Source of the DNA: Alloascoidea hylecoeti
Lineage: Eukaryota
Direction of reading: 5' to 3'
Assembly: GCA_001600815.1 (NCBI GenBank)
Contig: BCKZ01000002.1
Coordinates: forward strand, 1,620,294 to 1,684,293
Length of the DNA: 64,000 nt
Shown: positions 1-64,000 of the stretch, piece after piece
How the letters are laid out: each line of letters starts with the position of its first letter
Position numbering within the stretch: the first letter of the stretch is position 1
The notes under the pieces: model-generated
Database searches by the model: none
The model's input: the letters and a program-made list of their open reading frames with translations, nothing else
What the model was told of the DNA's origin: nothing
Program-made: the position numbers and the translations under genes

Positions 1-482
1 TAGCATGCTCTTAACAAAAACGTCGGGGTTTTGTTAAGGATGTGGGAATTTTCACGATTATTCATTATAACCATTGGAACTTTTTGGATTTCACGGAATA
101 TCATGATGTTTTATTAATATGAATGAATATTTGATATTAGACATAGTCTCCAAATCTGGTAACAATACGGGCCGTTTGTAACGGTGCGTCTTCCTGTAGT
201 GTGTCTCGAAATATGACAGACCGTCGGGTCTTTCCCGTATATCGGGTACGCACTATAAAAACTCCATAATTCCATGATAATAGTCATCTCTTCTTCCTCC
301 ACAATCTTCTTCAAGTCTTCCTTCGAGTATTCTTTGAAGTATTCTTTGAAGTATTCTTAAAACTGTATCTACAATCGGTTATTGTATTCTTATTGGGATT
401 CATCTTGTCTTCTGTCTACAATCCAGAAACGTTTAATCCAATTATCAATCTTCTACCGTTTTCAAATCTACAACACAACAAA

Positions 483-1505
483 ATGGTTAAAGTCGCAATT
501 GCTGGTGCTGCCGGTGGCATAGGACAGCCCCTTTCTCTCCTATGCAAACTTTCTCCTTATATCTCGGAACTCTCCCTTTATGATGTAAGAATGTCAGTCG
601 GTGTAGCTACTGATTTATCCCATATTCACACAAAGGCAAAGGTTACTGGCTTTTTACCAGACAATGATGGCATGCAAAAAGCTTTCTCCGGTTCTGATTT
701 GGTTATTATTCCGGCTGGTATTCCACGAAAACCAGGTATGACAAGAGATGCTCTTTTTAATATTAATGCTGGTATAGTTAGAGATCTTGTCACAGGTGTC
801 GCCAAATATGCTCCAAAAGCTTTTATCCTAATTATTTCAAACCCCGTTAATTCAAATGTCCCAATTGCTGCCGAAATATTAAAGAAATATGGTGTGTTTG
901 ACCCAAAAAGGTTATTTGGTGTTACAACTCTTGATGTTGTTAGATCTGAAACTTTTATCGCACAAATTGCCAATCCTTCACAACCTGATCCTTCTAAATT
1001 TAATGCTCTTGTTGTTGGTGGTCATTCAGGGGAAACAATTGTTCCTCTTATCTCTGCTACTGCCCCCGAAATATATTCTGAATTAGTAAAGAACTCAGAA
1101 GAACTTGCCGCGTTAATTAAGCACATTCAATTTGCTGGTGATGATGTTGTTAAAGCAAAAGATGGTGCTGGCTCAGCAACACTTTCAATGGCATATGCCG
1201 GATTTAAGTTTGCCAACTCAATCTTAAAAGCAATCTCTGGTGAAAAGAATATAATTGAACCTACTTATGTTCATTTGGAAGGTATTGAAGGTGGTAAAGA
1301 AGTTGCTGCTAAACTAGGTGTCAAATATTTCACACTTCCTGTTGAATTAGGACCAGAAGGTGCTCACTATATTAAGAATGTCTTAAACAATGTTTCAAAA
1401 CAAGAGGAAAAACTATTAGAAATTGCTCTTGATAATTTGAGACCAAATATTGAAAAAGGTGAAAAGTTTATATTGGATCCACCTGCTCCAAAGAGTAAAC
1501 TATAA
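483..1505 (+). CDS. MDH3: NAD-dependent malate dehydrogenase, peroxisomal (PTS1 -SKL), 340 aa
   Basis: [20 protein letters not shown]ossmann start, [25 protein letters not shown] and VGGHSG motifs; ends PKSKL. First ATG is at 483 (the ORF track starts at an upstream TTG). Confidence 0.95.
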
Positions 1506-2651
1506 TGTTATGTCAATGTTTTATTATATTCCATATATTTGCAATTACAATTGCAACCTATCGTATAGACATATATTGGTCTAATGTATTATGCGTTTTA
1601 TAATTCTAGATCTTCATAGTTATTTTTCTTTTTTTGTTGAGTGCCTATCTTTTATTTTTATTTGTGATAATTATAATTATGGTTAAATAGGGAAAAATAA
1701 GAAAATAGACGTACTTTTTAGATATAAACTATTGTTTGTCACGTTATAAACTAGATAAAAATGAAAACAATCCCTTTTCAAGTTTAAGCGCTGGCTACGA
1801 CGTAAGCGTTCAATGGCCATAAAACCATATAGCCCTATACCAGTATATGACCTTTACTCGGCTGATCAAGAGTGAATCCTTCCAACGCACCATATATTTC
1901 GGTTTCCAACTTCAGAATTAATGGTGAAAATATTCATTTATTTCTTGTAATCTGTAAATCTCAATAGCTTAATATTGAATACAGTAAAAGTTGCTAGCTA
2001 ATTATAAATATCAATGGTAAAAAATCATCCACACAAAGTACTTTTATATAAATCTGAAGAAGCAGCCAGATATTCGTGTGTGATAAGACCGATGGTTATT
2101 TATAACGGCTGACAATTTAATCTCGTCAATTATTATAGTGTAATTCGCAGGATGACAACTCAGCTCATAATTTATAAAATATGAACCGTTNTACTTATTC
2201 TAAAATTTCATACCTAATTATATTTATTAAAGAAGTCAACTATATATTCTTTATGTATTATATCTCGTGAGGAGTGGAACAGTTAATTGATGAGTAGTTT
2301 CTTTTACATTTTTTATTTAAATTTCACAAATGTCAGAGTAAGATATGTTGTGGTAGTTTCTACGCTTGTTCTCAGTTATAGGGAATTTAATTTCATGGAT
2401 CCAATTAATATTTTATTATAAACTATTTAACTTATAACTAATATTGATATATATTCTTTCATTTATTTACTTATTTATCATATCGGATAATAACAAATTT
2501 GAATTTATGAACATTATTATGTTCATTTATGATTGAAAAATTATTTATATTTAAGATATAATCTCGCTTTACTTAATATTTTGTTATAAACTATTTAACT
2601 TTATAATTTTATATCGTAATTGCAATAAGTTCCTTTATTTATTTCTGTATC

Positions 2652-5030
2652 TTTTTTTTTTTTTCAAGTGGCCATTACGGCTCTATATTAAACTGCTTTT
2701 TCTATAAATACTATATTTATAACAACCAAAAAATCGTGAAAATAAAAAGACCTATTGCTAGGCAAAAATACCTATTACTAATGTTATAGGTTCACTCTTT
2801 TTTGAGTAATGTTGTTACATTTTATAGTATTATTACCACCTTTTCCAACTTCTTACTCAATCAATACGAATAAAGGATGTAAGTAATATTTATACATCTT
2901 TCCTCTTTTTCTTTTTTTGTCCATAGAACCTAAGTGGTTCAGAACAAAACTTTGTGGAGTCCCTTTCAATCATTTTACATCATTGTGATACTGATAAACT
3001 ATTCTCCTGTTGATAATATCTTCTGTGATATTTTCTAACTAAAAAAACGGTTACCGCTCTTAATATTAATTCTTTTCTTTCCTTATGATTAAAATCAAGA
3101 AAAGATTTAACTTCAATTTCCTTTTCTTTTAGTTCTATCACTTTTTGGTTATAGGACCATATTTTCTTTGTAATTTCACATGTAGAGAAAACATGTTCGA
3201 AGGATAATTCCAACTTTTCACAGCAAGGACATCTTTTGTCTTTAAGGTTGTTGTAAAAATGTAAAAATGAACCCCTGCAAAATATTTGGTATTCATCTAT
3301 AACGTTTGATACATATAGGTTATTTTTGTGGATTGTTTTCCATAGCAAACCCCATCTATTGACTCCAATTTTGTAGGTTTTTTCCATTTCTTTTGGTACT
3401 AATACATTTTGGTTTGCTTTGAAAAAACTTTTACAGATGCTCCTACAACTGAATTTGTCGAGGACTTCATTTTGTGGACCAATAAAGTCCTCTAGTTTTA
3501 AAATTTGGGTTTTGCTGATTTATCTATCAATTCCATGGATTGATTGAATTCTTTAATTGACCATAAACTTTTATTTTTAATATATTGTTGGTTTATGTCA
3601 CCAACTTTTGTGGTGTCCCAGAAATGGGCTAAATATGTGTTCCAGGGCTGGATTATTTTGAGGTTTTGTTTGAAGCATTGGAGTTGTTCATTTTCTGTCG
3701 AAAAATTTTCATGAAGATATTTATTATTGATTAATAACATTTGATCCCAATCCAGGTGTAATAAATTATCATTTTTAGCTTTCTTTTCTTTTTCCATTAT
3801 TTTATTTGCCGATATTGAGGCTTTTACCCCATGAAATGTCATTTGTTCCCTGATTGTGTTGGAGATCCTCATCGTCATTGGTTAGTAATGATGATAAATG
3901 ATAGTAATGACGGCCTTTCTGTTGAACCATTAGGTCTATCTGACCATAACCTGCACTCTTTGCAGGAGTCGTCAACACTTTGAGCGATACTTGTCTATAT
4001 GTACCTATATTATTTTTAGTTATTTTCATAATGTCGTTCAAGATACCTTTTGGGGATGGAATAAATTCCATAAGAAAAAGCGTCTTGGACAGAACGTAAA
4101 TATTTACTATGATGCACCTCGTTCGTATGTTATTATGATGGTGAAATAAAAAATCCAACCTTGATTTAATATTGTTAATCATCTCTTCCCAGATTTTTCC
4201 GGGGTTCACGCCTCTACCCATTTTTATTCCCAAATATTTGAAACTGTTTACGACTTCAAACTTGTATATTGGTGATTGATTATTTATAGAACGCTTGGTG
4301 TCCATTGGAAAGTATATTTTTGTTTTCCCAGCATTAACTACCGAACCAGATGAACGTTTGTAAAGAGATAGTGCCCTATCAAGGAAGTCTTCGCCGTCTC
4401 TGGAATTAATTAAAATTGATAATTCGTCGGCAAATAGGCTCACTTTAAGTGAGCGGAGGGTTTTTATAGCTGATATAGACACACCCTATGTTGTAAGTAT
4501 TGCGATAACGGCTCGATCACCAAAGCGAATAAACTCGGCAAGAGGACTTCCTTGGCGCAGCCCAGACTGTAAAGGGAAAGATCTGGACTGGACGCCGTTT
4601 ATGAGCACCGGTCCTGTTTGGTTTGTGATAGACCCATAACAGCGTTTATAAAATGAGGATCCAGGCCTAAATGTTCAAGAACTCTGTGTATGTATTCAAT
4701 GCCTAACATATCATAAGCCTTTGTAAAACCTACCAGGATGAGCGCCTGGTGTGGGTTCCGGCTAATAAACTTAGTATCTGGATCAATGAATAACTGGCTA
4801 AGGTGAATATTGGTCGATATAGATCTCCCAGGAATAAAGGCCGTTTGATGCTCCGACACAATCCCTTTTATTACTGATTGGAGTCTAATGTTTAAAATCT
4901 GGTGTATGATTCTTATGTCTGAGTTAAGTATAGCTATGGGGCGATTACCATTTATGTCACCTTTTTTGGTCTTATCCTTCAGTAATCAAAAGAAAGTTCC
5001 AATAACTTCCTGACCTGGGACACTATAGGT
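2652..5030 (-). mobile_element. 5'-truncated, frameshifted L1-clade non-LTR retrotransposon (ORF2 RT + C-terminal Zn knuckle + poly(A))
   Basis: Minus-strand pieces in order: NRPIAILNSDIRII..QTAFIPGRSI, ILVGFTKAYD, GLRQGSPL, LFADE (YADD equivalent), FKYLGI, CPCC..FEHVFSTC. T13 at 2652-2664 is the likely poly(A) tail. Several frameshifts and stops. Confidence 0.87.
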
Positions 5031-5055
5031 GAAAAAAATCTTTTCTTGTAAAAAT

Positions 5056-5140
5056 TGATCCGGCCGAGGATCGAACTCGGAGCCTCCTCGGCACGCATAA
5101 TAATGTGAACGAGACGTGATAACCTTTACACCACCGGACC
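5056..5140 (-). tRNA. tRNA-Val(CAC) with 12-nt intron
   Basis: GGTCCGG/CCGGATC acceptor stem, TCTCG-TT-CAC-A[TTATTATGCGTG]C-CGAGG anticodon arm, CCGAG-TTCGATC-CTCGG T-arm, T5 terminator; 73 nt after splicing. Confidence 0.95.
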
Positions 5141-5164
5141 TGTTACTTTTGATCTGGGGGAACT

Positions 5165-5590
5165 AGTTAGTCAACCCTCTTATGAAAGTAAAGTTATATC
5201 ATCAAATCCAAATAATAAATTCAAAGAGCGATTGATTACATACTTGAAAGCGTGGAGAATCATAATCAATAATAAAAAGAAGAGATATATACCAGCTACA
5301 GATACGGTACCAAAAATAGCTAATGAAGCATTACAAAAACTGGTGGAAGAACCAGCAGATGAAGATATCGAAAAAAGAAAAAGACATGGAGGAAATAAAC
5401 AAAAACATATCCAAATACTCGATTAAATCAATAACCCAGAAGTGGTATAATAAAAACAAAATTATATTGAAACCAAACAAATGGATGCAGTTAATTCCGG
5501 AACTAAAAGATGAAAATTGGAAGAAATGGTGGGAATTTATCAAAGAAACATACAAGGAACACCCTGAGGAGACACATTTGCTTAACTTGA
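5165..5590 (+). mobile_element. Non-LTR retrotransposon ORF2 C-terminal fragment
   Basis: Overlapping frameshifted ORFs 5232-5426 and 5323-5607. KWMQLIPEL..NWKKWWEFIKETYKEHPEETHLLNL resembles the Trp-rich pre-knuckle segment of the neighbouring LINE (WGLLWKTIHK..EYQIFCRG). Ends approximate. Confidence 0.55.
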
Positions 5591-6269
5591 GTAAATCACT
5601 CATATAGCGCCATACTAAAAATCGTCTACCTTCTACTTATCTTTATATTTCATTTATATTCTATTATGTTCTCATTTTATATAAACCACCTTTAAATTTT
5701 TATTTATTTGTTGATGGTATCAAAAATTTGCTGGTATAGATTGCAATATTTGTTTTTTTCAACTTTAGAGGTCACTTGGAAGGAAATCCTCTTCACAGAC
5801 GAACACATTAGTTAGTAAGACAACAGTGTGGAGATTCAGTCCGTTTGGATAAATCTAGGCGGGAAAGTTGGTTTTTTTTTAACTTTTCATAAATTTTCCA
5901 ATTAAATTATATAACTAGAAACTTTGTAAATTCTGAGGAAATCTCTACTATATATAGTGAAATAAAAACCTCTCTTTCTATTCTTCTTATTTTTGTGTAT
6001 TCTTGACACTCTTCTTTCTTCCCTTCTTATGTACCTAGACCGCACATTTAATATCTTATTATGTTTATTACTTCTAGAACTTTTCCTATTAATAGCTTTT
6101 GGATTTATCTATATAAACGTAAGATAAATCCCACTTTAAAGGAAGGGAGGTGAGCTTTAATACATTTTTCCTGTTTAAGATCTTGATCGTTATCTGTATA
6201 TGATTTCGCCAGTTACATCTACTGTAAGCTATTAAGTCATTAGTAGCTTACTTTACAAAAAAAAGTTCG

Positions 6270-6341
6270 GCCGTTGTAGTATAGTGGTCAGTACACATCG
6301 TTGTGGCCGATGAAACCTCAGTTCGATTCTGGGCAACGGCA
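6270..6341 (+). tRNA. tRNA-His(GUG)
   Basis: GCCGTTG/CAACGGC acceptor stem, CATCG-TT-GTG-GC-CGATG anticodon arm, GTTCGATT T-loop, followed by a T-run terminator; closely matches yeast tRNA-His. Confidence 0.97.
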
Positions 6342-6370
6342 ATTTTTTTAACTTTTTCTACGCTTGCTAG

Positions 6371-6827
6371 GTGGTATTGAAAATGAAAATAACCCTAGTT
6401 CCAAGGAAAAATGGAAGAATAAACCAATGCATATTGTGTCTAGAAACCGAGGAGCACATATTCAATCAATGTAGAATAAAGACAATAATATTTGAACATT
6501 TTATGGGAAACGATTATCAACTAAATGAAATGATTTGTGATTCCACAAGAAACACAAATGAATTAATTCAAATCAACAATATAGGAGAGGCAATTAGAAA
6601 CTTGAGAAACAGAAGAAGATTCGGAACAACAACATTAGAATCAACGGACAAAGAACTTTTAACTGCAGCGAAAGCTGAAATTAGAAGAATCAATAATCAG
6701 TACAAATTTATAAATCTTTATTTCAATCAAAAAAAATTAACTTTCTATAAATCAAATTTAATAGTCTAGCTTAAATAGTTATATTTTTGATATAAAATAG
6801 TGTCTGGGAAAAAAATATAAAAAAAAA
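6371..6827 (+). mobile_element. 3' end of a non-LTR retrotransposon (ORF2 Zn knuckle + A-rich tail)
   Basis: CILCLETEEHIFNQC knuckle typical of the L1-clade ORF2 C-terminus; stop at 6769, short UTR, A-rich tail 6809-6827. Confidence 0.7.
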
Positions 6828-6829
6828 GT

Positions 6830-7130
6830 TGTTCGTTGTCATAATCGTTGAAAGCATACCAAGGTTGGGACAAGTAATCAACAGCGACAGATGCATTGGT
6901 CTTTTGATTGGGAGTCTTTTTTATGACAGTTGAGTTTTCCATGGGTCAAACCACTGTATTACATTTGACGCAATAACGTTTGGCCTAACCTGAAGTTTGA
7001 ATGAGTGATTCCTTTGAATTATTGTCCTTCAAGGGTAGTTGCAAATTAATCTCTTTAGGAATAATTGACGGGATTATTGAGTACTTCTTTCAAAATAATT
7101 GTTTGATTAACTTCGTTTGTTTCATTTTAC
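6830..7130 (-). mobile_element. Possible LINE ORF1 (gag-like knuckle) relic
   Basis: IIPSIIPKEINLQLP...YCVKCN then (frameshift) GLTHGKLNC, giving a CxxC..H..C knuckle; stops present. Confidence 0.3.
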
Positions 7131-7622
7131 CCAGACCTGAATGGGTGGCAAGATAATACTCAAGTAGGAATAAATAATTTAATTTAGAGCCTCTGTGGCC
7201 ACTTTAAAAGAAGAAAATATATATATAAGCTTATGAAGATATCAATTAATATTGGAAAACTCGTTATATTACTAATAACAACGAGAGATACCTTTAACTA
7301 TACGAATATTAATGTTTTTTAGAATATCTAGATACCTTTAATTAGTAGTTGGATATAAGCATTTTGAATATAAATTAAAGTCCTAAGGTAAAAGAAAGTA
7401 ATAATTAAATAATATAGTACTCCAAAATATCCTTCATTTAATTCAAAGTATTGCTCCATATATATAAACAAAAAAAATGTTAGGAAATAATTGGAGAACT
7501 CAAATTGAATTTAAGATATTTCATTAGAAAGTATAAGGTTAAATCAAAATTATTCACAGGTCATAAATTATTTTGTTAAGTACTATTGTTTTTATTTTTT
7601 GTTAAATTTTGTTTTAAGAGAA

Positions 7623-9190
7623 TCAAATAGTTATTGATTTATCATCCAAATTCATATATGTATCAATCATAGCATCAATAGCATAAGTAATAGGGTTTGT
7701 TGATTCTGTAAACTTCATCCCACCAGCGAATTCATTATTTAAAGTACAAGCTTCAAGAGTTTGTGAAACACCTTCTAAAAACCACATTCGATCTTTCATT
7801 CTTGATGTATAAGTTTGTAAAAATTTATAATAAACAATTAATATTCTATGCGAAGCTCCATCACCATTATTAAGTAATTGTAAAAATCCTTTATCTAATA
7901 AAGCTGGAAATGAGAAGATCCTCATCATGAAATCTGGTCTATATTGCTCATGTATAATTTTATCGAGGTATGCCAATGTTAAAAAATACGGAGATCCAAA
8001 TCTTAATGGGTAAAGATCAGCAAGAAGGGGATCAAGACATTCAAATTTTAATTCAAGGTTTGGATCTTCTAGAGCCAAATCCCCCAAATCTCCTAAATCA
8101 ATTGAAATGATTTGAAAAAATCGAGATTGTATTGTTAAAGGCCAAACAGATGTTAGGATTGTAGCAGCTCCCCTTACATGATATATCCATGTTGAAGCAG
8201 GCAACGATTTGAGTGATATTGAAGAAGGAGGTGATGCATTTGCTAATGAATCCATAATTAACAACAAAGCGGTTGCTACAATAGCGTCTGTCCCATCTAA
8301 ATCTTCATTAGATATATATTTAACGGCATCTCTTAGTAGTCTTAAAGCCTGACCTCTGTGGTCAACCACATATTGACCATATATTGGTTCTGACCTTGCT
8401 AAATGGGTTGCTGAAAATGCCAACATCGCATGTAATAAAAAAGGATTATGAAATGCTAATTCTGTTATTTCGGTTTGCCAAACGTCTAATGTAGATAAAC
8501 CAGCGGCAGCTATTGTTTGGCATACTTTATTCGAATAGTTGAACATTAATCTTAAATCTATTAGATTAAGTCCCGGAGAAAATGTGGTATTAATGTCAAA
8601 TAAATCTTCGGCTGTTTGCGTCTGTTGATCTATAGACGAGCCATTTCCCGTAAAAATTGACGGAGATGTTATGTTATGGGTAATGGCTAGGTGATTGGTA
8701 TTTGCTGTTTTCGCTATTGGTGGAGGTGTCTTATAAACACAACCAATCCCTAAATGTTGACAATTCTTACACGAAGGCTTGGATTCATCACACTAACACT
8801 CATTCAAAAGTTAATTTTCTTTGGCTCTTGCTCTCTTGAGATCAAAAAATATAACAATTATATTATTCTTACCTTAACTCTTCTTCTTTTACAAGTATCA
8901 CAGCCAAGTCGGGATTTTTGATGGAATCTTTTCTTCTTGGCCCCACCTTTTCTTTTATTTTGTGTGGTGTCATTGTTACTTGATTGTGTAGGACTACCAG
9001 TAGTTGATGCTGCATCATCACCATTTTTCTCCTGTTTTATTCTAGATTTCTTTGTAGAAGGTGGTGAAGTAGTACTTGAACCATCACCATTAGAAGAAAA
9101 TTTTCTTTTGTTTGAATCTAAATTCTCCATAATTGTATCGGATTTAATAGTTTGAGCGTTTTCTGTTTCTCTTTTAGAAATTTGTTCCAT
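7623..9190 (-). CDS. UPC2: Sterol-regulatory Zn2Cys6 transcription factor Upc2/Ecm22; join(9190..8873,8792..7623), ~495 aa
   Basis: 80-nt intron (GTAAGA..ATTAAC..TAG) splits the cluster CDTCKRRRVK|CDESKPSCKNCQHLGIGC; C-terminal domain PFLLHAMLAFSATHL..LLIMDSLANAS matches Upc2. Confidence 0.92.
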
Positions 9191-9335
9191 TATTTCAACT
9201 TTTTAGACACATGATCTTGTGGGGCTTGACGAAAGTCCGAACTTTTTAAGAAGTGGTTATCGCAACACCCGTTCACCTAAATATATGTCCGAAGTTATTG
9301 ATAATGGAACGGGTAACCTCGATTGATTGGAGAGG

Positions 9336-9727
9336 ATGGTGAGTGGAGTGAGACCGTTTTATTTTAAAATTATTGTTTCATCCAGATGAGCTAATGGGTA
9401 CAAATTTTATAGAGCATTAATATTGATAAAGTTGTGGGTGCCGGAATGTTGGGTGTTGCCACTGCTGTCTTTGTGTATTATACCATTTGGACCATAATTT
9501 TAGTAAGTGATTACATCTTTTCAAATCTATATTTCTTTTACTAACATGAAATGTATTAGCCTTTTGTTGATGATGATAATCCAATCCAGAATTTCTTCCC
9601 ACCAAAAGAATGGGCCATACGAATCCCGGTCATGCTTTTGCTGATGTTCATCGGAATAGTAGGAACATTTATTGGAATTGTTTTAGTTCGTTCAGCCAAA
9701 AAAGAAAAATTACTCAAACGTAAATAA
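9336..9727 (+). CDS. DPM2: Dolichol-phosphate mannosyltransferase subunit 2; join(9336..9338,9413..9502,9560..9727), 86 aa
   Basis: M|SINIDKVVGAGMLGVATAVFVYYTIWTIIL|PFVDDDNPIQNFFPPKEWAIRIPVMLLLMFIGIVGTFIGIVL..; introns GTGAGT..GCTAAT..TAG and GTAAGT..TACTAAC..TAG. Not in the ORF track. Confidence 0.9.
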
Positions 9728-11275
9728 TTTCTTCCTCTATTAAATTCCCTAATCATTAACTATCGGGAAGAACGGAAATGAAATATAGTATAATAGAGCT
9801 TTTTTTATTTTATTAATTAAATTAGTGAATATTTGTTAGAAATGTACCTTTTGTTCCCTATAACCGCTCCATAGTCTTTCTATGACCACTTTAAATCAAT
9901 ATTTATAGGTTAGAATTAGGAGGTTATAGATAGTTAATAATATTAATGCATTAAACGCACTACAACAGCAATAAATAATCGAACTTGTATAATTTGTTCA
10001 ATTTGTAATTAAAGGTTATATTAAGAAAGTTATAACTTTTTAGCTCTTGTATGCTCAACATATCTATAGTCTATAAACTACTATAGCTACTAGAAAACTT
10101 CTGATTATTGAGATAAGTGTTCGAATTTATCCTCCACTTTATTAAAATTTTCATCTTGAGATTCTTCTGAAGATATCGAGTTAAATATGACTCTATATTG
10201 CTAGAGAGAGAGGGTTCCTCGATTAAATGAAAATCAAAAATCCAGGCTTTTCAAAAATTTCTAAGAATTCGAAACAAAAATTAAAAAAACATAAACCTAT
10301 GTATTTTTATGGATCTTCAGATCCTCTATTGTAGCAACTCTTCTCACGGTTGCAGTGTCGTACTGATAGGCTTTTTTTGAGCTGAAATGTATTTCTTCAG
10401 TCATTTCCTTGAGCTTTATTAGATCTTCTGTAATATAGGTAGTGCCTGCAACGATCGTCGTTACGCCAGTTAAGGACCTTGGCGAAAGCTTTGTCATCTT
10501 TACAGGTAAATTACTGATGAAGTTGTGATCTGAGTAAAGTATTTCCAATATGACCCCAGCTTTATCTTCTTTCACTAGCATCTCACACTATCTTATTAAC
10601 TGTAAGTATTTTCCATGGATGAATTTATAAAGTGTCACTTCACCTCCTGAGCCCTTTTATTCTCAGGTGGGATGTTTTCCTTATCTTTTAACTTGTTGAA
10701 ACCAGGATCAAATGAATAGATATTAGATACGTATACCGTTATTTACGAACGAGATGTGATGCATTTGGCTATTGATAATCCTAATGTTCTCGCCCTTATA
10801 TAAATAAGATTAACTTTTGGAGCCTTTGCGATTGAGACTCTGCCCAGTAAAAGTCCAGAGTTCCTAAATATTGTTTTTTGGTATGCAAGCGGCATCATAG
10901 TTGAATAAAAGATATTAAGTTTTACGCGTCGCACTTTTTGGAGATGAATTTTCCCTTAGCCAAAAAACCTACATCCGCTTTATTTGTATAATTATTAATA
11001 TTTAGAAGTTATGATGCTATTTCTCTATTTGACAACTTCAGTCTTAATACCTTGCCCATCACTAATGATGTGCAACATAAGATATTAGGTAATGCGAGGT
11101 AGTGTGCTGAGTAATAAAGATTGAAAAATTAAGGCTGTGGTCATTCCAAATTTTGGAAAATTATAATTCCAAAATGGCTAAAGTAAACGCCGACGTTACC
11201 GGCAAACACTGCATATCTATATAACCTTATAATTATACTGATGACTATACTAAAACTTCTCCGTTTCGCCTGGTA

Positions 11276-13945
11276 ATGTCGATTGCTACTCACTATCATC
11301 GGCACTCTTTTATGACTCCCACAGAAGTTACTTGGATTAAGGATACGAAATATGTTCACAACCAAGCGGAATGCAACCCAAATGAACCATCAATTAGAGA
11401 TGTAGTAATTGGTGAATCCATAGGTGAAGGCTCTTATTCAAAGGTAAGCCGATCATCTCAGTCGTATATTTAAGCTTATATGCTAATCTGAGATATTTAT
11501 AAACAAAACTAACCATATTATTGCTGGCAGGTTTTCTTGGGACAAGATACAAATACAGGAAGGACATATGCTGTTAAAATCTTGAATAAATCTTTCATTG
11601 CAAAAGAAAATAAAACAAAATATCTCGAAACTGAAAGAAGATGTTTAAAAATATTATCAAAACATCGAGGAATTATAAAATTATATGAAGCCGTCGAAGA
11701 TTCTACTTCATTCTACTTCATTCTTAGTTTTGCTGCCAATGGGGAACTACTTTCAATTCTTCGCAAATACGGATCCCTAAATGAAGACGGTATACGATAT
11801 TTTGGTGCTCAAATATTAGATACAATTGATTATATGCACTCAATGGGGATTACACATCGTGATTTAAAACCGGAGAATATACTATTAGATTCAAAAATGA
11901 CCATAAAGATAGCTGACTTTGGAAATGCAAAACTTCAAGGTATTAGTAGTAAAAGTGACAGTACTACAAGAAAACATTCATTTGTTGGAACCGCAGAGTA
12001 TCTTTCACCTGAAGTATTACTCGATGAAGAATGTGGACCGGAATGTGATATCTGGGCAATTGGTTGTATTTTATATCTATTTATTTCTGGTTCAACACCT
12101 TTTAAATCTGATTCTAGAATTCATTTATTTCAAAATATCGTTAATTTAAATTATTCATTTAAACCCGGATTTCCAACTTCTTTAAAAGATTTAATATTAC
12201 ATATTTTTATTTCAGATCCAAGGGAAAGATTTACAATAAAACAAATTCTAAATCATAGATTTTTTAGTGATTATATTAATTGGAATGATAAAAACTCGAT
12301 ATGGGATGTTGATCCACCAAAACTTGAACCGTTTGTATCATCTCATCATTCAAGACCAAATTCACGAAATAATAAGATTTACGATCAATATGCATGCGAT
12401 AACGATAATCATAGAATATCTATGTCGAGAACTAAATCTTCATCTAATCACCGGGGTCGAAGATTAACTAATGCAGATGTTCAAAGAAAAGCGTTGGAAA
12501 CTGCAAAACGATTGTATTCAGAATTACAAAAACCTCCTCCTAATTTAATAAAAGAAATAAAACCAAATTTTACAGAAAATGCAACTAAAGCTGCTGTTGC
12601 TGCTGTTAAAGCGAGTGAGGATGTTAAGACTACAACACCAAAACCAGTGTATATATTAAGATCTAAATCTCAGAAGAGATCAGTATCGGTTACTTGTATA
12701 AATACATTTGCCCAAAGTTCAAATGAAACGCCAGTAAAACCTCAAAGAAAGAAATCTCTAAAAATTAATACCAAGGTTACAGCTTATAAAGATGTAAGTC
12801 CTAATGTTTCATCAAAATCATCGAAATCACCTTATCACAACTCTAGTAGGGTTTCGCCTGGTGACACAGAAAGAAAAGCATATTCTGCTAAAGAAACGAC
12901 TTTTAGGCATTCTATTTCAATAAGTCGAAACAATTCTTCTCCAATCAAACAGCCAATTCCAAATTTAAAACAACAAAAATGTGTCATTTCTTCTCCTATG
13001 GCTATTGATATCGAAAGAAAGATATTATCCCAAGAAGATAGTAGTATTGTAAAAGCAGGTATGTGTATGATTGAAGTCTCATTAACTATAAATGGCATGG
13101 AGAATAATTCATCATCAACAACAAGAAAGACTCCTACAACATCAGAAAAAAGATTTTCAAAATTATTTTCTCATGCATTAAAAAGAAAATCAAAATCAAA
13201 ATTAAAACAATCAATTATTGATACTAAATCTTTAAAGCAATTATTAATTTTAACATCAACAGGAATTATTAAAATTGCAAGTTTTAATAATAATAATAAA
13301 AATGATTTATCATATGATTTTAAAATAAAATATGAAATTAATTTAACATCACCTCAAGTTATAGTTTATGATTATGAATTTAATGAAATTGAAAAATCAG
13401 GTAAACTTGTTATAAGTACACCAAATGCTATTTTTACAATTAGAAATTGTGATAATATTGATGATGATTCAAATAATAATATTCTTTTCAATGATTCAAA
13501 TTATTCAAATATCAATTGGATTGATGCTATTTTACTCCTTCAGAAACATTTTAATAGTCAAACTCAGATGCGTCAGACTCAGACTCAAAGTTCAAGATCA
13601 AGAAGATCAACATCATCAGCAAGACCTGATAGTACTATTGTTAATGGTATTGGAAGTCATAACATTGATAATGATTCTCAATCACGATCACACTCAATTG
13701 AAAAACATCTAGGTAAATTTTTTGGTTCAACATCAACAGCAAGAAAAAGTACCCCATCTTTTTATGTTTATGAAACGAATTATGGATTAAAAGATAGAAA
13801 TAATCCAAAACCTTTACTTGGAAGAAATGGTCTTCCTTACATTGAGGAACCTGCTGCTAAAAGGATAACACCAAGAAGAGCAGTAAGTGATGGAGCTACA
13901 AAACAACATCATAGACTTAGATCTTATTCTGGAATCAAGATTTAG
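11276..13945 (+). CDS. PDK1-like Ser/Thr kinase (Pkh family); join(11276..11443,11531..13945), ~860 aa
   Basis: IGEGSYSK|VF across an 87-nt intron (GTAAGC..ACTAAC..CAG); YAVKIL, HRDLKPEN, DFG, SFVGTAEYLSPE; PH-like C-terminal region. Confidence 0.88.
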
Positions 13946-14338
13946 TGAATTTATTTAACACATGCTATTAAACTTCACATAAAAAAAAATTTCTTCTTTA
14001 TTTCAAATTCAAAAACAAATTGTGACTGGTTGCACGCTTTTTTTTTTCTTTCTTTCTTATTATATATGCATTTTTCAAATTTTCTAAACGCCCATTCATG
14101 AATAAATAATGTATTGCATCGCTAAATATTTTTTCTTTGAAATTTTTTTCCCATTCATATTATATAAATGTGTTGTTTTATTTATCCAAAAATATTAACA
14201 TCAATCGCAGGGAATATTAGCTATATAATTATCATATAATATAAATTTATAAAATATCTTACTTTATGATCTAATTCGTTAAAAGAAAGAAAGTGAATAA
14301 TTAAGATAGAAAACAATGAAGTATCAAAATATTTATAG

Positions 14339-17300
14339 TTATCCAACCAAAAGTAAATTTGGTACATTACTATTATAATTCCGATTGAGACTTAATTGAA
14401 TAACTATTTGAACATAATAATATTTGGGATGATGCATTGATATCTTAAAGTTTATTTGATCATGATCTTCAAATCCATATGTGCATTCTAAAAGTTTAAT
14501 ATTCCTCCCAGTTATAATTTGTTTTAAATTTCCATTATCATTATTATTATCATTAGCATTAGGAAATTCAACAATTTTTCTGATTTCAACTACCTCATCA
14601 CCTGCTATGATTAGATAACCGCATAAATATTTAACAGTATTAGCTTTAGTTAAGTAATAAATAAAATTATTTGGTCTTGTAATTAACATGTATCGATTGC
14701 AAAATAATGCAAATTCATTGTAACATAGAATATATTCAATTTCTGATATACTGTAAATTGATAGAGGTTTCGCTTGATTAGGAGAAGTTGCAGAAAATGT
14801 AAGTTGTTCAACCATTTGATTTAGATTTGCTGTCTGAAATTGATATTCATATGTATCCAGTATTCGTTTTTCTGTATGTGGTGCGGGTGTAACGCATTTT
14901 GACTCTCTATTAACAATTTCAAATCCTTTATTTGTATGCAATACTATATTTTTATCAAAAATAGTTAAACCATGACAATCACATTCAAGCGAGAACTCTT
15001 CTTTAGAAATTTTCTGTCGATATAGATTTTCACTGGAAACCTTAAGAGTAATTTCTCGAAATTGTGATGATGATGATAATGAAAATGTTTTCTTTTTTAG
15101 ATAAATGATCTCTGATCTAGCTTTCCTCATTCCTGTTGATTCAAATAATTGAACATCTTCTTTTGATAATTTAGTAAAGTGTATTGGTGGTATAATTTTA
15201 CATCTTTCAAAATAATAGATTGCAACATCTAAAACCATTCCAATAAGTGATTTCTCAAACAAAATTATAATTGAATATTTATGATCATTTATTCTATTAG
15301 TTATTGTATCATATTCTCCATTTCTATTGGAATTGGATGTTGTAATTATATCCATTTTTATTATATTTTTTAAATCAAATACTTTCCTCCATGTTTTTGA
15401 ATCATTTGTTTTACACATAAAAATGCCATCTTCAAACCCTAATAAGGTATAGCTAGCATTTTTCACAGAATCTAAAAATGATACTGAGCATTTAATCTCA
15501 GTTGAATTTAAGCGTTTGCATTGATCAATAGGACTATCTTTTATATAATTTTCTTTTTCACCTTCAAATGTAGATATTGCTCTGCAAACCGAATTATCAC
15601 TGTCATTGTAACCATCATCACGATCGATGATTTCAACCAATTTGTGATTATTACTCGAAGTACTAGTAGATTTACTTTTAAATGGAGTTATCGGGTCATA
15701 ATAAAAATTATAGTCACTTATTATCTTGAGCTTAAAAGGTTCAGTATTATTATTAATTGTATATGAATAATAACTCCTTTTGACATTTAAAAGGCATTTA
15801 ATCCAATCATCTCGTACTTCCTTATTCGAAGCATCAAATATATAGACTGTATTGCCGATATGTGTTACTTTGAACGGGAACTTAAGTGATGCTGAAGGTG
15901 AAGGGAGTTCATCTCCATCTCCATTTCTATTAATATTTTGAACGCTATTAATATTATTTCTTATTCTTCTCAAAGATGAAGATCTATTAATTTCAGCCTG
16001 ATTTGCGCCCATAACTTCAATTTTCAATAAGGGTATTATAATTGGCTAAAAATATTAAATGTTAATATGGTTTCTTATAATTTCAAATTTCGACTTTTTA
16101 ACTTACTGCCGCAATAAGTTTATATATTTCAAATGGTTTTGTTTCAGTTATTTCACAAATCAATAAACAATTATCAAATAAAAACAACCGATATTTTTTA
16201 TTATTTAGTAACCAATTGTTATAATTTTTATAGATTATTTCACCTTCTTTAATCAATACTCTATATGGTTTAAAAAAATTATCAACCTCGTTTAACTTGA
16301 GCTCAAATTTATTATTATTAAATTTCAGTTGTTGTTTATTAGAAATCCTATTAATTATTCCTCCAATATGTGTACATTCTTGGAATTTTTTAACTAATAT
16401 TTCAACTTTGTTTGATATAGACTTTAATTGAGTATATTCAGTTGAATGGTGATCAGAATCAGTATGAACTTCAGTAGATTTAATTAATTCTTTTATTATT
16501 AATGGATATTTTACCAAAAATCCATTAACCAATGTTAAAAGTAAAGTATCAAAACTGATATTTTTATGAAATAAACTATCCATCTCTTCAACCCATTTGT
16601 TGAATCTACTATTTTTTTCATTATCATTCTCTGAGTTTAATTTCAATAAATCAACAAGTTTTGAGTAATTAAATGAAAATTTCAGATATGAACTTTCAGT
16701 GTCTTTGTTAGTTATCCAATTGAATAATATATCAATAACCCTATTAATATTGAGGAATTTTCCTTCTTCTTCTAACATTTTTAATAAAGGATCAAGCACT
16801 AGCTTTTTATGTATGTTCATAACGGGTATCCAATTCCCAAATGTAGATTTCCAAAAGTCCAACTGTAAATTATCATCATTATTACGATTATGGGCAATCA
16901 ATGATGGTTTTATAGTTTTGAAAGACTTGCCATACCAATCAATAAAGATTTGATTCCTTTCAAATCTCTCCTGTTCAACAGTTATAAGTTCAAAAATTGA
17001 AAATTGCAGTTTTCTAACATTTTTAGGGATTTTTGAAAATTCTTCTTCACTTATATTCCAATGGTTTGACCAATTATTTAAATTACTGATATGCTTATAT
17101 TTCTTAGCGATGTATGAATTATTCGAATAATAGTCAGGGTTTGATGTAAATGTCCAATCAATTCTGGTATTCACTTTGCCTAATATAATATGCCTTTCGA
17201 TGTTATCTGATAGTTCCTTAATCATTACTAAAGCATTTTCTAATTTCTTTTTCGTTTGGTAATCATTATCAATTTCAAAGTTTAATAATTTTTCAAAGAA

Positions 17301-18083
17301 AACTATAAGCTTTTCTAATGAAATAGTTGATTTTAATAAACTAAGAAAATTATATTCAATAATATTAATGCCATTTCTTTTTTCTTTTAAACTTTTAAGT
17401 TCATATTTTTCATTAATCCAATCCATGAAAGACTTTGTTAATTTTAATTCATTTAAAAGAAATGGATAACTTAGTGAATAGTTTAAATATAAGTGCGTAA
17501 TAGCTTTGATCCCATAAATAACTATATCATTAATTTTATCATGATTAACAATTTTATTTTTTTGTCTTATTTCTAACAGTGGATTGATTAAAACGTCTTC
17601 ATTATATTTATTAAGTTCTATTAATGTCTCAAATATTCTTTTCGAGTTAACGATATATGATTTATCTGTACTGATTATATTACCATTTTTATAAAATTCA
17701 ATTAATTCATTAATTTTGTCGTATTGTAACTTTTCATCTCCAATAAAATCAAAGATAATCGTTTGCTTATTTATAACGTTTATCGGTAACTTCTGATCTA
17801 ATAAAAATTCATCTGATATGTTCCAGTATTTAGCCCAGTTGGAATTTTCAATTACTTTCGAATATTCAGGTTTAAATTTATTATTCGCATTTTGTGAACG
17901 TGAAATAGCACTTTGTCTCCTTAAACCAATTGTTATGGGTTTACGCTGATCGAGCTTCTTAACAGGCAATGAAATTGTATTTGCGCGTGTTGCAGGATAA
18001 TCACGCTCAATATTGTCGTTATCACGAGGAAGATCGCGAGGCTCAGACATCGATCCATTTATAAGAGTAGAACCTGTGTCCAT
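14339..18083 (-). CDS. Tus1/Rom2-type Rho GEF (DH-DH-PH-CNH), divergent; join(18083..16107,16045..14339), ~1227 aa
   Basis: 61-nt intron (GTAAGT..ATTAAC..TAG) joins the two ORFs in frame. W..W..IP..Q..IFELI..E DH start, PH motif LFLFDNCLLI..PIIIPLL, CNH motifs (KGFEIV, YILCYNEFALF, VEIR, QIITGRNIKLL). Confidence 0.8.
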
Positions 18084-19022
18084 TGTATTATAAGAAGGTA
18101 ATATGAGTGTATAATGATACTATGCTAACAGAGATAAAAACAGGTATAAAAGAGTTGTTTATAACATTGTGGTTTGACCTGGAAACACTAGATTCTACAC
18201 ATTCGAATGATTATAATTGTTGTGCATGTTTTATGGAAATTATAATTATATAACTATAGAGCAAACAAAATAGAAGAAACAGTATAAAGCATGAATAATA
18301 TCATAACTGACACAACGGAGTTGTTTTCCTCGTATATCTATGATCTAGAACTCATAAACGATTAAAATAGTAAAACTTTATTTGAATTGAACCAAAATGT
18401 AAAAAATGGAGATTTATGGGTTTTATAATGGAGGCATTATAATATTTGTAATATCAGACCACAAAAAATACTCGATAAACTTGAAAGTGTTAGAATTATT
18501 ATTGAGTATTTGTTTGAGAGCTTTGTGTGTTGTTGTTGTTGCTGCTGTGATGTCAACGCCAAACAATCAAGTCAAGAAACTGCTGTTACCTTATGTGGAA
18601 TGCTTGTTATAGCCTGTCTGGTATACTTGGTTCCATCGGATAGTTCAGCAATGTTAATTTCTTCAATAATGATTATTTTAACATTAATCCGTTTATACAC
18701 CAATTTCAAGGCAGTAGTAGTAGCAAGTGGTTATGACTGGATTAAATAGACAACGTTAACCTGCTACAAATGTATTTGGTAATTTTATAGCAAGTCTGAT
18801 GGAGGTGGTAATTGTTGAAATGATACCCCGTAACCAATTGCGATTGAACTCCATTTAATATGCTCTGATGGGATTCTTTTAAGCTCAAATTTCATTCTCT
18901 AAAATATATATAGTTTTAATATCATTATTAGAACTAGGGGAATTATCTTCGTGCTCAAGTTGGAAAGAAATATTCTTTGTTAAGGTCTCATCATATTTAT
19001 CAACTTGAGAGGCCAGTAAAAA

Positions 19023-20579
19023 TTAATTTAGAGGCATTGCAAGTATCTTTTGGAATAATGGTTCTACATATCCATTTGAATTGATAGTAGCATGAGTTCG
19101 TTCATGTTCTAAAATAGTTAAATAATCTGAAATAATTGTAAATACATTAGGTCCATCAAGATAAATCTGACCAGTCTGATTTATTCTCCAATCAATTATT
19201 TCTGAGTTTGGATTCAAGTTTGAAGCAAGACGATTTTTCTGTATATCAAAGCAACCAAAACATTCTCCTGATGATAACTTGAGGATATACCAATATAAAA
19301 TTCCAAATGGATAATCCGAATTTGAATGTTCTTGGGAACTGCTCATTGATATATAATATTTACCGGAATCATCACAAATTGGTNACCTAAATATTGAATT
19401 TGAAGATCATCTTTAATACTTAACAAGATATCATTTGTCTTAATTTTAAGAGTTATTTTCTACATCAATTTCGAGGTGTTTAATTTTCGCAGTTCGTTCC
19501 TGAAACTGATTCACTATATATATCTTGCAACTGTCGCTTATAACAAGTGAAAGTAAGAGCATTACCAGTTAAACTTTCAGGTGAATGCGATTTGTTAACT
19601 CTATATAAATCCGCTAGAAATTTCTCCTTATATTAGGAGCATCTAGGATTTAGCTTATTTTCCGTTAATGCTAATCTAACATTTATAAGATATTTTCCAT
19701 GTGTTCTGCTATACTCATTGATATTATCGTTTAGTATAGAATTCACTTGCTTTGCCATATCACGACAAGCCCATGCATTTGTTACAATTGGTATATCCCA
19801 TTTTTTAACTTTCGTTACTAAACGCTCTCGGAAAAATAATTAGAACCGTCCCCTCCACATGAAATTTTGAGATATGGATATGGATCGTTATGGCGAAGAA
19901 GTGACATTTTTCCACTAACCGATTTTTAAATTTATCGCCCTATATTTGATAATCAAAACGTGAGAAAAATTCCGTAAATGCGATAACTTTGACATCGGCA
20001 TCCATATTAATATTGCTAGTAATATTATTATTGAGTTGAAGTTCCCAATGAGTAGCATTGATTTCTAGTAGTTTCAAACCTTCATGATTCAATTCTCTTT
20101 GATGGGGATCGGCTCAAGAGTATTTAAATCATCTTTAAATTTATTGATATTATACTTAACCGGAGTATTCATTTAGTTTCCAATCATCATATTTGGTTGG
20201 GGAATAATAATCATATATATTCTCTAATCTTGAACACAAACAGCGTGACTAGCATATTCTGATTGCATACTGGCTGTATCAAGGACATTAAATGTTTTAA
20301 CATTTGATTGTTGTTCTTGTTTCTTTGGGTATAAATTATTTTTGATAATTTGAAGTTTTTTTCTTATCTCCTCTCTAGTATAAACCGACATATTTCGAGT
20401 TGAATGAAATGTTAAAGCTATCTTTTCAACTTCCATAATAGAACAAAGATTTCTAAAATATTCATAATATTTCAATAATATTTTTTACAAGTTTCACGAA
20501 AGTGAAAAGATTCGAGAAATGATAAGTGATCGAAAATTAAAAGGATGATCTCTCCTGGAAGCTGATTTAATTGGACCAT
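19023..20579 (-). pseudogene. Decayed F-box protein gene (copy A)
   Basis: ATG at 20579 gives MVQLNQLPGEIILLIFDHLSFLESFHFRETCKKYY* (F-box), broken near a short AAATATTAT duplication. Fragment 19023-19346 loosely resembles the C-terminus of copies B and C. Confidence 0.65.
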
Positions 20580-23257
20580 TATAAAGAACACTTGAAGGAA
20601 AACCCAATAGTTTTATAGTTAAACAATAGTAGTAACATTATTTTATAATTAAAATAACCAGTTTTTATCTGTTTATAAAGTTAATAAAAGGCTAGGAAAT
20701 CCAAATATACATGTATTTGTTCAACGTACTAATTTTTATTACCCTACAGTTGCTATAATCTTATATTTAGAAACAGCTGGTGCTAGAAATACTAACTAAT
20801 TTCTATCTTAATCGCCAATTAATCTTTTCGGAAATTTCCAATCAATTTTTAATGCAGACGCTAATTATGTTTCGCAAACTTCACTAATTAGTTGTTTGAA
20901 AAATGTTTAATTATTCAAGGAAACTGATTGCTAAATAAAACGTATACACGTATTACGTAGTGCTAATTATTTCAGCCATATCAGCTAAATAAATTTTGAT
21001 TGCAAGGTCAATTTATGACTAATTTAACAATCAGACATGTATCTAATAAGCTCCATGGAAAAAAATTTTACATATAAAGATATCATAACATTATTATTCT
21101 GTTGCAAATTACGCAACAAAGATAAATTAATATAAGTACTATCACTAAAATCTACTTAATCTCAAGATTATGATAATATTTGTTAAATATTTACATCTGT
21201 TGTTGTGATGTGAGATTTCTTCTTTGAATAATTTTTAAAGGATCTTCGAGAGAAACTATAGCTAGTGGAAATATGAGATAAATCTTTCCACGCGCCCTTG
21301 CGACTTATGTACTTTTAAGTCCCGTGGTTGATGGGTTGAGATTTGTTACAATCCTCTTGTGATAGATCAAGATAGTAAATCTGAGAAACTAGATTTTACC
21401 CTTTTCACTTCAAAACATTCACACGACGTTTTTCTCAGGTATTCTTGTGAGAAGTTAGTTGTCAATTGCAAATATAACATTGAGGGTCGGTCTTTTAGTT
21501 TAGAATTATGATTAAGAATGATTGAGAATGATTGAGAATGTCATGATCATATTCAAGATTAATATTAAATAAGGTATACCAGTACATATTTTAGATTATA
21601 ATTATATATATATATATATATAGAAGAGATTTTCAATATCAAATTATTAAAGGATGTGGAAAATCAATCTACTTTTAAATTTTTATAATTACAATACTTT
21701 TATTATTTACTCAAAAATCATGTCAATGATATCAGATGTTGAAATGCAAGATAGTATCTTCTTTAATATGATAGGCTATAGATGTTCTATTTATAAGAAA
21801 GTAGTTGTAATTGCTTATTCAGCGGCAATTTCAGCCATTATTCCTATTTAGCCATTCTCAATTATCCGTTCCTATTTTGTCCATTCCTATTTATCCCAAT
21901 ACTACTTAATACTTATATTTTATATACCGTAAATGATTCTATTGGAATGAAAGGAGTGTAAAATATATCAAACCTTAAATGCTGTGATTCTAGATCTTCT
22001 TCACTGGTAAACCTTAGGCGTACAATATAGGAGCTTTTGACACACTTTATCCTTTTATATACATTAAGAAAACTGTAAATTAATTTAAATATAAGGGGCA
22101 CAACCTGGGGTTGTTGTGTTTCCTTTTGGTTAATGACTCCATTCACTATGTAGTAAAACAATTTTATATTAAAATGTTGCATGAAGTACACCATTCGAAT
22201 TCTCTTCAATTACTTTTTTTGCCCAAAATATTTAGCGATTCTAGCCTCTTTTTTCCTTGATTCAAAATCCCTTAAGTCATACTTATTATTATTTTCAGAC
22301 GACAACAGCAACTATGTTTAAATTAGAAAAGACATATTTTTGTCGCTGTAAATATGCACCTTTGCAAATGTGTCTAAATAACACGACAAAAGTAGCACTC
22401 TGTTGAGTTTCTATAATTGAACAATTTTTTTCTATTGACCGTCCTATAATATTACAGTATTTCATAACCATATATTCCCCAAAAATCACAAATTTTTAAA
22501 AAAACTTTCTAGTTTAGATTTGTATTTATTGTAGTTCTTATGTTTAAAATACCTTATTATTAAATTCAAAATAAGGTTTGTTTTGATGATTTAATATCAA
22601 ACTATAACCCAACTTTTGCTATCCCGTTTAGAGAGACATAGAAGTGTCAGTAATTTGTTGTGAAAGCAAATACAGTTGATGATGCTAGGTGCCCATACTT
22701 TGTAAATTATAATGGTAGAAATATCTACATCACATTATATCTTTATCACTAATCTGCCTGTTTACCGTTTACTCACACCCAGTTTTTATTTTTGATATCA
22801 CTTTAAGTCACCAATCGGCTTTTAATTACTGTAATTAATCATATTTTACACAAAGCTTTAACAGTTAACACAGCCTTAATATTTCCCATGGTTCCAAAAC
22901 AATTACTGTAGCTAAGCATGGGGACTCTAACTAGAACTAGAACTGTAACTGAACGTACAAAAGAAGTCGTGTGCAATTGAGACTTCTGTTTATTATATAT
23001 TTATTTATTTATTATATGGCTGTTACTGTAAATCACGCTGACTCTTTATCTTTGAAGTTCGAATCCATATATTATTCAATTTTGTAATGGGATAATCTTT
23101 TCCTTCTAAATATAATATCAGCAGTGGTCCTGAGTGAGGGGTATACATTATTATAGTGGGGTAAACAGTAGCAAGTGGCCAACTTGTATTTACATGTGTT
23201 AATTATTATTAAATAATCAATTTTTGGGATGTTAATTCGCTCTCCTTATCAGAAAAG

Positions 23258-23377
23258 TGATGGGGAATTGGGGGTTGTCTTGAGTGTTGAGTGTTTAAAT
23301 TCCGACATCAAATCATCTGCTAACTCTACCTTAGGGCCAATTAACTCAATACTCAGCACAAACCCCAATTCCCATCA
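23258..23377. repeat. Imperfect inverted repeat (~35-bp arms, ~50-bp spacer)
   Basis: TGATGGGGAATTGGGGGTTGTCTTGAGTGTTGAGT pairs with ACTCAATACTCAGCACAAACCCCAATTCCCATCA. Confidence 0.75.
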
Positions 23378-24815
23378 AAAAAGCTCAATTTTGTTACAAT
23401 TCACCTGTCTGGGTATTACAAAAGTATCTGGCTAAATTTAAAACTTATTGCCAAGGAAGCTTAGCTATGGGGATCATCTCATTGCCGGAAAGCCAGGAGA
23501 CAAAATGAATTGTGCATGATGCAATCAATTAATGAATATGATATTAAGCAAGATTTTAATTTCAATGACTATCTTTGTTATATAATTCCTAAATGGAGTG
23601 GGGTTTACTAATTCGTAAAATTTATCGCAATATAATAACATAAATGAATAAAGGATAAAGATGGATTGCTAATTATAAATTAATAATTGAATTCAATTAA
23701 TATTCTTTTAGATTTGCTTGTGAAATTTGAATAGAAAGAAATCATCATTAATTATATATTCTCATCATTTGTTTAACGTTTCTGTTAAGAAGAAGTAGAT
23801 TATGTAATAAATTTTAAACCTAGCTATAGGCAATTCATCATATAATTACTATCATCATAATTATCGTACATATATATAAATTATAGGGTAATCATAAACA
23901 CAACCCTAAAACTATTTATTTTTAATTGGAGATTATAGATTATACCCCACTATATCCAATTATTAGCCACCTATAGCCGGATCCCACTTTATCCCATTTG
24001 GCACTTCCATTCATAAGAAGTTTTCATTTGTCATGTGTTTTGTGTTTGCGATTGGGGTAAAATAATAATAAATTATTATTAATCTTACAAATCTTGTTTA
24101 ATGATCTCTTAATTAATTCAGATTTAATAAATATTCTTCTTCTTCTTCTTCTTCTTCTTTTTAATTATAATTTAATCTCTAATTTTTCATTAAATATTTT
24201 AATATTTATTATTTAAAACTATTTGACCAATAAGCAAAACAATATTACAAATCATATACCGAAAAAAAGGCTAGCGGTTTCACAGAAATTCACACATTCC
24301 CATGTTCGGATTATAAACATTGTACCATAATTTTTGTATGTGAACAAATTTCCAAATTCTAAATTGTAAATTCCAAATTGTAAATTGCAAACAAATCAAA
24401 TTCAATTGAATTTTCAGATGTAAAACTTATCGGGTATCGAAAATTCGAAATCTAGTTTTAGGCACAAGATGTTGTGCGACCTTTTTACCGTTAATGTTAA
24501 CTGTATCATATCATGAGAAAGATTAAGTTTTTTTTTTAGGAATAATTATAATTTTCTTTTATATAAGTTTTAACCTTCAAATATACAAAAATATAAAATA
24601 CAAACAAAAAAAAATCAAAATCTTTTTAAGTAAAAAGAGTAAAATATAAAATCATGAATCTTTTCAAACAATATATATAAAAAATTATATACACAAATAT
24701 ATTATGTATTCAATACCTCAAAGGATAATTAATAATCATTGATAATGAAATCCATAAATATAAAGATGATATAGTAATAATAGTAATGATAATGGTAATA
24801 ATAAAAAAGTCTATG

Positions 24816-24849
<34 letters not shown>
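24816..24849. repeat. (AAT)n microsatellite
   Basis: Pure trinucleotide run downstream of PIB2. Confidence 0.9.
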
Positions 24850-24850
<1 letters not shown>

Positions 24851-25058
24851 GCCCATATATATTCACCAGCAAAAATCAAGTAATGTTTTCTTTTAATTTA
24901 GAATATAAACAGCAACAGAACAACAAAATATAACAAAACAATAAAAAATGAAAAGATATAAAAAATAAAATAAAATCAAATCATATCACACAAAAAATAA
25001 CTTTTATCCTTTTTCCAAATTTTCCTTCATTCATTCTTTCTTTTCCTTCAAATATTTA

Positions 25059-26108
25059 CTAAAAAGAACTCCAACTCCAATCAGCAGGAACACTACCCAT
25101 TTTTAAATCATCATCATTATCATCATCATCGATCATTTTAATATCAATTAAATGATTATTATTTTTTAAATCATCAAAATCCATGATATTCATATTCATA
25201 TTCATATTCATATTCATATTCATATTTTGTATTATATTTATATTCCCATTATGATTTGAAGATTTTAAATTTATTTTTAATTTAATTAATTGTAATCTTT
25301 CTTGATTTTGATAATCTTTAAAACATAAATTACAAGTTTTGCCCCATATACCAATTTCATTAATATTATCATTATAACCAATTAAAAAATTTGAATTTAA
25401 ATTAAATTTTGAAAAATTTAATAAACAATTAAAACAGAATATTAAACCACATTTTCTGCAATGATGTTTTCTTGTAAAAATAGAGAATTTTATATTACAA
25501 TTTGGATTTGAGCAGCTTAAAGTTGATGAATTTGGTTTCCAATGTTTTTTTGAAATGTTATTATCGTAATTATTTGATAAAGATAGTAAAGATTGAGAAG
25601 TTGAAGATCTGTGGATTGAGGATTTTTGTTGGTCATCAGGGATGGAAGAAGAAGATCTAAGAACAGCAGGGACATATAATGGAGTTTTCAAGTCACTTTT
25701 ATTCCTACTGACCTTGACAGATATTTTCATAGAATCCTCGGAAGATGGTTTCGGAGCAGGCATGACCGGTTTTGGTAGAGAGATATCGGCCGTGGCAAGG
25801 GTGTATGTTACGTGTCGGGACAAGTCAGGCAGAGGAGGAGGTATGCCTGGGATGCTGTGGTCATCGTCACAGGGAGAGTTGAAGGGGAGTTTCTGGCCGA
25901 TACCGTCGTCGAGATCCAGGGCCAGACTCTTGAGAGAAGTCTTTGAGTTTGAGTGAGAGGAGTGAAGAGAGGACGGCAACTTTGAGACACACTTTGATTT
26001 TGCGGAGATGTGCTGTTTTTCGAAGGACAGAGAAGTAGCACTGGAAGGAGCACTGGAAAGGGTGCTGGACGGGGTGCTGGACGAAGAAAGGGTACTACAA
26101 TCACTCAT
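25059..26108 (-). CDS. PIB2: FYVE-domain TORC1 activator Pib2, ~349 aa
   Basis: LYVPAVLR motif, FYVE (HWKPN..C..C..RKHHCRKCG.IFC..C..C..C), C-terminal tail GSVPADWSWSSF; ATG at 26108; hexamer repeat encodes (NM)n. Confidence 0.88.
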   Translation of the reverse strand: MSDCSTLSSSSTPSSTLSSAPSSATSLSFEKQHISAKSKCVSKLPSSLHSSHSNSKTSLKSLALDLDDGIGQKLPFNSPCDDDHSIPGIPPPLPDLSRHVTYTLATADISLPKPVMPAPKPSSEDSMKISVKVSRNKSDLKTPLYVPAVLRSSSSIPDDQQKSSIHRSSTSQSLLSLSNNYDNNISKKHWKPNSSTLSCSNPNCNIKFSIFTRKHHCRKCGLIFCFNCLLNFSKFNLNSNFLIGYNDNINEIGIWGKTCNLCFKDYQNQERLQLIKLKINLKSSNHNGNINIIQNMNMNMNMNMNMNIMDFDDLKNNNHLIDIKMIDDDDNDDDLKMGSVPADWSWSSF

Positions 26109-27739
26109 CAATTATACACTTTGGTTTGAACGAGCGAACAGCGACGGGGCCTCTATTTATCACCACAGAGCACTATGCAGGGCTCGTAATTACCCGCCGC
26201 TCATTGGCCGTGGCTCGCTGCTGGCTGCCGCTGGCTGCCGCTGGACGCTGCGCGTCGCAGCCAATCACGCCGCTCCGCTGCCGCAGCTAAGTCCGCGAAA
26301 CCACGCAGTCACATGTCTACACCCGAGCACCCGAGCACCGTGCGATCTGCATGGGTGGGCTGACTAATCGTGGAAATTCCTTCCTGCCGTTGCTGGGGTT
26401 ACGTGTGCAAATCTTTATATTACGTCGATATTGATCCTGATACAATCAAAGTAGTAGGGTTTTCCCTGAGAAGTTTAGCCCAGGGCGGACTCTGAACAAG
26501 TTATCCCCAATCTAAGTTGCTTAGTCATCAATCACTAGTTAGCAATCCGCAAAACAAGACACATTTGTTTGAAAAGTTAAAGTTATTTAGAAATAAATAC
26601 CTGATGAAAAACAATGACTTTATTAATTTTAATAAAATGCTGATCAATAAAGAATATTAATTGATTCTGGTTTCAAATCATATCATCACGTGCGGTATCA
26701 CATGTCTTATGCATCAGCTACTATTCTTTTCAAACATCACTTCAAAACAAATCAGCATCATTATAACCAGCTATTTAGTACTTTACAAGCCCTTAGATTG
26801 GCATTAAAGTACGTGATGGGCCGTGAATGCAATAAAGATCATATTAGTTTATCTAAAATCCCATATTAAGTTCAATAATTACTTCTAGAGGTCACCACTC
26901 CACGAGGCATAAAGTCAATTAGATCATCAATGATATCCTTGGCGATCCAATATTTTGAAAAAGATATATAAATAATAAGTCTCACTTCATTTCCATACCT
27001 TGTGGAAGGCTCATAATAGTATACACGTAATTTCTGCCTTGCGATGAACTTTTTTGAAGAGACTCCTAACGGTTGGAGTGGAAATACGAGAACAACGGAA
27101 ACAACGGAGTGAGATCTGAACCTTGGAGAGTTCTAGTTATTTATATGAGCGATACAAGCTGTCTATGAATGTAAGTGACTCTAGGAGACTAGAGAAAACG
27201 AGACGATCTTATATAGTAAATATCGCAAACTTTATATAGAAAAGAGAAGAATGATAATAGAAAAAAAATGAAAATACAATAATCACTAACTTAATCAAAA
27301 ATGAAGATTTCCCTCAAATCACTTCAATTCCGACTCCTCTTTGCTCTTAGCTTCAATGCTAACTTTTTGTAGATTATTCAAAATCTACTACGTAATCTAG
27401 TTTAAAATAAGATCTTTCCATCAGAATTGGTATATCCCGTAAGTTTAGTAGGCTTTCACCCGAGTTTGTGCCATACGACAAAAAGGGCAAATCACCCGAT
27501 CATGTCATCTGAACCCTAGCTAGCAGTAGCGTTTATTAGGCCGTTTAATTGAATTTTAATAAAAAATAAAGTTGAAAAGAATGCCATTCCATCTCCTTTT
27601 CACAAAACCAATTCATTATCACGATTTCTGCTTGATGAATATGATACTCACAGGAATATCATAAAGGGCCTCTTACAAAAGCTAAATAAATGAACCTACG
27701 ATGACTCATTTTTCATCCTTATATATATACATGTATATA

Positions 27740-28828
27740 CTATACCACAACATTGTTATGTTGCAACCACAAATTACAAAACCAGAAGCAAATATATTTT
27801 ATTATAAACTCTTTCAGTAAAATACACTTAATCTTTTTTTTATTCTGATCATTTTTTCAATATTTCCTCTTTGTAAAATTTTCAGTGGTGTTAGAAATTT
27901 TCTAAAATTTAAGGCATATTATATGCATGATTTCAGTATCTCCATTCATAAAACACAACATTATACCATGATTAATTGTAAATGTAAGCTTACATATCAT
28001 GCCAAATTGATATCACAAGATTCCTTCTAGGATTAAATAATACTGTAAAGTTTTTTTTAGATGTTTTCTTAAAGCAGTTATCGTAGTTTAGTTAGTGTGA
28101 GATTTGAAAAGATCTATAAATTTTGGACCACTACACCAAAATACGAAAAAGTTTCCAAATCATTGAAACTCAAAAGTTGAAAATTTAAAACAACTCCTAA
28201 ATCGCCATCAGATTTTAAATTGCATACACTAGGAATCTAATGAATGATAATAATCACAGTAAATTATCAAAACAAAAATCACCCACCGAAATTAAAGGCT
28301 TTTTGGTATACATGTATACTATGGAGAAGAAAGAGCTACTTTGGAGACTTCTCTGGTTTTTTTTTTTTTTGTGTAAAAATGGTTTTGGTACTAATTTTAA
28401 ACATTTTTGTGAGCTGATTAATGAGATGATTGTGGAGGGCGTGCTAAAGGATTCCCATCAAAATTTTGTCAACAAGCTTAAAGAGAGCGATAAAAAAGAA
28501 TTATTGTACCACAAAATATTATATACTGGTAATTGAAAGATACTCAATATACTCCTCTATGATCAAAACTAGAAAAGTAGATACCTAAATATTTTTAAGA
28601 GGATCTAAAACATCTTCTTGAATGCTATATCTTTACCTAGTTATAGGGAAGCTTTCATAACTAGATCACGATCGCGAAATTCTCATATTTGGACCCTTTA
28701 TAAAACAGACAAACATTTAGAAGAACGGGATGAGTGAGTAATTTTCTTAGATTAAATTTCTAATGCGAACTAAATTTAAATAATTACTAGTATCGTGGTT
28801 ACAACAAAATAATGTTGTGGTATCCAAG
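27740..28828. mobile_element. Degenerate TIR DNA transposon (~1.1 kb)
   Basis: Left ATACCACAACATTGTTATGTTGCAACCAC and right GTGGTTACAACAAAATAATGTTGTGGTAT are imperfect inverted repeats with TA nearby; the interior is repeated at 31.8-32.3 kb. Confidence 0.6.
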
Positions 28829-29398
28829 TATACGCATAATAACACATAGAGTGAAGTACAATCATACCATATGATTCACATACCCAGATTTCCTTTATAT
28901 TATTATTAAACATTTTGAACATTCGTCACTGAATACAACATTATTCTAATCCTTCTTTAGATCATATATATATCTTGTTTCTCTTCTCATTCAAAGAAGA
29001 CTTTCTACGTGCCGAATATGTTGCATATTAAACATTTTAAAGAGGGATCCTTTAGGGTGTTAATTTATATTTCAATGTTGAACTTTCAACAAAGGTATCC
29101 AAAGTGGAAGATTTTATAATCCTCGGTACTGGATTTACTGCCCTTTAGTAACTGATGGAGGCTCTCTAATTTACTGTGAAAAAACACAAACACACACTAA
29201 AATAGAGAAAAAGAAAAAAGTTTTATCTACTCTTGGATCTTGCCCTTTACGAAAACAGAGGTTGGAATTGGGTCTGAGAGCGAAACTAGAGATATCGCAT
29301 GCAGAATAACCATTTTCGTCCCAAAGAGGAAATAAATTTAAAGGTGCTAATTGCCTTTCTGCTCTATAACTATACAGCATAAATTTATAATTTGAACT

Positions 29399-30798
29399 TC
29401 AAGATAGTCTCACTTCAAAGGGTGAAATGATCAAATTATAGTCATCTAGAATTGAAAGTGGACTATAAGATTCCAGATCCTTTATATTTGAATGCATATT
29501 ATCAACAATGTGATAGAAATATCCATTTAGAAGACATTTGACATTGAATTCATCATCTATATACCAACTATCAATTTCTCTATCATTTGAAGTTGGAATT
29601 GGAGAATTATGACATTGAATAGTTTCATTTTTCAAATCAATTAAAATTTTAAATAAAAACCCTAAGCTTGAAGTATATTCATAAACAGCCATAATGAATC
29701 TTCCATTATATGAATCTGATATTTTACACATCTTACACTCAGCATTAGGTATTCCATAATCTGAAAAATCAATCAGATTTGTCCAATTATTATTACTCTC
29801 AAAATTTGTTTTAATGTTTTTTTGGTTATCAACGAAATTATAATTATTAATTGAATATTTGTTCCTAGATGGAGAACGGTTTAATTCCCCAATAATATCA
29901 AAAATATTCTGGATCTATATCATATTCTCAGTAAAATAAAATATGTGTGATTCATTAACAGAAATTTCAATAACCATATCCTCATAGTCGGAGGTTGGGA
30001 GAATTGATTGCAAATTTAGAGATCCTAACTTTTTTCCGTTGGATTTATTCAATACAATAAGTTTCGTTATACTTTCTGATTTAGCAAATTTATAACATAC
30101 TAGGGATCTATCTGAGGTTACATAAAAGTAATCTCTATCAGTTATAAGTTGATATTTGAGTTTCAAATATTTCTCTACAACTGAATTAGTAAAATATACA
30201 TGGAAATCTTGTTTGATTGGTATCTTTACACCTAATCCTTCAACCTTAATCGTTTGTGAGCTAAGTCTCCAAACGGAATCTTCACTGTACGAGTTCGGAA
30301 TTCTATTGTCATGTGTCCATTTGTAACACCTTTGTCCCCACTAGCACTTTTTTTTTTTCAATTCTAACTCTTTGTCCAATGAATCTTCTATACTTAATAT
30401 TGAATAATCGAGGTCCAGTTTTTTTTTTTTTCATTGACCTCTCCGCCGTTTAGAGTTATATAATAATTGGGTTTTAAATTCAAAACTAAAGAAAATCTTG
30501 AGCTTAAAGAAAGACAAGACTTTGGAGGTTTGAATTGTTTCCTATTTGTATCTTCATTATAAATAATTTCTGGCTCATTAACTATATTATCATCAATGAC
30601 AGGACTAATTGAAAAGGTAAAAACAACGTTCATCAATCTTTGCTCAATAATTTTAATAACTTGGACTTTGCCTTGATAATATCTTAGATTCTCCGAAGGA
30701 TCAATAGGAGATTGACCAAAAGGACAGGCAGCTAAGCTTAGTGATGAGTTGAATGTTGAATAGAGACTTTTACATGTTCTCGATAAGATTGAATATTG
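29399..30798 (-). pseudogene. Decayed F-box family gene (copy B; start codon and most of the F-box deleted)
   Basis: Colinear DNA homology to 53724-55270; begins at QYSILSRTCK; frameshifted pieces 30394-30636, 29915-30166, 29399-29731. Confidence 0.75.
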
Positions 30799-31767
30799 AA
30801 AAGAGAGAAGAGTAAGTACTTATATAGCATTTGTTTGATTTAAGATTATCAATATCAACTTGCTCCAGAATATTTATTATAGTGTCAAACTCCAACTAGA
30901 AAGCTGTAGGAGTGGTCATTGACACAATATACGAACATATTGTTCTGAATACAACAGATTTAAATAGTAAAACATTTCATTTTAAATTCAATGTAACGAA
31001 TCCTTGGACTTTTCTATTGGAGCTTGGTACTATAATCTGGAACAATTGATTTATAAATCAGAACCAGAAAACCTTAAAGATTACTATCTCAATATTAAGA
31101 ACAAATTACAAAGATAATACTGTAAATATAAAAGGAATAACAAAACACAATAAAGTATAAATAACGCAAGATGGTACTTCACTATCATCAATAAAACTGA
31201 CTCCTTGGAAATATGATAAGGTTTAAACCCAGGAATTGAATATATTTGTGAAAAAATTTTCGATAGGAGGGCACTCATCTATTGAATATATGGGTCCTAC
31301 CGGCGTTACTTCATATATGTGCCAGAGCAATTAAAAGCATCAATAAACTGGAACTTTTGAATGGACCATATTATAGAGTTACTTCAGGTGTTAAGAGGCT
31401 TTCCAAGATTGTACCTATTCTTAGCATTAATGAAATCGTGGAAATGGTGAATTACGCGAAGAACATAACCTCCATCTCTATGACGTATTCCACATGGTGA
31501 TAACGTTAACGACGCCAAAGACTTCTGAAATCTATAAAAAAAATAACCACTAGATTTTCCTGTGTCTCTAAAGATATTTACATTTTACATATATTCACAC
31601 GCACTTAATTGGATTTAACGTTAAAAAGAATACCATCTATCTCCTTGTCACAAAACCAATTCATCGCCATTCCGGCTATAAAAGATAGGTATTCCCCTAC
31701 TTTAATATGTGACCCTGAGACCCTAACCACTATACCCTCAACCCCATAGAACTCGAATGATTTAGCA

Positions 31768-32350
31768 TACTCCGATACCGCAACATTGTTGTGTTGCAAC
31801 CACAAATTACAAAACCAGCAACAAAATAATTTATTAAAAATACTGCCACTAAAGTCTACTTAATTAATCTCATTATTCAGATAATCGTTGTTCAATATTT
31901 TTCTCTTTGTAATTTTTTCTGTGGTGTTAGAATTTTCTATATAATATGCCGCTTTGATCATGAGCTCCGCTCAGTAGATCCATTCATAAAACCCAATTTA
32001 TTCCACGACTAATTGGAAGCTACAATATTAATATCGTATGATGCTTCTATGATCAAGGAATAGTATAGAAAAATTTTAAAACAGTGATTTTAATGTAGTT
32101 TGAGAAATGAGAAGATCTATAAATTCTGGACGGTCACACCAATATACGAAAAGGTTCAAATCTGCAACTCAAAAGTTCCGGATCCATTTTCAAAAAAGCT
32201 ATACTAAATCATAACAGAATTTAAAATAGCACAAACAACGATTCTAATGAATGAGAACAATCACAGTGAATTATCAAAACAAGACTCCCATCAAAATCAA
32301 GGTTTTTTTTTATGACTTGGTTTTGTGTAAAAATGATTGTAGCGCTAATC
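31768..32350. mobile_element. Second, partial copy of the 27.7-kb TIR element (left end + ~0.55 kb)
   Basis: TACTCCGATACCGCAACATTGTTGTGTTGCAACCACAAATTACAAAACCAG matches 27741-27785; similarity continues to TTTGTGTAAAAATG. Confidence 0.6.
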
Positions 32351-33648
32351 TATGGTATGTTTAAATTTTCTTAGAAACTTAAAAGTAAGTTTAATAAAGA
32401 ATCTATTGGAGACTCAGTTCTAAATACAATGATAATAATATAAGGTGAAAAATTAAAGGAATCTCAAGCTTTTGAATATTGGAATATCTATATTTAGCTA
32501 ATTTTATGGATAATTATTTATAGTTCTACTGTAAAGGTTTTTAGTACCCAATCCTTACTACATATACAGTATATCTATAATCAATATCTATATATAACTT
32601 CTGGTGATATATCCAGAATTACATTACGAATCAATAGGATTATTAAGAAAACTTATCATCTATTGGGGCTATGATTAAATGATTACAAATAAAATAAAAT
32701 GGCATTGTAACCAAAATATTAACTTGTAGAGGCTATGGGGCAAATTATGTTTTTATTTCCGACCACATTACAAATAAAAAGTGGCAAAATTACCTATAAC
32801 TAGTTGTTTAATATTCTACAATGTTCTATAAGTTCTAGATATTCTAATAATCGACAACAATTTAGCTACCTGTGTATGGAAATAACATTTTAAGTTTAGT
32901 ATTTAACCTCGATGTCATAAACGGCTGCCACTCCATAAGGCATGGATGGAGTATTAGGATCCCTGCCACTATAGAGTCTAAACAATGAAGAGTGACATCC
33001 TTTCCAAATTTCAGTCCATAGACTCCGTAGAGTCCATACCATAAAACTTACATCAGAGTACACAGACCCAGAATGAATTCCTTATACGTATACGTGAAAT
33101 ATTTTAATGTTCAAAGGTCTGGCTTTATTGTCATCGAGTATACTTCTTTCCCAGACCCGAATCCTGAAGCGACCGAATATTCATTACTAAACACAAGATC
33201 ATTCCAAACGTCATGAGACCGCTCCAATCTATTATTATACGATATCATTCTATTCCTTTGGTCATTCTCATTCAGAAAAGACCTTTTACATGCCTAGAAT
33301 ATTCCATATCAATGTCTTTTTATCAAAATGGTTTTTTAGGGTTAGCGTCATTAGAGTGGTGCCCGAAAGAAAAGCGTAAGATTGGCGGTAAAATTAGTAA
33401 CGTCAACTTCATTATAAAATATAACTGGTGATCATAACAGCAAATAAAATGAATATTAATCATGAAGTATTCATTGAATATATATTTATAACGTTATATC
33501 TTAATTATAAACAAAGCTCCTATAGCTTTAACAAATATAATTATAAATCAATTACAATTAAAATAAGTATAAAAAAAAATGAAATAAATAAAATAGAAAA
33601 AATAAAATTATATTCAAAAAGACACATTTACAAAATCAATTAATCAAT

Positions 33649-33681
<33 letters not shown>

Positions 33682-34275
33682 GAAAAATACTAATATAATA
33701 ATAAGACAAAAAAATTATTTATTAAATTAAATTAAAGACACAGAAAAGATAAAAAAAAAAAAAATTTAAAAAAAAAAGTCAGTTTTTTTTTTTTATTCAT
33801 GGTATCCAGATCCAAGTTTTATATTTATAAGATAAGATTATCAATGTTTTTTTTTAAAGATTGTCTTGTTTTTTCCATTTATTTTATTTTATTTCATTGT
33901 TTAAATCAGTTTATATAGTAATAAATATTTATTTTCTTCCTTTATTCTTTTTTATAAACGATTGTTTCGAAATAAATATCCGCAAGATCAAAGTTTATAA
34001 TTTTGTTTTTTTGATTGTCTTGTATTTGTTTGTCATTTATTTAAATCAGATGTATAGTACTAATTATTGCTTTATTGTTTTATTCCTTTATTCCATTCCT
34101 CCCTGTAATTTTTTTATATTTTTTTCTTTATTTGTATTTTTTTTTTATAAACGATTGTTGTTGTTTTGTTTCTAAATAATCAACATTAATAATATGAGAT
34201 TAAATAATTTCAAATTCAAAACTTGTACTGTATCTTTATCACAAGTTGTATATCAAATATTATTCCTGGATAAAA

Positions 34276-36124
34276 TTATGCTCTTTTACCACCAACTTTT
34301 AAACTCTTAACTCTTCTAATAAAGGAACTACCGCCATTCATATTATTTCGTTGTTTTGATGATTGTTCAACAGGTTTAACAATAGTATTAACCGATTGTT
34401 TCTTATCATTTTCATAATAATAACCACCAGTTGCAAGTGTAGGTGCATGAGGTGCAGAGGTTGAAAGAGAGTCTTCACCACCAGTTTCAAATGAATCATT
34501 TGAATCAATACTTTGTGTTAAATGTAATGCATTACTTGTTTCACGATCAGGTCTTGGTGGTAAATTTTCAGATCTTTCTTTTTCAAGTCGACGTCTTGTA
34601 CTACCTTTTCTCAAAACTCTTGCTAGAGATTTTGATCTACCAAGACCTCCTTCACTTGTAGTTTTTGATCTTGATAGTGCAGCTTCTTCTAATATAGCAG
34701 ACCTTGGAGCAACTGAACCTTCCAAAAATGTAGTACTACCTAAACCTAAAGATGGATCACCATGAACAGGTTCAGCATTTTGTCTTGTATCAAAAGCAAT
34801 TATTGATTGAGCATATGGATCAACTTTTCTTGTTAAGCCAGTATGACCATTATTAATTAATGAAGCGCTTGTTTCAATTGCATTATCATCATCATCATCA
34901 TTCCTACCCATTATATTATTAATTGCTTGATTTTTACTTTCAGATGCAGGTAGAGCAACCAATGCATTATTTGGACCATCAGCAGGGAATGCATTAACAG
35001 GGGCCTTTTGACTTACTTTATTACGATGTGGAGTACAAGCATCAAAAGGACCATCATGGTGGAAAGCACCACCACCAAAAAATCCAGTAACATCTAATTT
35101 ATCAATTGTATCTAAAGGAGTTCCCTTTTTTTTATTTTTTGAAGACCGATGACGATGAGAATGAGGTTTTGAAGATTTAGAATTTGGATTTGAATTTGAA
35201 TGTGAATGTGAATGTGAAGCAGAACGACTTGATTTTCTTGTTCTACTTGAATCTTTTTGAGTTGAACGATGTGAATGATGATGTCTTTCAGTCGTATTTT
35301 CTCTTTCTGATCGATCTTGAATAACACGATCGGATAAATCAGTTGCAGATCGACCAAATTCAGGTCTAGTGGAAGAACGAGAAGAAGAAGAATGATGATG
35401 GCTTGAACCTTGTTTAGAAGAAGATCTGTGTGGATCTCTTGACACTTTTCTAGAACTTGTATTTGTGTTTGAGATACTAGGTTCAGAATCATAAGAATCA
35501 CTTGAAGCAGAAGAAGAATAAGAATTGTGGCGTCTATGTTTATTAGTTTTTATGTTAGTATTAGTTTTGGTTTTAATAGGTTTCTTTTTGGTTTGGATTT
35601 CATGTTCTGAATTTGAATAAGAATCAGAGTCGGAATCTGAAGTATAAGAATGAAAGGAATCTGAATCACTCTTCTCTTCAATTTTATCCAATTTCTTTGC
35701 AGGCATTTTATGAAATAATTATAAATTTTGGGGGATATGAAGCGAAAGAGGAGGATTCAGAGGCAATTATATAAATTTAAGAAATTCCAAATTTTAAAAG
35801 GTGTTTCAAGTTTCAAGGTGGTTTCACATACCTATGGGACGAGCTGAATGGATTTACTTCAGCCTCAGGATTCCTAGATAATAAATTAGTATACATGCGA
35901 GTAATTAAGCAAACAAGGTGAAACAGAAATGGACACAGGGTGAGACTGAGACATTCTAATACATACTTTGGGGCCCAAGGGTTTGAAATGGGTTTTGGAG
36001 GTCGCTCAGTGTGTTTCACGCGGGAATTGGCAGATTCGTCAAACGGAGACGACTGGACGGACCCAGAAGGCCGCTGGGGGCTGACCAGTCGTCGGAAAGG
36101 ATTGTTTGAGTTGAGAACAGACAT
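34276..36124 (-). CDS. PAL1: Pal1 endocytic/morphogenesis protein; join(36124..35967,35873..35832,35533..34276), ~485 aa
   Basis: Pal1 core DTIDKLDVTGFFGGGAFHHDGPFDACTPHRN..APVNAFPADGPNN; NPF motifs in exons 1 and 2; introns GTATGT..TACTAAT..TAG (93 nt) and GTATGT..TACTAAC..TAG (298 nt) keep the frame. Confidence 0.9.
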
Positions 36125-36219
36125 CGTGAGCAGCAGAAGTGGAGTGGCAAAGAAAGGAAGTGGAGGTGGAAGTTGGACGTGGAAGCAAACCTTCCTACGT
36201 TAATTATATCGTTTGCGTG

Positions 36220-36335
36220 GAGCACGTGACACCACTATCTGCATGGTGATGCGTGACCGCGTTTCGTGACGTTTTTACGTTTGCACGTGCACGTGCACGT
36301 GCACGCGGAGTGCACGTGGCGTGATGACGTAATCG
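36220..36335. promoter_or_regulatory. E-box/CRE cluster in the PAL1-SUR2 divergent promoter
   Basis: CACGTG at 36223, 36284, 36290, 36296, 36313; CACGCG at 36302; TGACGTAA at 36325. Confidence 0.7.
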
Positions 36336-36396
36336 CCGCTCCTCATTTTTGATATTTGATTTCCGTCCATTTGCGTCCACAAAAAACCGACAATAA

Positions 36397-37431
36397 ATGC
36401 TTGATCTGCTACAGTTAGTCTCCATAAACTCCACGGCCTCCCTGGACCTGTCCGTCCCCGTGCCGCCGCCCAGAAGCCTTTCGCCACAACCCCCGCTGGT
36501 AAACGGCATCCCGGACGGAATTCTTGCGCTTGCTGCGCCGGTCGTTGTTTACTGGTTTTACTCAACTTTCTTCCACATTATTGATGTAAACGACTATTGG
36601 GCAAAATACAGAATCCATACTCCTGATGAAATAACAAAACGAAATAAAGTCACCTTAAACCAGGTTATAAAAGAAGTAATCATTCAGCATATCATACAAT
36701 CAATAACTGGTTATGTATTCTATTATTTTGATCCAATACAACAAACTGGAATGGAACTTCATGAAATGTGGTTATTGAAAAAAAATTATCCACAGTTACC
36801 AACTCCAATCATTTATTTCTTGTATTATTATGGATTTTCTTTTATTAAGATCTTCATTGCTTTTGCTTTTATTGATACTTGGCAATATTTCTTACATCGT
36901 TTAATGCATGTTAATAAAACCCTTTATAGGAAATTCCATTCTCGTCATCATCGTTTATATGTTCCATATGCCTATGGTGCTTTATATAATGCTCCATTTG
37001 AAGGTTTTTTATTAGATACTTGTGGTTCTGGTTTGTCTGCAATTTTAACGGGTTTAACGCAAAGAGAATCAATTATTTTATATACTTTTTCAACTTTAAA
37101 AACTGTTGATGATCATTGTGGTTATTCATTACCTTATGATCCTTTTCAAAAATTATTTCCTAATAATGCTGTTTATCATGATATTCATCATCAACATTTT
37201 GGTATAAAGACTAATTTCTCTCAACCTTTTTTCACTTTTTGGGATAAGGTTTTAAAAACTGAATATCATGGTAATAGATCTTATTTTAAAAAGCAAGAAA
37301 AAATTAATGTTGAAAAATATAAAGAATTTTTATCATCATCATCATCATCATCATCAACAAATTTAAATACAATTTCAAATGGAAAAGAAACTACTACTAT
37401 AATTGAAACCAATGAAAAGAAGGATAAATAG
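36397..37431 (+). CDS. SUR2: Sphinganine C4-hydroxylase, 344 aa
   Basis: DGILALAAPVVVYW; His boxes HRLMH, HSRHH, HDIHH; YVPYAYGALY; KTVDDHCGY. Confidence 0.95.
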   Translation: MLDLLQLVSINSTASLDLSVPVPPPRSLSPQPPLVNGIPDGILALAAPVVVYWFYSTFFHIIDVNDYWAKYRIHTPDEITKRNKVTLNQVIKEVIIQHIIQSITGYVFYYFDPIQQTGMELHEMWLLKKNYPQLPTPIIYFLYYYGFSFIKIFIAFAFIDTWQYFLHRLMHVNKTLYRKFHSRHHRLYVPYAYGALYNAPFEGFLLDTCGSGLSAILTGLTQRESIILYTFSTLKTVDDHCGYSLPYDPFQKLFPNNAVYHDIHHQHFGIKTNFSQPFFTFWDKVLKTEYHGNRSYFKKQEKINVEKYKEFLSSSSSSSSTNLNTISNGKETTTIIETNEKKDK

Positions 37432-39886
37432 TTTAATTGGGAAGGACATTACATATACTACAAACACAAACATAATAAAACAATTGCAAAAACGGAGCTC
37501 AACTTTAAGCATTCATTCAAAAATAATATATATATAATTATGACTTTTTTATATCTTTATCACATTAATAATTAACCCTACTCTCTAATACTAATACTAA
37601 TATTAATATTAATACCACACAATATATAACATTTTAATTCTTATTCATTAATTGATTTTTAAACTTCATTTTCTCGGTTACTTATTTATTTAATAGTTAA
37701 TTTTATGCCATGATTATACAAAATATTATATATCTAATTAGCTATATTTATATATGAAATATAATTGTTATTCATTCTATTTGTGTTCTTGTTTTGTTTT
37801 TTTTTTGTTTTGTTTTGATCTTTCCTTTCAACTAGTATCTTCACATATGCTTAATTATTCAATCAATAATATACAATGATAAAGTTATAATTATAAGGAT
37901 CCGGAGTATTTAAATATACATTTGGTGATTCCATATTCCGGTTTATAAATTTAAAATCATATCCTTGAATTCTCTTTATAGCTAGCTATGTTATATTAGT
38001 AATAAAGTAGTTAAGAAATTCAATCCATTCGGATTTAAATTTATTGTTGATTATAACATAACAATTATCAAAGCTTAAGCGATCGTTTGAATTTATACTT
38101 TTGGATATGATTGGAGATTGAGAATTGATCTGATCTGATAAATTAAATTCCATGCATAAACAATCAATAATAAAATTAATACGATTTATTCACGAATTCG
38201 TAATGAAAGTCACGAACCATGAATTTCGTTACCATGATTAAAGTTGAATTTTTGAGCCAATATTTAACAATTTTAGGCACTAATTTTTCTTCCTTATCTG
38301 TTACACGATTAATGATATATGCTAGTATCATCTAGTACCTAGTAATATGTAAGCTAATATAAGTTTTAAAGCTCAACTATAAAAATATTTTAGCGCTTTA
38401 AATTTGATGATTATTATGATATCTTTTTTTGTATGATTAGTTTAGATTAGATATCAATAACAATATGTAAAAACTTATTTTTTAAAATAATAATTATTTT
38501 TTGGTATAATTTAGTTTGACGTTTAACGTTTTATTTTAACAATTATTTAATATTAAAAAAATTTGAAAATTGCAATCGTATTGTTAGATGACAATGGATG
38601 TGCATTGTGCACTGTACAGTTTTTAGTATTTGACAAGAGGTCGTGCAACTTTTTGATATAATTGGTTAAATATCGATTGAAATAAATGCAGATCCGATCG
38701 CCCGTTTACATCAATACTCGACCTTAGTGAATTTAAATTTCAACAATCTCTATAATGAATTAAGTGTTTGTGTTGTGATCGAAATCGTTTAATAAGATCA
38801 AGATCAAATACTATCGAGCACGAACTAATTGCAGAATTATGTATATAGCTATAACTGATAAACTACCTGCTTTGTTTAATAATCCTGAAAACTTGAAGAA
38901 AACCGTTATTCGTTTCTGTATATATATAATTAATAAACAATGCTTAATTGTTACTCATGTAAGTAACTTATAACTGTCTGAAAACCTGAGTTTGGTGTAT
39001 GCTTATGAGCTATTTTACCGTGACTTATAGGCCTCTGGCTGGTTTTATTGATGATATATCACATTATCCAATTCAACTAATACATATTATAATCGATCAT
39101 AGCTACAGCGTCGGCAATAGTAAAAGCAAGATATCAATCAACTATAAGTGATATATACCTCATTGTAGAAGTAAAAATAAGGTAAGAAGAGTTTCAAGTT
39201 AAAAGAAAACCATATCCCCATTGAGATAATTCAATGTTTTGACGGACAAAAAGGTGGCCGAATATTTAATGCAAGGTGGTTTAAACTAAAATGAGATGAC
39301 TGAGTTGAATCATTATTACATCATGTGGCCGAATTATTAACTTAAAATGTGGGCGAATATAGGTCAACAGATGGTCGATATTAAGGTAAAACATTGTAGT
39401 GTATCAAGCAATTATCGCATTTATATCAAATTTAAATGTCAATATACTATAAACGCATAAGTGCATAGCTATAATCTTGCTACTGAGTTTATAATCAATC
39501 GTAGAATTTAAAATTACTATATTATATCGTTGATAAAAATGGAAGTCTTATATTGAATGAATTAAAGTTAAAATAAAGAAAAAATGTAAAATAAATTGCA
39601 AAATCAATAACTTATAAGGTTATGGCATATATCGCTCCATCGGGTCGTGGTCCCGAGTGTGATTATGTTAAATGGCAAATAAATATAAATGAGTGGTTTG
39701 TTGAAACTTAATGATAAAAGGCGGATCAAATACTCATTATTTTACACCTCTTATTGAAACAAATCATACAGATGATTGAATTTTTTATTGGATTATTTTC
39801 TGTTATATATGAGTGTCACTTGAAGGTCTCTATTTTATTATTCTTCTTGAGATAAAATTTTCAATTTTTTTACGATTATTTGAATA

Positions 39887-40636
<750 letters not shown>

Positions 40637-41139
40637 GTTATGAATTTTTGATGTTTTTTTTTTAAAAAATTAATTTACATGCAGATGGTACCGACGGCTA
40701 CCAGCCCAAAATTGGTTCATTTCAACCAGAAATTGTAATACCAGTAACAAATAAAGTATTACGAAAATTCAATTAATGTCATAATTCTGATAATACATGT
40801 TTGATATTTTTTGTAAATCTTGTTGTGGTGTGAACGTTCTTCCACGATTTAGCGTATTGAGCTCAGAACTCATCAACTCCAATTGTAAAACGCAATTTTA
40901 AGCATGCCACCATTAGTTGGAAAGTGCTATTTGGAAATCTTATCATGTATCTAAGTCCATAGAATAGTCTACTGTTTCTTTAATTCGAACACCGTAGGGA
41001 AGGAAAAATGAGAATCGATGTGACCTATAAATATGTTTGGTCGACCACAAAATGCTAAAAAAAGTTGCAACTTAAAATTTTTTCCTCTTTTCACAACCAC
41101 ACAATGAAACTTATAATGACTGTAAATAGCGGTAAGAAC

Positions 41140-41560
41140 ATGTTCATACTCTCTGCTGTTGAATGATTTTTAAAAAGCAAGTAGTTGTCGTAAAAGAAAG
41201 TTGCCAAAATATTTGGTATCTCAAGTTCAAGTCTTCACGATCACTTCCATGATAAATTATCAAGAAAAGATGGAATGTGTATGTAAAACTATCTATCTAC
41301 TCCTGAGGAGGAGTAGGACCTTGTTCGGAGACTTTTGGCTTTGTGTATAAATGGTTGTACTCACAATACAATGTGCTTTCATGAGCTATATGATGAGTTA
41401 ATTATGGAGCATGTGAAAAAAAATCTCAAACAGAAAACTCTCCAATTAAGCTTTATCACTCCCAGATCTACCATAAACTGATCATTGAAATAAATCACTG
41501 ACTTGTTTATGATGAAAATATAAAGTTCGGAGAGGTTTGGGTAAGTCAAACGAGGTAGAA
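41140..41560 (+). mobile_element. pogo/Fot1-like transposase N-terminal relic
   Basis: KVAKIFGISSSSLHDH (psq-type HTH), then YLSTPEEE*DLVRRLLALCING and FGEVWV (CENP-B-type HTH); in-frame stops. Confidence 0.5.
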
Positions 41561-42262
41561 GAGTGAAACTTTATTATCGAAACCATAAAAAAACACAATA
41601 TTTACATAAAAATATCATATATATATATATATATTATAAGAACTATAAGATTAGGTAGAGTTTAGTAATACTATTTTTAATCATTTATATTTATTGCTAG
41701 TTTTGCAAAAAAATTGTGGTTTGATATGTAACAATTTTGTGAATCCCGGTAGCCTTTAATCTACGGTTAGCCTTTCTTGTTAAAGGCAATTATCACTTTA
41801 TATATGTCTGTAACTAAGCAAATTAGTTGCTTCTTTAAATGGAATATTAGCTGTCTCTAATGTAATTACATTCCGGAAATGTATTACTGCTATCTTCTGT
41901 CATAATTATAAGGTATATTAATGTATAAGATACACTTTCATATCATCAATATCTAACCTAAAAGCTTGAATGATCCAAAATTTATAGATCACAACAAACA
42001 CTAGTTGGTCATAAAGCAAAAACAAAAATAAATACAAACAAAAACATTTCCAAGGTCGGAGTCGGAATAAGTCACAATTGAAAAATAAATCATATATAAT
42101 GAGTTATAAGAAGTAAAGTAGTAATTATTTTAATCAGAAATGTATCGGAACTTCAAAAACTAGCAATTTGATTATATAAGAAATTCCAGATTTCAAAATA
42201 ATTGAACAAGAATACTACAATTTTTATCAATCCAAAAGATATAGATCGATTGCATGAGTTGG

Positions 42263-42618
42263 TGAAGTTGTTTGATTGTTATATACAGCTGTTTAATTTA
42301 TATTGATATCCTTTTTGACTGTTTGCAGTTTGCTTGAGAATTTTCAACAAAGTAAAAGTGTCTCTGGCGAATGTTTGTGATCTTTAACATTATCCTTTTT
42401 TTTTGCCTTTGGGGCTTAAAATTCTTGAGGAGTTGTAGCTCTGAAATTGTTTTTACTACAAGACACTTTTTTAGTTCAGAGATGATATGTAAACGAAAGA
42501 AAACAAACATTCGCCAGAGACACTTTTACTTTGTTGAAAATTCTCAAGCAAACTGCAAACAGTCAAAAAGGATATCAAAATAAATTAAACAGCTGTATAT
42601 AACAATCAAACAACTTCA
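42263..42618. repeat. Near-perfect long inverted repeat: arms 42263-42378 and 42503-42618, 124-bp spacer
   Basis: Block-by-block comparison gives 115/116 complementary bases; this explains why the opposite-strand ORFs share TNIRQRHFYFVENSQANCKQSKRIS. Confidence 0.97.
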
Positions 42619-44609
42619 AATACTTCCTTCAGAATCTACATTGAATATCCATTAAATAATTAAATACGTGATCAGCTACTATCGTAATTTTTTTCGTTAA
42701 ATTTATATTTTGGTTTCATTGTATTTCTTGAGTAATTAATTACCAATATCTTGAACAAGCACAATGACCGGTCACTAAGACTTATATGTAGCTACGTACA
42801 CATTGATAACTTCAACCTCAGGCAGCTAAACATACAGTAACTAGGAAACTAGACTCCCACACCAGGGGAGGCGTGGTGTACAAAATTTACTAGTACAAAT
42901 AGATTCAGGGTTATCATAATATTAAAATTTCATGTTTATATATATTAATATATGAAGTTTTTTGGTTATCGTGTATAATGGGGTGGAGGTGTCCATCCCG
43001 TTCGTTTCATTCTGATCATTTATATTATAATCAGACAAATCTTACAATCATAAATAACCGTTTTCTATTTTTTTATCTTTTATTTAATATACCCTCAGCG
43101 GTGTCTGTTGTTTGGCTTCATTAACTTCTAGACTAACTAATTCCCCTCGGACCTAATTCATCAATATTTCCCAATTATTACGTAGTTGGATCTAATAGAA
43201 GTCGTTAAAATACAGTTTTTTTGAAATTATTTTAGGCCACGGCAGTGTATGCTCAATCTAATATTTTATTCAGCTGATAACATTTCCAGATACGGTGAGG
43301 TAGGTGTAGGTAACTTCCACATACAAAAAAACCCCAATTGTAAATTTGCAATACAGATCTTTAGTAGGTTACAAACTTATACAATAACCATAAATCCATA
43401 AAAATACATCCCCGATGTTCATTACTCAATGCAGCCATATGATTTAAATTGTTGACTGATTACAATAAATAATCACCTTACGCTTCAGTATAAAAAGTAT
43501 AAGATTTAATAGCCAACACCTTGGTTATAAAATAAGTTCCGCTTTTATTTTTATCTCTATTTTTTTATGTCTTAAGCTTCGATTAATTGAAATTTGTTAA
43601 CGTTACAATATTAATTAGTTGATGATAATGATGACCATTTAATGAATATAACAAGTGTACTAATATAAATATTGTGCGGGAAAATTATAATGATAATATT
43701 AATGTTAAGGGTAGGGTGATGAATTTGGGGGATTTGTTCTATTATGCATCTTGACATTACAATATAGGACTAATAGGTCAGCGGCTGGTGGAACTCCTAA
43801 TTATATCTAACCTTAGGGAGATGGCAGGATATCTTCCGTTGGTCTAGAATCTAGATTGATAACTTTTTGATTGTCTAGTACTATCTAAGATTGTAGACTA
43901 TAATGAACTAGTTACGTATCAATCTTGTCGTTTATCAAAACTAATTAGCAATCAACATATAGCTAGTTAAAGATATGTAAGTAGAGTTTATCAATAATGA
44001 TTCAATATTAATTTCATTATACGATTACAAAATATATTATAATTACGTTAGTTGCAATAAGTGTAATCATATAATTAGAGAGCGTAAACCTAAAATATAT
44101 ACAACTGCAAAGCTTTAAAGAAATATCAAATATATAAGATTTAAGTGAAACCCCTATTTTAAAAGTATACTACTATATAACTAAATTCTAGAAATCAAAA
44201 TATTTTTTCAAAAAAAAGTATAGGTAAAAGTAGAGTAATTAGTGCTATAAATAAAAATGTTATTTTTTAAAGTAAATTGTAATTGTAGATTATCCAGTTA
44301 GTTGGTGAGCCAAAATCAAACATATTAGCAATAAGAAATGAAAAGTAACAATAACAATAGCAATATTTAATGATATGTAAAAGAAAGTAAATTTAAAGTA
44401 AATAATCTAATTCATCTCTAGAAACTTTTTACTTCAGTTTTGAAATACATTTTTTTTCTGTTATATCGATATCTTTTATTCGTAAAATATACCCCCAAAA
44501 ATCAAACAAATCAGAAAAAGAAAAAGTACAAGCCCTGCTAGATAGCAATAGCAATAGGCAGTTTAGTATATAGTTTTAAAATTTATGGTAAACTCGGATG
44601 TGTTTTTTT

Positions 44610-45946
44610 TTAGAAAATATTTCTTCTACTTCTTCGTTGTCTTTTAACACCATTTAAGTCATCAACACCAATGATATTCTCAGAAATAATATTACCAGAT
44701 ATTCTTCTTATACCACCGCATGTATTTAAGCCAGTGTCTGAATATTGTTGTCGCTGTTGACCCAAAATTATTGCCTTTGCTGCTTCTTTACCCTTCTTTT
44801 TCACTAATTTGGCATGAAATAAACCACATGCATTACAAAGTGTACGGGCTCCATTGGGCCCTCGACGCCATTCGGGAGTTTCTGTCACTCCACATCGTTG
44901 GCACCGTAGTCTTGTGCCCCTGGTGTTCAGTTTGTAACGTGGATTGGTACCTATAAGAGAATACGGAGTTGCGCATCCATTAACGTTGTGGGTATAGTCT
45001 TGGAAAAGAGAAGGTTGCATCTGTTGTTGTTGTTGTTGTTGCATGAGAGGATAGTTATGATAGTTGCCATAAGGCTGTGGGACAGTGGACGATACATGAG
45101 ATGTGTAACCGGACATTGACATTGCTGAATAGTATTGTGGCTGTTGACAACTACCAGTTGCATTTGCATTTGCATTTGCAGATGCAGGATAAGAGGATAT
45201 ATTTGAATGTGAAAAATAATCAGTGGGCTCTAAATTTAAGGAAGGCCCAGTCCCGGTTCCAGGCATACTTTTCGATCTTGGAATATTACTATTGCAGGTA
45301 TTATGAAACGTATTAGTGCAATTGTACGATCTTCCAATTGCAAGATCACTTTCTTGTTGAGGCGTCGGTAGAGACCGTGAGAAAACTTGTTGGTTGACCA
45401 TCAGTGAAGATGGATTAATCTGCGGAACGGGAGAAGGCATTTGCGACATAAACTTGGAATCATTTAGGACAGAATCAAGAGATGGAACGGAAGGTGAAGG
45501 ATATTGTTTAAGCATTTTTGCGCTTCGGGGATAGTTGGTGTCCCATTCTTCACTATAACTGCGTTTTCTATAAGATCCCGTACTGCTACTGCTGCCGTTA
45601 TTGTTGTTGGAATAAAACCGGTAATTATTATAAGAATCGGCTTTACTTTGCGGCTCACGTGTCACGGAGTCAACATTAATACCTGGGTTAGAAGTTGGAG
45701 ATCTGGACTCAGATCTTGTTCCAGATGGTGACGGCGATAGAGTCTGCTGAGTATATGCATATTCATGGTAGGGCTGAGATGTGATTGACGATATAGGAGG
45801 GAGTCTGGAGGAAAGAAAAAAAAGTTAACGCTATGTTATGGCCATTAGTGATATCAATATGACACATACCTAACTACCTGGTCATTCAAAGTTGTTGTGA
45901 GAGAGGGCTGTTTAAAGCCGAAATCGTTCATAACTAGAGCCGTCAT
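44610..45946 (-). CDS. BRG1: GATA zinc-finger transcription factor, Brg1/Gat2 type; join(45946..45870,45804..44610), ~423 aa
   Basis: CQRCGVTETPEWRRGPNGARTLCNACGLFHAKL; 65-nt GTATGT..CAG intron gives MTALVMND..QVVR|LPPISS; long upstream intergenic region. Confidence 0.85.
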
Positions 45947-48900
45947 ACCGTAAGATAGCTTAAAAGACTATATAAAGCTGTGACAATTGAAATAGCTAAA
46001 GAATGAGAACCGGAGAAAATGAAGGAGGTTTACGAGTTTATATATATTCATACCCCACAGAAGCGTACGTAACATAAGTTTATATTAAAAAAGTTATATA
46101 ATAAATAAAACCTTTGAAGGGCCTGGTACTGATAAAATAACAAGTGTACTGGGCATATGTCAAACGAGCCAAAATGGATATATTATTATTATCATATATT
46201 ATATCTTTTTTGTTCACGAGACAACATTCGTACTTTATATTTTGTCACTTTCCTTTTTAATTAATTCTGGATAATAATATGTATGCAAGTATTCTTAAAG
46301 TATAAGTTCAAGCTTTAAATTTAAATTTATCTTTATTTTCAGTTTCTTGTTCCACCTCTTTTTGATGTTGCGGATCTAGGCGACCAATCGCAGGTTTACC
46401 TTGGTTCATGAAACAATATAATGTTCATATTTCATGATATTTTGTTTTCTATTTTAAACAAATATAGCCTGCTTTTAACCTAAAATCGTCTATATGCTCA
46501 ACCTCATCGATATTGCTAATATTGTCTATCCCTTATTATAATCAATTTGTCTTGGATTGACATTCTGGGCGAATGTTTGAAAATCTTATAAATTTATCAT
46601 CGATCGTACAAACCCAAACACAACCACCTCATAATCGCGAATTCGCGATCGTCACACGGCCGAGCATCCCGGCACCTTACCCAATCTACAGTTATTTCCA
46701 TAATTACCCATAGCATTCAGCATCAAGCTCAAAATTAAGAATATATAAGCTCGGTATGGCGTACCTGATTATGTTATATTTCCCTCGGCATGCGTTACTC
46801 ATCAGTTTTACTTTCACGATATATCAATATAATATGTAAGATGACCTGTGCAGGACTAGTTATAAATATTTCCAAACCTCCGAGTAATCAAAAGGGTCAC
46901 TATTAATAGTTGTTTTGGAGGACTAGTTCTTCTTGGCTAGTAATAGTCTTAGGCTCTTAGTAATTAACTGTTTGTTACAACAAGTTGGTTGTCAGCCATA
47001 TCAGCATAGCACGGAACAATGGAGAATATTATTATACCTAATTATAATGTTACCAGAACATTAAGATATCGTAAATTTAAAAAATCTGAAAGCCATTTAA
47101 ATTAATCTGGTAAGGTGAGACAAACATTAACTTCTATCCATGTTAAGTTCGGGTATAAATTATTTAGATTATATTATTTCAAAAATTTTTCTTTTCCGGG
47201 TTAAGCATCTATCATGACTTTATTAAAAAGAAAGTTAATGGGGAAAATAAACCATCATGCTGATAAAAAATAATAATTAACTGTTTAAATGATGAACAGA
47301 TCCCGAAAGAATTTTTTACTTACACTCCCTATAATATTTTAATTATATATATATATATATATTATAATAATCCATAGTCGTATCATGACTAACCACTAAT
47401 CACTATGATTAATAATAATAACCTATATATAGCAAAAGCTTTCATTAAACTATTTTAAAAGAACTATTATTTCTCATCCCCTTATATAAATTATATTATT
47501 TATGTTTGGAAATTATGTCGTAAAAAACATTAATTGGCGTTTATCACACATCTCAATGAGGCTATCATTATACCCATATTAAGAAGTATTAATCTAATTT
47601 ATTTAATTATACCGTCTGGCAAATATCTTTATTGATATTATAATTATTAATTAGATTTTAAATTATTTTTTTCTTTCCTTTTATATTGATTATTCTAATA
47701 TTAAATATATTGTTAATCATTATTATAAATCTGTTAATTTTCATCTTTAAATCTAGATCATTTTAATTGATTATTTTATAATAGCATTTTTACCTCGTAA
47801 ACTAATTTCAAAATTTAATATATTAAATATTAATATTGCAGTTGCAACTTTCTATATATTTTTATGTTGCAATTGTATTTGCTATTGATACAACATAAGA
47901 CCATAGCTATAGAATCATGATTCATAAATCATGATAAATAGATGCAAAGATACGTTTATTCATGCAGAACTACTTAGAGCGCTAAACTATGGATATTTAT
48001 GCCAATTGTAATCGGATGTTAATGTTATAGACATCTGATGAACTGCGTATATTTAACGCTATATATAAGATGCATTATATACCCATGGCCATATATATAT
48101 GCATATGAGATTCAAGGAATTTTGAGAAAAAAACTGAAACAAAACAGAAAACTGGTTCTAAACGTTAACTCAATTAATACTGGAGAAGATGTGTGTTATT
48201 TCTATAATAGGCAATAGACTTGGGAATCAGCTCATTCATTGGATGTATAGTAGTGTATACGGAGTAACCCATCGGATGCAGATGACCATTCATCATTAAG
48301 AAGATTCTCGACCAGAATGACGGAGAGATGTATGGAACATGAGGAAGAAGAGTCAGCCTCGGCTCCGGCCGACCATTTAATTTGGCAAACGTTTATGTGA
48401 TGCAATAATAAATGCATTCACAAGGTTTTATCTAGATGCTTATAATTAAGCTTATAGCTAAAATTAAACTAGATGAGTTGGACTTAAAGAAATATACTTT
48501 GATCAATTAAACCAACTACTAATGAGTAAACTGAGAAGCAAAACTTCGGAGCACGATATTGTGTTAAGTTAAGAATATCTAATTTCGTGTACATTTGCAA
48601 TTGTGTGGTATCGTTATGGTATATCAAATTGTCAATTGTAGGTCCACAGTTGAAAATTTCAATTACAATTGCAACTAAAACTAAATGCTGACTGAGCATA
48701 CACGCATAATTATTAGATAAAACGGTTATTATGCATATTTTTTTTAGCAAATACAACCCAATGAATATCAAACATGACCAATTGTAAAGGCGAATTATAC
48801 CAGATATTATGAATACTAACAGTCACTTTCAACTATACAACTTTTAATTACTACCCATATCATTGATATATTATAAAATATTGAGTTGATCAGCTTCAGA

Positions 48901-51456
48901 TCAATATCGTTGCGAGTCTAAATAAATATTATGAAAAAATCTCATTTACATGCTGCTTTATAATTATCATGCAGAGGCAAGTCAAAATATTCTTTAAGAA
49001 ATCGTAATACAGCTGCAACACAACCTGCAACATTGTTGTGTTACTTTGTGATCGAATTCTTTTCTTATTCCATATAGTTATGTAATTTTGAACTTTTATA
49101 TATTATAGATTTAACATTTTTAACATTAAACTCATTGTAATATTCAAATTTGCCTAGCAATAGCAGATGTAGGTACTGGTTGAATTTGCTTTAAGACTGT
49201 GTATTCAATTCAATGTTTCACAATCCATTCGTACTCTAATCACATAGCTAACTCTTTAATCAATTACATTATTATTAACTAGACACAACTAGCTATTTAA
49301 TCAAGAACTTATAATTGTAAAGCATTATAGTTTCATCTCATGATATGATATACAGTGTTACGTAAAGTAATTATATATTACCCATGGTATACTTTACTTT
49401 AGGTGCTGGACCAGCATCTTCACACATCATAACTATAATATTATTACTAAAATTATTTGGATCTGAACACTTCTGCATATAAGCTAAAGTTATAGCTGGA
49501 AATAGCTAGCTATATTTAGGCATTGATCATGATCATGTTCAATTCAATTGAAATGGCATCTAATGCAACTAACTAATGGAAATATGAATTGTGCTTGAAC
49601 ATAAATTATAGCTATAGGACTCATAGCCTCTCCAATGAGTCTCCATATTAAACTTAACTTCAAAATTGCATTATTCAATTGATCACGAAGGTTGATATTA
49701 GTATATTAATGTAAGTCTGACACCTACAATTTCAAGTTTGACTATTAGAACTTTCCGTATACTCATAATGATCTGCAGCAGTTACAGCCATTAATTTCAT
49801 GATGATATGATTTTACATACAAGTTTATATAACTCTCCAACTGAAAAACTTCATTTACACATTATTAAATATATTAATATTAATGTAAGCAGGTTTTTGC
49901 AAAACCATTATATCCATCACCTTTACATGTAAATATGCAATATACATTTAAATTCAATCTTCATAAATTATGTTTTTCCAAATTTTAGTTCTCTAGATTA
50001 GTCATTTCTTTGGATTAATCTAGATATATTCAGGCGAAAATCTATAATATAATAATATGATTGTATATATATTTATATATATAATCGTGAGATGTCAATT
50101 GTTAATTTGTTATTATCGTATATAATACTTTTTTATAGAACTAATTCCACGAATCTGTAAATAAATAATACCAGTATCGATCGATCGTAAAAAGGTAAAT
50201 CCAAGATTCTCTAAAAGAATCTCCACGTGAAGCTTAAGGTCCAGGCTACAAATCACAAATAGCTTTATATATCTAACAAATTTAAATAATATTACTATTG
50301 ATTAGATGTCAGTCGTCATCATGATCATATTTATAATTAATTGTGTGTATAAAAATTTCTTCCATATTTAATATTTTAACTTTTTGTTAAGAAAAATGTT
50401 TTGAAGCTCTTCGATTTCAACAATTACCATTGAGTAAGCGTATAATGCCAATATATCAACATTAATTACGTATATGTTATTAAGATTAAGATCAATATTA
50501 ATAATATTCGAATTGAAGACATATGGGAAAATCAAATGGGATAGTTTAAAATATGATCAAATTAATATTTCTAAAACATATATTCCATGGCCATATATAA
50601 TTATTAATATGTATCTCCGATATATCATCATTCTCCATATTTGTCAAGTTTTTAGATCTAAACGTTCGTGAATAATAATAATAAGAAGAATTATTCTATC
50701 TTAATTTTAATACATCCTATAATTTCTCTAATTTACGATATCAATAACAATATTATTTATATACTTGCATATATGGATTTTCTTTTTTAAATCATCATTT
50801 TTAAATCTAAATTTAATATTGTTCTAACAATTCTTTCTTCCAAGTTAGGAACTTATTTGAGGGGGAACAAGATATCGATAAAGGATTCCGAATTTTAAAA
50901 AAATATATTTGAGATTGTAACTTTTCCCGACACCAGGCTCAAAAATCATCGTGATGGTATTAAATGCAAAATTATATTTGTTAACATTGAAGGACTCCGA
51001 TGAACAAATATCGATATCCAGATTTAGAATACCCGTCAATAACCTATAAGCTATAAACTTGAATCACACGAGAAGGTCTACTTGTAACCGACCACAGTTT
51101 CAAGTTATAATTTTATAGAACACTTAAGGGTCAAATCAAAGAATATAGAGAGCATATGCATTCATGATCATCTTCAGCTCCTACATTAGCATCATTATGA
51201 TCAGACTATAGCTATTAATACTCACTTTTGAGATTACCATGTTATTATATTTACTCCATGATAATTGAAAAATATGCACAAATTTATAAGTTGTATATTG
51301 TTAAACAAGCCATATTAATATTGAAGACAATGACATCTATTTACAAGCAAGCAATGAAAGTAGTCAATCAAAAATAATATCATTATCATTCATGACAACA
51401 ATAATCACTCCTGAAAAATCATATGGTAATTAATTAATCTTAAACAAGTAGTGTTT

Positions 51457-51874
51457 TTAAAATCTAAGTTTTTTTTCTGTTAGTATTTTGTGTATTATAG
51501 ATTTGTGATTATGATAAATTAGTAGCTGAGAAATACTTACTGAGGTGCAAGATTATCCATCAATGATGATTGAATAAAAGCAATTCCAGCCTGGATATAT
51601 AAAATAAAAGCGTTAGAATGAAAATAAAAATAAATATAGGTACCCCCAATTAGGTCCTTTGATCTATAAATCCTAATAATCCAATATTAAGAGTCCAAGG
51701 TTAAGCTTGGTCTCCTTTGTAGACAGTCCATCCATTTCAACTTACAGCAAATAATCCAACATTGACAATGACTGTAAATGCTGGAGTCTCTTTAAATGCC
51801 TGAAATGATGCAGCAAAAGAATTTGATGGTGGTGAAACTGGTTGCTTTTCTGTTGCTTGAATTTGGAAAGACAT
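51457..51874 (-). CDS. TOM6: Mitochondrial import receptor subunit Tom6; join(51874..51746,51590..51541,51463..51457), 61 aa
   Basis: MSFQIQATEKQPVSPPSNSFAASFQAFKETPAFTVIVNVGLFA|AGIAFIQSSLMDNLAPQ|F matches yeast Tom6 (FQAFKESP..AGVAFIQSPLMDMLAPQL); extra 5'UTR intron 51966-51876. Not in the ORF track. Confidence 0.88.
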
Positions 51875-52795
51875 CCTAATAAAATATTGAAACTTCCATA
51901 TTAGTCATTCTTACTGTTCTTACTCCAAATAAATGCATTCCTTTCGTTTCAATGATCAACACATACTTGATTTTATCTATTGCTTTAAATGTATTGAAAT
52001 TTACTTACTTATTTTTGAGTGGTGCAAAAGCAAAATTCAGATATGTCCGTGATTCCATTTACACACCTATTCCTAATATTACGCTCCGCAGGAACTGCAA
52101 ACATATTACGACAGTTTACTGAATTCATGTTGTTCCAATTTTGAGAGTTCAAAGTATAAAATTTTTCATATATCAAATTCATATATAAAGTAGATTAAAA
52201 CAAAGTTCCCTGAGCCCATTTTAATTATTGTGTAGTTGTTTTCTATTGTTTGTGTGTGTTTAGTCTGTCTACAAAGGGCCGAAGTTAAGTGGTTTGACAC
52301 TTGAAAATTGTGTTTGGTATCCAATAGTGTTCCAATTAATTTTTCAACAGCATTACTTAAATTCCTTCCGAAAATTATAATTACCGATGACATTATAATC
52401 TGTTTTGATTAATGTATTCACTGAAAGGAAGACCACCTGGCCCGTTAGAAATGCCAATATGACTGGTGTCACTTCTCGACTACGTTTAAAAATATTTCAA
52501 AAATATTCTTGAAAAGTTTTTTTTCTTTTGTAGCTGTTTAGCATATTTGATTATAGAGACACTATTTACATACTCATTATGAGTGTTGATTTGGTCTTAG
52601 ACATTTTCATTTTAGACGCTCGAAACCAGTTTTTACCTACTCCCTTGGATTCTTAGGAGTTCTAAATTTAAAATTAGTTATAGTTCATTAAAACAAAAAG
52701 AATTCGGCCTATTCATCTTGCAAATATATCTCTTCCATAACAACATGGTCACTTAATGACTGATCTTTACGAATGAAATTCATAGGTAATCTGTA

Positions 52796-53691
52796 ATAAA
52801 GAACCGCCAAATTTTTGTTTCGCTCAAAACGTAAATTTTGAGAAACTTTATTTAAAAATATCTCATCAATTTTTACCATTCGAAATATGGATTAACGGTA
52901 CCCGCCCGACTACAGAGCAAAATATCTCGCAGGACTAGTCAAATCATGTCATACCTTTATGCTGAAACAGGCTTTGCAATGAAGCCTTTGACACTGGTGT
53001 GGTAAGTATACCAAGCAAGATGGCGAAACCCCAAAGTTACCTTCGCGAGATCATATGAGTCTAATAAGAGAATTACAAAAACGTTTGATGAAAAGCACGC
53101 AATATTCGCTTGCTACGGAAAATTTTTAGGGAAATACTAATTCAGAGGTATAGACTATATCAAAGAAGTATTATAACGAGTAGCAACATCTTTTATCCAA
53201 ACCTTTGAAGGTGGTATTCTTTAACAAAACAATTCTCCAATCACTAAACAAATAGAAAACCAAAAGGAAAATCAAATAGAACTATGTTGGTCTGCGAGCT
53301 CCTCGGATTTAAATCCCATTGAAACCCGTAAGACGCAAGTTCAAAATGTATCAGGGAAACAAGCACCCAAAATTAGTTACAATTATAGGTATTTTCTAGA
53401 ACGTCAAGAATAGTATTTTAGAAGTATTTCCAGAATTATGAGATCAGCTAGATCAATAATTGTATTTTGACCAACTCGTTGAATTCAACTCAAAGCAACT
53501 AAAATTAGTAATATCAGCAAAGGGAGAGCACATCGAATACTAAAATTATATTCAACGGTACCTAGGCATGGTAGAGAATGTGAATCTATTTTTATTTGAT
53601 AACATTTCTTCTAGAATTGGTCCTTTAATCAAGATTTTATGTTTATAAATTATAAATTTTTTTAGAGTGAAACCATCTGGCGGTTCAACTG
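52796..53691 (+). mobile_element. Internally deleted Tc1/mariner element relic
   Basis: TFDEK, GIL*QNNSPI, WSASSSDLNPIE (53288; WPxxSPDLNPIE motif), AKGEHIEY* (53543); imperfect TIRs GAACCGCCA..GTTTCGCTC (52801) and GAGTGAAAC..TGGCGGTTCAACTG (to 53691). Confidence 0.72.
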
Positions 53692-53723
53692 ATCGCCTAC
53701 TTTAAAGCCTTATATTCTGGACT

Positions 53724-54965
53724 TCAAAATAATCTCATTTCAAAGGGTGAATTGATCAAATTATGGTTATCTGAAAGAGGAATAGATTTTAGATCCTTTA
53801 ACTTTGGATGCATATTATCAACAATGTGATAGAAATATCCATTTGGAACACATTTGACATTGAATTCATCATCTATATACCAACTATAAATTTCTCTACC
53901 ATTTGAAGTTGGAATTGGAGAATTATGACATTGAATAGTTTTTCAAATCAATTAAAATGTTAAATGAAAACCCTAAGTAAAATAAAAGATGAGTGGCCCA
54001 TTAACAGCAATTTCAATTCTCTTAAGTTCATTGTTGGAGGATGCTAGAATCGATTGCAAATTTTGCGATCCCAATTTAGTTCCATCGGATTTATTCCATA
54101 CAATAAGTTGCGTATTATATGATATAGAAACAAAATTATTCTTGATTGTAACAGAAATTTTATTTTGCTTTGGTGCTTGATCGAATTCCCAAGTCCATTT
54201 AGACTCAAAAGAACCATCAAATCTATAGCAATTTAGGCCACAAACTAAATTTACATAGCAGTAATTTCCATTTGCTATAATTGGATATTTGAATTCCAAA
54301 TCCTATTTAATCATTTAATTTGATTTTAGTATAGGCTATTTGGTATTCTTGTTTGACTGGTATTTCCATATCTTCACCTTTAACCTTAATCGTGTGCAAT
54401 TTAAATCTCGAAATGTAACGAGTTGATTCATAACGTTGGCTATCAGGATGATTTATTGTCACCGAACCATTCAAAACATTTCTTTCCATACAACTCTTAC
54501 TTCCCACTTTCAATAATATCTCTTTTTCCGATGAATTTCCTACAGTTGATATTAAAGACAAGAATTTGGAGTTTTGAGCTGTTTCTTATTTATGTCGTCC
54601 CTATCATAGGTAACTTCTGGCTCATTAACTATATTAACATCAGTGGCGGGGCTAATTGAAAAGGCAAAAGAAGCTTTAATCAACCTTTGTTCAATGATTT
54701 TCGCAACTTCATCCGAATGAACAATAGGAAATTGATGAAAAGGACAGGCAGCAGAGTTTAAAGATGAGTTGATTGTTTAATAGGGAGCTTTACATGTTCT
54801 TGATAAGATTGAATATTGGGGAATTCCAAAACCATTTATCCTGACAATTTTTAATAAAATTTCAAGTGGCAGTGATGAGAAGCATTTTCTCTCTATGTCA
54901 CATAATTCCTTTTGAATAGGGCTATTGAAATTAGTAGCGCTTTCTTTATCATCAATAGTTGACAT
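53724..54965 (-). pseudogene. Decayed F-box family gene (copy C)
   Basis: FSSLPLEILLKIVRINGFGIPQYSILSRTCK F-box followed by a stop; frameshifted fragments; ~260-bp internal deletion relative to copy B; ends LINSPFEMRLF*. Confidence 0.8.
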
Positions 54966-56355
54966 TTAAATTGCAATCGATATTGGTACTAGCTAAAATA
55001 GAAAAGAAAGAACGGTAGCACTTATATAGCTTTTGTATGATTTAAGATTTTTAACTGTTCCAGATTATAGTACCAAACTCCAAATAGCAAGCTGTAGGAG
55101 TGCTTAGAATAAATTAAAGCAATATACGAGCATATAGTTATGAATACAATATATTTCAATAATAAAACATTTTATTGGAAATGTAACCAATTGCCATTCG
55201 GAGGTTGGTACCAAGCATATAATATAGCTCAAATTGATTTATAAAGCAGACCTAGGATACATTAAAGAATTTTATATTTTAAAGAAGTCAATTTGATGAT
55301 ACAGGGTCTTTAATATTCTGTCAAACCCAAGAGAAATAAGAAGTTGTTAAATATATGTACTATTAACTTCGTTAATGTGTATACATCCTTGATATGAAGA
55401 GGATTAAGCAAGTATTATTAATACCCCTAAAACAAAAATTACTCAATGTATATGTTGAAAAAATTAATTACAAATATATGATTTTCTTTCTCTAGAAATA
55501 TTCGCTCTATTCGATGTATGAGATAGTTATTTAGTAATTCGATAGATACATGAACCAGTTCAGATAAATAAACTATATACTTATAATTCGTTAATACTAT
55601 CTCTATATATTTATCGATATCAATAAAATTAGAACAATAACTTGATATATAAATACATATAATTGATTTTAATAAACCTAACGACGCTTTCTACTATTTA
55701 CATACAATTTAAATTACAATCAAATTATTTTCAAAAGCTGAAGTTATTTAAGTAAGATATTTTTTAATGATTATATTCCTTAATTCCTTTTGGCTATGGC
55801 TACATGAAACGACGCAGACGCTGTGTGAAAATTAGGAGTGAGTGTCGATATCGATATAGCGACACTTTATATCTATACAATATTAATATTGGAATTATAA
55901 ACAGTAGTTAAAAGTATTATTATTATTAGAATTAACATAAATTAAGAAGTTTAAATAGTCGGGTTTGATTTAAAATCACACAAATGTAATATAGGACTAA
56001 ATAAGTACTCTATAATTATAAATTGTCACTAATTGCAAGGAAGTTAATTTATGTCCCAAAGACCAGTCGGATCAATTGCAATACACATACGTATACCATA
56101 TACATACACATTCACAGGATAATCAAATAGAGAAAATCTGAGGTTTCGCGATCGTTTTATTTGTCGTAAATTCTCGTACTATAGTTCGTAAAAATAATAG
56201 ATAAATAACTAAATGCATTAGAATATTAACTCAAAGTTACAAATGTCTTTTGTATAAAATAGTGTTCCTATTTTATGTATCCAAGGATAATCTACCAAAC
56301 GAAGTTTGGCTATATGTTTATATGCAGTTAGTTGTTCTTTAAGGAGATTCCAGCC

Positions 56356-57939
56356 TTAAGCATAATTACATCCAACTTCAATAGCACTGTTAGAAAGGAA
56401 AGCATAGCATGATGTACCAGTTGGACAATCAAAAATAACCCAAGATGAATGATCACATAAAGAAAATTTGCCATCTGATGAGCATGCAGTTCCGCCAGTT
56501 GTACAATTGCTAACGTTCCCATCAAATAAACCTGCTTTAAAATTAGAATTCAAGCAATCTACTTTGTCCTGATCAGAAAGACTACTACAGGATCCGGAAT
56601 TACTTGTTGTAATTGCAACTGCAGATGTGAATGAAGATGTGCTTGTCTCATATGTTGAGGAACTTGAATCACTAACTGTGATGGTGTACTCATTATAGAC
56701 AGTAGAAGGATCAGATGTAAGAGTGATGGTAGAAGCATCATTTCCGTTAATGGTACTAGAAGTGGTAGGATCTTGAGATGCACTCGTTGTAGTCGTAGTT
56801 CCAGCTGCATAAATGCCTTTTTGAACATAAACTTGAGTTGAAACCGAAGATTCAAAAGTTCCAAGAGATACTGAGGCTGAAAAATAAGCAGAACTATAGC
56901 CATAGGTATTCGTAAATGCATTCACCTCAGTGGTTTGGCTTGAAATTGTGGCCGATTGAGAGCTTTCTGAAGGAGAAGCTGAGGAACCCGAGGAAGTACC
57001 ACCTAAGATACTTTTAACTTGTGATACATATGCAATATCATCAACAACATTTGAAAAACATTGACTAGCATCCCAGAACATCACACCTCCAAAAACTGAA
57101 TCTGAACTAAGATTATTAACTTCTGTTTCGATAACATCACTGGAAACATAACCTGAACCGGCTGCTGAACTTGAGCCCGGTAGTCCCATATATACCTTTA
57201 CATTAGAATTAACTGAAGTTGATTTTGCCCAATCAGACCAGGTATTCCAGTTAAATGTCTTATCTAAGCTACAATAATTATTGTAAAACTGAACAAAAAC
57301 AAAGTCGAAATAAGATGAAGTTAATGTTTCACTAAGACTAGCGTCAGGGTAGACACATTGTGGAGCAGCCGAAATGTAGTAATCTTTCGAACCCTTTTGG
57401 AAATATTCTCTTAATTTAGTTAATAATGCGGGGTATCCAGTCTGATCTTGATTCTCAAGATCCAGATCAAAACCATCAATAACAGAGTCATCAAATGGTC
57501 TAGTACTACTTGTACCTTCACCGAATAAATTCCATAATGTTCCTGCAAAAGTTTCAGCTTCTGAATCACTTGAAAATCCATAATCACCAACTGCACCACC
57601 AAGTGATAAAAGAACTTTTTTACCATTTGATTGACAACTTGCTATATCTTCTGCAATTTCCGTACAATGTAAGAGTCCATTTGAATAACTATCTGTACAA
57701 GCTCCGGCAAAATTTAACGTTGGAACATCTGAAGTACCAGGAAATCCGTTCATAAATGAAAGAAGTATGATATCGACATTGTCTGACTCACAATAGTATG
57801 ATAGTCTTTCTTGAGAACCAGCAGAAGCTTGTCCCCAATATACTGCTACATTACTATTACTAGTAGCATCAAATGCCGACACTTGAGACAATATGCTGCT
57901 GAAAATGTAAGAATAAATAACTTTTGAAAATCGTGCCAT
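56356..57939 (-). CDS. CTS1: GH18 class III endochitinase with Ser/Thr linker and C-terminal Cys-rich chitin-binding module, ~527 aa
   Basis: Signal peptide, VAVYWGQ, KVLLSLGGA, DGFDLDLEN catalytic DxDxE, FVQFYNNYC, CBM19-like tail. ATG at 57939. Confidence 0.93.
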   Translation of the reverse strand: MARFSKVIYSYIFSSILSQVSAFDATSNSNVAVYWGQASAGSQERLSYYCESDNVDIILLSFMNGFPGTSDVPTLNFAGACTDSYSNGLLHCTEIAEDIASCQSNGKKVLLSLGGAVGDYGFSSDSEAETFAGTLWNLFGEGTSSTRPFDDSVIDGFDLDLENQDQTGYPALLTKLREYFQKGSKDYYISAAPQCVYPDASLSETLTSSYFDFVFVQFYNNYCSLDKTFNWNTWSDWAKSTSVNSNVKVYMGLPGSSSAAGSGYVSSDVIETEVNNLSSDSVFGGVMFWDASQCFSNVVDDIAYVSQVKSILGGTSSGSSASPSESSQSATISSQTTEVNAFTNTYGYSSAYFSASVSLGTFESSVSTQVYVQKGIYAAGTTTTTSASQDPTTSSTINGNDASTITLTSDPSTVYNEYTITVSDSSSSTYETSTSSFTSAVAITTSNSGSCSSLSDQDKVDCLNSNFKAGLFDGNVSNCTTGGTACSSDGKFSLCDHSSWVIFDCPTGTSCYAFLSNSAIEVGCNYA

Positions 57940-58261
57940 CTTTTTGAGTTTTGATGAAATAAATGAAAATACAATCAATTACTGTAGCCAGCTATAGCAA
58001 TGATAAAATGAATGATTTATATAATTTATGAATCGTTCGAAGATAAAGTGAAAAGGAAAAAAATTGTATAATTTAGGGTTTTTGACCTATTTTATATTAT
58101 ATAATGTTTCATCAACATTTTTAAGCTTTAAATTTAAAACAAGTTTAAATGTTAGGCGCCCTAAAAATGGAGAAGGAAGGGGACATCTAATTACCATGAA
58201 GTTTAAAATGTAAGACACAAGACACGCGTAATCTGTAGAGTATATTGTATTAATATTATAT

Positions 58262-58637
58262 TATAAATTAATTATTTCGCTCCAGATCTTGTAATTATTT
58301 CCTTTTCTTCACTTCATATCAGTATTTTTTAATTCTACAATTATCTTTTATAGACTATTATAGCTATAATATTATTTACTTAATATTAATCAATTTAAAG
58401 TTTTTAATTGCAGTTCGATATACAGTAGAATGTTTATGGAATAATTTCTCTTTATATTAATAAATTAATTATTTCGCTTTTATTTCTTTGTCTTCATTTC
58501 ATATTTTTACAATACTAATTATCTTTTATATAGCAATTTTATAGTATTTATAAGTCCATTAGACTTAAATCTTAATTAAAGTTTATAATTTTTTGCAGAT
58601 CAGCCTGATAATGTTTATGGAATTTCTCTTTATATAT
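58262..58637. repeat. Degenerate two-unit tandem duplication (~190 bp) upstream of CTS1
   Basis: Both units run ATAAATTAATTATTTCGCT..AATTATCTTTTATA..AAAGTTT..AATGTTTATGGAAT..TTTCTCTTTATAT. Confidence 0.7.
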
Positions 58638-61600
58638 AGACGGTGTTATAGCTCTATGTATATAAAGTAATCATTTAACTCAAGCGCAACATCGATATAT
58701 ATATTTTTTAGATCTTATAACGTGAATTTATGCTACTCAGCTCGTCTTACGGCGTGTATGCGTGAATTATAAGAAGCTTAAGTTTATCCAAGAATGGACA
58801 ACTAGGGTGTGTTTCGTAACAACCACGAGCCTCGTAAGAACCGCAAGTTGAGAAAATTATCTCTGCTGAACGACGTCAAGTGCTTGTACAATGTTTAAAA
58901 AAAAAACTGTACCAAAATTTCCTGTGTATAACCTAAAATACTTTTATATAGGCAATAAAAAAAAAAAATTGATAATTTTAAAAGATCCATATTAATATTC
59001 TTTAGTTGCATGTGCGCCCCTGTTAGGAAACTCACCCTACACAGGGTCTACACTTAATTAGCCAAAAGGTATTTCTTTGTCTATGGATCTCATTTGAGAC
59101 CAGCCACATATTAAATATAATAAATTTGTTGTTTGTTGTAGCTTTAAACTTTTGATCATTATATGTATTAATTAATCAATTCTTACATGCCATAACTAGT
59201 GAGAACTGTGAGATATCGATAATATTAACAAGAACCATGACTCCCATGAGTTAATCCTTCACCTATAAGAACTTCTTAACATTCCATTCTCACCCACTCA
59301 GAACTTCCAGTTATCATCATACTTCAACCTTCTAGACTCTTATCAGTTATTAATATAGTAAATAGTAAATAACTTGGCTTATAAATATAACTTATATTTG
59401 AAACTTTCCTTTAACAAATAATCATCTCATTAATTCAAATTCTTAATGTAATGTACCTCAACTAGCTCTTCTATCTAGCACTATAGAACTTCAAATCCAA
59501 GACTATTGAATTAGAGTCTAGTATATTTTCTTATGAATTAATTGCAACATTAATGACTATATAGTTGACTATATAGTGACTATAGGTGTTTTCTTTATCT
59601 TAAATAATGAAGTTGAGAGCTCGATCGAGGGAATAATTTACAATTGTAAATTTGGGGAGCTTGTCCAAGATGGGATAGTTGAATCTGCGTTTAATTATTC
59701 GAGAAGTCATATGCATAAATATTATAATTAAATCTGGAATATAGTATTATAATATTATAATATTATTTAGAGGTGGGAAATTATCACCGCAATATAATTA
59801 TCATAGGAATGAAGTTACTCAGGAATCTTTTAAATTTATAATTAACGTTATGGTTAACTTATAATTATAAGATTAAAGTGATCATCTGTAGGTGACATAT
59901 TAGGTGTACTATTGGCATATCGGGACTCAGGAACAAATATGCCTAGCGCCATATATTTCTACAAATACTAATTTTGTGAAATAATTATGGACTATTATAA
60001 AATTTTTGTACCTGAGACAGGTATAATATAGCTATAAACTTATTATAAAGTTCTTGATTTATAATTAATTATAACTTATATGGAAATGTCAAGAAGTTCT
60101 TAATTTAAGACATGTACTTTGAATCTGTTTAGATTTTGAATATCTATCTCTATTTATAATTATGTTACATTGGCGTAGAAATCGCGATATACATGTAATT
60201 ATGTAATATTCCAGTTCATAAATTATTTGTACCTTGGTTCGATTTTGAAGTCTTGTTCTAATGCTGATTAGTAATACAGAAAATATAGAAGCTGTTCCAC
60301 TTCACTTAAACTAAAACTGGAAATGGAATCAGAGAGTGGATGATGGCAAGACCTACGTTTAGTTTTAGGGTTGGTCATCGTACGGCTCATCCAAAGCTAA
60401 ACTACCGGAAACTAGGGAAGCCCCTTTTTACTGCAAGCTGGAAACTTAATTAATGGAAGAAGAAACGTGAGGTGTGCTCCTTCATTCAATCTAGTTTATA
60501 GTGTCCAATTGGTTTTATCAAACAAACCCAATCCAATTAATCAGCAACTATAGCCCATTTTATGACACTTTATAGCTGCGAATTATACATTTGTATCGTT
60601 ATTTGCTTCCCGGTACAATAAATCGCCAACGAACCTAGTTTACACAACACGAAACTAACGAAACAATGGATTATATATATGTCATTCTAAACCAATTTCC
60701 AGTATTCATAAAATTAGCAAATGCAATAGACTCAGTTTAACTGCGTCTCGGATATATACAATATTGGCCCTAACAGGAATGCTAGATAAACAGATCAGCT
60801 CTGATATTTTGCAATCTTTAAGTGATGAATGTGCAATTGATCATCATTTAAAAATATATCTCGCAACTGAAGCCATTCTCTGTGGCCGTTCGGTGAAGGA
60901 TAAGCCGATCATTTTACAGGAGATTTTTCACTGTCCAAATTGTGCCATGAGAGAATAAAAAAATGTATCTCTCAAATGAATCTCCTGGAATTATTAGAAA
61001 AACATGGAAATATCAAATTTAAACAACTCATTTTGTATAACAAACCGAGAAATGAGATAACTAAATATATATAGAAGGATTCTTCTTGCTAGCTGGAACT
61101 TTACAGTAGAAATTGGAAGTGGGCCATCACAAAGTTGTTGTTGTAGTCGACTTTCATGGTATAATCTGGTCTTATTCAGATTTTTGCATTGATGAATAAT
61201 CCCATCTAATTCTATACAATGAGGATACAATAAAACAATTTTCTCATGACTATATCTCAATGGTTGAGACTTAGTTTTTCGAGGTCTATAAAATGGTTTA
61301 GAATTTCGAGAACTTGGGGTTTTGCCTTATTTGCTACTGGAAAGTAAGGAAATAGAACCAGAATTAGAACTAGAGCCAATAAAAGTGCCATTTTCGAAAG
61401 TAGGATTCTCAATGTCAGTTGAATAGATTTATATACGGATGTTCTATCTTGTTCATCAAGTAAGGCAACTATATTATATGAGAGAAATATGTTTGGGAGG
61501 GTTTTACGGTCTTTTCCAAGGATTCTAGTAATATATCGTTAGTATAAATCTACGGAAAAATAAAATGAAAAATAAATGTCTACGGCGTCGAAAACACAAT

Positions 61601-62243
61601 AATCAATAATTTAAGTACTAAACATCACCACTCACCTAGTTCCCAAATGAAATTTTATATACTGGATTCTCTATTTAAAATGACAATAATATCGCTCCGA
61701 CTATAGCTATACTACATTTTCCTGGTGTTTTGTATCCTTTCATTCGGGGTTGGGTCCTCATACGACATTTGTCCATCATGTGACCGAACATTTTTAAAGG
61801 GTGGCTGGGATTAAAAGGAATGATTGTACTACTATCTAATTAATATTCATCAATTAACCTAAACCACTAATATTTCTCTTTGAAATTTCTGAAAATGTTC
61901 CATCCTTGGTTTGACGGAATAATAACGTAGACGATCAGGAGCTCCCTGGTCAAGGGTGTAATATAGTCTGATATGTGGATATAGCTTTTTATTTTTGAAC
62001 CATACGTTTACAATAATTACAATTTAAATTCTAAATGTTCATGTGCTACAATTTAAACGTGCATGAAAATCAATATATGATCATTATAGATACCCAAATA
62101 AATAAACAATTAGATCATTTTAACCAAAAAGTAGAAACAATAAGGAGTAGAAAGGAATGTGTATGATAGCATTATGTGCTAATATAAGTAGAACATAAAA
62201 CTAAACGAAACGAAAAAAAAAATTACACTAAGGGTCATTGATA

Positions 62244-63375
62244 TCAAGTGGTCTTAGTTGTCAATTTAGTGTTTTTCTTGGCTTCAGTCTCTTCTTCTTC
62301 ATCACTATCAGCAACCAAAAATGGGTCATGGTTATCAATTGAGGTAGGCTCAACAGCATTTAAAGGCTCCCATTTACTTCCGGACCCAATCTTAGTGATA
62401 GGTTTAGGAGCAGGTGCAACTTCAGGTGAGGATAAAGCAGTTGGTTTAGTGGGTCTTTTTGGTTGGGAAGGAGGATCATCATCAACCAACTTAATTTGAC
62501 TAAAATCAGAATTTAATTCTTCGGGATCATGATCAAAGTTATTACTTCTTCTTGGCTTATTAACATTAGTTCTATAAGATCCATGAGTTACGCTTGTGTC
62601 GTTTGACTCTTCACCAAAAGCATCAAAAAGTTTTGGAGGTTGAGAAGATTTTGGTCGTTGATGCTGTTGAGATCCTTGATTAGATTGCTCGTGATATAAT
62701 TGAGTATCATCATCATCTTCAAATTTTTTCCTTAAACTTGTCATCCAATTGTTAATTTTAGTGCTTGTCTCTTGTACACCTTTTTGGAATTGTTCCTTCA
62801 ACTGTGGTAAATCATGTTCAAGGAAACTAGATTCTTCTTGGTTGTTTGTGTGATGGCGGTCAGTTCTTTGATTTCCATACAAATCACTGTATTGCTCTCT
62901 CTCAGGTCTTTCCTGTCGAGTTTCTTGGGCATACTGCTTTGCTAAACGACGAGCTAGTCTTTCATCTTCATCTATTTGAGGATCCAAATAGTTTGATCTA
63001 GGGAGTGGTTGAGGTGGCAATATTTCTGGTTTATAGGATGGATCAGACAAAACTATAAAACGACACATGTTAATTATAAACAAATCAATACTTTTGAATC
63101 AAAATAATGAACATACACAGTAGACCATTGAAAGCAGGATCAACTTTACCTCTGCTAGCAATTAATAAGGCCTTAATATATTTCTCTTCTATGTTTGGGA
63201 ATGCCTCTTTTAGTGTTTGGGTTGATTTAGAGAGTGGAGACAATGGACGGGGTGGCTTCGGTGGCCCTTCTGGTGATGCTTCAACTTCAGGAGTCACCTC
63301 TGCCGCAATTACAGGCGATGCTGGTTCGGGCACATTTTCTGTAGATACAGGAGTCGATTTTGGTTCTTCACTCAT
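62244..63375 (-). CDS. CUE5: CUE-domain ubiquitin-Atg8 adaptor; join(63375..63117,63052..62244), ~355 aa
   Basis: LKEAFPNIEEKYIKALLIASRGKVDPAFNGLL|FLSDP across a 64-nt GTATGT..ATTAAC..TAG intron; QIDEDERLARRL; C-terminal WEPL AIM-like motif. Confidence 0.9.
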
Positions 63376-64000
63376 GGTTCAATGATACAATGGTACGATG
63401 ATGTGCTTAAAGCTAAAATAAGGGTTGTTTTATAAATGTGACAATGAGACCCTTGTTTACTACTCCCTTGTGTAAATTTCAGCACCGATTGTATAAAAGT
63501 TTTCAAAATTGAAACTATTTTCTTCTTCATTAATTTTATGTCTCTGAAAATTTGCTAGAACTCGTTTTTACTTTCCTCCATTAATTACGGGCGTGGACAG
63601 CAGAGCTAGAGTAAACTTCACTAATGGTGGTTGTTTAGGACCCTTCAATCCTAGATATCTATGGGTTTAGTCTTTATGGACTAGATTTCTTTAATCATTG
63701 GTGGAACACTTTAATTATTATAGTCAATTGTTATATAGAATAAATTAATGCTAATTGCACTTCTAATCAAAGTAGACATACGTTTGGTGAAAAGTTTTTG
63801 AAAATACTGTCTCACGAAAAGAAAAATCTTTTAAACTCTTATTAATATCATCAATCTGTCTTACTTCATCTTCTTCATCAATCTGATAAATTATAAATAT
63901 AACGGATTACTTTTCTCATTACAAACTTATTTACTTTATCAGACGGTACCGGCACCTTAAATATAGGCACCAGGAGGGGTATGGAACAACTTCGGGCGTC

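Follow-up and report, generated by a model that had tools for sequence, protein, structure and literature searches.

LINE fragments facing two fungal tRNA genes: a one-locus hint of tRNA-directed insertion as in slime moulds

Three fragments of non-LTR retrotransposons, called here LINE-A, LINE-B and LINE-C, were found beside the tRNA genes of the window (the whole 64-kb stretch of fungal DNA that was analysed), and all three of the LINE pieces detected in it lie within 76 bp of a tRNA gene with the 5′ end facing that gene (Table 1). LINE-A is downstream of tRNA-Val and co-oriented with it, its truncated 5′ end toward the tRNA at a gap of 0–70 bp. LINE-B is upstream of the same gene and divergent, its 5′ end toward the tRNA 5′ end (0–76 bp), and LINE-C is downstream of tRNA-His and co-oriented, its 5′ end again toward the tRNA (0–65 bp). 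By analogy, this arrangement hints at tRNA-directed insertion as it occurs in slime moulds, an unproven lead from one locus. We give a probability just short of even, about 0.45, to the reading that several L1-like LINE families of this fungus integrate preferentially beside active tRNA genes in a TRE3/TRE5-like manner. From the closeness of the fragments to the tRNA genes we infer that they may have been targeted there and that the pattern would be found genome-wide.

Table 1. Features predicted at the locus, with positions in the window
Feature	Position	Strand	Evidence
LINE-A, dead 5′-truncated L1-like ORF2 relic	2652 to about 5030	−	Pfam, profile, read-through alignment, sequence
tRNA-Val(CAC)	5056–5140	−	aragorn -i; Rfam with permissive filters
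LINE-B, ORF2 fragment just before the knuckle	about 5204–5607	+	profile, pairwise alignment, depth
Repeat R, very abundant, ~386 bp	5872–6257	.	contig depth and breakpoints
tRNA-His(GTG)	6270–6341	+	ARAGORN; Rfam 63.4 bits
LINE-C, ORF2 3′ end, other family	6371–6827	+	profile, tblastn, depth, frames

Only two tRNA genes, tRNA-Val(CAC) and tRNA-His, were detected in the 64-kb window with ARAGORN and Rfam, and the two programs (ARAGORN with the -i option for tRNA-Val) agree on the positions that the original prediction had assigned to them. The gene for tRNA-Val(CAC) carries a 12-nt intron at position 37/38 as read by aragorn -i, and this intron-bearing gene is overlooked by default ARAGORN and by Rfam at gathering filters; with permissive filters, Rfam scored it at 47.5 bits (E=1.5e-8), where 29 is the gathering score. 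On its own strand, tRNA-Val is followed 3′ by a T5 run (5050–5054) and then a T7 run (5032–5038), and tRNA-His is followed by a T7 run (6343–6349) and then a T5 run (6353–6357). Both genes lie within one 6-kb intergenic region, which contains many A and T runs. The window is mostly non-coding: in 64 kb, only 12 ORFs with an ATG start reach 150 aa. Of 26 larger ORFs from all parts of the window that were scanned with Pfam, 11 had ordinary fungal families and none a TE family. Such neighbour genes, including a GH18+CBM19 chitinase, make it plausible from sequence that the host is a yeast.

LINE-A retains the reverse transcriptase (RT) from motif 1 onward, followed by the thumb and a CCHC knuckle; its 3′ UTR spans ~315 bp, and its A13 tail reads as T13 on the + strand (2652–2664). 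It has accumulated at least four frameshifts and one in-frame stop (4986–4988). Pfam recognised RVT_1 at 4599–4985 (E=3.8e-8, above the Pfam cut-off) and, weakly, RVT_1 at 3802–4485 and zf-RVT at 2980–3519 (E=0.0036, below the cut-off). Searches with a profile of 51 full-length relatives matched LINE-A over positions 549–1131 of 1190 with E values from 4e-50 to 7e-11, among them 4e-50 and 2.7e-32 for the RT, and the LINE-A knuckle (CX2CX8HX4C) aligns with that of the profile. The profile alignment begins at ~4985, and the 5′ end of the element falls within 4986–5055. Summed contig depth, a rough proxy only for copy number, declines from ~22–33x the flanks at the 3′ end to 2–5x at the 5′ end, a slope that shows the classic 5′-truncation gradient. 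A PDB search with a 227-aa piece of LINE-A alone returned no match at E up to 1.

LINE-C consists of an open frame of 132 codons (6371–6766), which encodes a CX2C..HX4C knuckle, and of a short 3′ UTR that leads into an A7-TAT-A9 tail (6809–6827). It matches positions 1062–1161 of the profile of 51 relatives (E=1.7e-8), with the alignment running from ~6407 and the knuckle (CX2CX5HX4C) aligned with that of the profile, and tblastn matched it to residues 861–958 of P0097, an RT protein of [Candida] subhashii (E=0.001). Its summed depth is 6.5–11x the flanks, and an in-frame stop at 6368–6370 suggests that it starts ~29 bp past tRNA-His. Neither LINE-A nor LINE-C alone is flanked by a clean target-site duplication. 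Around LINE-C, 82% of random windows score at least equal to the best match; around LINE-A, the best match has 13 of 15 bases (p about 0.08). The latter, 5011–4997 against 2634–2620, was set aside since its 5′ copy falls in a stretch that is probably still part of the ORF2 frame.

LINE-B has one frameshift and neither a knuckle nor a tail. On the + strand, 5320–5604 matches positions 968–1043 of the relatives' profile, 5109–5423 gives a weak collinear match to positions 935–956 (E=6), and pairwise alignment with the LINE-A C-terminus scored 57. The profile alignment begins at ~5217, and the 5′ end is within 5141–5217. Summed depth is 10–17x the flanks, loose contig ends occur at 5204 and 5576, and the repeated part stops at ~5576–5622. 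The element clearly underwent a later 3′ deletion, and the locus has therefore been rearranged. Pfam found nothing in LINE-B or LINE-C, and an ESM Atlas search with LINE-B gave no usable match. Three ORF2 pieces had been predicted: LINE-A and LINE-C are borne out by Pfam or the profile, and the identity of LINE-B as an ORF2 piece, weaker than theirs, is supported by sequence comparisons with weak statistics (profile E=0.017; a fraction of 0.006 of 500 shuffles reaching the pairwise score). The possibility that a tRNA-Val/LINE-A unit inserted into a LINE, of which LINE-B would be one half, was rejected, as no matching upstream ORF2 lies left of 2652.

Compared with each other, LINE-A, LINE-B and LINE-C show no blastn or tblastx similarity, which points to three independent insertions of distinct families and sustains the claim of at least two subfamilies; the two knuckles also differ as had been described (CPCC..FEHVFSTC versus CILC..EEHIFNQC). 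Several L1-superfamily traits are present, namely a LINE-type RT domain with a C-terminal CCHC knuckle after it, and a poly(A) tail combined with 5′ truncation (LINE-A and LINE-C start inside ORF2). With a profile of 12 relatives, matches were obtained to human LINE-1 ORF2p (2.3e-97) and R2 (2.8e-38), and Exo_endo_phos was found in four of eight relatives scanned, a domain before which LINE-A, LINE-B and LINE-C are all truncated. Identity to any full-length relative found is only about 30%. Judged by these comparisons, the three fragments are L1-like ORF2 relics, a predicted class that is based on the relatives' profile and not on a tree.

All three fragments look multi-copy in the four sequencing runs of the host. 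In each of runs X1, X2 and X3, the same contig without differences spans 4883–5259 (the LINE-A 5′ end, tRNA-Val and the LINE-B start); the junctions around tRNA-Val are thus not an artefact of the window assembly. Empty sites, in the form of a joint cleanly skipping a LINE piece, did not appear in the four runs, whose contigs speak to presence and not to absence. When the window's stop-to-stop ORFs from 25 aa upward, 1,309 in all, were searched with the profile, no credible further LINE piece was found, the sole other row being 62247–63098 at E=0.61. Word-indexed protein searches found no longer copies of LINE-A, LINE-B or LINE-C and no ORF1 or endonuclease domain, a result that is weak evidence, and the LINE-A C-terminus found no other copies among metagenome, prokaryote-genome and viral contigs. 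The 79 metagenome loci that carry distant L1-like relatives (332,562 bases) contained no tRNA gene: generic L1-like loci do not neighbour tRNA genes, but the result is uninformative on the window's own LINE families.

The orientations agree with the original prediction, two fragments being downstream and co-oriented and one upstream and divergent, with truncated 5′ ends facing the tRNA genes. Its gaps hold as to closeness, while the values of ~20–30 bp and the boundaries at ~5030, 5165 and 6371 are not fixable to the base. Its proposal of convergent Pol III-gene targeting retains a TRE-like anatomy and has as its basis two tRNA genes in one intergenic region. Under such targeting, LINE-A and LINE-C would have inserted just past the Pol III terminator in the same orientation as the tRNA, which is the geometry of TRE3, and LINE-B a few dozen bases upstream and divergently, which is that of TRE5; the variable 5′-truncated end would abut the tRNA and the poly(A) end would point away. 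By analogy with TRE5-A, whose ORF1p interacts with TFIIIB, an element protein would likely recognise the complex of TFIIIB, TFIIIC and Pol III or the chromatin there, and ordinary target-primed reverse transcription would follow. Under random placement, the probability that three insertions fall within 80 bp of a tRNA end in the right orientation is ~1.8e-8 over the window and ~1.8e-4 when placement is restricted to the one intergenic region, in a calculation that was framed post hoc and assumes independence. The sample is tiny (two tRNA genes, one locus), and the insertions may share a local hot spot.

A gap of 13 bp separates the 5′ end of tRNA-His from another repeat, repeat R. The repeat begins with T9 (5872–5880), ends in ...TTTACA and reaches a summed depth of ~230x the flanks over 5840–6056 and ~22x over 6057–6273. 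Breaks at 5872 occur in 13 contigs of run X1; the right-hand ends vary (5993, 6025, 6041, about 6212 and 6257), and head-to-tail joints occur among the contigs. Repeat R has no clear TG...CA left end and no similarity to the LINE 3′ ends, and it may be a solo LTR or, alternatively, a poly(A) retroposon on the minus strand with its 5′ end toward tRNA-His. Tentatively, and at somewhat worse than even odds, we propose that this budding-yeast-like fungus independently evolved both TRE3-like (LINE-A, LINE-C) and TRE5-like (LINE-B) targeting, with repeat R as a non-autonomous poly(A) retroposon mobilised to the LINE-B-like upstream position. An exact 14-nt direct repeat, TTTTTTTAACTTTT, occurs at 5874–5887 (+) and at 6343–6356, directly 3′ of tRNA-His; these are its only two exact copies in the 64 kb when both strands are searched. 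The copies bracket the repeat R body and tRNA-His.

The same picture could arise by chance or in a TE dump or A/T-rich hot spot where LINEs, with the L1-like preference for T/A-rich nick sites, landed or survived, their facing ends being coincidental and later deletions helping. We regard this as rather unlikely. Yeast tRNA flanks are classic TE nests through Ty-type LTR elements (PMC5911963, in excerpt), the abundant repeat R is in the same region, and the richness in A and T runs, the later 3′ deletion of LINE-B and the uncertainty of the LINE junctions to ~70 bp are all in keeping with such an origin. However, no LINE piece was found elsewhere in a window that is mostly non-coding, and all three pieces have the same polarity to the nearest tRNA gene at 76 bp or less, for which the intergenic value given above (~1.8e-4) applies. 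Furthermore, the terminator T-run as an L1-type nick site was considered and rejected, since the L1 endonuclease preference would predict the opposite orientation.

Quite improbable, in our view, is that the tRNA genes are LINE-dispersed copies and not targets. In this scheme, RT would have jumped from LINE RNA to the nascent unspliced pre-tRNA during target-primed reverse transcription, and tRNA-Val with LINE-A and tRNA-His with LINE-C would each have been inserted as one unit, a pre-tRNA/LINE template-switch chimera. The geometry is exactly of the U6/L1 type (a complete Pol III RNA, co-oriented and joined near its 3′ end to a truncated LINE with poly(A)), the intron is kept in tRNA-Val, and both junctions lie just past T-runs. 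Excerpts of the literature cite pre-tRNA retropseudogenes and fungal chimeras (PMC4476161), describe how, in S. cerevisiae, Zorro3 jumps from its template to other RNAs (PMC3956500) and speculate on LINE-mediated tDNA spread in Yarrowia (PMC5014426). In addition, an exact 11-nt direct repeat, A8GTT, at 6257–6267 (+) and 6820–6830 is a suggestive candidate for a target-site duplication bracketing tRNA-His and LINE-C as a single unit, and it is reminiscent of the way Zorro3 inserts into poly(A) tracts (PMC7175516, in part). Its score is matched in 1.3% of 2,996 random 38-bp windows (p about 0.013), but this was one of four tests and the match is mostly an A-run. No duplication surrounds tRNA-Val and LINE-A (score 12, p=0.66). 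Between tRNA-His and the open LINE-C frame lie about 20 bases that close with an in-frame stop codon; they come after a T7 run, at which Pol III should terminate. Because LINE-B is upstream and divergent, a template-switch chimera cannot produce its position; LINE-B and repeat R are left unexplained, and two independent chimeras from two families would have had to land 1.2 kb apart. A tRNA-headed SINE made of tRNA-His and LINE-C was rejected, as the T7 terminator lies between head and body.

In the papers searched, fungal non-LTR elements are nowhere reported beside tRNA genes. To our knowledge, the tRNA-gene habit is documented among LINEs only in dictyostelid amoebae and known in yeasts only for LTR elements with integrase. 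The gap in the literature on yeast LINEs that had been claimed seems real in the available portions of PMC5911963 and PMC7175516: the former, a review, lists tRNA-targeting non-LTR elements solely in dictyostelids, and the latter gives poly(A) tracts as the target of Zorro3 and subtelomeres as that of Zorro1/2. Targeting of tRNA genes arose repeatedly in compact genomes (PMC5006619, in excerpt). If tRNA-directed integration is real here, no earlier tRNA-targeting non-LTR system would be known from outside Amoebozoa, the host would be genetically tractable, and the safe-haven strategy would have a further independent origin, with a fungal LINE finding Pol III genes by target-primed reverse transcription. 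Such a system would make the Ty3/Ty1 and TRE mechanisms comparable in one kind of host and could give yeast genetics a LINE that is site-directed and programmable. If the tRNA genes were instead carried by the LINEs, the locus would document LINE-driven dispersal of functional-looking fungal tRNA genes, only speculated for Yarrowia.

Compared to known systems, the fragments share features with several, each seen here through excerpts of the sources cited. First, Zorro of Candida albicans and Ylli of Yarrowia lipolytica are L1-superfamily elements with poly(A) and many 5′-truncated copies, and no tRNA association is reported for them in those excerpts (PMC7175516, PMC5014426). One relative of the LINE-C C-terminus, from [Candida] subhashii, is a further likeness to these budding-yeast LINEs. 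Unlike Zorro3, LINE-A and LINE-C have T-rich terminators and not A-tracts at their 5′ sides; only the composite of tRNA-His and LINE-C has Zorro3-like A-runs on both sides. Second, U6/L1 chimeras likewise join a whole Pol III RNA head-to-tail to a 5′-truncated LINE with poly(A) (PMC4476161), but there the duplication brackets the whole unit, whereas here it is suggestive for tRNA-His and absent for tRNA-Val. Third, tRNA genes are yeast safe havens for Ty3-type LTR elements, and the 13 bp between repeat R and tRNA-His is close to the 15–17 bp expected of Ty3-like LTRs (PMC5014426). In contrast to Ty3, LINE-A, LINE-B and LINE-C are non-LTR elements that would use target-primed reverse transcription, and repeat R is without a clear TG...CA left end. 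Finally, Dictyostelium TRE3 and TRE5, which have an APE-type endonuclease, RT, a zinc finger and an oligo(A) tail, insert downstream and co-oriented (TRE3, like LINE-A and LINE-C) or upstream in the opposite orientation (TRE5, like LINE-B) (PMC5911963, PMC5006619). Distances seem shorter here, at 0–70 bp downstream and 0–76 bp upstream versus 40–150 and about 44–54 bp in the same excerpts, and the host here is a fungus whereas there it is an amoeba.

Three 5′-truncated remnants of L1-like ORF2 (LINE-A, LINE-B, and LINE-C) flank the only two tRNA genes in 64 kb, and 3/3 of them point their truncated 5′ end toward the tRNA gene. LINE-A and LINE-C lie downstream of tRNA-Val and tRNA-His, respectively, each co-oriented with its tRNA gene, and LINE-B lies upstream of tRNA-Val in the divergent orientation. 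Both tRNA genes are located inside a 6-kb non-coding region between a malate dehydrogenase gene (end 1505) and a transcription-factor gene (from 7623). This arrangement is real and is more than chance at this locus.

Features of the 6-kb region and summed contig depth in public run X1 (unique flanks ~54–84); summed depth is not copy number and serves only to show repetition and the LINE-A gradient
Feature	Coordinates	Strand	Evidence	X1 summed depth
LINE-A	2652 to ~5030	-	T13 run 2652–2664 (A13 tail in LINE-A sense)	
LINE-A 3′ end	2585–3235			1,370–2,040
LINE-A middle	3236–4103			436–645
LINE-A 5′ part	4104–4971			122–290
tRNA-Val(CAC), 12-nt intron	5056–5140	-	aragorn -i; Rfam with permissive filters, 47.5 bits, E=1.5e-8	
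LINE-B, depth interval	5189–5622			620–1,035
LINE-B	5320–5604	+	profile positions 968–1043, E=0.017; weaker support than for LINE-A/LINE-C	
Repeat R	5872–6257		ends 13 bp upstream of tRNA-His; very abundant (contig depth)	
tRNA-His(GTG)	6270–6341	+	detected with all tools used (ARAGORN, Rfam)	
LINE-C, depth interval	6274–6924			400–660
LINE-C	6371–6766	+	profile positions 1062–1161, E=1.7e-8, C-terminal CCHC zinc knuckle aligned	

The tRNA coordinates of the original prediction proved exact with ARAGORN, aragorn -i, and Rfam. tRNA-Val(CAC) was missed by default ARAGORN and by the Rfam gathering run, and intron-blind scans would therefore undercount the tRNA genes of this genome. The surrounding window is AT-rich fungal chromosomal DNA (30.6% G+C), in which Pfam identified ordinary genes for malate dehydrogenase, a fungal-specific transcription factor, a PKH-type kinase, a Pal1 protein, a Ras GTPase, a GATA factor, and a GH18+CBM19 chitinase. 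For a yeast, the window has a low coding density, with just 12 ATG ORFs of 150 aa or longer in the 64 kb and long AT-rich intergenic stretches (e.g., ~18.7–25 kb, 26.4–34 kb, and 45.8–56.3 kb), and several ORFs of 100–170 aa at 29402–30819 are without a Pfam family. The transcription-factor gene (minus strand) is apparently split into open frames at 7626–8792 and 8861–9202, the upstream frame showing a Zn2Cys6-like cysteine pattern by eye, and the gap of ~68 bp is probably a short intron. Two single N bases occur in the window, at 2191 and 19384.

An exhaustive HMMER search with a 227-aa piece of LINE-A matched 175 proteins at E≤0.001, many of them ~1,190 aa long and ~30% identical. Among the relatives scanned, RVT_1 was found in 8/8 and an APE-type endonuclease in 4/8, and a profile of 12 relatives matched human LINE-1 ORF2p (2.3e-97) far better than R2 (2.8e-38). 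In LINE-A itself, RVT_1 is above the Pfam cut-off on 4599–4985, with weak RVT_1 and zf-RVT matches further along. All 1,309 stop-to-stop ORFs in the window were searched with a profile built from 51 full-length matches; LINE-A covers positions 549–1131 of the profile across five frames with one in-frame stop, and must therefore carry at least four frameshifts. For LINE-B, a neighboring frame gave a collinear but very weak match (positions 935–956), and the pairwise score of 57 against the corresponding region of LINE-A was reached by a fraction of 0.006 of 500 shuffles. No further credible LINE piece was found among the 1,309 ORFs. The inference of different families, initially drawn from the two distinct knuckles of LINE-A and LINE-C, was borne out, as the three pieces share no similarity by DNA or tblastx comparison; judged from their sequences, they are independent insertions from different families.

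The gaps of 20–30 bp proposed between the LINE pieces and the tRNA genes are plausible, but they can only be bounded, at 0–70 bp for LINE-A, 0–65 bp for LINE-C, and 0–76 bp for LINE-B. The profile alignment of LINE-A begins at ~4985 with an envelope that extends further, the open frame of LINE-C begins at 6371 and is preceded by an in-frame stop, and the LINE-B alignment begins at ~5217, with another genomic copy dropping out of similarity at 5204. Two T-runs resembling Pol III terminators immediately precede each downstream junction (LINE-A and LINE-C). Just beyond the LINE-A tail, a 34-bp direct repeat (94% identical) is found at 2405–2437 and 2573–2606 and the bin 2368–2584 has a depth ~4 times that of the flanks; another low-copy repeat may abut LINE-A.

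Contigs of four public sequencing runs, which contain 79–85% of the sampled words of window 1–10000, were compared with window 1500–8000. Two of these runs derive from a single sample of "organism A," a third from another study of that organism, and one (X2) from a wood-decay metagenome. The depth pattern of X1 was repeated in the other three runs: all three LINE families are repeated, and LINE-A has the 5′-truncation gradient typical of LINEs. In X1, X2, and X3, an identical contig runs across 4883–5259 and connects the LINE-A 5′ end with tRNA-Val and the beginning of LINE-B, so these junctions are real. Among the contigs of the four runs, which cannot prove absence, there was no empty site, meaning a joint at which a LINE piece is cleanly left out. 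X2 contains 83% of the sampled words, and its long contig pieces at 1500–2567 and 6754–8000 differ from the window at 0–3 positions, indicating that samples of this kind contain this organism or one nearly identical to it.

The summed depth of repeat R is ~230 times that of the flanks over 5840–6056 and ~22 times over 6057–6273. Its left end is a constant T9 run at which 13 X1 contigs break, its right-hand ends are variable, and head-to-tail joints are present; comparison with the 3′ ends of the LINE pieces showed no similarity. This pattern of ends and joints is consistent with a poly(A) retroposon on the minus strand with its 5′ end toward the tRNA gene, and the position together with TATA and AATAAA motifs on the plus strand fits a Ty3-like solo LTR. 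The exact 14-nt direct repeat TTTTTTTAACTTTT at 5874–5887 and 6343–6356, with no further copy in 64 kb, brackets the body of repeat R and tRNA-His, its second copy being the tRNA-His terminator. A related motif, AAAAGTT/AACTTTT, recurs at 5864–5869, 6261–6267, and 6824–6830.

Integration directed to tRNA genes is the reading that we favor, at a probability of about 0.45, for several reasons. First, 3/3 pieces, which come from three families, have a common polarity and lie close to the only two tRNA genes. Second, nothing comparable is found elsewhere in the mostly non-coding window. Third, 79 loci of distant L1-like relatives contained no tRNA gene. Furthermore, the probability of the pattern under random placement is low (~1.8e-8 over the window and ~1.8e-4 within this intergenic region, under a post hoc null that assumes independence). 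A plain hot spot or chance is rather unlikely, and it keeps some weight because the sample comprises two tRNA genes from a single locus. Less likely still is the main rival, overlooked in the original prediction, in which the LINE reverse transcriptase jumps to a nascent pre-tRNA: U6/L1 chimeras and pre-tRNA retrocopies are known template-switch products (PMC4476161), the same structure would result (intron-bearing tRNA, T-run, 5′-truncated LINE, and poly(A)), and an exact A8GTT repeat brackets tRNA-His and LINE-C (p~0.013), but no repeat brackets tRNA-Val and LINE-A (p=0.66), beyond the T7 run of tRNA-His come ~20 bases that are not LINE sequence, and LINE-B and repeat R on the upstream sides are left unexplained. 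The remaining probability belongs to readings not thought of. At this single locus, tRNA-gene targeting by fungal LINEs is plausible.

Among yeast elements, Zorro3 is directed to poly(A) tracts, with Zorro1/2 residing in subtelomeres (PMC7175516), and the available part of PMC5014426 mentions no tRNA association for Ylli. The open-access full-text literature searched contained no report of a non-LTR element beside tRNA genes in fungi. According to the available part of a review (PMC5911963), both tRNA-targeting non-LTR elements (TRE5, TRE3, NLTR-A, and NLTR-B) and downstream insertion at tRNA genes belong to dictyostelids only; the geometry of TRE elements relative to tRNA genes is described in PMC5006619. 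If true, tRNA-directed LINE integration would be new for fungi.
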